Source: Candidatus Marinacidobacterales bacterium | GTDB lineage: Bacteria > Acidobacteriota > Vicinamibacteria > Marinacidobacterales > SMYC01 | Assembly (NCBI GenBank): GCA_965237955.1 | Contig: OZ250169.1 | Span: 3,200,001-3,264,000, forward strand | DNA length: 64,000 bases | Direction: 5' to 3' | Shown here: positions 1 through 64,000 of the stretch, in pieces | Position numbering within the stretch: position 1 is the stretch's first letter | Layout: each line of letters starts with the position of its first letter | Program-made: the position numbers and the translations under genes | Notes under the pieces: model-generated | Told to the model about the DNA's origin: nothing | Database searches by the model: none | What the model saw: only the letters and a program-made list of their open reading frames with translations

Positions 1-975
1 GGCACCTTGTTCGCACGGCGCTCACGCCGCAGCTTCCGAGCCTGCTCGAGTTTGCGGTCTCGCTCCGACCAGATCTGGGTGGCCTTGCCATCCATGAAGT
101 CCAGCGGCGCAATGTAGCCGATCGCGCTGTGCAGGCGAACCCCGTTGTAATATTCGACGAATCGTTCCATCAAGCGGCGAGCCTCTTCGAGGCTCGTGGG
201 GCTGGCAGGACGCAGGGCGTCCGATTTTATCGTCTTGTGCCAACGCTCGATCTTCCCGTTCGATTGCGGGTAGTACGGTGCGGTCCTCACGTGCGTCATC
301 CCTGAGATGCGGATGAATGCCTTGAAGTCCTTCGCGATGTACTGCGGACCGTTGTCCGAGATGATTCGAGGCCGCGCATCGGGGTACCGCTCCTTTGCTC
401 GCTCCAAGATGCACTCCACATCCGCTTCCGTCATCGACTCACGAATCTCCCAGTGAACCACCGCGCGGCTCGCACCATCCAGAAACGAGCAGAGGTAGTA
501 GAACGTCCCACCCAGGTTCAAGTACGAGATATCCGTGTGCCAGTGCTGGTGCGCTCGCAGCGGCTGAACGAAGCCCGTTCCCTTCTTCGACGGCTTCGGG
601 TTCCAACGGTCCAGACGACCCGCCTTCGACAACACCCGGTACGTCGTCGAGGGGCTAACTGCCACCACGTCTTCGTCCAGCATCATGAACGTGAGTCGGC
701 GATACCCGTCCAGTGGGTGGCAGTCGAAGTAGTCGATCACGGACTGGCGCTCCCATTCTTCGATCCAGTGATCCCGCGGCACCAGGCCGTTGTGCTCATT
801 CACCTTCCCGTACCGCTTGCGCCAGTCGTAGAACTTGCCCCGAGCGATCCCGCACCACTGAACGATCTGCTGGACCGGAAGCTGGGTCTTGGTGGCGATT
901 GTGTTCACGAAGTCGACAACCTCGTCACGACGGTCATGGGGAATCCAGGCACCACTCAGGCTTCCCCAAGTTTTT
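1..975 (-). CDS. IS3-family transposase OrfB (rve DDE domain), 3'-partial, probably expressed by -1 frameshift
   Basis: Manual translation gives WHTDISY...LDGASR...IISDNGPQY...PYYPQSNGKIERWHKTIK...YYNGVRLHSAIGY, with no stop before position 1. Confidence 0.88.
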
Positions 976-1266
976 TTTGAGTGTCACGTACTCTTCGGTC
1001 ACCTCAGCGATGATCTGATCCTTACGGGCCACCTTCGCCTCGAGACGGGAGAGCTTCTCCTCTAGCTCCTTCTCACGGCTCGGCGCACGACGGAACGAAA
1101 ACACCGTATGGGCTCCAGCCAATAGCTCCCTTTGCCATGTGTAGAACAGGCTCGGCTGGATTTCTGCCTCGTTGCATACCTCCGAGACCGGCTTTTTCTC
1201 GGCAACGTGCTGGCGCAACAGCTCTGCCTTTTGCTCCGCAGTGTGACGACGACGACCTTTGCTCAT
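934..1266 (-). CDS. IS3-family transposase OrfA (HTH)
   Basis: MSKGRRRHTAEQKAELLRQHV...VSEVCNEAEIQPSLFYTWQRE is a typical OrfA HTH. GGAG RBS precedes the ATG at 1266. Confidence 0.85.
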   Translation of the reverse strand: MSKGRRRHTAEQKAELLRQHVAEKKPVSEVCNEAEIQPSLFYTWQRELLAGAHTVFSFRRAPSREKELEEKLSRLEAKVARKDQIIAEVTEEYVTLKKNLGKPEWCLDSP

Positions 1267-1332
1267 GACAGCTCCTTTTTCCATGTGCGTATTTTAACTT
1301 CAGGACTGTCATGTTCCAGCTGAACCGAAACA

Positions 1333-1732
1333 GTACTTGGCTGCGATGAGGTGGCGGTACCAGCGCAGAAGCGTAGCGGGTGTGGCAACGGACGCAATCT
1401 GGGCCAGCGCCTCGCGGCCCAAAGCCTGGGCCTTGACCGCGAGCCTGCGCCGGTCATCGTCCGAGAGACTGAGACGCTTGCCCCGAAGCCCGGCTCGGAG
1501 CACACGGTTCTCCTCTTGCAGGTAGTCGATCACATCCTGCTGCTGGCGGTTGACCCAGCCAGCTAGAACGAGCAGTAGGAATTGCACGTGGTACGTCATC
1601 ATGGATCTGAAGATAACACCCTCGGGCCAGACGATTGTAAAGCCTACGGCCCTTGGCCCCGGCGCAAACACAGACACTAAGCTGTTGATTTATGGCCTAT
1701 TTCAAAAGGGCCGAGTTTTGGCACAGGACGGG
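1333..1732 (-). mobile_element. Truncated integrase-core (IS481-like/unclassified DDE) element
   Basis: N-terminus ...[24 protein letters not shown]...TPATLLRWYRHLIAAKY is cut by the IS3 end. Terminal motif CCCGTCCTGTGCCAAAACTCG at 1732 is shared with 46441. Confidence 0.8.
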
Positions 1733-1736
1733 ATGC

Positions 1737-4700
1737 TCAAGACGTTGTTTTTTTCGTTGCCGGTGTCTGGATGCGCGGGATCCGATTCTCCTCGATGGCG
1801 CGGTTGAGCTCGGCGATCTCGCCACTGACGACGGCCTTCAGCCGATCGAGCAGCTCGTCCAGCTCTCTCGACATCGACGCGATCTGCGCCTGCCGTTGGG
1901 CGCTCGGCGCTTCCGTGTAGGTGTCGAGGATGCCATAGAGACGCATCAGTCGTTGGTACAAAGGTCCGGATGCGCCACCAAAGGTGAGCGTTCGTCCCCC
2001 GTCGCGCGAGAGCAAGCGCTCGAGCTCCGATACGCTCGTTTTCACCGCCGCGAACGCGGTCGTGACCGTCTCGGGCGCGTCGTCGAGTGCGGCTTCGAGC
2101 CCCTCGGTCTGTTCGGTCAAGGCAGCGGCTTGCTCGTGCGCTTCGTGCATTCCCGAAATCAGCCGGCGAAGCTCGAGAAGAGCATCGAGATGCGCTCGGC
2201 GATCGGCGTCGCTCACGCGCACGTTTGGATCGTCGGTCACGATGACCGTGCGCTCGGCCGACTCTGAGCCGGCCTCGACCCGCACCGTGTAGGTACCGGG
2301 AAGGACTCGCGGTCTGAGAAGATTGATCGCCTCGAGGTTTCCATTCTGCCTACCCTCTTCGAGACCAGGAGGTGGATTGTTGGAGCCCTCCGCGGGCTCG
2401 GTCGGGATCGCTTCGTCATATCTCAGATCCCAGTTGGTGCGGTTGAGCCCTACGTGGCTCGAGCCTTCAATTGTACGGACGACCTGGCCGGTGGCGTCGG
2501 TCACGGTGACTTTCACCGCCTCTGGTTCGCTCAAATAGTAGTGGATGAGCGCCTGCGGCGGGTTCTTGGCGAGAAACACCTTGTGGCCCGGGTGGCCTTT
2601 GTAGTGGAAGAGGCGGTAGTTGATCGCGTCCCGAATGGGAAAGACATGAAGCTTCGCCGCAAGCACCGCGTCGCTCAAATTCTCGAGCGGCTTGATGTCG
2701 TCGAGGACCCAGATGCTGCGGCCGTATGTTCCTAGAATGAGGTCGTTGTCGCGCGGATGGATCGCGATGTCGTCGACCGGCACCCGGGGAAAGCTCCCGC
2801 GCATCTCGTGCCATACCTCGCCGCCGTCGAAAGAAACGTACACCCCCCGCTCGCCCCCGGCAAACAAAAGCGCACCGTTGTCCGGGTGCTCGCGGATGAC
2901 GTTCAGCGTGTGGCCTTCGGGGATACCTGTGGTGATGCGTCGCCACGTTTCACCGTTGTCGTCGCTCGCGAAGGCGTAGGTGGCGAAATCGCCGTTGCGG
3001 TGACCATCGAGGGTGGCATAGACGCGCCCTTCCGCATGGTGGGATGAAACGATCCGGGTGACGTGCGTTTCTTTGTGTATGCCGTCGTGGTGGATGCCAG
3101 GGGGGACGCCGGGCAAGTTGGCCGCGACGTTGTTCCAGCTTTCGCCACCGTCTCGTGAGACTTGAATATTGCCATCATCTGTTCCCACGTAGAGCAGGCC
3201 TTGAACGAGAGGAGACTCACTGATGGTTGTGATTGTCGAGGCGCCTCTGTTCCGCGACAGGGTGTCGTCGTTCAACGTTCCGCCCAGGTTCTTGGTCAAG
3301 TCGGCGGTACGAGTCCATTCGTCGCCCCGATTCGTCGACTTAAACAGCCGGTTGCCGCCGTAATAGATCGTCTTCGAATCGTGGGGCGAAATAACAATGG
3401 GACTGTTCCAGTTGAAACGGTAGGGGGCCTCACCTTCATCGGGCTCGGGCCGGATCGTCTTGATCTCGAGCCGCCTCACATTGAGGCGGCGCAAGACTCC
3501 GTTCTGCGACTCGAAGTAGATCGTCTTCGCGTCGTTGGGATCGACTTGGGTGTAGAAGCCGTCGTCGCCGCCGACGTGCCACCAATCTTCGTTGGAGATG
3601 CCTTGCTGGTGGCGGGTTCTAACCGGTCCTCCCCAGTTCGCGTTGTCCTGAAGACCGCCGTAGATATTGTAGGGGGTCTCCATGTCGTAACCGATCTCGT
3701 AAAACTGTCCTATCGCGATGGTGTTCACGAAATCCCAGGTGAGACCGCGATCGTAGGAGTAATGGATGCCCCCGTCCGAGCCCAAGAGCAGGTGGTTCGA
3801 ATCGCACGGGTTGATCCAAAGAGCATGGTGGTCACCGTGGATGCGGGTGACGTGATCGGTGACGAAGGTTCTTCCGCCATCGTCAGAGTTGTACATGCTG
3901 GCACCAAACACCCAGATGCGCTGATCGTTGAGGGGATCGATGCGAATCTCGCTGTAATTCGACGGGCTCGGGTTGGTATCGCTCATCCTCTTCCACGTTT
4001 CGCCCTTGTCTTCCGAACGAAAGATGCCACCCTCGGCGTTCTGGATAATCGCGTAGACGATGCGGGGGTCTTTGCGATAGATATCGAGGCCGATCCGGCC
4101 GGTGTCGCCTTCAGGGAGGCCGGTGGTGAGCTTCGTCCACGTCACCCCGCCGTCGGTCGTCTTGTACAGGCCGCTTTCGGGACCCCCGCCGTTGGAGCCG
4201 CGCCTCTGGTAGGCCGCGGCGTAGAGCGTGTCCGGACTTTCGAGATCCATCGCGAGGTCGATGAAGCCTGTGTCCTGGCTGATGAACGTGGTATTCTTCC
4301 AGGTCTTGCCACCGTCCGTCGTCTTGAAGACGCCCCGTTGCTCGTTCGGTCCCCTGGAACCACCGACCGCTGCAACGTAGACGATGTCGGGATTTGTAGG
4401 GTGGATGTGCATCCGTCCGATACGGTGGGTGTCCTCAAGTCCCATGTTCGTCCACGTTGCGCCACCGTCCATCGACTTGTAGACGCCATCGCCCCGTGAG
4501 GTGCGGTTTCCGGTGCCGGCCCATACGATCGAAGGGTCGGACGGCGCGACCGCGATATCGCCGACGCCCGATACCGGCTGGTCGTCGAAAAGCGGCTCCC
4601 ATGTGGTACCGTTGTTTGTCGTCTTCCAGATCCCGGCGGTCTCCGGCGCCACGAAGGCGATGTTCGGGTTCGACTCGACGACCGCGAAATCGACGATGCG

Positions 4701-4832
4701 TCCGCCGAAAATCGCCGGGCCGATACTGCGCCATTCGAGGTTGTCGAGCACGGAATCCACGGCGTCGTCCCCGAATGCGCCTGACGCGCTCAAGGTGAGG
4801 GCTAGGAAAGCAAGGAGAAAAAAGCGTCTCAT
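1737..4832 (-). CDS. Secreted VPS10/BNR (Asp-box) repeat beta-propeller protein, glycosyl-hydrolase-like
   Basis: Signal peptide, WRSIGPA..GGRI start, many S/T-x-D-G-G-x-T-W Asp boxes, GGLQDN motif, C-terminal coiled coil. 1031 aa open frame. Confidence 0.88.
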   Translation of the reverse strand: MRRFFLLAFLALTLSASGAFGDDAVDSVLDNLEWRSIGPAIFGGRIVDFAVVESNPNIAFVAPETAGIWKTTNNGTTWEPLFDDQPVSGVGDIAVAPSDPSIVWAGTGNRTSRGDGVYKSMDGGATWTNMGLEDTHRIGRMHIHPTNPDIVYVAAVGGSRGPNEQRGVFKTTDGGKTWKNTTFISQDTGFIDLAMDLESPDTLYAAAYQRRGSNGGGPESGLYKTTDGGVTWTKLTTGLPEGDTGRIGLDIYRKDPRIVYAIIQNAEGGIFRSEDKGETWKRMSDTNPSPSNYSEIRIDPLNDQRIWVFGASMYNSDDGGRTFVTDHVTRIHGDHHALWINPCDSNHLLLGSDGGIHYSYDRGLTWDFVNTIAIGQFYEIGYDMETPYNIYGGLQDNANWGGPVRTRHQQGISNEDWWHVGGDDGFYTQVDPNDAKTIYFESQNGVLRRLNVRRLEIKTIRPEPDEGEAPYRFNWNSPIVISPHDSKTIYYGGNRLFKSTNRGDEWTRTADLTKNLGGTLNDDTLSRNRGASTITTISESPLVQGLLYVGTDDGNIQVSRDGGESWNNVAANLPGVPPGIHHDGIHKETHVTRIVSSHHAEGRVYATLDGHRNGDFATYAFASDDNGETWRRITTGIPEGHTLNVIREHPDNGALLFAGGERGVYVSFDGGEVWHEMRGSFPRVPVDDIAIHPRDNDLILGTYGRSIWVLDDIKPLENLSDAVLAAKLHVFPIRDAINYRLFHYKGHPGHKVFLAKNPPQALIHYYLSEPEAVKVTVTDATGQVVRTIEGSSHVGLNRTNWDLRYDEAIPTEPAEGSNNPPPGLEEGRQNGNLEAINLLRPRVLPGTYTVRVEAGSESAERTVIVTDDPNVRVSDADRRAHLDALLELRRLISGMHEAHEQAAALTEQTEGLEAALDDAPETVTTAFAAVKTSVSELERLLSRDGGRTLTFGGASGPLYQRLMRLYGILDTYTEAPSAQRQAQIASMSRELDELLDRLKAVVSGEIAELNRAIEENRIPRIQTPATKKTTS

Positions 4833-4911
4833 CCTGTATACCTCCCAGTTTGGGGCATCCTACCCGACGTGATAAGAGAATGTCCACGTTCACTCGCGAC
4901 GCAATACTTAG

Positions 4912-5044
4912 CTAGTCCCCTGGATCTTTGATTACTATACAAAGTTAGGCTTTTCGCCAGCCCATAAGATTCATAAGATTCATGCACTTAGAAGGGTTTC
5001 GGCAAGCTCTGTTTTATCTAGTTTGTTCTGATACAGGGGACTAG
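4912..5044. mobile_element. 125-bp MITE, copy 1, flanked by CTAG
   Basis: Core 4916-5040 has terminal IR TCCCCTG(G/T)ATC and CTAG on both sides. Differs at one base from the copy at 55216-55348. Confidence 0.9.
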
Positions 5045-5113
5045 AGCATTTTCGCTTGGTCAGCGCTCGAGAGTATTTTGACGGGAATCGGACCTCCAGG
5101 CCGGCACGTGACA

Positions 5114-5688
5114 CCCGTCGTGTCCAAAAACACGAACGAACTCAAGACCTCGTCGTGTCCAAAAACACAAACGCGTTGCCAAGCCCTTGATGGTTGAGCT
5201 CTCCATGATAATGATAGATGAACTCGGCGACGGCCCGGCGCGTGGGTCTTAGAGTTCGTTTGTATTTTTGGACACGACGGGCTTCCCGATGCTAGAAACG
5301 TAGCAGCCCCGCCAAGCCATTCACGGGAGCGCACCTTGCGCTCGGACTGAGGTAACTGGTCGCGCTGGTCTTGAGTTCGTTTGTGTTTTTGGATACGACG
5401 CGTCCAGAACAATAGACCGGATATTCGAAAACAGTCGCACGAGCGAGCCTCTCCACGTTACCTAAGACGCCGGTGGCGTCGTCGGGTCGACCGGCACGAA
5501 GCAGCCGAGCATGGCAGGTCTAAACCGCGCAATCAACGCCGGAACGCGATCTTCTTTTTTTGCGCATCACAGGCCGACCGGAGCTGGCCGGTCTTGGCTG
5601 GAAACCAATGAGAAACAGGGAAACCCAGGCAATTCGGGGCCATTTTGGGTCTGATCTTGAGTTCGTTTGTATTTTTGGACAGGACGGG
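5114..5688. repeat. Cluster of five copies of a ~35-bp IS-end-like motif (nested MITE remnants)
   Basis: CCCGTCGTGTCCAAAAAYACRAACGAACTCAAGA. Forward at 5114-5149 and 5150-5173 (partial); reverse ending at 5281, 5400 and 5688. Confidence 0.8.
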
Positions 5689-6795
5689 CTTCGTGTGTCG
5701 CCTGCCCCCTGGAGCGCGCCCGTGTAGTTGAGCGCGACGGTGACGAAGAGAGCGGAAACGCTGAGATAACTCAGGAGCTCGCCTCCGAGCGCGAGCACGA
5801 TCGGCTCGTTGAGACCGAATACGCCGAGCAGTTTTTCTGGAATCAGAAGGAAGAGAGATCCGAGGCTTGCGGCGAGGAGCAAGCCGAACATTGCGCTCGT
5901 GCGTGCGGCCTTTTTCGTACGGTCGGGAAAACCGGCGCCTAGATTCTGGCCGGCGACGGCTGAAGTGGCAGCCATCAGCCCCACCGACGTCCATGTCACC
6001 AGCGAGAACAGCTGCGTGTAGCCGACGGCGTAGGCTGCTTGAGCTTCGGCGCTGTGGGGAAGCGAGCCGACGAAGCCCAGGAGCGCCGCGCCGCCGAGAT
6101 TCATCGCGATCCCTTGGAAACCAGTTGGCAGCCCGAATCGAAAGAGCTCACGGATGATCCCCCAGTCGGGGCGAAAGGAGATCGTCTCGGGAAGCCGGAC
6201 GACGAGCTTCTTCGTCACCAGCAGATACATGGCATAACCGCCGACCACGCCCGATGAGATGACGGTCCCGAGCGCGGCGCCGAGCGTTCCGTAAGCGGGG
6301 ATGGGACCCCATCCGCGGATCAACACGACGCTTGCAAGGAAATTGAGCGCCGTCATCGCGACGCCGAGGCGGAGAGAGTACAGAAGCATGCCGAAGCTGA
6401 ATACGAACAGCGTCCTGAGGTAGAGGCGTTCTTGCGTCGCCCGCCGCGCGGAGAACGCCGGCCAACATGGCCGTCAAGATCCCCTGGAAGACGACGCGGT
6501 TGACCTTCTCGGGCTCGCCCGCGCCGGCAAACCGGGCGACGAGGATGCCCATACCCGTGAAAACGGAGGCGACGAAGACGATGACCACCAGGAAGATTTG
6601 CCAGCTCACGCCGATGGCGGCGTTACCGGTAAAGCCGACGTAGCGCCCCACAAGGGTGTGATCGACCATGCCTTGCAGGCCGGCGATGACGTTTTGCAGC
6701 ATCGTCGGCCACGCCAGCTTCCATACGGCTCTGGAGATCGGGCCTTGGACGATCTCGGGGTCGAACTTCTGAAGTTTCGAGTCGCGGGCTGCCAT
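5689..6795 (-). pseudogene. MATE-family efflux transporter, internally rearranged and 3'-truncated
   Basis: KLAWPTMLQN...ARFAGAG...AAGDARTP...GAALGT...GQNLGAG...LQGAGDTRSP is split over two frames and ends at the repeat at 5688. Confidence 0.85.
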
Positions 6796-6845
6796 TGGCG
6801 TCGGTCGGGGATTGTAACGCGCGCGCGCGTCGTTATACTCACGCA

Positions 6846-7322
6846 ATGACCGACAGCGACCGTATTCTCCGCGAGCACCTCGTGAAGCTCTTGGACGGCC
6901 GGCAGGCCCATGTGGGCATAGACTCGGCGATCGACAAGCTATCGCTCGACGATCTTTCGAGAAAGCCGGAGCGCGCGCCTTGGACTCTGTGGGAGCTCTT
7001 CGAGCACATCCGCATAGCGCAGTGGGACATCGTCGAGTTCAGCAAGAGCGCTGAGCATCAATCGCCCGAGTACCCAAAAGGTTATTGGCCCGATGACGAA
7101 GCCCCGCAAGACGCGGATGCATGGAAGCAGAGCGTCGCGTCGTTCCGGCGTGATCTCGCTGCCATGAAAGCGATGGTGCACGACCCGGAAGTCGACCTCC
7201 ACGCGAAAATCCCGCACGGGGACGGGCAAACGATTCTTCGGGAGGTGATGCTGATCGCGGATCACGACGCGTACCATCTCGGGCAGATGGTGCTCCTGAT
7301 GAAAATGCTCGGGCGGTGGTAG
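6846..7322 (+). CDS. DinB-family protein
   Basis: PWTLWELFEHIRIAQWDI and LIADHDAYHLGQ DinB His motifs. Confidence 0.85.
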   Translation: MTDSDRILREHLVKLLDGRQAHVGIDSAIDKLSLDDLSRKPERAPWTLWELFEHIRIAQWDIVEFSKSAEHQSPEYPKGYWPDDEAPQDADAWKQSVASFRRDLAAMKAMVHDPEVDLHAKIPHGDGQTILREVMLIADHDAYHLGQMVLLMKMLGRW

Positions 7323-7526
7323 AAAGGCTTTGCGAGGAGGACGGAGATGGTCAGACCCTCAGGGAAATGGGTCGGGGCGAGAGCGATTACACCGCAGCGA
7401 ACGTGCAGCACTGGCACGGCGCCGCGCCTGACGAGCCGTTCGGCAGGTCGCCGTCGGCTTCGGGAGTGGCATTACCTGGCTCGAGAAAGTTACGGACGAG
7501 GAATACGAAGGCGGCGCACGATAGCG
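7323..7526 (+). pseudogene. Cupin-domain (carboxymuconolactone decarboxylase-associated type) gene fragment
   Basis: YTAANVQHWHGAAPDEP cupin motif 2; no start and a frameshifted tail. Confidence 0.5.
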
Positions 7527-8324
7527 TCAGCCTCGAGTGCCGTTTCTCTCTCGAGCGAGCTCGTCGTGGCGGCGAGCGCTCTCCAAGAGAATCTCCATAC
7601 CGTTTTCGGTCATGGTTCGCTGGGGGGCGCGGAACTCGGGCTCGAACTTGAATCGCCCGTGGTTGAGAAAACACATTCGATTGAAGGCGTCGATGTCGCT
7701 TTCTTGCGCGAGCTCGGCGTGGACCAGGTTGCCGTCTTCGACGTAGATGTGGCCGGGCCGTCGGCTTCCGTTGAGGACGACGATGCGGCCCGTCTTCCGG
7801 CTCGTAAATAGGAACTCGAGAACGCCGGGGAACGTGTCGTCGGCAAGATCGCCCTCGAGCGGGCTCGAGGGTTCTGGTTCGACGCGCTCGCGCCGGCGGC
7901 GGTTTCGGACCGCCCGCATGGTCTTGACCAGATCCTCGTCACTCGCGGCGGCGGACGCGCACGCTTCCGTCGGATACACCATCGACATGTCGGGATCGGA
8001 AGAGTCGCTATCGACGAGGATCATGACCGGAATATCCATCGTTTTGGGATTCTCCTTGATGCTTCGGGCAAGCTCCGAAGCTCCTGGCGGCCCCGTGAAC
8101 GGCGCCACCAGGACGAGGTCCGGCTGCGAACGCTGGCTGACGACGCGCGTCATCGGCCCGGAGTTCGCGGTCAAGATCCTGAAACCGGCACGCTTGGCCA
8201 GCGTTCGGTATCGTTCGCACTCCGTGCCGGGGCTTTCGACGAGCAACAGCGTCGGGTTGGTGAACGTGCCCGTCGGAGCCGGAGAGCGATTCTCTGGAAG
8301 CAAGACGAACTCTTGGTGCGCCAT
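7527..8324 (-). CDS. Atypical receiver domain + DUF4388 (PATAN-like) protein
   Basis: Receiver-like N-half (LLLVE...PDLVLV...IPVMIL) lacks the canonical Asp. C-half LEGDL...VLEFL...KTGRI...GHIYVEDGNLVHA...GRFKF...LLESARRHDE. Confidence 0.75.
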   Translation of the reverse strand: MAHQEFVLLPENRSPAPTGTFTNPTLLLVESPGTECERYRTLAKRAGFRILTANSGPMTRVVSQRSQPDLVLVAPFTGPPGASELARSIKENPKTMDIPVMILVDSDSSDPDMSMVYPTEACASAAASDEDLVKTMRAVRNRRRRERVEPEPSSPLEGDLADDTFPGVLEFLFTSRKTGRIVVLNGSRRPGHIYVEDGNLVHAELAQESDIDAFNRMCFLNHGRFKFEPEFRAPQRTMTENGMEILLESARRHDELARERNGTRG

Positions 8325-8982
8325 GTGTCGAGATCCTTCGTTAAAGATTGGCCACACTTCATGAGGACCGCGGCGCGCACCGCAAGACAGCCCTCGTTAA
8401 ACAGCCTGCAGGACCCCAGACCCCCTCGTCACTGCTAATGCTCACTTCTACAGTCGCGCTCACGCTGGAAAAAGTCACTCGAGTTTCGGTGATTTTTACT
8501 GCTTGTCGGGAGGCGCGCCAGATGCTACATTTGTTGGGTACCAAAGAAAACTGAATAAGTTTCGTCTAGCACCCAAACGCGGCCTCCCCTACCTGGCTTG
8601 CGTTGCCCCCCAGCCCGGGAGCTCGACCGAATACGGCGACTCGTCGCCGTTCGTGTAGAGCCAGGCTTCGTGACCCCTACCCACGTTGGCCCTGGAGGGA
8701 GGCAGGCAAGAACCAAAACCGGCGTCCAGTGCGGGCGACACACCTCCTAGTGTCACCTCGCGCGCCCGACGACGCCGCAAGCGTAGGGGTGTCCTATGAA
8801 AGTCAAGACCCGCATCCAGGCTGGTACTAAGCTGGGATTCGAACGACCACCACAGCCCGTAGTCCATTCGACCTCTTCGCACGGCGGTCCAGCGAGACCG
8901 CCGTGCGAAGACACCTGTCAGGACCCGCCTCACCAATTTGTAGTATCTTCAGGCCGCGCCAACTGGAGCGGCCTGAATGCGG

Positions 8983-10347
8983 ATGAAACGGCACACCCTC
9001 CGAGTCTCTACCTTCCACGCGGTTTTTGTTCTCGTCGCTGTTCCCCTTGCGTCAGCGGAGGCATCGCCCGAGGCGAGAGAGCGTTTTTTCGAAATCCTGA
9101 AATTGAAGGGCGAAGGCGCCTACACGCGTGCTCTGGAGGATGCGAAACAGCTTGCTTCGGAGCACCCGATTTCGAGACCGTCCATCGAACTATCGTCGAC
9201 CTCTACCTCCTATTGGATGACATCGATGCGGCGCGCCGCGACTTCGAGGGGCGAATCGAACGCGATTCCCAAACCGCCTACGCGTACTACGGAATGGGAC
9301 GGATCGATTTCCACGAAGGCGACTTCGACGGCGCGATCGAGAACCTCAAGCGCGCCATACTTCTAGAGCCCAACTTCGCCGAGCCTTTCGGCCTGCGTGG
9401 CGGCCTCCCCGGGGTTTATGAAGCCAGAAAAGATCTCGACGCCGCGATCGCCTACTTCGAGACCCTCACGCTTTCGTCTCCGGACAATGCCAACGCCTTT
9501 TCGGGATTGGGTTGGAGCTATGCCAGAAGCTTCCAAGTTGACAAAGCCATTCCCGCGTTCATGAACGCGCTCGAGATCAATCCCGGCCACGTCCAGTCTT
9601 ACCACGGGCTCGTACAGACTTTTTCTCGAACTGGCCGGTACCAGAAGGGCTTGGAATCCTGCGAAGCATTGAGCGACGCGGCCACGCGAAACGGTGACTT
9701 CGAGATGCTCGCCTACGCCCGAATGATGCAGGGAACTATCGCCTACCGCCGGGGAGACTATCGGACGGCCCTCGTCCATCTCGGCGAAGCCCAAAGACTC
9801 TCCAAAGAAATCGGAGACAGGGCTAGGGAAGGAAGTACCGTGAACAACACCACCATCGTCTACGCGACGGCGGGAGACTACGAAAGAGCACTGCAATACT
9901 TCGAGACCAGCCGCGAGCTCGCCAGAGAGAGCGGCGACGCCCAAGCCGAGCTCAACGCTCTCAATAACATCGGAAGCGTTCACAAGGAAGCTGGGCGCTA
10001 CGAGCGCGCCCTCGTGTCCTATCGCAAGGTAGCTACCGCGAGACGAGAAGCGGGATTCCAGAGCCAGCTGAGTTCGACTCTTGCCAACATGGCGGAGGCG
10101 TTCCAACGTCGCGGCGATCTCGAAGAAGCTCGGCACTATTACAACCAAGCTTTGAAGATTGCAGAAGAGACCCAGAACAAAAGAATCGAAGCTTTACTGG
10201 CTTCTCGGGAAGGCCCACCTCATGAAACAGGATCAGGACCGAGCCCTCGAAGCATTCACCAAGGTCGAGCAGCTCAAGGGAAGACGCGCGGTAGAAGCGC
10301 GACAACTCATCGACGCGATCGCAGAGATCGACGTCAACGGCGGCTGA
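8983..10347 (+). pseudogene. Secreted TPR-repeat protein (CHAT-associated type), frameshifted and fused to the 3' end of another TPR gene
   Basis: Signal peptide MKRHTLR... then a frameshift at ~9165 (HP|DFETV) and many TPRs (LNNIGSVH, LANMAEAF). At ~10190 it switches to ESKLYWLLGKAHLM...NGG* in another frame. Confidence 0.7.
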
Positions 10348-10358
10348 TTCAGCCCCAA

Positions 10359-10565
10359 TTATTCGCTCGCCTGCCTCCGGGTGCTCGTTACACGCTCGTG
10401 CAGCTGCATGATGGCGCTGCTCCCGGTCGTTGGAAACAGCGCGGGAACGAGCGCATGCACGACGCAGGCGAGCGAGCCCACGAACATCGTCCACCCGACG
10501 GAGGCGGCGAAAACTGCGTGTTCGTCCACGGACGCGAGGTGGTCGAGAAATATTTTTCTTATCAT
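10359..10565 (-). CDS. DUF6356-like small protein, possibly with a short internal deletion
   Basis: IFLDHLASVDE|HAVFA...ACVVHALVPALFPTTGS..I.QLH matches the family pattern. Confidence 0.6.
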   Translation of the reverse strand: MIRKIFLDHLASVDEHAVFAASVGWTMFVGSLACVVHALVPALFPTTGSSAIMQLHERVTSTRRQASE

Positions 10566-10574
10566 GACGGTTAC

Positions 10575-12899
10575 CTAGAAGAAGCGAAGCGAATACGTGA
10601 ACTTTATCCCGCGACCGATCTCCGGCGCGAACGCCTTGATGAAGTTCGTGTGCATCCGGTAGAGCTCGTTCGTCAAGTTGTACGCGTTCACCACGAAGAT
10701 GTGCGCCTGGTGAGTTCGAGCGAGCGTGTACTGTGCTTTGACGTTCAAAACGGCGTAGCCGTCGGTCGGAGTTTCACCGACGCTGAAGATCTTGTCTTGT
10801 GTCGCCGACCACACGAGCCCCGGTGTGATCGCGAACGCGCCAAAGGGCATCTCCGCCTCGATGCGGCCATGGAACGGTGGGATCTGAGGCACGTGCTCGT
10901 CGATGTCGGTCAACTTCGCGTTCACGAGACCGAAGCCGGCTTTGATCCATAGAAATCGCGCGAGGCGAAAGTTGGCCTGAGCGTCGAAGCCGACGAATCG
11001 CGCGGCATCCTGTTCCATTTTCGCCAACCGGAGACCGTCCACGATCTCGTCCTGGAACGACCAGAACATGAAGTTGTCGATGTCGTAGTAGAAAAAATTA
11101 AAGTCGGCGTCGACAGTGTTCGTCCGCCCTTTGACGCCGAGGTCGAGGCCGTTGATACGCTCGTTGCCGAGCGTCGAATCACCGACTTCGAAGGCGAGGT
11201 TGCCGACGTGACGACCGAAGCTGTAGAGCTCTTCGAGTGCGGGAGGCCGGTACGAGCTCGTCAAGTTACCCACGAAAGCGGCTGAGCTCGTCAAGTCGTA
11301 GCGGAGCCCGAACGAGCCCGAAACTCCGGTGAACGAGCGCGGGATGGCGGGCGGTGGTTCCCCTTCGTCGCGGTGACCCGCCTCGCCTTCGACGATCGCC
11401 CGCGGATCGGGGTCGTAGTCGTTGTGCTCGACGCGCGCACCGAACGAGAGGGTAAGGGCGGGTCCAACGGTGAGTTCTTCGTAGCCGAAGCCAGCGAACG
11501 CATTGTGTTTCGTGCGCGGCGCGAGCGCCTCGGCCCCGATCACGTCGTAGTCGCGGTTTTTGTACCAAATACCAAAGCGCCCGGTTAGTTTCGTCGTCCT
11601 TGCCTGCTCGAGCTCCGCTCGGAGGAGATAGATGTCGTTTTTGAATTGGGTTCCGATGGATTCGATGCCTTGGTCGATCTCGATCTCTTCGTGGTTCCAG
11701 TCGACCCGCTGGAAGGTCACGCGAGCTGATTCGAGAACAGTGGTGTTCATCTCCTGAAGACCGAAATCGAGGCGGAGGTTCTGCCGCCGCTGTTCGTTGT
11801 CGATGAAGAACTCGTCTTCCTCGTGAGGGGCGTGGAGCTCGCCGACTCCCGGAATGCCGAAGCGTCCGTCTTCGATGCCGTAGGCGGCGGCGAAAAACGC
11901 GCGGGGCCCGTAGTATCCGGCGCCGACGTTACCGTTGGCCAACTCCGAAGAGGAGTTTTCGATCGTGCCTTCAGGTGTATCGTAGTCGTTGGTCTTACGT
12001 GCGCCCCCGCCCCCCCAGGCCATCCAGCGACCACTGCCGTAGCGAAAATTGGCGTTGCCGCCGAGTTGCGCGTTGGCGGTGCCTGCATCGAACACCACCT
12101 GACCTCTGAGGCCTTGCGGCTGCGAGCGACGAAAACTGTCTTGCGGGCTGATCGCGTTCACGACGCCTCCGACCGCGTTCGATCCGTACAGAAGCGTTGC
12201 CGGGCCTTTAACGATCTCGATCCGCTCCAGGTTCGCCGGGTCGATGGTGACGTTGTGGTCCGCCGATTGGCTTGAAAGGTCACCGGTGCGTGTACCATCG
12301 TTCATGATGAGCACACGGTCGTTATCGAAGCCGCGTATGATCGGTCGGCTCGGGGCTGGACCGAAGCTCCTCTTGGCCACCCCCGCTTCGTTCTGGAGCG
12401 CCTCACCGATGTTGCCCCACATGTCCTTCGAAAGTTCGAACGAATCGAGCGTGGTGACGGCGTTGAACTGTTCGAGCGCCGTCGACCCGCCCCGAGTGCT
12501 CGTGGTGACGGTTACTTGCTCATGGATGGGCGAGAGCGAAAGCGTGACCGAGAGCTCGACGGTTTCGTCCGGTCCCACGGTGACGTCCTGACGCTCGCCG
12601 ATTAGATGCTCGCGCTCGACGAGCAATCGGTAGGTTCCGGTCGGCACGTTCGAAATCGTGAAGCTTCCGTCGCTTTCGGTCGCTGTGAATTGACCGAGGC
12701 CGATCAGGAGCACGACCGCTCCGTGCACGGGATCTCCCGTCGCTTCGAGCGTGACGGTACCGGTCACGCTGCCGGTTCCCTGCCCGGCGACGTTGGCGCC
12801 GAAGCCAAGCGACAAACACGCCGATAAAAAACCAGTCGAAAACTTCACGAAACGACTCCCTGTTCGTGCTGAGATGCGATCGTTGAAACATTGGCTCAC
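10575..12899 (-). CDS. TonB-dependent receptor (ZnuD-like metal uptake type) with N-terminal carboxypeptidase-regulatory-like domain
   Basis: FGPAPSRPIIRGFDNDRV plug, RIEIVKGPATLLYGSNAVGGVVN, NLTNELY...GRGIKFTYSLRFF with C-terminal Phe. Confidence 0.92.
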   Translation of the reverse strand: MSQCFNDRISARTGSRFVKFSTGFLSACLSLGFGANVAGQGTGSVTGTVTLEATGDPVHGAVVLLIGLGQFTATESDGSFTISNVPTGTYRLLVEREHLIGERQDVTVGPDETVELSVTLSLSPIHEQVTVTTSTRGGSTALEQFNAVTTLDSFELSKDMWGNIGEALQNEAGVAKRSFGPAPSRPIIRGFDNDRVLIMNDGTRTGDLSSQSADHNVTIDPANLERIEIVKGPATLLYGSNAVGGVVNAISPQDSFRRSQPQGLRGQVVFDAGTANAQLGGNANFRYGSGRWMAWGGGGARKTNDYDTPEGTIENSSSELANGNVGAGYYGPRAFFAAAYGIEDGRFGIPGVGELHAPHEEDEFFIDNEQRRQNLRLDFGLQEMNTTVLESARVTFQRVDWNHEEIEIDQGIESIGTQFKNDIYLLRAELEQARTTKLTGRFGIWYKNRDYDVIGAEALAPRTKHNAFAGFGYEELTVGPALTLSFGARVEHNDYDPDPRAIVEGEAGHRDEGEPPPAIPRSFTGVSGSFGLRYDLTSSAAFVGNLTSSYRPPALEELYSFGRHVGNLAFEVGDSTLGNERINGLDLGVKGRTNTVDADFNFFYYDIDNFMFWSFQDEIVDGLRLAKMEQDAARFVGFDAQANFRLARFLWIKAGFGLVNAKLTDIDEHVPQIPPFHGRIEAEMPFGAFAITPGLVWSATQDKIFSVGETPTDGYAVLNVKAQYTLARTHQAHIFVVNAYNLTNELYRMHTNFIKAFAPEIGRGIKFTYSLRFF

Positions 12900-12928
12900 G
12901 AGAAAAGCAAGCCTTTACGGAGAGGGAG

Positions 12929-13216
12929 CTAGGCGGGAGGGGCTCGCGGCGATCCGGACTCGATGACCGGAGCCCGCGTGTGCAACACCCGGCAGCCGGG
13001 CGTCGGAGAGGTCAGGGCCAGCGGCGGCTCGGCAACGAGCTTTGCCAATAGCTCCGTGAGTGGTTTTTGACCTGCCTTACAAACGAGGCAATCGATGTCG
13101 TCGCTTTTGCCTTCGTCGTGTGGCATGAGCGAAGCGGTGGTGACCGCTAACGCCGCGAAGCCAACTAGCAGTACCAGCCACCGCGGGAACCGCCGAAACT
13201 GCGCAAGCAAAGTCAT
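12929..13216 (-). CDS. DUF2946-like (CruR/CutF-type) leader protein
   Basis: N-terminal TM, CxxC (DCLVCK), C-terminal PRAPPA. Lies 29 bp upstream of the TonB receptor. Confidence 0.72.
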   Translation of the reverse strand: MTLLAQFRRFPRWLVLLVGFAALAVTTASLMPHDEGKSDDIDCLVCKAGQKPLTELLAKLVAEPPLALTSPTPGCRVLHTRAPVIESGSPRAPPA

Positions 13217-13289
13217 GATTGGCCTACACCTGTTCTTACTTTCTTAGATATCGAAGCTACCACGCGGCCCGCGGCGCCGCAAGGAGGGT

Positions 13290-13665
13290 TCACTCCTTCC
13301 GTACAACAGCCTGGATGCCAAGTTTGACGTTGCCATCGGTCGTTAGCGTCAGCGGAACGCTCTCGTCCTCCTGCAGGGGTCGCTTCAGCTCCACGAGCAG
13401 CAGGTGCACGCCGTCGGGTCCCATGGTCAGCTTTCCATAGGCGGGTACGGTGAGCTCGGGCACGGCCTTCGCTTCGCCATCGCCGGTTTTACGAAATTCC
13501 ACCTTGCCCGCCACATCGGAGGCGGCCGACACCAGGTAGACGTCGTACATGGTCGGGTTCCTCCGCGGTGGCTTCTTGCCCGCCGGCACTCCCGTGCGCT
13601 CCCACCAGGAGCGTCATGATGACCACCACCCCAAGCCCGACCACCCCACTCATGATTCGACGCAT
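13290..13665 (-). pseudogene. Copper chaperone PCu(A)C, internally deleted/frameshifted
   Basis: Signal peptide MRRIMSGVV... then NPTMYDVYLVSAASDVAGKVE...LTMGPDGVHLLLVELKRPLQEDESVPLTL in another frame. Confidence 0.75.
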
Positions 13666-13727
13666 ACGTGCCTCCCGGAGAGGTCTTCCGTTTTTCTGCT
13701 GCATCTTGCAAGGGAAGAAGGACTACT

Positions 13728-14632
13728 ATGGCTGAAACGGACGCACCACCCGCTCGCGAAAACGGTGGCACTGACACTGACATGGACATGAGCTTTCTCC
13801 AGTTCTGGTGGATCTTCCCGGCTGCGATCGTGTTCTCGACCGTCGCCATCGGCTCCGGAGTTTCGGGCGCTCTGTTCTTCAGTCCTTTTTTCATGCTCGT
13901 CGTGGGCCTGAGCCCGGTGCAGGCCGTTGGAGCCGGCCTCATGACCGAAGTTTTCGGCATGGGTAACGGACTCCGCGCTTACGTCGCCGCGAAACTGGTG
14001 GACTACGCAACCGCTCGCTGGCTCCTGGCAGGTGCAGTCCCCGGTATTATCGTGGGGGCTTTCGCGGCCGAAGCCATCGACGATCGAATTCTCAAGGCGA
14101 TCTTCGGGGTCGGCCTCCTCGTGCTCGCGGGATTCCTCATTCTTGTGCGAACACCCGAGGAGTGCGAGCCGGGCGACCGCCCCTCGGAGCTCATCGACCG
14201 CAAATCCGTAGGCAAGGGTGCCACGGAGATCCGTGCCAAGGACGGGTCGATATATACGTACCCGACCTGCTGGCGGCCTCCGGGAGTCATACTCGCCGCC
14301 CTGGGTGGGGTCCTGACGGGTATGATCAGCGCTGGTCTCCCCGAGATCTCGACGACCAGCTCGTGGCCCGCTGCCGCGTCCCGGCCCGGGTCGCCATCGC
14401 CACGAGCGTGTTTACGCTCGCCATCGTGGCCGCCATTGGCGCTGCCGTTCACGCCATGAACGCTGAGCCGGTCTGGGAAGTCGTCGCATGGAGCATTCCG
14501 GGCGTCCTTGTTGGAAGTACGCTCGGAAGCCGTGTCGGGAAGTTCCTTCCAGGCAAGCTCATGGAAAAAGCGCTCGGAATCATTTTCGCGCTTGTCGGAG
14601 CTCTGGTGCTCGTCCTCGAGTTCTGGACGTGA
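13728..14632 (+). pseudogene. TauE/SafE sulfite-exporter family membrane protein (frameshift ~14357)
   Basis: GVSGALFFSP...AVGAGL...TGMISAG then ARVAIATSVF in a shifted frame. Adding one C at ACGACCAG restores TTQLV. Confidence 0.8.
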
Positions 14633-14699
14633 ACGCGGCCCCGGTGCAGACATTCACAGCTCCTGTTCGATTCGCGCGGTATGCTGCAGGAGGAAAAGC

Positions 14700-16259
14700 A
14701 TGAGCAGGTTGACCCCCGTGGACGAGGCGCAAACCGATACTTTTCGAATCGATCCGTGGGACGAGCACAACCAGCGGACTGCTTCGAACGTTCGCCCGAG
14801 CGATTGGGTGAACCCGCAGCCGAAGGGCCGGTACAACCTCGTCGTGCTCGGAGCCGGCACCGCCGGGCTCGTCTCGGCCATTGGAGCCGCTGGTCTCGGT
14901 GCCGAAGTCGCTCTCGTCGAGAAACACCTCTTGGGTGGTGACTGTCTCAACGTCGGTTGCGTGCCCTCGAAAGCGCTCATCCGCGCCGGTCGCGCTGCGG
15001 CCGACGTTCGCGGGGCGGGCAAACTCGGTGTTCGGGTTGAAGGGGACGTCGAGGTCGATTTCCCGGCGGTCATGGAGAGGATGCGCCGACTGCGTGCACG
15101 CATCAGCGCCGCCGACTCGGCTCATCGTTTCAAGGAAGCGGGTGTCGACGTGTTCATCGGGTCGGGAGAGCTCGTGGATACGAACCGCCTGCGCGTCGGC
15201 GGAGAAACGCTCGAGTTCGCGAAGGCGGTCGTCGCGACCGGCGGCCGCGCCGCCGCGCCGCCCATCGAGGGCCTCGAAGAGACGGGCTATTTGACGAATG
15301 AAACCGTCTTCTCGCTTACGGAGCTTCCTCGAAGGCTTCTCGTGATCGGCGCCGGCCCCATCGGCGTCGAGCTCTCGCAAGCGTTCGCTCGTTTCGGAGC
15401 GAGCGTGCATCTGCTCGAAGCCGCGAACCAGATCTTGATCCGCGAGGACCGGGATGCGGCCGACCGAGTGGCAAAAGCGCTTCGACGCGATGGCGTCGAG
15501 ATCGTCTCGGCCTGCAAGATCGGACGAGTCTTTCGGCAAAGCCGTGAGAAAGTCGTCGAGCTCGAGTGTGGCGGCGAGCACCGCGCGGTGACGGTCGACG
15601 AAATCCTCGTCGCCGTGGGCCGGGCGCCGAACGTCGAGGGGATCGGTCTCGAAGCTGCCGGCGTCGACTACGATCCACGAAAAGGCATCGTTGTCGACGA
15701 CTATCTGCGAACCACGAATCCGAAGATTTTCGCGGCCGGGGATTGTTGTTTCCAGTACAAGTTCACCCACACCGCGGATGCCCTGGCGCGCATCGTCATC
15801 CAGAACGCCCTCTTTAATTTTCCCTTCATGAAGAAGAAGGCAAGCGCTCTGACCATACCCTGGTGTACCTATACCGACCCGGAAATCGCCCACGTGGGCA
15901 TGTACGAAAAGGACGCCCGCGAGAAGGGAATGTCCGTACGGACGATCGTGCAGGAGTTGAACGATGTCGATCGCGCCATCCTCGACGGCGAAGACGAAGG
16001 TTTCGTCAAAGTGCACGTCAAAGACGGCACCGACCAGATTCTCGGCGCCACGATCGTCGCGGCGCACGCGGGCGATATGATCAGTGAGCTGACGCTCGCC
16101 ATGAACGCAGGCGCGGGTCTCGGCACCATCGCGAGCACCATCCACCCCTACCCGACGCAGGCAGAAGCCATCAAGAAAGCCGGGGACGCCTTCAACCGCA
16201 CGCGGCTGACCCCGACGGTCAAACGGATCTTCGAGCGGTGGCTCGCCTGGACGAGATGA
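14700..16259 (+). CDS. Pyridine nucleotide-disulfide oxidoreductase (mercuric-reductase-like / Lpd family)
   Basis: GAGTAG, GGDCLNVGCVPSK redox motif, GAGPIG, HPYPTQAE. AGGAGG RBS before the ATG at 14700. Confidence 0.9.
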   Translation: MSRLTPVDEAQTDTFRIDPWDEHNQRTASNVRPSDWVNPQPKGRYNLVVLGAGTAGLVSAIGAAGLGAEVALVEKHLLGGDCLNVGCVPSKALIRAGRAAADVRGAGKLGVRVEGDVEVDFPAVMERMRRLRARISAADSAHRFKEAGVDVFIGSGELVDTNRLRVGGETLEFAKAVVATGGRAAAPPIEGLEETGYLTNETVFSLTELPRRLLVIGAGPIGVELSQAFARFGASVHLLEAANQILIREDRDAADRVAKALRRDGVEIVSACKIGRVFRQSREKVVELECGGEHRAVTVDEILVAVGRAPNVEGIGLEAAGVDYDPRKGIVVDDYLRTTNPKIFAAGDCCFQYKFTHTADALARIVIQNALFNFPFMKKKASALTIPWCTYTDPEIAHVGMYEKDAREKGMSVRTIVQELNDVDRAILDGEDEGFVKVHVKDGTDQILGATIVAAHAGDMISELTLAMNAGAGLGTIASTIHPYPTQAEAIKKAGDAFNRTRLTPTVKRIFERWLAWTR

Positions 16260-16269
16260 TGTGAGGGAG

Positions 16270-16370
16270 ATGAAACCCGCAGTAACCTCCGCGACCTCGG
16301 ATCTGGATCAGCTGTCGGTCAACACCATCCGTACGCTGGCCGTGGACATCGTGCAGCAAGCGGGCTCGGG
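16270..16370 (+). pseudogene. tkt: Transketolase 5' fragment
   Basis: MKPAVTSATSDLDQLSVNTIRTLAVDIVQQAGSG (canonical N-terminus up to the SGHPG motif), cut next to the ISAzo13 end. Confidence 0.8.
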
Positions 16371-16384
16371 CGAATCTTTCTTCT

Positions 16385-18160
16385 TAGGGCCGGCGACAAA
16401 ATAAGTTCCCGTTTTCAAGACGGTCGGATGGTGTAGTTCCATTTGGGTAGAGTCTGGTCCTTTGTAACGGAAAGCGCCTGCATCCGCTCGTCAGTGATTT
16501 TGACGCCCTTCGGATAACGACGCCGGATAAGGTGTGCGCGTACTCGCAAACCGGAAGAGGTGGTGGTCGTGCGGATGTATTTGAGGATGGTTTCGTAGCT
16601 GTCGAGAGGCCTGCCCGCCCAGTTCTTGCTGATCTCGCTGAACAGACGGTGCTCCACTGGATTCCACTTGGATGTACCGGACGGATAGTGGGCTATGGTG
16701 ATAGCGATGTCGTGGCGATTGCAAATCCGCGTTTGAAGCCCGTGCTTCCAACCCCGACACCGATAGCCATTGCTGCCCCCGGCGTCTGCCAATATCGCGA
16801 GGTCACGGGCTGCAGGATAGCGTCGCCGTCCTTCCGTTCGCCACCACTTCTCGATGGCATTCACGGCGAAGTCCGGGGTGTTGTACGAGGTACCAATGAA
16901 CACTGTCCCGCGGTTCGCGAGCAGATCGTAGACGCCGTAGGGGATTGCGATGCCGTTCGATTCGGAACGGAAGTCATGGTCTTTGACGAGAGTCGGCTCA
17001 CGGTTCCAGGCCTGCCCGCCGTTTTTGAATAATTCCACCAGCTCCCGTTTCTTCGTGTCTACGCTGATGATGGGATGACCAGCTGCGGCAAAACGCTCGC
17101 GCAGTTCGGCGATACACGCGAATTGGGTATCGCGATCTTCGGACGTGGCACCGCACAGCTTCTTGTGGTTCACCCGCAACGAGAAGCCGAGCTGTTTGAG
17201 CAGTCGACCGACGGTTTTGCTGCTGACGTTCACACCGAGGCTTCTTAGCTCGCAAGCAATCTTGTCGGTGGTCCGCCGCGTCCATTTCACTCCCGTCATC
17301 GGATCGCCCGCGGTGTCGTGCTTCATGAGTTCTTCGATCTTGGCGATGACTTCTGGCGTTTTTTTTGCACGGCGCGCCGTCCGCCACCCTTTCGCCGAAC
17401 TCCGTCGAGCTCAACATCTCTCATTAGGAATTCCCTACGACCTCTGGCTACCGTGCTCGGATCCATCCCGAGCAGTTCGGCAATCTGTTGGTCGCCACCG
17501 TGACCGAGCTTCATGGCCTCGACTCCCGCGTAGAGACGGCGCTGCTTTTCATCGAGCAGGCTGTAGAAAAGAACGATCGCAGCCTTCAACTCCACGGGGA
17601 GCACGCGGACTCCCCCGACCCAGCCCAACGTGGAAGGTGACGCCTCATGTACCTGGCGGGCCGAGAGCTGTTGCTTGCGCGTGCTCACATCGGTGGCCAG
17701 ATACAGATATCGGCCGAACACCTGCTCGCGCGCCAATCTTTTCTCTCGGACCAGTTTCAACAGAGGAGCCTTGACGTCAACCTGCACCACGTCCTCGAGC
17801 TCGTCGACGTAGTAGCCTGCCTCACAGGCCGCGACCAACGCTTTTACCGTCGCAAGCAACGTCCCGTACTTCGAGAACCACACTGAGCGCAACGACCAAA
17901 GACCTTTTCGATCGAACTGGGCGATCTCGTCCAACGTGTAGTAGCTACCACGGTGGGAGTAGCTTGTCCGATACGCCAACTCATTGAGCTTTCGGAAGAC
18001 GGTCGAGTCCACATCGGTACCCAACACTGCCTTCAAATCATCGAGGGTAGCTATTTTGTGCTTCCTCAACAGGCGGTCGAGATCTTCAGACTGATAGCTC
18101 GTAGGTCTCATAATAGGAGAAGTGCTCCTTGATAGGCGTAATCCTCCCTAAAATGAGGAC
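16385..18160 (-). mobile_element. ISAzo13-family element (two ORFs, 17323-18111 and 16415-17366, joined at an A8 run)
   Basis: LDEKQRRLYAG, GDPM...WT, ISVDTKKREL, DHDF, ADAGGSNG, HYPSGTSKWNPVEHRLFS, KWNYTI motifs. Slippery run is plus-strand T8 at 17359-17366. Boundaries approximate. Confidence 0.88.
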
Positions 18161-18517
18161 CGTTTGTCAAACACGCGCTGGTTGCTGAAGATCTACAAAT
18201 GTTCCGTTTCTAGGGAGCGTGCCAGGGGATATCTGTGGATCCGATACAGGTTGCCCAGGAAAAATTGGCATGATCCTGTAATCTTCCAGTGCTGGGCGGT
18301 CTTGGGTTTGGCCTTCAATAACGTCTATACCAACAAAAACCAAAGCAAAAGCCAGGAAGGCCACCAATTGTTAGCGGCGGGCGTAAATTGCACACTTATG
18401 GCGGACGAAAATTGCACACTCGGCCATCCGTAAAAGGAGGCCGTTGTCGTGTGTCTGGAGTGCCAGACATGACGGTGCGCCTTCAATCAGAATGGCGTTT
18501 CCGGAGTGGAGGCGCCG

Positions 18518-19561
18518 ATGTACGGAAGGGAGAAACGAGTGTTACTACGAGAGTATTTGGAGCAGGGAATCAAGAAGGCGGCGCTAGCAGACAAGCTAGG
18601 AATCAGCCGCCGAACGGTCCACCACTGGATAAAGACGGGTCAACTGGACCGAGAGTTGGACGAGGAAACGGTGCGCTACAAGAAGCGTCCGCGGATCGAG
18701 CGCAGGATCGACCCGTACCGGGAGATCCTTCATTCGCGCCTGCACGAGTTCCCGGAGCTGAGTTCAGTACGCCTGCATGATGAGATCCGTGCCGCGGGCT
18801 ATGAAGGCGGCTACACGCAGGTCAAGGAGTACGTGCGGCAGATTCGCCCACAGCCACCGGCGGAGCCGCTGGTGCGTTTCGAGACCCCACCAGGCCACCA
18901 AGCTCAGGTCGATTTTGCACACTTTCGTTTGCCATGGGGTCGTCGGTGGGCACTTCTCGTGGTGCTCGGATACTCGAGGCTGCTATGGCTTCGGTTTTTC
19001 AAGCGACAGGACATGCGGACGTTGTTCGCGGGGCTTGAGCAGGCCTTCCTATTTTTTGGAGGAGTTCCCAAAGAGCTCCTTTTTGACCAGATGCGTTCGG
19101 TCATCGTCGAGGATCACCGCCGGGAAGGTGGCCCTCTCGTTGAGAACCCAGAGTTCGTCCGCTTCGCCCACCACTGGGAGTTTCGAACAAGAGCGTGTCG
19201 CCCGTATCGGGCGAAGACCAAGGGCAAAGTGGAAAGGCCAATCCGCTATGTGAGAGGAAGCTTCTTCTACGGTCGCCACTTTATCAACGATGACGACCTC
19301 GATGCTCAGATCGAGCGTTGGCTGAGTGACGTCGCCAACGTCCGACTCCATCGCACAACCAACGAACGACCGATAGAACGATTCGCGCGCGATGAAAGGG
19401 CCACTCTGAGACCGCTCGTTGAGCGGCCATATCGCTCTCTTGTACTGCCAAACCAACCCGCGAGAAGAACTCCAAAAGCCTGCTTAACCACACTGCCTTC
19501 GATGGATGTCGAGCATCGTCCCCTCGAAGTCTACACGCGGCTCGTTGGAGGTGGACAATGA
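18518..19561 (+). CDS. istA: IS21 transposase IstA
   Basis: N-terminal HTH, RFETPPGHQAQVDF, VLGYSR, FGGVPKELLFDQM, CRPYRAKTKGKVER. Confidence 0.93.
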   Translation: MYGREKRVLLREYLEQGIKKAALADKLGISRRTVHHWIKTGQLDRELDEETVRYKKRPRIERRIDPYREILHSRLHEFPELSSVRLHDEIRAAGYEGGYTQVKEYVRQIRPQPPAEPLVRFETPPGHQAQVDFAHFRLPWGRRWALLVVLGYSRLLWLRFFKRQDMRTLFAGLEQAFLFFGGVPKELLFDQMRSVIVEDHRREGGPLVENPEFVRFAHHWEFRTRACRPYRAKTKGKVERPIRYVRGSFFYGRHFINDDDLDAQIERWLSDVANVRLHRTTNERPIERFARDERATLRPLVERPYRSLVLPNQPARRTPKACLTTLPSMDVEHRPLEVYTRLVGGGQ

Positions 19562-20398
19562 AGGCGAGCACAATATCGCGACGTGAGCAGATCCGTACGA
19601 TGCTGGCCGACCTAAAGATGCCTGGCGCGCTCGAAGCTGTCGACCGCGTACTATCTGATGCCGATGGCGGTGCGGTCACAACGGCGGAGGCCATCGAGAA
19701 CCTTCTTGGAGCGCAGATCACGTTGAGAAACAACCGTCGTCTCCAAGCGGCGATGCGCTCCTCACGACTCCCCGCGGTCAAAACAATCGATGAGTTCGAT
19801 TTTTCGTTCCAGCCATCGATCAAACGCGAGCAGATTGAGAACCTTCACGAGCTCGGGTTCGTTGAACGTAAGGAGAACGTCGTCTTATTGGGACCTCCTG
19901 GTGTGGGCAAAACTCATCTCGCGATTAGTCTTGCCATCGCCGCTGCCCAGAATGGACGGCGCGTCTATTACGGCACCCTGGCTGAGCTCATCACCTCCCT
20001 CGAAGAGGCTCGTGACGCGGGCCGCCTCACTCGTCGACTCGCGGTTCTCAGTTATCCGTCACTGCTTGTTGTCGATGAAATCGGATACCTACCCGTCACC
20101 CAGACCGGCGCGGTGCTTTTTTTCCAGCTCATAAGTAGGCGATACGAGCGCGCTTCGACCGTGCTCACCTCTAACAAAAGTTTCGAGGAATGGGGCGAGA
20201 TCCTTGGCGACGAAGTCATGGCCGCCGCTCTCATCGACCGCATTTCTGCACCACTGCCACCTCGTCAACATCCGAGGAAACAGTTACCGCATGAGAGAGC
20301 ACTCCGAACTGTGGCGAGCGCTCCATCCGGCGGGTTCGGACGAACCTCACCCGCCGGCTAAATCTCATAGGAAATACACGGAGGCGACGGCGTCATAG
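19558..20398 (+). CDS. istB: IS21 helper ATPase IstB (apparent frameshift at ~20243)
   Basis: Walker A GPPGVGKT, Walker B LVVDEIGY, TSNK. An extra T in CGCATTTCTG shifts DRILHH...GNSYR into another frame. Confidence 0.88.
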
Positions 20399-20644
20399 GG
20401 TTCGCCACCCATGGCTCGGGTGTGCAATTTTCATCCGCCATGAATGCGCAGTTTTCGGCCGGCGTTGACACCAATCCAAAAAGTTTCAAATTATGGATTT
20501 TTTTCATCATGTCCTCCTTTCTAATTATTCCTTCTTTTTGTATTCTTTCTTTCCCTCACCTCCTTTTTAGAGGCATGTATCTGCCCCATATGAATTACCA
20601 CTCTATTTATTGTGGCGGAACAAATTCTCGGCGGCGTTTGGTAT

Positions 20645-20784
20645 CGATGTAGGGAGGTGAACGGTTGGGTCCCAACGAGATCCTTGCGCCCATCGGTACT
20701 GGCGACAGGGACTCCCCACTCCAGTCGCGACAGAAATCTTGCCCGGGCAAGATTTCAGCCCGCACCCCAGGTGAGTGAGCGCAC
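20645..20784 (-). ncRNA. Possible group II intron 5' (domain I) remnant
   Basis: Minus strand starts GTGCG at 20784, followed by a structured GC-rich tract (GGGGAGTCCCTGTCGCCAGTA). No RT ORF follows. Confidence 0.4.
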
Positions 20785-20894
20785 GACGTGGAACATCGAG
20801 GGGTTCCACTAACCACTCAAGAAGCTACTTCAGATTCGCAGGCCAAGCGAGAGCACCTCCTGCGATTCGCACAACCACATCCGGCGCGGCTCGC

Positions 20895-21497
20895 TCAAAA
20901 ACACAGGCCTGCGCTGAACGTGAGCTTCAGGTTGCCTCCCCAGAAGGCGTCCTCGGCGACCGCCTCGCGATCTCGAGTCAAGGCGGGGCCGGGATAGCGA
21001 AGCAGCAGGCTGGACACGTCGATCCGCACGAGCGTTCGCTCCGTCGGATAGAGCTCGACCCCACCTCCGAGATCCAGCGCCAGCACGGTTCTGCCCTCCG
21101 CGAGGACGCAGTTGAGCGGCGGAGGAAAGATCGCGATACAGGCAATCGGCTCGGGGGCACTCGAGAAACGGACGAAGCCCGGACGGGCCTTCCCAAAGAC
21201 CGAAAAGCGGTCGTAGCGAGGACCGATCTTGACCCCGAAAAGGCCCTCGAAGCGAGACTCCGTAACGGGAACCCGCTCGAGAATGTTGGAAGGATAGAAG
21301 CTCATCTCGGCTTCAATCGCAAAGAGCGGCGTGGCATGGAAGCCGATTCGCCCTCCGAAGCCGAGATCAGTGGAGTCGAGCTCGTGTTGGAACGTCGTTG
21401 CGAGAATCGCCGCGACCTCGAGGGGGTTTTCCTGGGAACGGACCTCGCTCGCGAAGAGGAACAATAGGGCTGCGACAACCGTGATGATGTTTTTCAT
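20895..21497 (-). CDS. Outer-membrane beta-barrel (OmpA/PorT-like) protein
   Basis: Signal peptide, alternating beta-strand pattern (GFGGRIG, ALDLGGGVE), C-terminal Phe. GGAG RBS. Confidence 0.75.
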   Translation of the reverse strand: MKNIITVVAALLFLFASEVRSQENPLEVAAILATTFQHELDSTDLGFGGRIGFHATPLFAIEAEMSFYPSNILERVPVTESRFEGLFGVKIGPRYDRFSVFGKARPGFVRFSSAPEPIACIAIFPPPLNCVLAEGRTVLALDLGGGVELYPTERTLVRIDVSSLLLRYPGPALTRDREAVAEDAFWGGNLKLTFSAGLCF

Positions 21498-21504
21498 GGT
21501 GGTA

Positions 21505-23725
21505 TGTCTCCCCTAGACCTGCATGTACCGCGGCCAGCGGGAAGACCCACCAATCACTGACATCGGCATTTTCCAACGCTGCCTCTTCATGGACCAGCAT
21601 GGCTGTTCGTTCACCGAGGAGTCCGTAGAAACAAGCGAGCAACAAACGCGTGCGAGTATTGTCCGGGTACGCTTCGAGCCTGGGCTCGATCATCGCGATC
21701 CCTTTCCGCCACGCTCGGTGTGCCCGGTCGGTGTCTCCGAGCCGATCGTAGAGAATCCCCCCAAAGACGAGGGCATCGAGGTTCGAGTCCGCCATCGCCT
21801 TCTCGTAATGCTCGCGAGCGAGCTCGTAGTTTCCCGCGATCTGATGGGCCACGGCGACAAGGTAGTGAACTTCATGGTAGTCACCGAATAGACGAAGATA
21901 CTTGTTGCCGACGTCAATGGACTGCTCCGTTCCCCAGGTAGCGATGGTGAGCCAGACGTAGGCTTCTTCATTAACTGGATCGAGCTCGATAACACGACGA
22001 TAGAGAGGTGGCGCGCGGTCATGCAGGCCGCCGAACGTGTAGCCCCGGGCCCGCGTCAGAATCGTTTCGACGTCATCCGCCCGACCGAACCGAGCCGCCT
22101 CCCGCGCCTGAACCAGGCAAGCCTCACTGCGTCCCGCAAGAAAACTTATCATGCACAGGCCCGTTCTCGCCCTCATGAATGCCGGTTTCAACTGAAGGGC
22201 TTTTTCGAAACTCGCTCGAGCTTCTTCCAGACTCTTCCGGCCGCCCCATCCGTACAAGTAGCGATCGGTATGCACGGCACCGAGGCCTACGTGAGCCTCC
22301 GCCAGATTCGGATCCAGCTCCACGGCGCGATTGAAGTACACAAAGGCGACGTTCGTCGCTTCTTCGCCTCCCTCCTGAAAGGTGTGGGCACCTTGCATGT
22401 AGAAATCATAGGCATCGACACTCCGGGACTCGGGCATGGCGAGTACCGCTTCTTCTTGGCCCGTCAAACTTTTTTTCAGGCTCGTGGCCGCGCGCACGGC
22501 AATCTGCTGCTGCATTTGGAAGATGTCCTCGTACGGCGCTTCGAACTGCTCCGCCCAGGACAGAAGTCCACTCTCGGCGTCGACCAGCGACAGGCTAGTG
22601 AGAATCCGATCGCCGGCAAGATGGAACGTTCCCACGAGCACGGTATCCACATTCAACTCTCGCGCAATCGCCTCCGGAGCCGCGCTGCTGTGTCCGTAAC
22701 GACTGGCCGTTTCCCATGGCGTCACCCGCAGGCCTGCTTGGACCAGTCTGGTAGTGACGGCTTGGCTGATGCCTTCCGCCAGGTAGTCGCTTTCGAGCGG
22801 GTCGTCGCTGACATTCTTCAATGGCAAGACCGCCACCGACAGCGGCTCTCGGGGAACAACGCATCTGTCAGCCAGCCCACGAGGGCGAGCAAAGCCACCA
22901 TCGCGGCCGCAGCGAGCGCCCGTTTTCCCTTTTTCCCCAGGGACGGATACGTCGGCGGAACTGCGGCGTTTCGCTGTTCCACCCGAGCCAGGTCGGTTCG
23001 CACCTCATGAACGAGTTGGTAACGCTCGTCCGGGACCTTCGCCAACATCTTTCCCACAACGTGCTCGAGCAGCTCCGGAGTTTCCTTGCGGTAGCTCGAA
23101 AGCGGAGGTGGTGGCAGATTCAGGATCGCCGCCGCGGTGTCCATCGAGGTGGCTTTGGTGAAGGGATGAGTGCCGGTCACCATTTCATAGAGCACGATTC
23201 CGAAAGAGAAAATGTCCGAGCGAGGATCGACGACTTGGGCCCGCAGCTGCTCGGGCGACATGTAAGCCACCGTGCCCAACGTCATGCCTTCGCCGGTCAG
23301 CCGAGAGGCCGTCTCGAATTCGCTGTCCGTGGCTTCCGGGGAAGCCACCCGCTTGGCCAGGCCAAAGTCCATCACTTTTACGTGGCCGTCCTCGGTCAGC
23401 ATGATGTTGGAGGGTTTGAGGTCGCGATGGACGATGCCTTCCTGATGCGCGGTCTCGAGTGCTTCGGCGATCTCGGAAGCGATGCGCTCCGCCTCGGCGA
23501 TCGGCAGAGCTTCCCGAGCGAGGCGGCGCTCGAGGGTCTCGCCGCGAACATATTCCATCGCGATGAACGGCCTTCCCTCCGCTTCGCCGATCTCATAGAT
23601 CTTGCAGATGTAAGGATGGTCCAGAGCCGCCGCAGACTTCGCTTCCCGCAAGAAGCGCTTCTTGGCGGTTTCGTCGTGCTGGAGGTTCTCCGACAGGAGT
23701 TTCAGAGCGACCCGGCGGTCCAGGG
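21505..23725 (-). pseudogene. Ser/Thr kinase + TolB-N/FlgO-like + TPR protein, copy 2 (5'- and 3'-truncated, frameshift ~22850)
   Basis: [28 protein letters not shown], a TM, then SVAVLPL..DYLAEGI and TPRs. The Gly-rich loop is missing. Confidence 0.85.
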
Positions 23726-26383
23726 ATTGATTCGGCCCGCCTCCAAGGTGCGGCCAAGCACTTCGGTGGCAAGGTCAGTCTCGCCTAGTGCAGCATGTGT
23801 CGCCGCCAGCGAATGGAGCTGGTAGGCGTTGAAGTCCGCATCCAGTGCACGTTGCCTTTCCCTCGAGAACGCAGATGGGTCACCGAGAAGGCCATAGAAA
23901 CTGGCGAGATAAACTCGTACGCCGGTGTTGTCGGGGTAGCCTTCGAGGCTGCGTTCAGCCAGCTCGACGCCGGCCCGCCACTCGTCCTCCGCCCGACCGC
24001 GCTCCCCCGTCTGAGCGAAGAGCATACCTGAGTAAAGGAGGGGAAGTTCCAGAGTGATCGAGCCCGTAGTTGAGCCCGCCCGTCGCGCAAGCTCGGTAGC
24101 CTTGTCGTAGTGCTCCCGAGCGATCTCATGGGAGCCGGAAGCATGATAGGCGAGGGCGAGAGCGGTGTGAACCTCGAAGTCATCGCCGAATCGTTGCAGA
24201 TAGGTGTTCCCGGCTTCAATGGCTTGCTCGGGCTCACCGGCCCAAGCGGAGGCCCACGTAAGGTGGTAGTGGGCGGCCACGTTTGCGGGGTCCATAATTG
24301 TGATGCGGCGATAGAGCGGGAGAGACCGGTCTGGCAAACCTCCGAACTCGTACGCTAGCGCCTGAGCCAGGAGTGTTTCGACATCATACGCCCCGCCCGA
24401 GCGAGCCGCCTCACGTCCATGAACTAGGCATGCCTCACTCCGCCCCCTGAAGAAATTCACGTAGATGAGGCCTCTTCGGGCCCTCATGTCGGCCGGGTTC
24501 AGTTGGAGCGCCCTCTCGAAGCTCACTTCGGCTCGCTCGAGGTTCTCGAGGCCACCTTCCCAACCGTAGTTGTAGCGCGTCGAGTACACGGCGCCGAGGC
24601 CCACGTGGGCTACCGCCAGGCTTGGGTCGAGCTCGAGGGCTCGTGTGAAGTACTGGAAGGCAACGTCCGTTGCCTCCTGACCGCCCTCTTCCATAGTGTG
24701 GGCCGCTTGCAAGTAGAAGTCATAGGCGTCGACGCTCCGGGATTCGGGCGTAACGAGTGTCTGTTCTTCCTCGCCGGTCAGCACTTCTTTCAGGCTCGCC
24801 GCCACGCCGGTGGCGATCCGGCGCTGCATCCGAAAAAGGTCATCATGGGGTTCCGCGATGATGTCCGCCCAAGACTGAAACCCACTCTCGGCGTCCACCA
24901 AAGACAGATTGGTGAGAATCTGATCCCCGGCGATTTGGAAAGTTCCGACGAGCACGGCGTCCACGTTCAGCTCCCGAGCGATGGTGTCCGCGCCGTAGTT
25001 GCTGTCCCGGTAACGCCGGGATGTCTCCCATGGGGTCACGCGCAGGCCGACTTGGGTCAGCTTGGTGCTGACGGCTTGGCTGATACCATCCGCGAGGTAG
25101 TCGCTCTCCAGCGGCTCGTCGCTGATATTGGTCAGAGGCAAGACGGCAACCGAAGGAGGTCCTTCGGTGGATGGTCCGAAGGGACGATCCGGCCAAAACG
25201 CCAGCGCTGCTACGAGAGCGGCCACCGCAAAAGCTGCCAAACCGATCCGCCCTTGCTTTTTTCCCAAAGCTGGCAGGCGTGGAGCGGAAGAGTGTTTCTC
25301 GATCGGCCGAGGCCGCACGTCGACACGACCTAGATCCGTCCGCAGTTCATGAACGAGCTGGTATCGCTCTCCTGGCTCCTTAGCGAGCATCTTCGAGATG
25401 ATGTGCTCGAGGATCTCCGGAACGTCCGGTCGGTACCGGGACATCGGAGGCACGGGCAGGTTCAAGATGGAAGCTGCGGTGTCCATGCTGGCGGACTTGC
25501 TGAAAGGATGCTCGCCGCAGAGCATCTCATAGAGCAAGATGCCGAACGAGAAAACGTCAGAGCGAGCATCGACAGGATAACCCCGTAGCTGCTCGGGGGA
25601 CATGTAGGCGAGCGTTCCCAGGGTCATGCCTTCCCCGGTCAGCCGAGACGCGGTTTCGAATTGACTGTCCACGGATGCCGGCGTCGCCACTCGTTTGGCC
25701 AAACCGGAATCCAGCACCTTTACATGACCGCCGACCGTGAGCATGATGTTGGGGGGTTTCAAGTCTCGATGAACGATGTGTTCCCGATGAGCCGTGTCGA
25801 GAGCCTCGGCGATCTCGGAGGCGATGCGATGCGCGTCGGCGAGCGGCAAAGCCTCCCGCTTCAAGCGGTCGGCGAGCGTCTCACCGCCGATATACTCCAT
25901 GGCGATAAAGGACTTCCCGTCCACTTCGCCGATTTCGTAGATCTTGCAGATGTAGGGGTGGTCCAACGCGGCGGCCGACTTCGCTTCCCGCAGGAAGCGT
26001 TTCTTCGCGGTTTCGTCCTTTTCCAACTCCTCGGTGAGAAGTTTCAGCGCCACGCGACGGTCGAGGGTTTGGTCCCGGGCAAGAAAGACCTCTCCCATAC
26101 CCCCTCTGCCGAGCTTTTCCTGAATTTCGTAATGAGAAAGGGTCTTGCCGATAAGCTCCGCGGAGCCCGCCCTCTTGAGCGAGACCTCCTCGGGGGCATC
26201 GAACTTCGCCGAGGGGGGCTCCTCGAGAAACCCTTCCGCCTCGTGGGTCAGAAGGGAGTCCACCTCCTTGCGGATTTCGGGATCGGGGCAGGCTTGGTCC
26301 AGGAAATGCGCTCTCTCTGAAGGATCACGATCCAGCGCAGCGTCGACAATCTTCTTGATCTGTTGCCAGCGAGGGGAGCTCAC
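23702..26383 (-). CDS. Ser/Thr kinase + TM + TolB-N/FlgO-like + TPR protein, copy 1 (3' end lost; DFG reads DSG)
   Basis: RWQQIK...ER..FL..AC N-terminus typical of ECF-partner kinases, GRGGMG, VALK, HRDLKPPN, GTLAYMSPE. Confidence 0.85.
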   Translation of the reverse strand: MSSPRWQQIKKIVDAALDRDPSERAHFLDQACPDPEIRKEVDSLLTHEAEGFLEEPPSAKFDAPEEVSLKRAGSAELIGKTLSHYEIQEKLGRGGMGEVFLARDQTLDRRVALKLLTEELEKDETAKKRFLREAKSAAALDHPYICKIYEIGEVDGKSFIAMEYIGGETLADRLKREALPLADAHRIASEIAEALDTAHREHIVHRDLKPPNIMLTVGGHVKVLDSGLAKRVATPASVDSQFETASRLTGEGMTLGTLAYMSPEQLRGYPVDARSDVFSFGILLYEMLCGEHPFSKSASMDTAASILNLPVPPMSRYRPDVPEILEHIISKMLAKEPGERYQLVHELRTDLGRVDVRPRPIEKHSSAPRLPALGKKQGRIGLAAFAVAALVAALAFWPDRPFGPSTEGPPSVAVLPLTNISDEPLESDYLADGISQAVSTKLTQVGLRVTPWETSRRYRDSNYGADTIARELNVDAVLVGTFQIAGDQILTNLSLVDAESGFQSWADIIAEPHDDLFRMQRRIATGVAASLKEVLTGEEEQTLVTPESRSVDAYDFYLQAAHTMEEGGQEATDVAFQYFTRALELDPSLAVAHVGLGAVYSTRYNYGWEGGLENLERAEVSFERALQLNPADMRARRGLIYVNFFRGRSEACLVHGREAARSGGAYDVETLLAQALAYEFGGLPDRSLPLYRRITIMDPANVAAHYHLTWASAWAGEPEQAIEAGNTYLQRFGDDFEVHTALALAYHASGSHEIAREHYDKATELARRAGSTTGSITLELPLLYSGMLFAQTGERGRAEDEWRAGVELAERSLEGYPDNTGVRVYLASFYGLLGDPSAFSRERQRALDADFNAYQLHSLAATHAALGETDLATEVLGRTLEAGRINPWTAGSL

Positions 26384-26957
26384 GGCGACGCGGCGCCTTC
26401 TAGCGCACGGCGAAGCCAGAGCTTGGCGACTCTCCAGTCGCGCTTGACCGTCGCCGGGGACACGCTGAGGACCTCGGCAGTTTCTTCCATATTCAAACCG
26501 CCGAAGTACCTGAGCTCCACAATGCGGGACTGCCGGGAGTCGACCTCCTCCAACTTGCTGAGTGCTTCATGAAGGGCGACGACGTCGACATCCAGAGGCT
26601 CGACGGGGGTATCGGCCTCATCGAGAGTGACCCGCGTCGGCATGCCACCACGCTTCACCGCCCGGCGCTTGCGCGCGTGCTCGACGAGGATGCGTCTCAT
26701 GAGCTGGGATGCGACGGCAAAAAAATGCGCCCGATTCTGCCAGCCGACCTGACGCGTCCCGAAGAGCCGGAGAAACGCCTCGTGGGTGAGGGCGGTCGGC
26801 TGGAGGGAGTGATCCGGTCTCTCGCCGCGGAGCTGCTGGCGCGCCAGATTGCGGAGCTCCGCATAAACGATAGGGATGAGCTCGTCGAGAGCCTCGGGGC
26901 TCCCGTTCTTCCACGCAACCAGGAGCCGGTGACATCTCCCTGTCTCGAAGTTTCCAT
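26380..26957 (-). pseudogene. ECF sigma factor (TIGR02999-like, kinase-associated), single frameshift at ~26927
   Basis: DVT(R)LLVAW...LIPIVYAELRNLA...HSLQPTALTHEAFLRL...NRAHFFAVASQLMRRILV...ELRYFGGL...TVKRDW. Overlaps the kinase start. Confidence 0.85.
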
Positions 26958-27207
26958 ACGCCTACCGGGAACGCCATTGTTTCTACCACCGTGGGGGTCT
27001 GTCAAACAACCAAGCACCCCAAGTCCGAGGTAGCCGTGACCCGGTTTCGCGCCATTCTACGCCTATTCATATAAGGAAGGCCTGAGGAGAGCTTAGTGAA
27101 TGACCAATGGTTCGGGCAACTTGTTGAAAACTCCGCCGATCGAGCGTACACTCCTCGTCACGACGGAAAAGTCGCACAATCGCCCTCAGGCCTGAGGGAG
27201 GCGCAAC

Positions 27208-28227
27208 ATGGACATCCGACGGGTTCTGCCCTTTCTTTTTGTTTTGCTTATCCTTCTGCCCCCGGCGAGCGCCCTGGCTCAGGCGGCCTGGGGACCGAGC
27301 CAAGGAGAAGCCTTCTTCTCCATTAGCTACCAGTGGCTCGACGCGAAGCGCCATGCGCTCGACAACTCCGGACTGAGCCCCTTTGAAGATTGGCTCGGCC
27401 AGTATTTCGACTCTAACGAGATAGAGGATTTCGGAAGGCTGTCGGCGTTGTCCATGGTTCTGGACGCCGAGGTCGGCGTCACCGACCGACTCACGCTGAC
27501 GGGAGGACTCGCTTTCACCACGGCGAGATACCTTGGGGACGTTCCGGAAACCCCGACGGACGCCGACGGTCAGTTCCATGGAGCGGTTCAGGACGCGCGC
27601 ATCGCTGCACGGTATGCGGCCGTCAACGACGGAACCTGGTCGGTCACGCCGTTCGCGGCGTTTGTCTTTCCGGCCACGGACTACGCCGTTTTCGGTCAAA
27701 CTGCCCCCGGTTTGGGGTTGAACGAACTCCAGGTGGGAGCGGCCGTCGGGCGGCTCCTGGACATCCGTGGTTCTCCGAGAGCCTGGTTCCAAGGGGCGTA
27801 CTACTATGCCTTCATGGAGAATGTGAGCGAGGCAATCAACGTCGATCGCAGCAACTTGATCCTGGATCTCGGGTATTTCGTAAACGAGCGGCTCAGCGTG
27901 AATCTCCTGACAAAACTGGCAAAAGGTTCATGGCGGTATTGAGTGGAAAATGTTAGCCACCCCACTCTCAGCGTCGTGGATTTGGTTCGGTCCCCGCATT
28001 TGGACGACTCATTTCACGCCCACGACCGGGCAGCGGCAACCCATGAATGGCGATGGGGCGGAGGGGTTTCCTTTCAAGTAAGCGAGACGGTCGAAGTGTA
28101 TGGGTCGATCAACAGCTTCCTGTGGGGTGTGAATACCCATAACGCCAGGACATTCAATTTTGGTGTGAACGTTTCAGCCCAGTTGTGGGGTGGCGGTGGA
28201 CTCGGCATGTGGGCAAAGCGACAATGA
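27208..28227 (+). CDS. Hypothetical secreted/outer-membrane beta-barrel protein (frameshift ~27912)
   Basis: Signal peptide. Removing one A from CTGACAAAAC gives LTNWQKVHGGIEW, continuing into ORF 27943-28227. Confidence 0.6.
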
Positions 28228-28354
28228 CCCGGACGCGGACATGGACGACTGGTTGTTGGAAGATTTCGAAGTCGAGGGGGATGAGAATGAGGACAAAGAC
28301 CAAGAAAAGCAGGACGGGACGTCGCCCTAGGCGGTATCTAGGAAGGGGGCTGGT

Positions 28355-28867
28355 ATGAAAAAACTTCTTCTACTGTTCGTTATCTTGGGAGGGCTCGTCG
28401 TCGTGAGTGACACTTTGCTCCACGCCTGCGGCTCCAAGTTCCTCGTCAGTAGCCGAGGTGCGCGCTATCAACGCGTCCTCGCAAGCATCAAACCAACCAA
28501 CATACTCTTCTACTGGCAACAGGATGAAAAGACGAAAGAGGAAGATCGGTGGAATCCCGATGCCGAGAAAATGTTGGAGGATATTGGCCACACCGTTGAC
28601 GTGACCTTCGACGCCGATGCCTTCTTGGGCGCCGCGAAAAATGGCGACTTCGACGTCCTGGCCATCCCGCTCGACGAAGCCAGAAAGCTCCACACCGAAA
28701 TGGCGTCCTTGTCTCCGGATTCCGCCGTGCTGCCGATCCTCTACTTTCCCACGCGAAGCGAGTACTCGCAGGCGCGACGAGAGTTCGACGTCGTGATGAA
28801 GCTTCCGACAACGACGCCCAAGTTTCTCGCGGCCCTCGAGAAGGCGCGAAGGACGGTTAGCCCTTAG
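28355..28867 (+). CDS. Hypothetical exported protein with receiver-like fold
   Basis: Signal peptide ending LHA-CG.KF, clean 170-aa ORF, same orientation as its neighbours. Confidence 0.6.
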   Translation: MKKLLLLFVILGGLVVVSDTLLHACGSKFLVSSRGARYQRVLASIKPTNILFYWQQDEKTKEEDRWNPDAEKMLEDIGHTVDVTFDADAFLGAAKNGDFDVLAIPLDEARKLHTEMASLSPDSAVLPILYFPTRSEYSQARREFDVVMKLPTTTPKFLAALEKARRTVSP

Positions 28868-28889
28868 GTCGCGTCAACGAAGGTCGACC

Positions 28890-30143
28890 GTGTCCGGAGT
28901 CAATCGAAAATGGCTCGCTCCCACTCTGGTGAGTGTAGGACTCCTGGCAAGTGAAGGCTGTGACCGATTCCCCGCTACCGCGGATGCGAACGGCGGGCAG
29001 TGGTACCACGCGAGCCTCGCAATCAAGGAGGGTGACGAATTCCCCTTTTTCCTTCGGCTGCCTGACGATTGCGAGAGCCAAGCCGCAACCATCCTCAATG
29101 GCGAGGAGCGAGTCAGCGCCGGGTGCCGCCGCAGCCCAGTCGGCTTCGTGGTCGACTTCCCCGTTTACGGAACGCAGATCGAGGCCTGGTTCAAGCCGGA
29201 TGGGACGTTGACCGGACACTGGTGCCGAGAACAGCCTCCCGGGAGGGAGCCGATCTTGTCCCTTACGGCCCAGCCGGTAGCCGGACCGGATCCGAGCACT
29301 CGCTTCCCCGCCGAGCCCGCGGAGGCAGAAACCGAATTACCGCACGCGGAAGTAGCAGGTAGCTGGCGCATGGAGTTCGATTCGTACGGCGTTGCCAAGG
29401 GCGTCTTCGTGCAGAAATCCTCAGGCGTTGTGACCGGATCCGTCGAGATCCCTTCCGAGTATGGAGACCTGCGTTTCCTTGCCGGCAACGTGCGGGGAAC
29501 GCGCGTGTGGCTGTCGACGTTCGATGGCCAGAATGCGTTCATGCTCGAAGGCGAGATAAAGCCCGATGGGACGATGGAGGGGGAGAGGGTCGATCAAAAT
29601 TCACGGGATTCTTTCGTCGCCGAACGTGATGACGATTTCGAAATACCCGATCCGCTCGATCGCGTCGCGTTCACGCCCGATGAACAACGGCTCGAGCTCG
29701 ATCCTCTCCGTGACTCGAAGTTCGACGGCAAGGGCGTGATCGTGCAGCTCTTCGGCACGTGGTGTCCCAACTGCAACGACCACGCTCCGGCGCTCGTGGA
29801 GCTCTATCGAAACTACCGCGGCCAGGGCCTCGAGATCCTGGGGCTCGCGTACGAGTACGGAAACGACTTGGAGTACAAGCAGCGCCGTGTTCGGGAGTTC
29901 AAGAAAAAGCATGGAGTCGAGTGGGATATCGTCATCACCGACTCGACGCTCGAAGAGCTCGCGTTCGAAGGACTCGCCGGGCTTGCCCCCATCGAAGGGG
30001 TCCCGGTCACGATCTTCTTGAACCGCGATCGCACGGTGCACGCCATCTACAGCGGCTTCTCCGGCCCCGCAACCGGGGAGACCCACCGAGAAGCGAAAGC
30101 TCAGCTCGAGAAGCTGACGGCCCAGATCCTCGGCGAGCTCTGA
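28890..30143 (+). CDS. TlpA-family disulfide reductase lipoprotein
   Basis: GTWCPNC thioredoxin motif, GDLRFLAG, LSTFDG, P.TIFLNR, GFSGPATG. Confidence 0.85.
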   Translation: MSGVNRKWLAPTLVSVGLLASEGCDRFPATADANGGQWYHASLAIKEGDEFPFFLRLPDDCESQAATILNGEERVSAGCRRSPVGFVVDFPVYGTQIEAWFKPDGTLTGHWCREQPPGREPILSLTAQPVAGPDPSTRFPAEPAEAETELPHAEVAGSWRMEFDSYGVAKGVFVQKSSGVVTGSVEIPSEYGDLRFLAGNVRGTRVWLSTFDGQNAFMLEGEIKPDGTMEGERVDQNSRDSFVAERDDDFEIPDPLDRVAFTPDEQRLELDPLRDSKFDGKGVIVQLFGTWCPNCNDHAPALVELYRNYRGQGLEILGLAYEYGNDLEYKQRRVREFKKKHGVEWDIVITDSTLEELAFEGLAGLAPIEGVPVTIFLNRDRTVHAIYSGFSGPATGETHREAKAQLEKLTAQILGEL

Positions 30144-30189
30144 TTTCGCGCTTCTTCATTACGTTGAGGACTCTCTGTCCAATCACCAC

Positions 30190-30404
30190 GTGATATGGTT
30201 CCGTACCATGCACGCTTCTAACCGTTTCGGCGCCGCCGCAGTCGCTCTCATAATGTTCGGATGCGAAGCTCCGAATCGATCGGACAACGCCTACGACGAC
30301 GCACTGCTCCTCAGCATGGCCGCCCTCGGTGAGAACGAAGACGGCTCACCCAAGCCGCTTCCCGGGCGCGTCGGAGTCCTCACCTATGACCGAGCGGAGT
30401 GGGG
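30190..30404 (+). pseudogene. 5' fragment of a lipoprotein gene, cut by IS91-like sequence
   Basis: Lipobox-like LIMFGC; the frame stops at the junction with the transposase fragment. Confidence 0.4.
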
Positions 30405-31277
30405 CTGACGCTTCGTGGCAACCCGTTCCCTACGTCGATACCCATAAGGCTGAGCTCCTTTTTCGCCACAAGCTCCTCAGACTCCTCCGCAACAAAGACC
30501 TCATCACACAAGAGCGCATCGACTTACTCCTGTCATGGAAAAATTCAGGTTTCGGTGTTCACAATCACACGACGGTCTATCCCAATGACACCGAGGGGCT
30601 GCACAAGCTTGCTTGTTATCTCATGCGAGCCCCGGTGAATCTCTCCCGACTGCGCTACCACCCCGAATCCGAGCTCATCCTCTATGAATCCAAATCAGCA
30701 CACGACGCCAACGACCCCGAGCTCGTGGACCCGCTCGAGTTCTTGGCTCGAGTACTCATTCACGTCCCCGAGCCCAATAAACATCTCGTTCGATTCTACG
30801 GCGCTTACGCCAATCGCGTTCGTTCAGAAAAAATCGCTCGCAGTGACTCCGTGAAACAGGAGGAGAAAAAAGAGGACGATGTTCTCCCGCGAAGACGTGC
30901 TCTGAGTAAGCGATGGGCCGAGCTCATCTACCGTATCTACGAGGTCGACCCTTTGACCTGTCGTCGATGCGGAGAACAGATGAAAATCATCGCCTTCATT
31001 TCCGAGCCTTCTGTCATCCGACGCATCTTGGATCATCTCGAGCGCAAAGCTCGACCGAGAGCTCCTCCCGAGCCCTCCGAGATCGCCGTCCACTAATCGC
31101 CCTACTCGAATGGACACTCCTCGTGTGTCTCGAACCCACGAAACACACTTGACCAACTTCGCACCGGCGGCGGCGGAGCGTGATTTCCCGTGGAGATGCT
31201 CACCGAAGGGTCTAATATCCATATCGTAGGAGAAACTCCCGCCCAGCTCGCAACCCGACGAGATACAAATGTCTATT
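30405..31277 (+). mobile_element. IS91-like (Y2/HUH rolling-circle) transposase 3' part plus downstream end
   Basis: SGFGVH, LACYLMRAP, DPLEFLARVLIHVP, VRFYGAYAN, WAELIYRIYEVDPLTC..C, ILDHL...RAPP. Ends in oriIS-like AAATGTCTAT. Confidence 0.85.
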
Positions 31278-31362
31278 AGTATTAGTTCTGGAGGGACGCC
31301 CGCGCGATGGTGCGGCACTACAAGAAGCTCGGCACCCACGTCATCAAGCAATACATGCAGCC

Positions 31363-32851
31363 GTGCTGCTCACACAGACATCATGCAGATTTCCGAGCAG
31401 GTTTTCGACGAGCCCCTGGCCTGGCGACACTCCGGACAGCAGGGCCAGCGCGAGACGGTTCGCAGCGATGGCAACTCGCTGCTCGATTTGCCGCGCTCCT
31501 GACCCGCTGCGCCGTCTTGCGTTGCCCGGAGAGCCGATCCGGCACATTCTCCTCTCGGCTGAAGTACACCTCGTCCGGCGTGCGAGCTCCGAGAACGGCG
31601 CGCGGGATCTTCTCGTTGTGCTCACGGACGTAGAACGCGACGAGACGCCGCACCGCCGCCGCACTGTCGAGGGTGTTCAGGAAGAGCCACGCGTGCTTCA
31701 ATTGTCGCCAGAACGCCTCGATCAAGGAGTTCGAGGAGATGATGTCGATCTGCGCGAGCACACGATGCAGAGAACTTGAATCCCGGAGCAGCTGGTCGAC
31801 CTCGCCAAAGTTCTCCGAACCGCCGTCGGTGACGACAACTACGTTCGCGGTCGCTGAGTCGTCCGGAAGGCCCTTTGACGCCTCGATGAGGAGCTCCCGG
31901 GTGGTGGCCGAGCTCAGCGTGTCGCTCACCCGCCAGGCAAGAATCCTTCGGCTGAAATTATCGATGACCGCCTGCAGATAGATTCGGATGCCGGTCGTCA
32001 GCCAGATCACGGTCGCGTCGATTTGCCAGTACTCGTTGGGGCGCGTCGCCCTGAGGCCTGTCTTGGGCTTCGCCGGATGCACCCGCCTTCGAGGACGTTT
32101 CCACCCGCGCCTGCGGATCATCTTGTACCATGTGCTTGCCGAGGCGAAGAGCTTGCCAAGCCGCTGCGCGTAAAGCGCTAAGTTCTGGACGGCGATGTGG
32201 CGATAGCTCTCGGACTCAACGAAATCTCTCATCGTGGAGACTTCGTCGCGCGTGAGCTGGCTGGGAGTGGACTTCGGACAGCTCGGTTGATCGTCGAGTC
32301 CGCAGCCGTCTTCCTTGCGCCTCCACGCGTGATAACGCGCCGTCGAGACGCAACACGATTCTGAGCACGGTGCTTAACGACAGGAGACCAGTCGCCGACG
32401 CGATCGCCCGGAGCACCGCCGATTTGGTCTCACCATCGGGAAGGCGATCCCCGTCGAGTTTTCCCCGGCGGAACCTCAACACACGCACGAGTAACCCGAT
32501 GATCGCCGCCTGCACCTTGGCTCGCTGTCTTAGATTGTCGACCTGCTCCAACAGCTCGTAGACTTCCAGCTCAACGTCCACCGAAGCGACCACGGGCCGT
32601 ACCTCGCCGCGCGCCCATGTGCGTCGCGTCGACGCGGGGATGGCGACATCCCGGAAGAGGTCCGCATTGCCCGTCGCGGCGATGGCGTCACGCAGCCGAT
32701 GGTCGTAGCTCCGCCGAACTCGGTGGGTTCTCGTCATGCCCAAGAATGGCAGGGTGCTATTCTCATCGCCAGCTGGCCGATCATGGCTGCGTGCAAAGGA
32801 GCCTGTCGAACTTTCCCTCTCCGTCGTCCACAATGATCGTGCGAAGAGCAC
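31363..32851 (-). mobile_element. 1489-bp DDE integrase-core element, copy 1 (frameshift ~32350)
   Basis: Transposase with WQIDAT, AVIDNFSRRILAW, VTDGGSEN, SNSLIEAFW. Imperfect IRs GTGCTCTTCGCACGATCAT / GTGCTGCTCACACAGACAT. Confidence 0.88.
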
Positions 32852-32959
32852 GGCTGGAAACGGGGACACGGTAAGGACTGAGGCACCGGCAGTTGGCGAA
32901 AGCCGCCGGCAACAGCTACTCCCCTTACCTACATCTACCGCGCCAGCCCTCGACCCTAC
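32852..32959 (+). ncRNA. Group II intron 3' (domain VI) remnant
   Basis: GGCTGGAAACG...ACCGCGCCAGCCCTCGACCCTAC. The flanks pair and the end matches the typical intron 3' terminus. Domain V side is cut off by the IS. Confidence 0.6.
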
Positions 32960-32962
32960 CGA

Positions 32963-33339
32963 CCACGGCTTGGATAAAATACGGAGAAGGTCCTGCCCAT
33001 GAGCCTCTGCCCAGAGGCTCATGGGTGGGGGACTACGACGAATTTCAGAAGAACAGGAAGAAAGTCCAGTTTACGGCTCAGGACATCAGATTTACCGTTA
33101 AGGACAAGACCATATATGCGATCTGTCTTGATTGGCCAAGCGATGAAGTGACAATCAAATACCTGGCTGGGGAAGACGAATATTTTGGATTGTATGAATC
33201 AGAGATCGAATCCGTAAAGATGCTTGGTGTTGATGAAGAACTGGAATGGAAAATGACCGAAGACGGCCTCACAATCAAAACCCCGGACCAGAAACCTTGC
33301 GAGCATGCTTTCACCTTCAAGATTGAACGCAAGCATTAG
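32963..33339 (+). pseudogene. Alpha-L-fucosidase (GH29) C-terminal fragment
   Basis: W.KYGEGP...FTAQDIRFTVKDKTIYAICLDWP...VKMLG...LEWK...GLTI...PCEHAFTFKI. AT-richer than its flanks. Confidence 0.75.
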
Positions 33340-33374
33340 GTTAGGCTAGCTGATCGCAATAAGGAGAGATTCCC

Positions 33375-34631
33375 ATGAGCTTATTGGACCGCCGTAGCTT
33401 CCTCACGACGACCGCTGCCGGGCTGAGTGCGCTCCCGACCGCCCGCGGCATGACGCTTCCCGACGACGAGGATCCACTCGGGGTGCGCGCCGATTTTCCC
33501 ATCACCCGGAACCAGACGTTTCTCAACACCGCCTGGGTCGGCCCGATTCCGAAGGTGGCGAGAGACGCCGCCGTCGACTACGCGGACGAAACGTTGATGT
33601 GGGCGGACAGCCAAAGTCGATTGATGCAGGAGGACATGGCGCGCGCCGCGTTTGGAGAGCTCTTCGGCGCCAAGCCGGACGAGGTGGCTTTTCTCTTTAC
33701 GACGGCCGACGGAGAGGCGGTCGTCACCCACGGCCTCGATCTCAAACCCGGCGACAACATCGTTGTGGACGCGCTCCACTATACCGGGACCTTCCTCCTC
33801 TACAAACAGCTCCAAGAGGAAAAGGGCATCGAGCTCCGCATCGTTCCCGAGACGGAGGGCCGAGTGCGGGTCGAAGATTTCGAGGCGCGCGTCGACGAAA
33901 GGACCCGGCTCGTGTCCGTGGCCTGGGTGTCGAACCGCAACGGCTATCGACACGACCTCCGCGCTCTGACCGAGCTCGCTCACGCCAAAGGTACCCTCGT
34001 CTACGCGGACGGCGTCCAGGCCCTCGGCACCTTCCCCACCAACCTCACCGAGCTGGGCGTGGACTTTGCCTGCAGCGCTGTTCACAAGTGGCTTTTCGCC
34101 GGCTTCGGCGTAGCGCCGTTTTTCATCCGCGAGGAGCACCTCGATCGTATTCGGCCCGATCGCTACGGCCACGGCCAGGTCGCGGAGACGCTCACGCCCA
34201 ACGGCTGGACCCGGCACTTGGGAGCAGGGCGTTTCTCCGAGCTCGATTTCCGACTCCTGACCACCGCGCGAAAGTACGAGTACTCCTGTCTCGCCTACAG
34301 CACGATCGCCCAACTGGCCGCTACCCTCGGCTTGTTCAAGAGGGTCGGTCTTTCGAGAATCGAAGAGCACACGATGCCGCTCGCCCACGAGCTCCGGGAT
34401 GGCATCGCCGAGTTGGGATTCGAGACGTGGACGCCCAAAGGCAACGGGTCACCCATCGTGAGCTTCGTTCATGGACAAGACATCGAAGATCTCAAACGCC
34501 TTCTGAAGGAAGAAGCCATCTCGGTCAGCTTCCGGGAGAAGAACTACACCCTGATGCGCGTGAGTGTCTCCATGTTCAACAACAGCGCCGACGTCCAGCG
34601 ATTGCTGAAGCTACTCAAAAAGGTCGCTTGA
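33375..34631 (+). CDS. Class V PLP-dependent aminotransferase/cysteine desulfurase-like enzyme with Tat signal
   Basis: RRSFL Tat motif, FLNTA, DGVQALG, SAVHKW (PLP lysine), RVSVSMFN. Confidence 0.88.
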   Translation: MSLLDRRSFLTTTAAGLSALPTARGMTLPDDEDPLGVRADFPITRNQTFLNTAWVGPIPKVARDAAVDYADETLMWADSQSRLMQEDMARAAFGELFGAKPDEVAFLFTTADGEAVVTHGLDLKPGDNIVVDALHYTGTFLLYKQLQEEKGIELRIVPETEGRVRVEDFEARVDERTRLVSVAWVSNRNGYRHDLRALTELAHAKGTLVYADGVQALGTFPTNLTELGVDFACSAVHKWLFAGFGVAPFFIREEHLDRIRPDRYGHGQVAETLTPNGWTRHLGAGRFSELDFRLLTTARKYEYSCLAYSTIAQLAATLGLFKRVGLSRIEEHTMPLAHELRDGIAELGFETWTPKGNGSPIVSFVHGQDIEDLKRLLKEEAISVSFREKNYTLMRVSVSMFNNSADVQRLLKLLKKVA

Positions 34632-34808
34632 CTTAGGTCTAGATGGCCAACTCGGGGCCACGCACGACGGGTCGAACGGTCGCCCATAGCCGACTCAGCA
34701 CAAACGCGATCTTATTTTGATCGCCTTCGGGAGGCGCGATTACCAAGGGTCCAAGTTCGAATCGTGGCACAAGATAGGGACCCTTGGCCAGGCAGCATTT
34801 TGAACGGC

Positions 34809-35831
34809 TCAGGCCTCTTCGTCGGCGCGATCGCGATGGTGGTCGTAGGACAGCCCCTGGTTCTGCATGGCGCGGCGATAACTGACAGCCACCGCATCGA
34901 ACTTCAAGTGCAGCTCGTCGGCCAGATCGAAGGGCACCTGCTCGGGGCGCTGTGACTCCACGACTCGCTGGTCCTGGCTGAAGATGGTCTTCTCGAAATC
35001 CTGCAGAACGCGGTCAGGCTGGTCGAAATCGTAGTTGCGACCGATGACGCAGTACCCTCGACAGCGTTGCTCGCCGATGGGCTGGCCGGCGAACAAGTAC
35101 ACCATCCCGCGTTCGCCTCCCCAACCCAAGCGGAGGGCAATCGTGTACGGTAGGTGCAGCTCGTAGCGGCTGCGCCGTTCAGGTTCCTCGACCTTCTCGT
35201 TGGCGAAAACTGGAAAGTCCTCCGGGTTGGCCGCCTCGGGGCGGACCACGGTGTAGTGCAGGACGTGCTCGCGTGTCTCAACCTCGTGCGCCGGCACGAT
35301 CGGACGCTTAGGGTCGCCCAGCAGGCCAGGGTGGACCCATGGGAAATGTCCGAAGTCGGTGAAGTTCTCGACTTGGCGGGAAGCGTCGCTGTGCCAGTCA
35401 AAGGGGCCGGTCAGCACGACCTTCCAGGCCTCGTCCTCGAGCTCGGGCACATGGGGTAGCGGAAACACCGGATCTTCGAGCGCGGCCCAGATGAGGCCGT
35501 AGCGCTCGACGACCTGGTAGCGAGGCACCCGAGCCTTGGAGGGTATCGCTGCGTCGGCCTTCTGCGGAATCTTCACGCACACGCCCTCGCGGTCGTAGTG
35601 CCAGGCGTGGTAGGGGCAAATCAAACGGTCGTCCTCGACCCGGCCAAGCGAAAGCGCAGTGCCGCGGTGAATGCACAGGTCCTGCATCGCGTGCGGCACT
35701 CCGTCCGCGGTACGCCAGACGACGATAGCTTCGTCCAGAAGCATCGAACCGTAGGGCGCGTCCAAAGCGACGTCGCGGCCGTAGGCGACCGGATGCCAGC
35801 AGTGGAACAGCTTCTTCGAGAACTTCGACAT
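34809..35831 (-). CDS. Rieske non-heme iron oxygenase alpha subunit (VanA/methylxanthine demethylase-like)
   Basis: CIHRG...CPYHAW Rieske ligands; ENFTDFGHFPWVH and D (QDQRVVE) mononuclear iron site. Confidence 0.9.
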   Translation of the reverse strand: MSKFSKKLFHCWHPVAYGRDVALDAPYGSMLLDEAIVVWRTADGVPHAMQDLCIHRGTALSLGRVEDDRLICPYHAWHYDREGVCVKIPQKADAAIPSKARVPRYQVVERYGLIWAALEDPVFPLPHVPELEDEAWKVVLTGPFDWHSDASRQVENFTDFGHFPWVHPGLLGDPKRPIVPAHEVETREHVLHYTVVRPEAANPEDFPVFANEKVEEPERRSRYELHLPYTIALRLGWGGERGMVYLFAGQPIGEQRCRGYCVIGRNYDFDQPDRVLQDFEKTIFSQDQRVVESQRPEQVPFDLADELHLKFDAVAVSYRRAMQNQGLSYDHHRDRADEEA

Positions 35832-35926
35832 CCCCTCCTCCTAAGGATTCGCGCGCTTGCCCGAACGGGCGATCCGATCCGGCCGCCCGGTGGTCACGCG
35901 ACCCGTTCCAGGACCTTGAGGATCTT

Positions 35927-37126
35927 CTATGTAGTCACGGATTCAATTTTGTTCCCATATCCCGATCGTCGATCAAGGTAATTTCCAATCGGGACAAATA
36001 ACATACCAGAAATAACAGCCAATATTAGTGCGGTAACATTCACAGCCTGGAATGAATACGTCGATAGAATATACACCCCCAGCGACGGAGTGATAATATG
36101 AGCTACCGGAGACATCAACGCGCTGAGTGTAGCCGCCCTTCCCGATTCATCATATTGGGCAGCCGTGCCTAACACATAGGGAATCATGAAATAGTAACCT
36201 AGATTATAAAGAGTAAACGCAGCGCCCCATACCACCATATTCTGCGAAGCAGCCAGACTTGCATAAGACAAAGAAAGAACTCCGACACACAGCAAAAGCG
36301 GCCTAGCGTAACCGAAACGTGTCCCCATAACATTGGCAACAACCGAACCCAATAGTCCGATGGCATTTGAGGTCGCAATGACAAGGCCAGCCTGCTGGGG
36401 TGTCAATCCAATATTGACCCCCATTCGCTCGGAGATAGCCCACACGATGCCTAGACCAATCCACAAAAATAGTGTCGCCACGTACAACCCAAGAAGACGA
36501 GGATTGAGCAACGTCTCAAAATGAATGTGTTTTGTTTCTACAGCACCGAGCTGTTCAGGTTTTACATCCAGCAACCACCTTGTTAGATAAATACCCAGCA
36601 AGAACAAGATGGAGAAAAACATGAAGTAGGCTGGATACGAAATCTCTGTATACACTAGCGGGGCGATAAAAAATAAGACAACTAAGATCACGCCATAACC
36701 GGTTGTAGACGCGGCATACAAGCGTTCAGCATTGGATGAGCTGGCCGTTGAGAAATTTACCGCAGCGGTGATCACGCCGATACCAACACCAACAATAATT
36801 CGACAGAGCAACAACGCATAGAAGGTTGAGTTAACGAGTATCAATAAATTTCCGAGCAAACCCAGAATACAGCCAATCTGCGCCAATCTAGCTCTGGACA
36901 CATGCTGGGCGTAGAGGGCAATAATTAACCCCGCCAGGGTCATCGAGGCGATCTCTACTGACCCTATAAGCCCGGCCTGCTTCAGGCTAAACCCATAACC
37001 ATCGACTAACACACCAATAGTTAATGGTATGAATGCGATCAGACCAAAGGTAAACACCAGACCAAATGATGTACTTGTCACTACGGTCAAGGGTTCGCCA
37101 CAATCCAAAGTTTTCGATATCGCCAT
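35927..37126 (-). CDS. MFS transporter (AT-rich, foreign-looking)
   Basis: About 12 hydrophobic segments, LLLCRIIVGVG and GTRFG loop motifs. Confidence 0.85.
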   Translation of the reverse strand: MAISKTLDCGEPLTVVTSTSFGLVFTFGLIAFIPLTIGVLVDGYGFSLKQAGLIGSVEIASMTLAGLIIALYAQHVSRARLAQIGCILGLLGNLLILVNSTFYALLLCRIIVGVGIGVITAAVNFSTASSSNAERLYAASTTGYGVILVVLFFIAPLVYTEISYPAYFMFFSILFLLGIYLTRWLLDVKPEQLGAVETKHIHFETLLNPRLLGLYVATLFLWIGLGIVWAISERMGVNIGLTPQQAGLVIATSNAIGLLGSVVANVMGTRFGYARPLLLCVGVLSLSYASLAASQNMVVWGAAFTLYNLGYYFMIPYVLGTAAQYDESGRAATLSALMSPVAHIITPSLGVYILSTYSFQAVNVTALILAVISGMLFVPIGNYLDRRSGYGNKIESVTT

Positions 37127-37141
37127 TGTTACTACCTCTTA

Positions 37142-37561
37142 CTAGTCCTATAACAAGCGCGATTGGGTGGAAAAATAGTTTGAACTAGAAAAAAGCACTC
37201 GAAATGCCCTGTGTTTCCGGCGTATAAAGAAAGTTGCAAAGCCAAACTTTATTCGCCAAGGGGGGGCATTTCGAGTGAGCAAGAGTAGACAACAGAAAGT
37301 ACGGAATCGCAAACGTCGCATCGAACGTCGTCTGGGACGGAAGAATTGGCCTGCACAAGACGAGCCGATGTTCAGCGCGAGTAACATCCATTACGAGTTG
37401 TCGGAGCGAACGCGAGGCGTTGGGGTTGGCGGGATCGGTGCGGTCCACAAATTTGCGTTGGCGAGCGGGTTGGTTGAAGCGATCGACGAGAGAATCGATG
37501 TTCTGAAAGTTCATCTGCCCTACCACGAATCGGATCATGTGCTGAACATCGCCTACAACAT
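37142..37561 (+). mobile_element. IS1380-family element, left end and truncated transposase
   Basis: GGIGAVH...GLVEAID...LKVHLPYHESDHVLNIAYN. Begins CTAGTCCTATAAC. Cut at 37561 by the next element. Confidence 0.8.
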
Positions 37562-38933
37562 TGTAATCCCCGAAAAGTCTGATCTATTTGAAACCAAACG
37601 ATTTTCTTAGTGGCCCGCGAAGGCCCCGTTCGGTCATCATAAGGCGATGCGTTTGTTATTTCGGCGGACCCCCGCATGGCTGTTTCGAGCGCTGTTGAGG
37701 ACGCGCAACGACCTCGCCATGGAGAACATGGCGCTGCGCCAGCAACTCTCTGTCTACGGCCAGCTAAAAGTTAAACCGAGACTCAAGACTGAAGACCGGG
37801 TCTTCTGGGTTCTTTTCTCCATGGATTATCGAAGTTGGAGAACGTGTCTGAGATTCGTGCAACCGAGAACGGTCCTTCGTTGGCATGCCGCCGGTTTCAA
37901 GATTTTCTGGAGAAAAAAGTGCGAGAAAACAGGTCGACCGCGAATTCCAAAGCAGCATCAGGACCTGATCCGTCAAATGTCCATCGACGAACCCGGCTGG
38001 GGTGCAGATCGGATTGCCGACGAACTTCGATTGAAGCTCGGTATCCGGCACGCTGCAAGCACTGTGCAGAAATACATGGTGCGACCCGAGCACCGCACTC
38101 GTACCGGGCAGACCTGGAGGACCCTCATGAAGAACCACAAAGATGAGATCTGGTCCTGCGATTTCCTGGTGCAGCACACTGCCTTATTCTCCGTAGTCTA
38201 TATCTTCATCATTATGGAGATTTCAACGCGGAAGATCATCGGGTTCAACGTAACCTGCAATCCCACACTCGCATGGGTGAAGCAGCAAATTCGAGAGGCC
38301 ACAGCCTTCGGCGTGCAGCCAAGGATCTTGATTCACGACAACGACGGGATCTACGGCCAGTTTGGTAGAGACCGCCGGTCGCACCTTGGCTATCGCTCAC
38401 ACCTTGATTATTGGCTGAAGGAAACCATGGGCATCCGGGGTATTCCCATCACGCCAGGCTGTCCGCAGGAGACGCCGCATATCGAACGCTTCAACCGGAC
38501 TCTACGCGAGGAAGCGCTCAATCATTTTGTCTTCTTCGGTGAAGCCCACGTTCGTCGTGTGGTTTCGGAGTACATCCTATTTTTTCATGGAGCTCGACCG
38601 CATCAAGGGTTGTGCGGAATCCCAGATCCGTGTTCGGATCTAGAATTCGCGCAGCATTCTCCGAGCAACGGAAGTGTCATGCGACTTCCAGTCCTCGGCG
38701 GTGTTCAAGGCGATTACCGACGCGCAGCGTGAAGCTCGAGCAAAAAGACCCGTGACAGCTCGGTCAGCGACGCTGCGACCCGCAGTTGACGAGTTGATAA
38801 CTCTATCGGCTGCAGCTGTGTTTTACAGTCGCCGGATCGTGCGGAGTTTACAGGTCGCGTAGCACTAAGAACGTGGGAAAACGACTAAGGATAAAGGCTA
38901 AACCCCGGAGCACCTGAATTTTCGGGGATTACA
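37562..38933 (+). mobile_element. Complete IS481-like integrase-core element (1372 bp)
   Basis: Perfect 15-bp IR TGTAATCCCCGAAAA at both ends. No target duplication visible. Confidence 0.88.
37647..38732 (+). CDS. DDE transposase (integrase core domain)
   Basis: ENMALRQQL, GRPRI, WGADRI, WSCDF, IHDNDGIYG, ERFNRTLREE, RPHQGL. Confidence 0.9.
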   Translation: MRLLFRRTPAWLFRALLRTRNDLAMENMALRQQLSVYGQLKVKPRLKTEDRVFWVLFSMDYRSWRTCLRFVQPRTVLRWHAAGFKIFWRKKCEKTGRPRIPKQHQDLIRQMSIDEPGWGADRIADELRLKLGIRHAASTVQKYMVRPEHRTRTGQTWRTLMKNHKDEIWSCDFLVQHTALFSVVYIFIIMEISTRKIIGFNVTCNPTLAWVKQQIREATAFGVQPRILIHDNDGIYGQFGRDRRSHLGYRSHLDYWLKETMGIRGIPITPGCPQETPHIERFNRTLREEALNHFVFFGEAHVRRVVSEYILFFHGARPHQGLCGIPDPCSDLEFAQHSPSNGSVMRLPVLGGVQGDYRRAA

Positions 38934-39177
38934 ATAGAAATGGCTATCCCTTATTCCGTCTCACTCCCTGCCGCAGGCCTAGCGCTTGGCACCAACATTC
39001 GAACAAGACCCGTGTTCCCAAAATCAACATCTCTCACTCTGTCCTGGCTCTTTTCCCCAGCGGTCGCTTCTTCCGCCTACCCGTCAAACCTGCAACCTCC
39101 TTCCGCACCCCGTCGGGCGCAATTCCGCCCGTTTCCAAGTAGTGTGCTGAATCTAATTCCCTAAGTCTCTAAGTCTT

Positions 39178-40200
39178 CTAATCAAGATCAATGACCACTT
39201 TGAGTGTGCGGTCGCCGTGTTCTTCGATGTAATGGTAGGCGGCTTCATATTCCTCGAACGGGAAATGTTTTGTGACCAGCGGCTCGGTCATCACGACGCC
39301 ATCGCTGATCCATTTCACGGCCTGGTGGTAATCGTTTTGCTGGTACATCAGGGTGCCTATCAGGCAGAGCTCGCGATCGCCCACCACGGACATATCGATG
39401 CGAGGCCGACCCCCGAACACGCCGAGCACGACAATGTCGCCGCCCTTGCGGATGTGCTGCACGGCATCGTCCAGCGCGGCCTCGGCGCCCACGGCTTCGA
39501 ATGCGACATCAAAGCCTTCGTCGCCGAAGACCTCCTTTACCTTGTCGGCAAAGTTCTCTGTTGCCACGTTACAGCACGCATCGATGCCTACCTCGAGCGC
39601 TTTCTGCAGGCGGAAATCGCTGAGGTCCGTGATCAGAACCTTTTTTGCGCCGCGGCAACGGGCCGCTTGCGCCACAAGGTTGCCGATGGTGCCCGCGCCG
39701 AGCACGGCGACAATTTTGCCTTCCAGTGACGGCACGCGGTTGGTTGCGTGTGCGGCCACGGCCGCGGGTTCAACCAAGGCGCCTTGTTCGAATGTGAGCG
39801 AGTCCGGGAGGGCAACGATACGCTCCTCGGTGGTGATAAATAGATCCTGGGCACATCCGGGTGCCTGGAACCCACGCACCTTTAGCTCGTCGCAGATGTG
39901 GTAGTCGCCACGCTTGCATTGATTGCAGACGCCGCAGACTTCCTGCGGGGCGGCGGTGGCCTTCATGCCGGGTTTGACGACACTGACACCTGTCCCCACG
40001 GCCTCGACGACGGCGGAAAACTCATGTCCCTGAACCACCGGATAGGGGGTGAAGGGGTGCTGTCCGTGCCAGACGTGGAGGTCGGTTCCGCATACGCCGA
40101 TTTTTTTGATGCGCAAGAGAATTTCACCTGGTCCGGGAGTTGGCGCGACAGCCTCGCCAATTTTAATACGTCCCGGTTCGGTCATGACTGCTTGTCTCAT
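39178..40200 (-). CDS. Zn-dependent alcohol/sugar-alcohol dehydrogenase (MDR family)
   Basis: GVCGTDLH, GHE, CGVCNQC...C structural Zn site, GAGTIG. Confidence 0.9.
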   Translation of the reverse strand: MRQAVMTEPGRIKIGEAVAPTPGPGEILLRIKKIGVCGTDLHVWHGQHPFTPYPVVQGHEFSAVVEAVGTGVSVVKPGMKATAAPQEVCGVCNQCKRGDYHICDELKVRGFQAPGCAQDLFITTEERIVALPDSLTFEQGALVEPAAVAAHATNRVPSLEGKIVAVLGAGTIGNLVAQAARCRGAKKVLITDLSDFRLQKALEVGIDACCNVATENFADKVKEVFGDEGFDVAFEAVGAEAALDDAVQHIRKGGDIVVLGVFGGRPRIDMSVVGDRELCLIGTLMYQQNDYHQAVKWISDGVVMTEPLVTKHFPFEEYEAAYHYIEEHGDRTLKVVIDLD

Positions 40201-40438
40201 TGTTTTTTCGCCTTTGTTCTTATCTGCTGGTTTCATGGTGATGGATTTTTTCAACTGAATGGGACTTTCTCTATTCGGCGAGCACCTCGGTCATCTTCGG
40301 CCTGCCTTCCGAAAGGCGATGTCAATCAGCTCACGTGGTCAGGGCAGGGGAATCCTGCATCGACAACCATCAGCAGGTCCATGTGACCCTGACGGGTCAA
40401 GGCTGCGTCAATCTGCCCGTTGATCATGCCAATTTCTT

Positions 40439-41605
40439 TCACCGTGATCCTCTGAAGGTTGTTTCGAGTTGCAGCTTGTTGTGGGCACCCCAGGATTTCT
40501 TGAACCGCTGGTATCCCTCGCGGGTCTCAAAAACCTGGCGGTCGTCCCACAATAGGCGCCAGTCGCCGTCGGCCTCGGGCCAGAGGAAGACCTGCCCCCA
40601 GATCAATCGGTTGTCCGCATCGATGCCAGGGTTCTCCGCGTCGCCGCTAATCCGCAGCAACTGTTGGGGCGTGAGTAGATCACCGCATGCGACACTCAGG
40701 TTCTCGACCATGCGCTGCGAACGGGTTGTCATGGCGACATAGCCGCCGCTCATGTTTTCACGCTGAGCCGCCCAGGCCAAGGCGACCTCTCCCGGCGATA
40801 CGCCCAATGCGGACGCGATCGATTGAATCACGGGGTCAGACATGTCGGGCCGATGCTCCTTGAAGCGATCCCGTCCCGGACGGTTGGGCGATCCCAGCGA
40901 CATGTAGCCGCTACAGACAATGCCTTCCGACTCGAAGTAGCGCCGCAGCTCGGTCTGCTGAAAGAGGGGATGCATTTCCATCTGGTTGTAGACCGGGCGT
41001 TCATCCCACGCCACATCGCGCAGCAGCATCTCCATGGTTGCTTGCGTGTGGTTCGAGGTGCCGATATCCACCACCTTGCCCGCCTTCTTCAGCTTGCAGA
41101 TTTCGCCCCAGGTTTCCATAAAGGCTTCGTGAATATAGGGCACGGCATCGGGGTTGCGGTGCTCGCCCGCACAGCCCGTGGTATGCACATTCGGCCAGGG
41201 CCAATGGTTCACATACAGATCGATCTGGTCCACCCCCAGTGCCTCGAGCGTGGCATCCAGCGCGGGCGCCACATCCTTGGGGGACATATGTCCGTTCCAC
41301 AGTTTGCCCGTGATGAAGAGCTCATGGGCAGAGGAGATGGTGCCCTCTCGGATCGAGATGGCAATGGCCTCGCCGATCACCTCCTCATTCTCATAGGCCC
41401 GGGCCGTATCTAGGTGACGCCAACCCAAGCGAATGGCTTCGACCGTGGCATCCTTCATGTATGCCTGCGCCCAATCGGAATGGAAGGTCCCGAATCCCGC
41501 CACTGGCACCATCCGCCCGGAGGTCAAAGACAGCTGACGGACCGATGCCGGATCAAGCGGCTGAACGCCTTTATCAATGTGTTCCCCTCCTGTTTGTGTG
41601 ATCAT
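40439..41605 (-). CDS. Aldo/keto reductase
   Basis: GFGT, RHLDTARAYENE, ITGKLWN, DLYVNHWP, IGTSN, NQMEMHP. Confidence 0.9.
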   Translation of the reverse strand: MITQTGGEHIDKGVQPLDPASVRQLSLTSGRMVPVAGFGTFHSDWAQAYMKDATVEAIRLGWRHLDTARAYENEEVIGEAIAISIREGTISSAHELFITGKLWNGHMSPKDVAPALDATLEALGVDQIDLYVNHWPWPNVHTTGCAGEHRNPDAVPYIHEAFMETWGEICKLKKAGKVVDIGTSNHTQATMEMLLRDVAWDERPVYNQMEMHPLFQQTELRRYFESEGIVCSGYMSLGSPNRPGRDRFKEHRPDMSDPVIQSIASALGVSPGEVALAWAAQRENMSGGYVAMTTRSQRMVENLSVACGDLLTPQQLLRISGDAENPGIDADNRLIWGQVFLWPEADGDWRLLWDDRQVFETREGYQRFKKSWGAHNKLQLETTFRGSR

Positions 41606-41693
41606 TTTATACTTCCATATTAAGGATAGACATAATGTATTGAACCTGCCCTACCTTGAGAGCGTGGGTTAAGCTTTCGAGGTTTGTCACGAA

Positions 41694-41793
41694 GGTATTG
41701 TCAAATTGGGAGCGCCGACCACAAGATATAGCCGTAGCTACACCCAACCTGACCACACGATATTGTGGAGCGTCGCCTTAATTTGACAATACC
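41694..41793. mobile_element. 100-bp MITE-like element with perfect 14-bp IR
   Basis: GGTATTGTCAAATT ... AATTTGACAATACC. Abuts and truncates DDE element copy 2. Confidence 0.75.
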
Positions 41794-42090
41794 GCTCGTA
41801 GACTTCCAGCTCAACGTCCACCGAAGCGACCACGGGCCGTACCTCGCCCGCGCCCATGTGCGTCGCGTCGACGCGGGGATGGCGACATCCCGGAAGAGGT
41901 CCGCATTGCCCGTCGCGGCGATGGCGTCACGCAGCCGATGGTCGTAGCTCCGCCGAACTCGGTGGGTTCTCGTCATGCCCAAGAATGGCAGGGTGCTATT
42001 CTCATCGCCAGCTGGCCGATCATGGCTGCGTGCAAAGGAGCCTGTCGAACTTTCGCTCTCCGTCGTCCACAATGATCGTGCGAAGAGCAC
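41794..42090 (-). mobile_element. DDE element copy 2 (left end only)
   Basis: Near-identical to 32554-32851. It cuts a Tat-signal ORF (MSIEETRRSFL...) that starts at 42220. Confidence 0.88.
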
Positions 42091-42389
42091 GGCTCGTGCC
42101 TTGCGGCGTTGAAGCCTGGCCGAGTCTCGACGCCATGGCGACAAATGCACCACTGGCGGTGGCGGCGGCTGCCAGACACTTGTTGCGGAGGAAACTCCGA
42201 CGGGTTTCTTCTATCGACATGGCGTGGATGCCTCCTTTTTCTTCTCGGCGAAAGGCTCGAACCTGTACGCTGAAGCGCCGCATGATACTACTCGACCCCG
42301 AATCGAAAAGGATCGCCCCCGCGATTTATGACGAGATCGTTGGTCTCTTGATCGTACTGGCGCTCCGATATTGCACCGCCGGTTGAAGT

Positions 42390-44387
42390 TTACTGCTCGA
42401 CTCGCTCCCACGGAGTCCATTCTTTACCCAGGACGTACTTCTGCATCCAGCGTATCTCCTCGACGACGCGGATTCGCAACAGCCTCGGTTCGCGGATACC
42501 GTGCCCCTGTCTCGGGAACTTGATGAAGCGGGTCGGTACGCCCAGGTCCTGAAGGGCGTCGAAGTACACCATGCTCTGGTTCGTGCTGCTCGTCTGGTCT
42601 TTCTCTCCGTGCAGGAACAGGGTCGGTGTCTGGACGTTGTCGACGTAGTTGATGGCGGAACGCCGGCGCCACTCGTCCCGTTTGGTCCAGTGCTTGCCGC
42701 CGATGTACCAGTTGGCCACGTCCCAGTTGAACCCCGGCCCGCTTTCGCCAATCCAATTGCTGACGCCGGCACCTACCGAGGCGGCTTTGAAACGGTTTGT
42801 CTGAGTGATGACCCATCCTGCGGCGACACCGCCCCAGCTCCAGCCGGCTACACCCATTTTTGCCGGGTCTATATGGCCGGCTTCGATCACGTGGTCCACC
42901 CCCGTCATCGCATCGTCGTATTCACCGCCGCCAACGTCTCCCATCAACCCCCGCAGAATGTCGTCGCCGTAGCCACTCGAACCCCGAACATTCGGGCCGA
43001 GCACCGCATACCCCAATCCGGTGTAGATGATGAACTCGGGCTTGAAGGCGTTGGCCCAATAGCTACTGGGACCGCCATGGATTTCGAGGACGAGAGGTAA
43101 CCGAGATCCCTCACGATAGTTCCCGGGAAGCAAGAACACACCTTCTATCTGAGTGCCGTCCGTGCTTTCCCAGCGAATGACCCGACTCTTCGGCGTCAGG
43201 ATCTCTTCTTCCGTCCAGGGATTGGCATGTGTGAGCCGAACGCTCGTCCCGTTCGAATCAGAGCTATAGAGATCGGCAGGGGTATCGAATTCTTCGAATG
43301 TATAGGCGAACCGGGATCTGTCCTGTGAATACGCGAGCACCCGGTGCGTGCCGGTCCGTGTCGTCAGAGCCTCGAAGTTCCCGGACGCAATCTCGAGCTG
43401 GTAGAGGTTGGTGTTCGTGCCGTGCACTTCGTTGAAGAGGAGACTCTCTCCATCGGGTGTCCAGACGAGGTGGTCGATCTTTCCGGTGTTCTGTCCCTCC
43501 AGTTTCTCGAGCTCGCCGGTGTCGGGGTTCAGGATCCACAAGTAGCCGTTGCTCAGCCCCAGCTCTTTGTCATCGGAAGCGTGAAATACGAAACGCCTCC
43601 CATCCGGAGCCCAGACAGGATCGCTCTCGAGAGCTCGGTTACGGGTCAGGTGTTTCATATCGTTCCCGTCCGTCCGGACGAGATACAGCTCCGACAAGAA
43701 AGGGAAATTCCCGCGGTTGTCGCGTCGAGCCGTAAAGACGACGCGAGAGCCGTCGCTCGACACATCGAATCCACCGATGAGAAAGTCCTCTTCGGTAATA
43801 CGAGCCACCTTCTTGGACGTGATATCGAGGTGCCAGAGATGCGTCCATCGGCCATGGTTCTTGCCATCGGCTCCTTCATTGACGAATATCGGATCGGCTC
43901 CGAGCGCGAACTCGTTCGCCTCTTCCTCGGTCATCGCCTCTTTGGCGATGAACACGATGCTCTGCCCATCACCGGACCATTTGTAATCGGTGATTTCTCC
44001 GCGGTGCTCCGTCAACGGCCGTGCCTCGCCACCGTCCAGGGGCATGACGAATATCTGTGGTTTTTCCTCGACCTTTCGCAACATGGATAGGTATTCCCCA
44101 TCGGGCGAGATGAGAAAATTCTCCCCGCCGTCCTTGCGAACGAAGGGAATCGGTGATCCGCCTTCGGAGGGAATCATGAAGAAACTCTTTTCGTATTTGT
44201 TCGTCTCCCAGTTCAGATGGCGCTCGGAATAGAAGACCCGGGAACCATCGGGCGTCATGGCGACGTCGCCGATCCTCACGAGCTTGAGGAGATCGTCGAC
44301 TGTCATGGCTCTCTTGTCCTGTGCGAAGCTGGGTACGGAGGCGCAGCAAAAGAGAGTGAACGACAACATGGCCGTACGCACGCGCAT
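42390..44387 (-). CDS. S9-family (prolyl oligopeptidase/acylaminoacyl) peptidase, secreted
   Basis: Signal peptide MRVRTAML...AQ, PD40 propeller repeats, IHGGP, GWSWGG nucleophile, HGEKD, GHG. Confidence 0.9.
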   Translation of the reverse strand: MRVRTAMLSFTLFCCASVPSFAQDKRAMTVDDLLKLVRIGDVAMTPDGSRVFYSERHLNWETNKYEKSFFMIPSEGGSPIPFVRKDGGENFLISPDGEYLSMLRKVEEKPQIFVMPLDGGEARPLTEHRGEITDYKWSGDGQSIVFIAKEAMTEEEANEFALGADPIFVNEGADGKNHGRWTHLWHLDITSKKVARITEEDFLIGGFDVSSDGSRVVFTARRDNRGNFPFLSELYLVRTDGNDMKHLTRNRALESDPVWAPDGRRFVFHASDDKELGLSNGYLWILNPDTGELEKLEGQNTGKIDHLVWTPDGESLLFNEVHGTNTNLYQLEIASGNFEALTTRTGTHRVLAYSQDRSRFAYTFEEFDTPADLYSSDSNGTSVRLTHANPWTEEEILTPKSRVIRWESTDGTQIEGVFLLPGNYREGSRLPLVLEIHGGPSSYWANAFKPEFIIYTGLGYAVLGPNVRGSSGYGDDILRGLMGDVGGGEYDDAMTGVDHVIEAGHIDPAKMGVAGWSWGGVAAGWVITQTNRFKAASVGAGVSNWIGESGPGFNWDVANWYIGGKHWTKRDEWRRRSAINYVDNVQTPTLFLHGEKDQTSSTNQSMVYFDALQDLGVPTRFIKFPRQGHGIREPRLLRIRVVEEIRWMQKYVLGKEWTPWERVEQ

Positions 44388-44659
44388 CGTCGTGGATCCG
44401 GCTACTGCTCGGTGCGGTTGAGGAGCGCGTAGACGCGCTGCACGGCGTGTGTGAGCGTCATGCGCCTCCTCAGGGTGATCGTTGGCGGCTTCGGGACTAC
44501 CGCATTCGTCGCGTCTCGATAATTCTTCAGGATCGAGACCTGCTTCCGCAGGTCCGCTTCGGCGTCCGGATCGGTCGCGTCGATGGTCGTCTGGAGCTTG
44601 CTCTCTGTCTCCTGCAGAGGATGCGAATGTACTTCTCGTTCGAGCTGAACAACAAGTAG

Positions 44660-44940
44660 ACTCCTTCGGGTCAAGTTGTCGGAGAATGTCTGGATGGAGG
44701 CGACCATGCCGATGCGAACGTTGCTGTCTGTCATCGACGGCAGCGGCCACGAGCTCGTGGACGGTTTCGTAGCCGGCTCGGGAGAGCTCGGTGAGAAGCT
44801 CGCGGCGGAAGAGGAAGTCGGGGCGCAGCATTTTGAGAATGGAAAAACTCCAAACGGCATGGCCGACGTCTTCCAGAAGCTCCTCTTGTAGAAAAGCTGC
44901 GAAGGCCGCGGCTCTCTTGGCGTCGCATGCAAGAGTCATC
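44660..44940 (-). pseudogene. IS91-like transposase internal fragment
   Basis: CDAKRAAAFAAFLQEELLEDVGHAVWSFSILKMLRP...GMVASIQTF. Confidence 0.75.
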
Positions 44941-45374
44941 GGCCTATCCTGTCTCAGGCGGGCAGCAAACCGCAACGGGTAATTAATAATGATGTACTGG
45001 AACAAGATACAGGCAGCATTCCTGCTCCTCATCGCGTCAGTGACGATCGCGAGTAGCTGGCATTCAACCGGTCAGGAGGCCCAGAGCGCTCGAGCCCGGC
45101 TCGCCCGGATGGAGGAGGCGCTGGGTGGAACGGCGGCTCTTTCCGACCTGACGAGTCTCTCGGTGGCGGCATCGGGTAGCGGACCGGGAGGCGCGTTCGA
45201 AACGGAGATCGACTCCTTTCGCTACGACTATCGGGACATCCAGCTCAATGCAGTCTTGGCTCTCGATTTCGTGGAGCCGCCGGTTCTCCGGCAACGCTAA
45301 GACCAGCGGGCGCTTCTGGGCGTCCTGGAACGAGCTTCGTGCGAGCGACGTTCGTTGTTGTCTTCCGTTGTCGA

Positions 45375-45972
45375 TCACCTCGAGTCGCCCAAACCAGCCG
45401 AACCTCGCCGTTCGGCAGCCCTGGATTTCGCTGTCGACATCCAAGGTGCATAGGCGCTGGCGGCGCCCATGATGAGAAAATAGACGGCACCGCCACCGAC
45501 GAAGGCGTGAGCGCGATCAGCGATTTCTCGCCACTCGATTTCCGCCAGCCGGACGGCCTCGTCTGTGACACCAAAGTGGGGCCAAGGCAAGATGTAGATG
45601 GCGAACAGCATCGGCACGTAGACGTGAGCCCGAGGACAACGGTTAGTCCTGAGTCACCGTCGGCGTGCGACGGAACTAGAGCGCCAGCCAGCCGCCCGAA
45701 TATCACCAGTCCATAGGTCCTGAACACCGGACTCGACAAATCGCTTTCCGAGAATGCGAACGCGAGGACGGCGTAGACCGCGGCGAGCCCGAGCAGTGCT
45801 CCTAGCCGGTAGATCGGATTTCTCAGCTTGACGGCGGTCAGGCCCATGAACACGCCGGAATGGATCAGCACAAACTCGAGCCCTACCAAGTAGCCTGCAA
45901 TGTGCAACCAGTCTAGGCCTTGGCCGCTATACGGGCTGAACCAAGCAGCAAAAAGGTTCCACGCAACGAGCA
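45375..45972 (-). pseudogene. Hypothetical membrane protein, 5' end removed by an IS
   Basis: Several TM segments (LVGLEFVLIHSGVFMG) across two frames; begins at the IS boundary. Confidence 0.5.
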
Positions 45973-46440
45973 GTGCTGCTCGTACAATCATTGTGGAGGA
46001 TCGAGAGCGAAAGTTCGACAGGGTCCTTTGCACGCAGCCATGATCGGCCAGCTGGCGATGAGAATAGCACCCTGCCATTTTTGGGCATGACGAGAACCCA
46101 CCGAGTTCGGCGGAGCTACGACCATCGGCTGCGTGACGCCATCGCCGCGACGGGCAATTCGGACCTCTTCCGGGACGTCGCCATCCCTTGCTTCGACGCG
46201 ACGCACATGGGCGCGCGGCGAGGTACGGCCCGTGGTTGCTTCGGTGGACGTTGAGCTGGAAGTCTACGAGCTGTTGGAGCAGGTCGACAAACTAAGACAG
46301 CGAGCCAAGATGCAGGCGGCGATCATCGGGTTACTCGTGCGTGTGTTGAGGCTGCGCGGAGGCAAACTCGACGCCGATCGCGTTCCCGATGGTGAGACCA
46401 AATCGGCGGTGCTCCGGGCGATCGCGTCGGCGAGTGGTCT
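45973..46440 (+). mobile_element. DDE element copy 3 (diverged left part)
   Basis: Same MTRTHRVRRSYDHRLRDAI start with several substitutions; cut at 46441. Confidence 0.85.
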
Positions 46441-46760
46441 CCCGTAGTGTGCCAAAACTCGATCAACGCCGGATGCTGAGTGTTGGCAGGTCGTTGAAGT
46501 GTCCAGGAGCAAGCCCGCCGGACTCAATGGGCGGCTAGAATCCGAGCCCATGCAACCGTACCCCTGGCAGTTCTTCGTCATGGCCTTCGCGGGATGGGTC
46601 AACCGGTTCCAACAGGACGCGATCGAATACCTGAAAGAAGAGAATCGCGTTGTTCGGGAACAACTGCGTGGACGCCGACTACGTTTTACCGATGCGCAGC
46701 GGCGGCGGCTCGCGGCGAAGGCGAGGACGTTGGGTAGGGATGGCCTGAAGGAAATCACGG
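46441..46760 (+). mobile_element. Truncated integrase-core element (same family as 1333-1732)
   Basis: End motif CCCGTAGTGTGCCAAAACTCG; [21 protein letters not shown]...RRRLAAKA. Confidence 0.8.
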
Positions 46761-46784
46761 CTCACACGCGGCGCCTTCGGAGGG

Positions 46785-47045
46785 ATAGGAAATTCCATAG
46801 CCCTTAGCGTCTTGGAAATGGAGAAGACCCATTGGGCGTGGGCGACGTCGGCGAGAATCTGGTGTTGTAGCATCTCGGAGAAAATCGCCGCTCGCTTTGC
46901 GCCACACGAGGGGCATAGTCCTCGGCCTTTGCAGGAACACCTACACCTAGTGCACTTGACGCGAGCGAAGCCTGATTCGAAGAGGCCATCGAAATTTCTG
47001 GTGACGACGGCATCGCAGAGTCCTCGCCAGAAACCGTACCCGTAG
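46785..47045 (-). mobile_element. Internally deleted IS91-like element (Zn-binding domain joined to the oriIS end)
   Basis: YGFWRG...GFARVKC..C..SCKGRGLCPSCGAKRAA...HAQWVFSI.K.LR runs directly into GGAATTTCCTATCC. Confidence 0.75.
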
Positions 47046-47101
47046 CCTTAGTTGATATCCGAGGCTGGCTTGGGAACAATGCTCTCCAGGCGTCCGCCCA
47101 T

Positions 47102-47641
47102 ATGTATGAGGACCCGACTTTGACCAAAGCGCGAAGGACCATCACTGCCGGCTCTCTGCTCTTGATCCTTGCAATCGCGATCGCCTGCGGCGATGACGAA
47201 GCTTCCGTCGCCATCCCGACCCCCTTACCGAACGCCAGCAACAAGATCAGTTTTCAGACCTTCCTCAGCGGCCACAACAGTGGTCTGGTTGGCAACGAAC
47301 CGGCCGTCTTCAAGATCGAGACCCAGGCTCAGTGGGCCGAACTCTGGAGCACCCATCGGAGCGCTGTCTCCCCGAAAACAGCTCCGCCGGCCTTCTCCTT
47401 TGAGGACCAGATCCTCGTCGCTGTCTTCGATCGTCAGCACTCCGCTGGTGGCGTCGACATCAAGGTCCAGGTCATCACGCGCTCCGAAAGCAGCATCGTT
47501 GTCGAGGTGGTCCGGACCGTCCCCGGTCCAGGCTGCGTCGTCCTTCAGGCGTTCACCGTGCCGTTCGATATCGTCTCTATCGACGACAGCGCTGGCGAAG
47601 TACAACTCGTCTTCACGGACAGCGTTACCGACTGTTCGTAG
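47102..47641 (+). CDS. PrcB C-terminal-domain lipoprotein
   Basis: Lipobox IACG; W.ELW...PP..F....LVAVF......GG..I.V...PGPGC...QAFT.PF pattern. Confidence 0.7.
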   Translation: MYEDPTLTKARRTITAGSLLLILAIAIACGDDEASVAIPTPLPNASNKISFQTFLSGHNSGLVGNEPAVFKIETQAQWAELWSTHRSAVSPKTAPPAFSFEDQILVAVFDRQHSAGGVDIKVQVITRSESSIVVEVVRTVPGPGCVVLQAFTVPFDIVSIDDSAGEVQLVFTDSVTDCS

Positions 47642-47823
47642 GGTTCGCAAAACTCAGATGGCCTTGCTACAGGCGCCGTCGTTGACTGCGGGCCGCTCCA
47701 GACTTCGTCCACGAGCCCTTGCTTGGAGACGACTTCTCTCTCTCTCGCGAGAAGACATCGCAGCACGTTGGGTCCAAAAACAAGGATAGTCAATTTCAAG
47801 CCGCTCCGGCGGCCCCGCGCCGC

Positions 47824-48311
47824 TCGATTCTACGGCGCTTACGCCAATCGCGTTCGTTCAGAAAAGATCGCTAGCAGTGACTCCGTGAAACAGGAGGAGA
47901 AAAAAGAGGACGATGTTCTCCCGCGAAGACGTGCTCTGAGTAAGCGATGGGCCGAGCTCATCTACCGTATCTACGAGGTCGACCCTTTGACCTGTCGTCG
48001 ATGCGGAGAACAGATGAAAATCATCGCCTTCATTTCCGAGCCTTCTGTCATCCGACGCATCTTGGATCATCTCGAGCGCAAAGCTCGACCGAGAGCTCCT
48101 CCCGAGCCCTCCGAGATCGCCGTCCACTAATCGCCCTACTCGAATGGACACTCCTCGTGTGTCTCGAACCCACGAAACACACTTGACCAACTTCGCACCG
48201 CCGGCGGCGGAGCGTGATTTCCCGTGGAGATGCTCACCGAAGGGTCTAATATCTATATCGTAGGAGAAACTCCCGCCCAGCTCGCAACCCGACGAGATAC
48301 AAATGCCTATC
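47824..48311 (+). mobile_element. Second copy of the IS91-like 3' end
   Basis: Near-identical to 30790-31277 (constant offset 17034). Ends AAATGCCTATC. Confidence 0.9.
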
Positions 48312-48320
48312 AGTTATCAG

Positions 48321-49435
48321 TCATGCGACGGTGGGCCCATCCGAGGTGTATGGCATCGATTCGATTAGACTGTTTCCGAGGCCTTGGTGATTTCTCTCAC
48401 GCAGATAATGGAGACGATATTCGCGGAGAGCGCGTTCCAGCGCATTCCGGCCAAACAAGATCATGCGGTCGAGGCACTCCTCTTTGATCGACCGCACGAA
48501 TCGCTCCGCGTGAGGATTGCAGTTCAGAGATTTTGGAGGAATCAGGACGACGCCGACGTCGTTTTCTTGCAGGATTTCTAGGAACTCCGTTGTGTATTTC
48601 GAATCTCGGTCGATGATGAGGTGCGAGTAGCCTTGGAGAAAGCTATCGTCGAATGCGGTGATATCGAGCCCCACTTGCTTCATGAAGAATCGATTCGGGT
48701 TGGGTGTCGGCGACGAGATATGAACGCGACGAGTCCTCAGTTGAATAACGAAGAAGACGTAGAAGGTGACCAGGCCCATGGGAGTCCAGATTTCGGCGGT
48801 GAAGAAGTTGGCACCGGCTAGCGTGTCCCAGTGGGTACTCAAGAACTGGCTCCACGTCGTTTTCCCGCGTCGCACAGGCGCGGGTTCGATGCGGTGGTCT
48901 TTCAGGATGCGCTTCACCGTATTCGGGGCGATCGTGTGCCCGAGGTTGGCCAAAGCTCCTTGGATCCGGTCATAACCCCAGCGCGGATTTGCCGTCGCCA
49001 TGCGAAACGACCAGCGCTTCGATTTTCGGCGAGACCGGCGGACGTCCCGTTTGACGGCGAGGGTACGTCCATTTCCGCGCGATGAGCTGCCGGTGCCATC
49101 GAAGGATCGTGTCCGGAGTGACCAGAGTCGCCACTTCCTCGAGCAGTTTCCGGCCAAGCTCCTTGCCCTTCGCCGCGAGCCGGCGGCGTTGGTCATCGCT
49201 GAAGCGGAGCCGCGCACCGAGCTGTTCTTTCAGAACGCGGTTTTCCTCTTGGAGGAATTCAAGGATTTTCTGCTGCTCTTGGTTCAGCCAGCCCGCCAAG
49301 AGGAGACCAGGAAGAGTTGAGGGGAGACGAATGTGCTCATTGCAAGCATCGTAGCGGAAGCCACTTACGGCTGCAGCGGGTGGCCGGCCGAGTTTTTGCA
49401 CCAAACGGGCAGCGACAAATCGTGTAACATAGCCG
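48321..49435 (-). mobile_element. Integrase-core transposase element, frameshifted
   Basis: [67 protein letters not shown] across three frames. Confidence 0.85.
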
Positions 49436-49527
49436 ACCATTGGGATGCTGGGGGCCGTACGAACCTTGCGGTGCGGCAGCCAGCCAACATGTCAAATTGA
49501 CTGCGCGACCCAGCGGGGCGCGCGGAA

Positions 49528-51132
49528 ATGACCATGAGCACGTCTCCTTCGGCACCCTCGAATGAAGGCCCGGCCCTCCCCTCCCTGGGCTCCGGTATAA
49601 ACGCTCTCCTAGTTTGGCCCGCCTTTCCGGCGTCCTTCTGGAGCTCCGAGGGCGCTGTGATGATCTCCGGGCACAAAGCGTTACTGCCTCCGCTGGGACT
49701 CATCACCGTAGCTGCCTTGTGTCCCGACAGTTGGACCGTCAAGGTGGTCGATGAATCTGTGGGAGAACTTCGCGACGCGGATATCCAGTGGGCTAACGTC
49801 GTCTTCGTGAGTGCCATGCACGTTCAGAGACACGGCGCACACAACGTTTTGCAGCGGGCCCGAAGCCTCGGCATTCGCACCATCATCGGTGGCCCCTACG
49901 CGAGCAGCCAACCCGACGTCCTGCTCGATCTCGCCGACCATGTGGTTGTCGGGGAGCCGGATGAGGTTTTCCATCAAATCGCCGAGGAACTCGAAAGCGG
50001 CCAGGCCGCGAAACTATATGAGATCGAGAACAAGCCGGACATCACGAACACACCGATCCCGCGTTTCGATCTTCTGGAGTTGGAAAAGTACTCTGACATG
50101 GCGATCCAGTTCTCCCGCGGCTGTCCGTTCGAGTGCGAGTTTTGCGACATCATCACCATTTACGGGCGAAAACCCCGCACCAAGCGTCCGGACCAAGTCA
50201 TCGCTGAGCTTGAGGCACTGCTACGACTTGGATGGCGAAGGGAAGTCTTCATCGTCGACGATAATTTCATCGGCAATCGCAAACGTGCGCTCGATCTAGC
50301 GCTCCAGCTTGCCACTTGGCAAAAGTCAAACGATTATCCGTTCGCTTTCTACACCGAAGCTTCAGTCGATCTGGCCCAGTGCTCCGAGCTCATCGATGCC
50401 ATGGTCCAAGCCAATTTCTTGTTTGTTTTCATCGGAATCGAAAGCCCTAGCGAAGCCTCCTTACGTGAAACAAAGAAATTTCAGAATCTGCGCCAAGATC
50501 TCCTGAAATCAGTGCGCCTCATCCACGCGCAAGGACTCTGGGTGACGGGCGGGTTCATTGTCGGATTCGATTCGGATGATAAGGACATCTTTGAAAGACA
50601 GCGGGAATTCATCGAAAGCGCCGCGATTCCGTGGGCGATGCTCGGATTTCTAATAGCCCCTCCGACTACGCCCTTATTCGACCGCATGAACCACGAGGGT
50701 CGGTTAATCGCCGACAGTATCTCCAGCAATTTTAGCCCGCCTAACTTTCGCACTAAGATGCCCCTTCTCGATCTACTAGGCGGTTTCAGGGACACCCTCG
50801 CGAGCCTCTACCGTCCGGATGCGTTCTTCGATCGTGCTCTTCGATCTCTGCGGCAGTGGGAGCCGAGGCAGCCGCAGAGCCCCCCCCACACGCCAGTAGC
50901 AAGAATGGCTGGCATCGTGGCGCGGTCGATCTGGTACCAGGGCATCCGGTCTCGCTATGCTCGCTCATACTGGAAATTCCTCTTCCAGTTCGTCTATCGC
51001 TGGGCTCGGAACCCCCCGAAGCTATGGCTCGCGTTCTTGGTGCTGATTTCATCTCATCACTTCTTACCTTACGCAATGGACGTGGTGTCGGAAGTAGACG
51101 ATGAGATACGCCGCGCCCAGGGGACTCTGTAG
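49528..51132 (+). CDS. B12-binding radical SAM protein (DUF4070 type)
   Basis: PPLGLITVAA, GGPY, SRGCPFECEFC (CX3CX2C), VDDNFIGN, GIES, GFIVGFD. Confidence 0.92.
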   Translation: MTMSTSPSAPSNEGPALPSLGSGINALLVWPAFPASFWSSEGAVMISGHKALLPPLGLITVAALCPDSWTVKVVDESVGELRDADIQWANVVFVSAMHVQRHGAHNVLQRARSLGIRTIIGGPYASSQPDVLLDLADHVVVGEPDEVFHQIAEELESGQAAKLYEIENKPDITNTPIPRFDLLELEKYSDMAIQFSRGCPFECEFCDIITIYGRKPRTKRPDQVIAELEALLRLGWRREVFIVDDNFIGNRKRALDLALQLATWQKSNDYPFAFYTEASVDLAQCSELIDAMVQANFLFVFIGIESPSEASLRETKKFQNLRQDLLKSVRLIHAQGLWVTGGFIVGFDSDDKDIFERQREFIESAAIPWAMLGFLIAPPTTPLFDRMNHEGRLIADSISSNFSPPNFRTKMPLLDLLGGFRDTLASLYRPDAFFDRALRSLRQWEPRQPQSPPHTPVARMAGIVARSIWYQGIRSRYARSYWKFLFQFVYRWARNPPKLWLAFLVLISSHHFLPYAMDVVSEVDDEIRRAQGTL

Positions 51133-51311
51133 TGCACTCAACCGAAACCGCCACAAGACCTGGCCCACCACCATCCACGCCCAGCGCGTCAGCGGCCCGT
51201 ATGGCAAACATCAGGAAAGGCGCACGTGATGACGACCCCCTTGCCTCTATCAATATCGATAGGAACTTTAACCAACCGCACGATGAGTGCTAGGTCGAAG
51301 TCTAATGACCC

Positions 51312-52800
51312 GTGCTGCTCACACAGACATCATGCAGATTTCCGAGCAGGTTTTCGACGAGCCCCTGGCCTGGCGACACTCCGGACAGCAGGGCCAGCGC
51401 GAGACGGTTCGCAGCGATGGCAACTCGCTGCTCGATTTGCCGCGCTCCTGACCCGCTGCGCTGTCTTGCGTTGCTCGGAGAGCCGCTCTCGCAGATTCTC
51501 CTCCCGGCTGAAGTACACCTCGTCCGGCGTGCGAGCTCCGAGAACGGCGCGCGGGATCTTCTCGTTGTGCTCACGGACGTAGAACGCGACGCGACGCCGC
51601 ACCGCCGCCGCACTGTCGAGGGTGTTCAGGAAGAGCCACGCGTGCTTCAATTGTCGCCAGAACGCCTCGATCAAGGAGTTCGAGGAGATGATGTCGATCT
51701 GCGCGAGCACACGATGCAGAGAACTTGAATCCCGGAGCAGCTGGTCGACCTCGCCAAAGTTCTCCGAACCGCCGTTCGGTGACGACAACTACGTTCGCGG
51801 TCGCTGAGTCGTCCGGAAGGCTCTTTGACACCTCGATGAGGAACTCCCGGGTGGTGGCCGAGCTCAGCTTCTCGCTCACCCGCCAAGCAAGAATCCTTCG
51901 GCTGAAATTATCGATGACCGCCTGCAGTTAGATTCGGATGCCGGTCGTCAGCCGGATCACGGTCGCGTCGATTTGCCAGTACTCGTTGGGGCGCGTCGCC
52001 CTGAGGCCTGTCTTGGGCTTCGCCGGATGCACCCGCCTTCGAGGACGTTTCCACCCGCGCCTGCGGATCATCTTGTACCATGTGCTTGCCGAGGCGAAGA
52101 GCTTGCCAAGCCGCTGCGCGTAAAGCGCTAAGTTCTGGACGGCGATGTGGCGATAGCTCTTGGACTCAACGAAATCTCTCATCGTGGAGACTTCGTCGCG
52201 CGTGAGCTGGCTGGGAGTGGACTTCGGACAGCTCGGTTGATCGTCGAGTCCGCAGCCGTCTTCCTTGCGCCTCCACGCGTGATAACGCGCCGTCGAGACG
52301 CCCACGATTCTGAGCACGGTGCTTAACGACAGGAGACCAGTCGCCGACGCGATCGCCCGGAGCACCGCCGATTTGGTCTCACCATCGGGAAGGCGATCCC
52401 CGTCGAGTTTTCCCCGGCGGAACCTCAACACACGCACGAGTAACCCGATGATCGCCGCCTGCACCTTGGCTCGCTGTCTTAGATTGTCGACCTGCTCCAA
52501 CAGCTCGTAGACTTCCAGCTCAACGTCCACCGAAGCGACCACGGGCCGTACCTCGCCGCGCGCCCATGTGCGTCGCGTCGACGCGGGGATGGCGACATCC
52601 CGGAAGAGGTCCGCATTGCCCGTCGCGGCGATGGCGTCACGCAGCCGATGGTCGTAGCTCCGCCGAACTCGGTGGGTTCTCATCATGCCCAAGAATGGCA
52701 GGGTGCTACTCTCATCGCCAGCTGGCCGATCATGGCTGCGTGCAAAGGAGCCTGTCGAACTTTCGCTCTCCGTCGTCCACAATGATCGTGCGAAGAGCAC
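51312..52800 (-). mobile_element. 1489-bp DDE element, copy 4 (nonsense codon at 51928, frameshift ~51776)
   Basis: Same length and IRs as copy 1, but different inactivating lesions. Confidence 0.9.
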
Positions 52801-52803
52801 CGC

Positions 52804-53051
52804 TGTAGTTGCTTGCCCTACACAGCTGCGCGCGGCAACAGGCCGCAATGCCCGTGCATACATGAAATTAGAACGGTAGACACCACCGTCCCCAGCCAGC
52901 TGAGCCGGTGCGGTCACGAACCGTATCCGCCCTGGTTACACTCCGTCGCCCGAACCGCGAAACGAATGCGACGTCATCACCCGACCCACCAACGACTTAG
53001 CCAGCCCTCGGCAATCGTGTTCTTGCGACCTCGCGCGGCAGCGTTCTTGCA
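52804..53051 (+). promoter_or_regulatory. Putative enhancer sites plus sigma-54 promoter of the PLD operon
   Basis: TGTAG-N9-CTACA at 52804-52822, degenerate CGTAT-N9-TTACA at 52922-52940, and CGGCAGCGTTCTTGCA (GG-N10-GC) at 53036-53051, 32 bp before the ATG. Confidence 0.7.
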
Positions 53052-53083
53052 AGGTCGTCATCAGACCAAGACGGGAGAGGCCC

Positions 53084-54487
53084 ATGAGCTGCGTTGCCAC
53101 ACCAAACCCTCTACTGACCAGGGAGCTCGAGCGCGCGACGGATCGGATGACCGGAACCCGGATCCGCGATGGCAATCAGGTCACCCTCATGGAAAGTGGC
53201 ACCGAGTCTTACGACATGCGCTGGGACCTGCTGGAAAATGCCAAGCACACGATCCACATCGTGACCTTCTCCGTCATGCGGGACGATGTCAGCAGGCGCC
53301 TTCGTGACGTGTTGAAGCGGAAGTTGGCGCAAGGTGTTGCCGTCCGTTTCATTCTCGACGACCTCGTTCTCTACACGACTTTCAGTATGGGTATCATCGA
53401 AGAGATGGAGCAGGCCGGGGTTGAGCTCGTTCGATACAACAAGCTGTTCGAGAATCTCTTGCCCGAGTGGGGGACTGGCCGCCCGATTCACAAATTCGTT
53501 CGCGCCGTGAAAATCAAGCAGAAGCGACGGTTTCACGAGAAGTACATCATCGTGGACGGGCGCGACCTGGTGCTCGGTGGCATGAACTGGGGCGGCAAGT
53601 ATGCATTCGGCGGGGTGAAACCGAAGTCCTGGCGTGACACCGACGTTCATGTGACCGGACCCGTGGTCGCGGACGTGCAACGACAGTTCATCCGGGACTT
53701 CTTCCTGTACTCCGTCATGAACCGGGACGGGCGACGCCGCCCGCCTGGTGTGACCTGGGACTCACACGTTCGGCAAGCCATCGAAGACGAAGCAAAATTC
53801 ATCGAGCGGGAGGGCGAAGCCATCTTTCCCGCAACGGAGCACAGGGGCGAGGCGCGCATCCGCTATCTCCCGCACAAGCCCTACGACGAAAGTCGACTCC
53901 GCATCACGGACGCTTTGCTCCTCACATTCAGCCGCGCGCAGAAATCTATCTTCTGGGGCTGCCACGGCATCCGCCCTCCCCGCGTGGTCGCGGAAACCCT
54001 GGCCGCGGCCGCGGAAAGGGGAGTGGATGTACGACTCATCACCAACAACAGGAAAGCCGCGCGCACCCTGGTGGCATTCGGTCTGCTGGGATGGATGTAC
54101 TGGGAGAGCAGCAACCACTACCGATGGCTTCTCGATCGAGGGATCCGCATCTTCGAATGGCAAAAGCCAGGCGCATTCCACTCCAAAGCTCTAGTCATCG
54201 ACGACGTGATCGCGTCCGTGGGATCTTACAACATTTCTCGGGGATCGACCTTTCACCATACAGAGAGCAACGTCGTCGTCTATGAAGAACGGTTCGCTCG
54301 CGAGCTCTCGAATCAGTTCGAAAAGGATTTCGATGACTGCATCGAGTTGAAACTGAGTGACGCGAAAGAGCCTTACTACGACCCGTACCAACGAGTGCTG
54401 CACGAACGCAATTTGCTCGTGGACCGGTCGCTGCAAACGGAGGCGATTCGCGAGGAGCTCGATGCGGGAAACTACAAACGAATGTGA
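53084..54487 (+). CDS. Phospholipase D-superfamily enzyme with two HKD motifs (cardiolipin-synthase-like, no N-terminal TMs)
   Basis: HEKYIIVD...GGMN, WRDTDVHVTGP, HSKALVID...VGSYN. Confidence 0.9.
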   Translation: MSCVATPNPLLTRELERATDRMTGTRIRDGNQVTLMESGTESYDMRWDLLENAKHTIHIVTFSVMRDDVSRRLRDVLKRKLAQGVAVRFILDDLVLYTTFSMGIIEEMEQAGVELVRYNKLFENLLPEWGTGRPIHKFVRAVKIKQKRRFHEKYIIVDGRDLVLGGMNWGGKYAFGGVKPKSWRDTDVHVTGPVVADVQRQFIRDFFLYSVMNRDGRRRPPGVTWDSHVRQAIEDEAKFIEREGEAIFPATEHRGEARIRYLPHKPYDESRLRITDALLLTFSRAQKSIFWGCHGIRPPRVVAETLAAAAERGVDVRLITNNRKAARTLVAFGLLGWMYWESSNHYRWLLDRGIRIFEWQKPGAFHSKALVIDDVIASVGSYNISRGSTFHHTESNVVVYEERFARELSNQFEKDFDDCIELKLSDAKEPYYDPYQRVLHERNLLVDRSLQTEAIREELDAGNYKRM

Positions 54488-54527
54488 AGCATTGCAGGAG
54501 ACAAAGACCCTTCCAGGAGGCAACAAA

Positions 54528-55445
54528 ATGAGCTCATTGGCCGGACCGTTCGACGACATGTATCGGGCGCTCGTCTTCTTCTCGGGCGACATCCGGAGAC
54601 TGCACGCATTTCCCTGGTTCACCTGGTCGAAGCACGAGCATGCGGTGACGCATCGGGAGGTGCTCAAAGCGCTTCCAAGTATTCAGTTTGGGGATGTTGG
54701 CTTGCACCGCGACTGGGGCTACTTGTCCAACGTGGCGATCCCTGGTTTCATGAAACATGCCTGGATCCACGTCCAGGATGGCAGTGTCGAGCCCGAGATC
54801 GTGGAAGCGATCAGTGAGGGTGTCATCCGACGAAGCCCCGTCTATCCCATGCATTCGGACTACGCCATCATTCTCACGCCGAGCGATGAGGCCAACGTCA
54901 CCGACGAAGAGCGAAAAGGCGCATGTCTGAAAGCCAAGCAAATCGTAGGTGAAGAGTATGATCATCGTTTCGAGTTCGATATCGAAGCGGAGCTCGCTTT
55001 CTACCAGGGGCATGACAGGGACGAAGCGTGTCAGCACTTGCAGGAAGGAAACACCTGGCTGCGCGCCTATGACCACGCCTTTAGCTGCACGGAAGCCGTG
55101 AGCTATGCCTGGTGGCATCGACGCAAGGCGCTCGGCATCCGACGTACGCGGCGCTTCCGAAAATCGATCATCCTTGCCGATACGTTCCTCAACCGCGGCT
55201 GGAAGATCAAGTGGGCTAGTCCCCTGGATCTTTGATTACTATACAAAGTTAGGCTTTTCGCCAGCCCATAAGATTCATAAGATTCATGCACTTAGAAGGG
55301 TTTCGGCAAGCTCTGCTTTATCTAGTTTGTTCTGATACAGGGGACTAGCAGAAGCGTGACCACCGACGATGCGCGCAAGTATGGGCTCGGTGACGAGGGA
55401 ATCTCGCTCATCGAAGACTACCGGAAGAGCGCAGAAAAATACTGA
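54528..55445 (+). pseudogene. Permuted papain-like NlpC/P60 (YaeF/YiiX-type) enzyme interrupted by a MITE
   Basis: GD...IPG..KHAWI...EA.SEGV...VG.EYD.RF...SCTEAV..A (His before Cys). AGGAGG RBS. Excising the MITE gives a 262-aa ORF. Confidence 0.8.
55216..55348. mobile_element. 125-bp MITE, copy 2, with CTAG duplication
   Basis: Core 55220-55344 with CTAG on both sides, inside a coding frame. Confidence 0.93.
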
Positions 55446-55473
55446 CGCGGCTACCTACTACAAGTAAGCGCGG

Positions 55474-55593
55474 TGTAGCGCGCTCCACGACAGTTCCCCT
55501 CCCTTCCGCTCATTGAAGATGCCGCGTATGTACCCGCTATCAAACGAAAAGTCGTTCGATGCACTCCTCGTCGCCGATGGCAGCTTTCTTGCA
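55474..55593 (+). promoter_or_regulatory. Putative enhancer site plus sigma-54 promoter of the second unit
   Basis: TGTAG-N9-CGACA at 55474-55492 and TGGCAGCTTTCTTGCA at 55578-55593. Confidence 0.72.
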
Positions 55594-55677
55594 AAGTGCT
55601 TCATCAGCGAGGGGTGAGCGGGAATCTGGTCGCGGACCGGGAGCGCATCCCTCGAAACTCAGAAAGGGAGAAGACAC

Positions 55678-56047
55678 ATGGCTAAAGGAAAAAGAGAAGG
55701 CAAGGGGAAACCCATCACATCCCGCGCGGAGCTCGGTGGCGATCTGAATCTCGCTGAAGCCGTCAAGCTGCAGCCGGCCTGGATGCAGCGCGAGCTCAAG
55801 GCAATTTCGGAAATACGAAAGCAAAGTACTCGCAGCGTTGAAAGACGAGGCCAATGCAGAGCTTTTCGCCCGGGATCCCGGCACGCTTTTGAGCCAGCTC
55901 GAGATACCGATGTCGGGATCTTTCCGCCAACGCCTGCGTAGTGACGTCTCGTTGGCCGAGCTCAAGAAGAAGCACTGTTTCGAGCTTCCCAATGGACAAG
56001 TCATCGCACCCAATATCCGGATTCGCTTCACCAAAGAGGAGGACTAG
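55678..56047 (+). CDS. Hypothetical ~122-aa protein (one-base frameshift at ~55810)
   Basis: GGGAG RBS. Removing one base from TCGGAAATAC joins ...ELKAIS to YESKVLAALKDEANAELFARDP...TKEED*. The stop is 3 bp before the next ATG. Confidence 0.65.
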
Positions 56048-56050
56048 CTT

Positions 56051-58494
56051 ATGGCAGGCACACAAACAGCCGGATTCGATCTGGTCATGCAGTTTTCCGA
56101 GGAAGCCTATCGTGAGCTCTTGGGGGTCTTCTTCGACGAGAGTGACATTTTCGGTTCCATCGTGGATCTGATTCCAGGCGTGGATGCCGACGAGTTCACC
56201 ATCGACGTGTCTCTGGATCGTCCGACAGACGTTACCCTGCCGGCAACCGCGGAGAATCCGCTGGACATCCAGTTGGGTATCGGTGAAGGGGGTAGCCTCG
56301 CTTCCCTGCGCATGATCGTGGGTATGAACGTGGACCGGAACGATGCGGACAGGGACAAAGTCCAAATCGATTTCGCGAACAGCATCTATGACGCCTCCGT
56401 GACCATCGGTTCGACGAACATACCGATACCGAATCTCGAAGATCGCCTCTCGGACATCATTCCGACGGTGCCCGTTCTCCCGGTGCCGGTCGACCGCACC
56501 TCCACGAGCCCAACGCAAATCACCCGCGTCGATTTCAAGATTGTCGACGACCCGTCGCCGGCCGATCGGGATGCCACGGCTGCCATGTTTACTTTCGGTG
56601 GCGGTTCACCGGGCGACAGCGACGCTCTCCAAAGATTCGTTCCCGACGGGGGTCGGGGTGGCATCGGCATCTTCTTCGAGTGGCTCTGCCGCATGGCGGT
56701 ACCCCGGCTTGAGAGCGCTCTGGATCTGCCCGCGGGCTCCTTCGATATCAGTGCCGACCGTTGCGCCCTCAACCGATCCTTCACGGTGGACGAAGACGAG
56801 GACGTGGTGATGACCAGCCTCGTTCTGAGCCTCGCCGACGGTTTCATCGATGTCTCCGCCCGGGTCGAGAAGAGCGGATTCTGCTACGAAGCTTCGGGCA
56901 ACGTGGGCGCGCGGCTGCGGTTGGCGGTGACCGGCGGTCGACTGCAGGCCTCGGTCGAGATCGATGATCCGGACGTCGACGTGGACATTCCTTGGTATTG
57001 CTGGCTCGCCGGTGCCGTGGTGGGAGCCGTCATCGGTGGTGTGCTCCTCGGCGTCATCGGCGCCATCGTCGGCGGAATCCTCGTACCTCTCATCACTTAT
57101 CTCGCCACGGAGGTAATCGAAGGAACGATCGAGGAGGTAGCCGGAAGAATCTCGGATGCGATCAACGATGCCGTGCCCGACCTGGACGTCCCCGCGTTCG
57201 GGATCAACATCCTGTTCGATGAAGTTTTCATCGACGATGTGGTGCTCCGGGCCCAGCTGGAGGTCGAATCTCACGCGCCGGTCCGCACGCAGGGAACCGT
57301 CACCTTGCACAACAATCGTGGCTTCGATCTGGACACGGGCAAAGTGCTGCCGTCAGGAACGCCGGAAGCAGACTTGCGCTGGGTCGGTCATCGTGCGCGG
57401 CGCAAGCTCCAGACCGGATGCCAGGCGGCTTTGGCTCGAACGGGAACGACCAACTTCTCTGGTCTCGCGCGCTACGAGCTTTACGCGTTCGGATACGCAA
57501 CGCCCACGGCGGTGCGGTTGTGGGAGCTCGGTCTGGAAAATCCTCTCGGCTTTCTCTTCGGGGATGATTTCATCGAGTTCCGTCGCGTCTATGCGATGCG
57601 CACCAACGAAGGTCGATACGCCGTCGTTCAAATCATCGACATTGAGGACGGCCATATACGTCTGCGCTACAAACGTTCGAGCGCCGCGTTCTTTCCGTGA
57701 ACATCACCGGCGACTTCAAGTGCGTGAAGGCATTCGTGCCTCCGAAGGAGGCAGTCGTTGCTTTTGTGCCCGGACTAGTCGCTAGCAGCGTGGTTGGCAG
57801 TGAGCTGTTCCGTCCCGAGCTTTCCGCGGCAGCGACGATAGCGACGGCTTCCTCAACGAGTGCGCGTTTGCCCGCCGCATCGCTTGCAGCGCGCATGACG
57901 TCGGCGGCCTTCGCGGCGGCTCATGCAGATGACGACTGCGCTGAAGGCACTCCAACGACTTCAGCGGGCTCGACCGGCTCGAGCAGTCCAGACATCACCG
58001 TGCGCAGCCAGAGGCTGCCCGATTGTGGTCGCAAGACTGCGATTCCGGCGCCGCACGACGGTCGCTGGGTGGCTCGCTTTCCTGCCAGGCAAATGGCACA
58101 GGCGCGACTCGAGGCGGTGACGTCCGGAACCATCGGCGAAGTGGAGTATGTCTGGCTCATCGGCGGAGAGAGACTGGAAGGAAATGCTGGATCGCGCGCG
58201 GTGGGAGGCGTCGACGTTTCCTACCGTGTCAGTGGGCCGCGATTGATCCTGACGGTTCCCGATACCGCGGAAATCGAGCTGTTCGTCAAAGTGCAAGTGA
58301 TCGACAAGCTCGGTTGCTCGGCGAGTGCGTCGAAATGCGTCCACCATGACGGGCGCTGCCCCATCAAAGTTCGCTACATTCCGGGATGGAAGCAGTTCAT
58401 GGCAGTGCAAGCGGTCCCGGTAGCGAGCCTGGCAAGCGTCACCCTGGCAAGCGCATCGATGTCGGAGCCGGTTCTGTACGCCTCCGTCGAATAA
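56051..58494 (+). CDS. Large hypothetical protein (~810 aa; frameshift at ~57672) with beta-rich N-domain, Gly-rich hydrophobic hairpin and C-terminal beta domains
   Basis: GAGGAGG RBS. Adding one A at TACAAACG gives YKTFERRVLSVNITGDFKC, fusing ORFs 56051-57700 and 57697-58494. Confidence 0.7.
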
Positions 58495-58553
58495 ACGGCG
58501 TTTCGTGACTCAGGGGAGGCCACTCGTGTGGCCCCCCTTACTTCGCCAGCACA

Positions 58554-58660
58554 TGTAGTTGGCGGCGCTACACATCGAGACCCGCCCGTCAAAACAAAGT
58601 CGCTTTCTTTCACACAGTTGCGCCGGATATACCGTCGCAAGACCTGGCACGAGTCCTGCT
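58554..58660 (+). promoter_or_regulatory. Putative enhancer site plus sigma-54 promoter of the KAP gene
   Basis: TGTAG-N9-CTACA at 58554-58572, TGGCACGAGTCCTGCT at 58645-58660, then GAGGAGG RBS and ATG at 58686. Confidence 0.72.
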
Positions 58661-58685
58661 TATCTCTGCCTTCGAGGAGGGTCGC

Positions 58686-61600
58686 ATGTCAGCTAAACCC
58701 GGGAAGGCGTCACACCGCAGCGAGGCTCATGCCCCCTCGCGCTATCGGGGGCTCTCGCTCCGACGAGCCTTGTTCGTCACGGGGTTCATGCTCATGGCGG
58801 CGAGCACCTGGTTCGCATTCCGGCAAGCTCCCCGTGCGAGCATCGACCAGCCCCCTACGCTCATCGAGTGGTTCCGCAGTCCCGTCGAGACGAACGCCTT
58901 TCGCCGGCTACCGCTCATCGAGGGCGATCTTCGCAGTGTCCATGCACTTCCAGACACTCACACCGCGTGGATCGTCGGACCGGACGAGCTCATTCTGCGC
59001 ACGAGCGACGGTGGCCGGAGCTGGGAGCGGCAACCTATCCTCGCGGAAGGCTCATCGCCGGCAGAGCGCGCGTCGCTACACTCTGTTTCCGGTGGTCCAC
59101 GCGGGGGAGCCCCAAAAGATTCCGATGGGTGTTGTGGTTGGGATGTGCCTGGACGAGGCGGGAGCGATCTTGCCTGGAGTCGCCATCGTTCTCCGGGATT
59201 TGAGCACAGAAGAAACGATTCGCGGCGAATCCGATGAGCAGGGCTACTTCGCCGTTCCCATACCCATTGGCGCCTACATGTTCACGGCCGGACTTCCTGG
59301 ATTCCGCCCGATCAACATCGAGGTTCAGCTCGTGGAGGACGAAAGCGAATGGAACATGGGGAAGCTGGTCTTCGAGGTCGACGCGGCCTCGAAGTTCGAG
59401 CAAGCGAAACGACCCGTTCTGCAACTTCCGAAGCTTCGCGTGGTCGCACCTGACAAAATCAAGCCAGCTCCGGTCGAATCGGAGCCCGAGCCTGCCGCTA
59501 CGCCGCCGTCCCCACCCGAGGGTCCGTCCGAACTTCACGCGGTGCAGTTCATCGACGCTGAGGTGGGCTGGGCAGTGGGCTCGGCTGGAACGGTCCTTTC
59601 CACATCGAACGGTGGCGCGAGCTGGGCTCGCCGCGATCCGGGCGTTCCGGACAGCCTGGTCGCACTTCACTTCATCGACGCGAGCCGGGGCTGGGTGGCG
59701 AGCGATGAAGGAAGCATCCTGTTCACGGAAACCGGCGGCCGCACGTGGCAATCGCAACACGCCGGAGCGGAAGGGCTCCGCGGCATCGAGTTCGCCGACG
59801 AGGAAACCGGCTGGGCCCTCACCTATCCGACCGCGGGTCTGCTCATCACCGTAGACGGTGGAGCAAACTGGGTGCGAGTGGCGCTACCGGAAGAAAGCGA
59901 GATAGCGTCGTTCGATTTCGTGGACGGGAACCACGGTTGGGCTGTGGGGGCGAGCGGTGCCATCCTCGTGACGCAGGATACGGGCATGAGTTGGGAGCCC
60001 CAGCAAAGCGGAACCGGCTCTGATTTGCTCGACGTCCACTTTCGCAACACGGGTGATGGCTGGGCCGTCGGACGAAACGGCACGATTCTCGTCACCGAGG
60101 ATGGCGGTCGACAGTGGCGAGCTGCACCGACACCTTCGGTCAAAACGCTGCGATCCATCCACTTCGCGAACGCATCGGTCGGGTGGGCCGTGGGCCGCGA
60201 CCTCGTGCTGCGAACAGCGGACGGTGGTGAAACGTGGCACCGGCAGGCGAGGGTTCGCGAAACCGACGCGCACTGGTTCTTCTTTCCCGAACCAACCCTG
60301 GGTTTCGTTACCGGCTCGCGTGGGGAGATTCTCACGACCGACGACGGCGGGACGACCTGGCGCAGCGGAGGCGAGTCGCTCGACCACATCCGCGCCATCG
60401 ACTTCACAAGCGCAGACAGCTGGTGGGCGCTCGCAGGCAATATGGCGGAAGAGATGCTGCTCAAGCACAGCGCCGATTTCGGAAAAAGCTGGCAAATCGA
60501 AACAACAGCGGATGCCGGCCAGACGGCCAGATTCGCGGATCTGCATTTTCTCGACGAGACAAAGGGGTTCGCTTTGTTTCGCAACGAGCTTTTTCAAACG
60601 GAGGATGGAGGTAAAACCTGGTACCGGAACACCAGTTTGAAAAGCGGGGACGAGCTGGTCGCCATCGGTTTCACGGATGACTCCCATGGATGGGTCGTTT
60701 GCGCTCGAGGCGATGTCTACGCCAGCGAGGACAGCGGCGCGAGCTGGAGCCCGCGCGCCGTCGCCGATGCCCGAAATGTCTGGAAAGCGCAGTTCGCCGA
60801 TGCCGAGAACGGATGCTTGCTCGAAGACGCCGGTACTGGCGGCTCCGTGATTCACTGTACGCGTGATGGCGGCGTCAACTGGGTTCATTTGCCCAGTAAG
60901 GTCGAGCTCCATTCCATTTTCGTGGAAGCCGGCGCTAGACGCTGGGCTGCGGGCGCAAACGGCACCATTTTGGTCAGCCGTGACGGGGGCACGAGCTGGA
61001 CGCCGAGCTCGAGCGGCGTCGAGCAGGATTTGACGTCCATCCATTTCGTGGACCAAAGCCTGGGTTTCGCCGCCGGGCTCGACAACACGTTTCTTACGAC
61101 GCGAGATGGCGGCGAGAGCTGGGAGGATGCGGCACCGTACCAACGTGCTCCGGCCCCTTGGTTCTATGTGAGTCTCCTGGCCGCGGGCATTTTGTTTTTC
61201 GCTCCCGCGTTCAAAAAACCTGCGCCGGCGGCTCCGCTTAAAAGCTCGGTCGCCGACGTATTCGTGTCCGACAAGCCCATAGAGTCAGCATCTGCGGATC
61301 GGCTTCGGTTCAACGAGCTCGCGGGCGGTCTGTTTCGTTTTCTCCGTAACGAGAACACGACGCCGCCCATGACGATCGCCATCACCGGAGCGTGGGGTAT
61401 GGGGAAGAGCTCTTTGATGAACCTCTTGCGCTCCCGGCTGCAGCATTTCGGCTTCAGGCCCGTCTGGTTCAACGCCTGGCATCACCAGAAGGGAAATCAG
61501 CTTCTCGCAGGGCTTCTCGAGAACATTCGCTTGCAGGCGGTTCCCACGTGGTGGCGTCCGGACGGTCTGGCGTTTCGGATGCGACTTCTCTTCATCCGGG

Positions 61601-63102
61601 GCTGGCGCCACTGCCTGCCCGTCATTCTCATGCTGCTCGTCTTCTCGGTTTCGGCCGGCTACATCCTGGCCCATGGACCCCATGAAGTCCAAAACGACGT
61701 ACGGACCCTTATCGCTGGCCTAGTGGCGATCTTCTCCACTTCTTCGGCGCCGGCAGACGCGACGCGCTCTCACTTTCTCCCTTTCCTCATCTCTAGCCTG
61801 ACGCTTCTGGCCTCGACCTGGAAAGGTGTGACTGCTTTCAGCGGCGCACCGGGAAAGCTGGTGGCGAGTTTGACGGCGGGCCTGCGCATGAAGGATGTAA
61901 AAGCCGCGCACGGTTTTCGACACCAATTCGCACAAGAGTTCCGAGATGTGACCCAGGCATTTGCACCGCGACGCATGGCGATCTTCATCGATGACCTCGA
62001 TCGCTGCGCCCCTGAAAACGTGCTCGAGGCGCTCGAAGCCGTGAACTTCCTGGTGTCCTCCGGAGATTGTTTCGTCATCCTTGGCATGGCGATGGAACAG
62101 GTCGAGCACTGCGTAGGCGTGGCTCTGGAGAAAACGGGCCAGACACCCGAAAAGACCGACCGAACGGAGTCGAAGGGCGAAGGCGGATACGCTCGCTTCT
62201 ACATGGAGAAGCTCATCAATATCGAAGTAGCCGTCCCCACGCTGACGAGCGAGCAGTCCAGCGTGTTGCTCACACCGGAGCAACCGAGCGGTGAGAAGCG
62301 AGGCGGCATGGTGCGGTCGTCTTTGCTCACACCAGCCGTGCGCCGGTGGGTCCCGGCGCTCACACTCTTCGCAGTCACCGCCGTGGGATTCTGATGGGGC
62401 ACGACGCACGAAGCTCCCGAGCCGGTCACCGTCACCTCCTCAGCCATCCCAACGCGCGATCCCAGTCCCGTGGTCGAGCCGCCACCATCGACCCCGCCGA
62501 CAGGAGGTTCCGGCCTCGATTTCAAGATAGTTCGTCCGGCAAGTTTTCTCCCTGGAGCGGAGGCTCAGAACATTCCCTGGCGCTACTTTCTGTCCGGCGC
62601 TATCGTGCTGCTAGCGTTCGGCGTCTGGAAGCTCTCCCAGCCGCCCGACATTATTATTAAAGATTCCCCCACTTTTGCAGCTGCACTTCGCTTCTGGAGG
62701 CCGCTCGTCTACGCCAGCCGTCAGACGCCGCGCGGCATCAAGCGATACCTCAACCGGGTACGCTACTACGAGATGCTGCAGCGTCCCGCGAGCGCCTTCG
62801 CGTCCAGGTGGGGGCAGCTCCTGCACTGGTTGACCGGCCCGTCCGATGTCACCGAAGGGGATGCGATTCCCGAAGACGTTCTCGTGGCGCTGGCGGCGGT
62901 TGAGCTCATTCGACCGCAAGGCCTGCGCGACGAGCTTCTATGGACGGACTTCAGTGCGTTCCTGAGAAAGGAAATGGGCCCGGAGGCACCACTCCCGCAC
63001 GCCATCGACGACCACCTCGAGCGGATTGTGGCGAGCTGGCCATCACTGGGTCACTACCGCGACGCTTTCTTGAAGCTCACCTCGGGCGTCCGCATGGGTT
63101 GA
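58686..63102 (+). CDS. Membrane protein fusing YCF48-like (Asp-box) beta-propellers to a KAP-family P-loop NTPase; frameshift ~59075 and in-frame TGA at 62392
   Basis: N-terminal TM, more than 10 GWAVG..G.IL.T.DGG.W repeats, a TM, Walker A GAWGMGKS, FNAW, two inserted TMs, Walker B IFIDDLDRC, YMEKLI, and TPRGIKRYLN after the stop in the same frame. Confidence 0.85.
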
Positions 63103-63260
63103 GCGCGGGTTCGAGCGAGAGGGTGCTTCCGTCAAAAAGTGTTGGTGTAATGAATTAAGTCTTTATGGTGCAACAAACTTACAGTCAAATTGGGCCCCGT
63201 CGACTTCGGTTCGCATTGAAGTCGGCGTAAGCGCTCTGTTTGCAAGGGAATGCGTACACA

Positions 63261-63732
63261 TCACCAACAGTAGACGGCGGAAGCACCGTAGAGGATCTCG
63301 AACTCGTTGATGTCCCTCGCCGGAGTCGACGCCGCCGTTGGCGCGGCTGTCAAGTCGGTTTCGCGTCGCCCTTCCTCGAAGAGCGCGCGCACACTCGGTG
63401 GGTATGTATCGGTGTCCAACGTGTAGCTAGGACTTAGCCGAAGGACGTTCGTGAAGCTCTCTTTGGCGGCCTCCGAATCCTGTAGCGCAAAGTAGGTCAA
63501 GCCGAGATAGAGGTGCCCCTCGATGCGCATCGCTTCGCCGTTCGCGACGTCGGGCCGCTCGTCGAGCACACGGACGACGGCCCCGAGCGCTTGCATCGCA
63601 CGAATGAAGTTGGCGCTCTGGTAAAGAGCTTTCGCTTCATCGAGCTCGCGGGCGAGATCCGACTGGCTCGCGGCGGGCGACCGCCGTCGAGCTCGAGATG
63701 ACCAAGACTGTGGCGACGAAGGATTGCATCAT
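63261..63732 (-). pseudogene. Secreted TPR protein, frameshifted/truncated
   Basis: Signal-like MMQSFVATVLVI, then EAKALYQSANF...HLYLGLTYFAL...FTNVLRLSP in another frame. Confidence 0.55.
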
Positions 63733-63802
63733 GACGTCCTCGTTCGCGGTGGAGCCGGTAAGCGGGTTGCTTCCAACGCGCACTACGATTATAGAGAGCG
63801 CT

Positions 63803-64000
63803 ATGAGAAAAGCGAAGTCGAAGCTTTGGTGTGGCGCCGCGGCGACGGCGTGGATCATCGGATGTGCCACCGCGAAGCAGCCTTCCGCGACTACGAGCGG
63901 CGAGCGCCGTAACGTGATCTTCATCCTCGTCGATGATCAGAGGTACGACGCCTTGGGGTTTCTCAATCCGCTTCTCGAGACGCCGAACATGGATCGTCTC
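63803..64000 (+). CDS. Sulfatase, 5' part (runs off window)
   Basis: Lipoprotein-like signal, then RNVIFILVDDQRYDALG...ETPNMDRL. Confidence 0.85.
   Translation, partial: MRKAKSKLWCGAAATAWIIGCATAKQPSATTSGERRNVIFILVDDQRYDALGFLNPLLETPNMDRL

Follow-up and report, generated by a model that had tools for sequence, protein, structure and literature searches.

The window, the whole 64,000-nucleotide stretch of DNA analysed here, contains five co-oriented genes in three units, each with a sigma-54-type motif and, 5' of it, a TGTAG-N9-CTACA palindrome. The locus raises the question of what these shared signals bring together, one functional system or several genes under one control. A first-pass annotation had reported the units, a GG-N10-GC motif before each and the common palindrome, all of which are present as listed in Table 1, and had proposed from them a co-induced, membrane- or lipid-targeting module.

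Table 1. Positions of genes, predicted regulatory sites and breaks in the window.
Feature	Position	Strand	Remarks
Unit-1 palindrome TGTAG-N9-CTACA	52804..52822	.	Exact; likely (predicted) activator site
Unit-1 sigma-54-type -24/-12 motif	53036..53051	+	GG at 53037; palindrome at 232 bp; also in L067
Soluble two-HKD phospholipase D/cardiolipin-synthase-like enzyme (PLD), 467 aa	53084..54487	+	Sole intact gene of the five
Permuted papain-like (C92/YiiX-type) gene	54528..55445	+	Frame stops at 55235 within MITE; original 3' end past MITE
MITE, 132 bp	55217..55348	.	CTAG target; 114 full genome copies
Unit-2 palindrome	55474..55492	.	One mismatch; perfect at same place in L067
Unit-2 sigma-54-type motif	55578..55593	+	GG at 55579; palindrome at 104 bp
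Small partner S, mostly helical (~120 aa in homologues)	55678..56047	+	Frameshift near 55807
Large protein LP (~800 aa in homologues)	56051..58494	+	Frameshift at 57670-57673
LP domains	Residues 1-408; 410-545; 547-756		Predicted double TULIP; HmuY-like; Ig-like
Unit-3 palindrome TGTAG-N9-CTACA	58554..58572	.	Exact
Unit-3 sigma-54-type motif	58645..58660	+	GG at 58646; palindrome at 91 bp
YCF48 beta-propeller fused to KAP NTPase (single gene in homologues)	58686..63102	+	KAP above Pfam cut-off
YCF48-KAP breaks	~59040 to ~59130; 62392-62394		Frameshift; in-frame TGA

A cassette of LP, S and two enzymes

Among 48 homologue clusters, LP has S beside it in 44, PLD in 13 and the permuted papain-like gene in 9, and the four-gene set recurs across phyla in several gene orders, with an operon-like order in Edaphocola and Marinilabilia. 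Because no PLD is seen in 35 of the 48 clusters (nor in 15 of the 23 clusters with full flanks), PLD and the papain-like gene appear to be optional. On a quick tree, PLD-linked LPs are spread over several clades. Distances among the LPs track those among the PLDs (rho 0.45; 0 of 5000 permutations), a value inflated by related sequences. The spread is patchy, with the cassette in 0 of 54 genomes of the order and 2 of 61 mycobacterial relatives, and the PLD clade in 0 of 400 sampled genomes of the phylum. Searches for LP relatives in plasmids, viral contigs and viral folds gave nothing clear, and S and LP match only unnamed clusters in the ESM Atlas. The combination had not been recognised as a named system, which holds for the libraries and literature searched; the open-access literature contained no description of the cassette or the palindrome site, and nothing joining orfX2 with phospholipase D.

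PLD matches PLDc_2 (E 1.7e-35), two HKD (HxKxxxxD) motifs are present in 120 of 120 homologues, and neither a transmembrane segment nor a signal peptide was found in it. Its best family matches are cardiolipin synthases. PLD shares the two HKD motifs with ClsA/ClsB and HKD PLDs but falls below the NCBIfam equivalog cut-offs for cardiolipin synthases (137.8 against 290 bits, 118.1 against 281 bits), and PDB sequences returned no match. The papain-like family carries an invariant His77 before Cys187, the same order as in YiiX/C92 permuted papains; its homologue L074 scores above the Pfam C92 cut-off (53.5 against 27 bits), and the window copy alone reaches 16.3. Unlike ClsA/ClsB, HKD PLDs and YiiX/C92, the putative enzymes here belong to a rare clade tied to LP loci.

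Predicted folds and their nearest known systems

The model of LP (pLDDT 83) matches OrfX3, P47 and BPI over residues 1-408, with a long helix in a curved sheet and two tandem domains. A fold search returned an OrfX1-OrfX3 entry at E 3.3e-13, P47 at 1.7e-10 and BPI at 8e-7; fold comparison gave Z scores of 15.0 (rmsd 5.2, 370 aligned) and 14.0, and 13.5 for HmuY. By query, the TM-scores of these matches are low (0.29-0.31), and function does not follow from a common fold. On this model, LP is predicted to be a lipid-carrying double-TULIP tube resembling OrfX3, P47 and BPI. A glycine-rich hairpin at residues 313-357 is hydrophobic in 86 of 86 cases, and no signal peptide was seen in LP. The P47/OrfX Pfam families matched none of 57 LP members, and the LP profile found no OrfX/P47 chain in the PDB. 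The model of S (pLDDT 73) contains six helices and lacks strands of at least 3 residues. Its best fold match reaches Z 3.5 and OrfX1 is not among the matches listed, which makes S a poor candidate for an equivalent of OrfX1 or TipB. Against the NHLP/IniB N-terminal clan S gives weak hits only; IniB_NTERM is hit by 16 of 36 members, at E values no higher than 0.5 and at best 5.9e-5.

The cassette may be compared with several TULIP systems. LP's predicted double-TULIP core finds its best matches in OrfX3, P47 and OrfX2 of the orfX-p47 clusters (PDB 8bgm, 8fbd, 6ekt; PMC7020563, PMC13030710), where a small gene is likewise present; a passage on P47 adds that it can bear fused C-terminal binding domains (PMC7020563). 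Those clusters hold three or four TULIP genes, whereas one is seen per LP locus; S is modelled as mostly helical, unlike the TULIP-like OrfX1; LP lacks a Pfam or PDB sequence link to P47/OrfX; and the partners are PLD and a permuted papain, with no protein-toxin gene among 56 flanking proteins scanned, several of which have no Pfam family. The Bdellovibrio TipA-TipB pair joins a double TULIP and a small partner in one operon, and is reported to be induced in predation and to destabilise membranes (bioRxiv 10.1101/2025.09.09.675085). The cassette too combines a predicted double TULIP with a small partner gene, but S is modelled as helical and TipB is a beta-sandwich adapter, no signal peptide was seen in the cassette whereas TipA-TipB is secreted, and LP has the hydrophobic hairpin and two extra domains. 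In the ClaspCone-1 lipocone-TULIP system, as described in one passage of PMC12419801, a TULIP is coupled to a head-group enzyme and to lipase or acyltransferase genes; unlike the LP cassette it is periplasmic and membrane-anchored with a lipocone catalytic domain, and that passage mentions neither HKD PLD nor permuted papain.

Proposed antagonism and its alternatives

The reading we favour, at about an even chance, is a four-gene membrane-acting cassette plus an unrelated YCF48-KAP gene, all under one GAF sigma-54 activator, with antagonism as the role of the cassette. From the observed co-occurrence and the predicted LP fold we infer a mechanism in which LP would dock on the bilayer through its glycine-rich hairpin and its tube would extract or present lipids, while the HmuY-like and Ig domains may select the target and S may serve LP as chaperone or gate. 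On the lipids so presented, PLD and permuted papain, both optional, would cleave or exchange head groups and acyl chains, the whole acting as a membrane-damaging module released without Sec export. Antagonism is preferred to housekeeping because signal peptides are absent, the fold is OrfX/P47-like and the regulon described below has lytic co-targets. Speaking against it, neither an export route nor an immunity gene was identified, and the neighbouring genes are of a housekeeping kind. The lipid or membrane theme of the first-pass annotation is retained and its five-gene unit given up.

A further step is put forward tentatively. S-LP could be a relative of OrfX1-OrfX3/P47 that occurs across phyla and lacks a neurotoxin, a chaperoned TULIP tube whose glycine-zipper hairpin enters the target membrane and which feeds lipids to PLD and papain or delivers these enzymes. 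The bacterial family here would have recruited it into an undescribed sigma-54 'attack' regulon controlled by a GAF activator together with a novel structured RNA. If this is true, S-LP would offer a safe model for the action of OrfX/P47-type TULIPs on membranes. The LP family pairs an OrfX/P47-like fold with two lipid-enzyme folds, with no neighbouring toxin seen, and its hosts include culturable environmental Edaphocola, Marinilabilia and Meiothermus, which makes lipid handling directly testable. The function of OrfX/P47-type bacterial TULIPs is described as still largely open (PMC7020563).

The same regulon and cassette might instead serve an in-house lipid-remodelling or lipid-signal pathway, an explanation that is possible although we doubt it. 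LP and S would shuttle inner-membrane lipids, the papain-like enzyme would transfer acyl chains, as LRAT/HRASLS relatives do, and PLD would make cardiolipin-like or N-acyl products under stress. LP and PLD without signal peptides suit such a pathway, as do cardiolipin synthases as the top PLD family matches, the operon-like order in two genera, and the neighbours of LP, which are housekeeping genes, with no toxin gene among the 56 flanking proteins scanned. It accords poorly with the very patchy spread, the variable C-terminal Ig/HmuY-like part of LP, PLD scores far under the Cls cut-offs, and the lytic co-targets. Palindrome and promoter accompany the cassette in L067 and L068, the two closest homologues examined, and in 0 of 40 genome loci, so the upstream signals are borne out in close orthologues only and the lytic co-targets say little on the Bacteroidota or Actinomycetota copies.

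We consider it improbable that the cassette acts in abortive anti-phage defence, in which it would damage the membrane of the infected host and the KAP NTPase would be the sensor. A patchy, cytoplasmic, PLD-containing cassette with weak domain-level matches to DrmC, MkoB, QatA and PifA could be so read, but the QatA and DrmC cut-offs were missed, full gene sets and cut-off scores were reached for none of DISARM, Qat, Pif and Mokosh, viral contigs and plasmids gave no clear LP relative, and KAP never lies beside the cassette in the LP loci examined. PADLOC, run on 137 neighbours from 27 loci, returned no more than generic matches (ATPase, helicase, protease, methylase), no defence-island context was seen, and the defence function once suggested for the locus is unsupported.

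YCF48-KAP is a co-regulated neighbour outside the cassette. It is found near LP in none of 116 loci (40 genome, 76 metagenome) and falls into 1011 clusters, LP into 105. Locus L067, at 90% identity, departs from the window sequence two bases 5' of the unit-3 palindrome, and an S9 peptidase follows. The KAP domain of YCF48-KAP is shared with QatA and PifA; unlike these it is fused to a YCF48 propeller, its QatA score is 85.7 against a cut-off of 600 bits, and no Qat or Pif partner gene is present at the window locus. Adjacency, co-orientation, the same upstream signals and an X4 contig of the same strain spanning LP to YCF48-KAP notwithstanding, it is very unlikely that all five genes are one functional system; the conserved co-occurrence foreseen for the locus extends to four of them.

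Predicted regulon and gene breaks in this strain

Bare GG-N10-GC is uninformative, with 84 plus-strand matches within window positions 52501-63300. A scored sigma-54 motif test is passed by 7 of 7 exact palindromes in the source genome against 6.75% of random positions, consistent with the shared sigma-54 control that had been proposed. Spacer 9 gives 7 exact palindromes in 8.13 Mb, and spacers 5-8 and 10-13 give 0-1 each; among palindromes with at most one mismatch, 10 of 58 lie 60-260 bp from a strict sigma-54 motif, against 1.1 +/- 1.0 at random positions. In relatives, 28 of 44 palindromes precede a sigma-54 motif (control 9.45%), and 16 of the 44 are below the promoter threshold. By count the palindrome shows no excess (a backwards control pattern is found 13 times in the source genome); its significance lies in position and not in number. 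That the palindromes arose by chance or from an IS, with no common activator, is hardly credible given the positional enrichment, the spacer specificity, the co-distribution of activator and site and the unique flanks at four other sites, even with a count no higher than the backwards control and a unit-1 site that starts exactly where a multi-copy IS stops (52804-52805). The IHF consensus lies between palindrome and promoter in 0 of 3 units, and second palindromes in the window are just 3-mismatch candidates at 52922 and 58527. In L068, a unit-2-type palindrome likewise lies 5' of the same genes.

RpoN is intact in the source genome (PF04552, a 511 aa open frame without a stop). The candidate activator is a GAF-AAA-HTH protein with GAFTGA (G000:C1:7012353-7014138, G000 being the source genome). 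Of 18 family genomes, 12 have an activator orthologue and 13 the palindrome; all 5 genomes without the palindrome are also without the activator, and the two agree in 17 of 18. The observed pattern suggests that TGTAG-N9-CTACA, 60-230 bp upstream, would be the site from which the GAF activator opens the -24/-12 promoter, and palindrome, promoter and activator likely constitute an undescribed sigma-54 switch. The regulon spans the genome and the family, and is not local. Its predicted targets include Amidase_2, M23, M10, CHAT, metallophosphoesterase, PKS/FAAL, halogenase, MbnB and TauD, those outside the locus being mostly lytic and secondary-metabolism genes. In relatives the signal is found before genes for cell-wall hydrolases, proteases, a metallophosphoesterase and secondary metabolites, and before a structured RNA next to the activator gene.

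This candidate RNA, non-coding and of ~200 nt, comes with palindromes and promoter after the activator gene; the promoter motif is found 3' of that gene in 11 of 13 genomes. Two-sided change is seen in 13 of its 22 pairs, a covariation as high as which occurred in 0 of 500 shuffles and whose score is inflated by related sequences. In the Myxococcus Pxr and Vibrio Qrr layout, a sigma-54 sRNA lies next to the activator gene, and here too the activator gene adjoins a structured non-coding RNA with a sigma-54-type promoter. Unlike Pxr/Qrr, the activator has a GAF input domain with no receiver domain matched, the RNA has no Rfam match at E up to 1, and the host group differs. For a bacterial family about which little is known, the regulon supplies a predicted pairing of activator and site, a list of targets and a candidate RNA.

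The broken frames noted in the first-pass annotation affect four of the five window genes (all but PLD), and the activator gene is frameshifted in the source genome as well. An assembly error was rejected as their origin: because short-read contigs of runs X1 (which may be the source sample itself), X2 and X4 match the window genes letter for letter, with 0 differences and 0 gaps, the breaks are real in this strain. The MITE is missing from L067 and run X6. One further regulon target is cut by an IS, and together with the frameshifted activator and the broken genes this suggests that the circuit is decaying in this strain, a natural case of a regulon that decays along with its activator.

The large protein and its cassette

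The 549-aa and 265-aa frames of unit 2 belong to a single gene for the large protein LP, with its homologue P0001 (797 aa) aligning at 96% and 83% and placing a frameshift at 57670-57673. LP homologues fall into 105 clusters from several phyla and an archaeon, with no Pfam family matching; none was detected in 54 other genomes of the order, and 2 of 61 mycobacterial relatives carry one. When the 102 full-length LP loci were reduced to 48 clusters at 85% identity, the co-occurrence expected in the first-pass annotation was found for four genes: the small protein S accompanies LP in 44 clusters, a PLD clade in 13 (8 of 23 among those with full flanks), and the permuted papain enzyme in 9; eight clusters contain PLD and papain together. 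Since the S and papain profiles were made from genome loci, an independent test of them comes from the metagenome loci alone. A search of 400 sampled genomes of the phylum did not find the PLD clade, so its adjacency to LP is not background, a linkage counted from LP loci while the clade itself reaches as many as 172 clusters at E 1e-30. LPs linked to PLD are spread over several clades (four changes on a quick tree of 37 rows), and LP and PLD distances correlate. S-LP stands without PLD or papain in several Mycobacteriaceae (L014, L017-L023, L043, L046), and thus the core pair is able to stand alone. A cassette pairing a predicted TULIP protein with lipid enzymes is real across phyla, and the copy in the window is decaying.

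The P0001 model (pLDDT 83) retrieves OrfX1-OrfX3 entries, P47, OrfX2, LBP, CETP and BPI in Foldseek (E 3e-13 to 1e-6). VIA-align gave Z 15.0 (rmsd 5.2, 370 aligned) and 14.0 for residues 1-408, Z 13.5 to HmuY for 410-545, and Z about 9 to Ig domains for 547-756; all are predicted folds. A glycine-rich hydrophobic hairpin (313-357) is retained in 86 of 86 LP sequences, and LP N-termini are not hydrophobic. For S, the fold search returned no match, and sequence matches, to IniB-N/NHLP, were weak only. In one cluster a PatG-domain gene (L077:5634-6281) lies immediately 5' of S-LP, noteworthy beside the weak NHLP-clan matches.

The LP hairpin would dock on a membrane, S might serve as a chaperone, and the enzymes would act on a lipid that LP presents. 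An antagonistic role for such a cassette is about an even call. In-house lipid remodelling is a possible but doubtful alternative. Phage defence, raised in the first-pass annotation, is improbable, with PADLOC on 137 neighbours returning generic matches only. In the OrfX/P47 study (PMC7020563), the passages covered mention neither phospholipase, cardiolipin nor papain; the fused double-TULIP homologues shown in a figure of the TipA-TipB preprint (bioRxiv 2025.09.09.675085) may cover the LP family.

Palindromes, sigma-54 motifs and a candidate activator

A sigma-54-type motif does precede each of the three units, as first annotated; the palindrome thought identical throughout is exact before units 1 and 3 and carries one mismatch before unit 2.

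Locations of regulatory features, targets and cassette arrangements (bare coordinates, window positions; G000, source genome; L-numbers, retrieved loci)
Feature	Location	Remarks
Sigma-54-type motifs, units 1-3	GG at 53037, 55579, 58646	
TGTAG-N9-CTACA	52804, 58554; 55474	exact; one mismatch
Likely cognate GAF activator, palindromes, sigma-54 motif, ~200-nt RNA	G000:C1:7012353-7014138 (-); L002:11940-12165 (-)	
308-aa target, unassigned family	L004:6444-7370 (+)	two exact palindromes 41 bp apart
70-aa target	G000:C1 about 7038370-7038585 (-); L200, L213, L216, L220	palindrome + promoter; L loci from relatives
PLD-papain-S-LP order	Edaphocola, Marinilabilia, L067	
S-LP-PLD-papain order	L069, L074, L081	
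Convergent arrangement	L011, L025, L068	
PLD-S-LP order	Fibrobacteria	

The source genome is a single 8.13-Mb contig, 98% complete, in which the window spans C1:3200001-3264000; labels of some close homologues make Acidobacteriota its probable placement. It holds seven exact palindromes with spacer 9, whereas any other spacer between 5 and 13 yields none or one. Their number is not enriched by itself (7 vs 13 for a backwards control). Ten of 58 palindromes with at most one mismatch have the strict promoter motif at 60-260 bp, compared with 1.1 +/- 1.0 at random, and all seven exact ones pass a score built on the general sigma-54 consensus, as do 6.75% of random positions.

RpoN is intact, and about twenty sigma-54 activators are encoded. 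Of 18 other genomes of the family, 13 carry the exact palindrome and 12 an orthologue of one activator (domains GAF, AAA+ with GAFTGA, and HTH); the activator is absent from all five genomes lacking the palindrome, the single discordance being G039 (84% complete). Its locus is kept between what we take to be bshB1/bshA-like genes and a convergent Ser/Thr kinase. Palindromes beyond its stop codon, often two about 41 bp apart, are joined by a promoter motif 3' of the gene in 11 of 13 genomes. From these patterns, the activator probably binds the palindrome.

The ~200 nt that follow these signals are alignable across 11 genomes and predicted to form a structured RNA. Two-sided change affects 13 of 22 predicted pairs, a score inflated by kinship, with the structure taken from the same alignment; 0 of 500 shuffles reached it and slid controls were far lower. 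The source-genome copy (folding z -7.2, terminator included) has no Rfam match.

In relatives, 44 of 55 exact sites were retrieved (nine activator-adjacent sites and two in G039 omitted), and 28 of the 44 passed the promoter test versus 9.45% of controls. Genes following them include Amidase_2, M23, M10, CHAT, metallophosphoesterase, PKS/FAAL, halogenase, MbnB, TauD and kinases; CHAT, M10 and patatin are among targets whose sites score under threshold. Among 26 target proteins compared with Pfam, 8 had no match. The 308-aa target of the source genome matches neither Pfam nor NCBIfam, and the 70-aa protein, also without a Pfam match, is the most conserved protein target observed (source genome plus four relatives). 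Another target (G000:C1:4922070 onward, +), similar to membrane-anchored lytic transglycosylases, is split by an IS21-like element. The regulon is real and apparently undescribed: neither cassette nor palindrome was found described in the largely open-access literature covered. Upstream of a PilZ protein gene (L008:7790-8332, +) stand a sigma-54-like motif and a variant of the palindrome with spacer 8.

Local recruitment and decay in the window

Palindrome and promoter, expected before orthologues, stand upstream of S-LP in L067 and L068, the two closest homologous loci examined, only, and in 0 of 40 genome loci; the cassette therefore joined the regulon locally. YCF48-KAP, whose homologues cover 58686-63102 as a single protein in a common family (1011 clusters), had been counted within the module. 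Neither the 40 LP loci from genomes nor the 76 from metagenomes, many of these 76 being short, gave a match to it, and L067 matches the window at 90% through 58552 and then continues into an S9 peptidase, so unit 3 is a co-controlled neighbour. Just beyond the KAP gene lies a repeat of about 165 bp (63121-63288) with about 49 genome matches.

A caveat on the palindrome pattern is that the unit-1 copy begins at the end of a ~10-copy IS (51310-52804), sharing its last base. The papain gene is interrupted by a 132-bp MITE (55217-55348); S, LP and YCF48-KAP are frameshifted, the last also with an in-frame stop. Short-read runs X1 and X2 come from separate samples and studies, and their contigs agree with the window without a single difference across 52775-55243 and 55322-63223; X4 contigs cover the locus partially, and the MITE is absent in X6. 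The activator gene is split after residue 94, likewise in X1, by an extra base absent from other X2 contigs. Four of five genes broken at the locus is high against 3 of 21 split at orthologous loci elsewhere in the genome (activator included), a small sample. The MITE has 114 full copies in the source genome, each after a C (CTAG target), and shares its ends with a ~1.3-kb element whose transposase we assume to be IS630-like. One copy, at 4800030, is the start point of an activator match.
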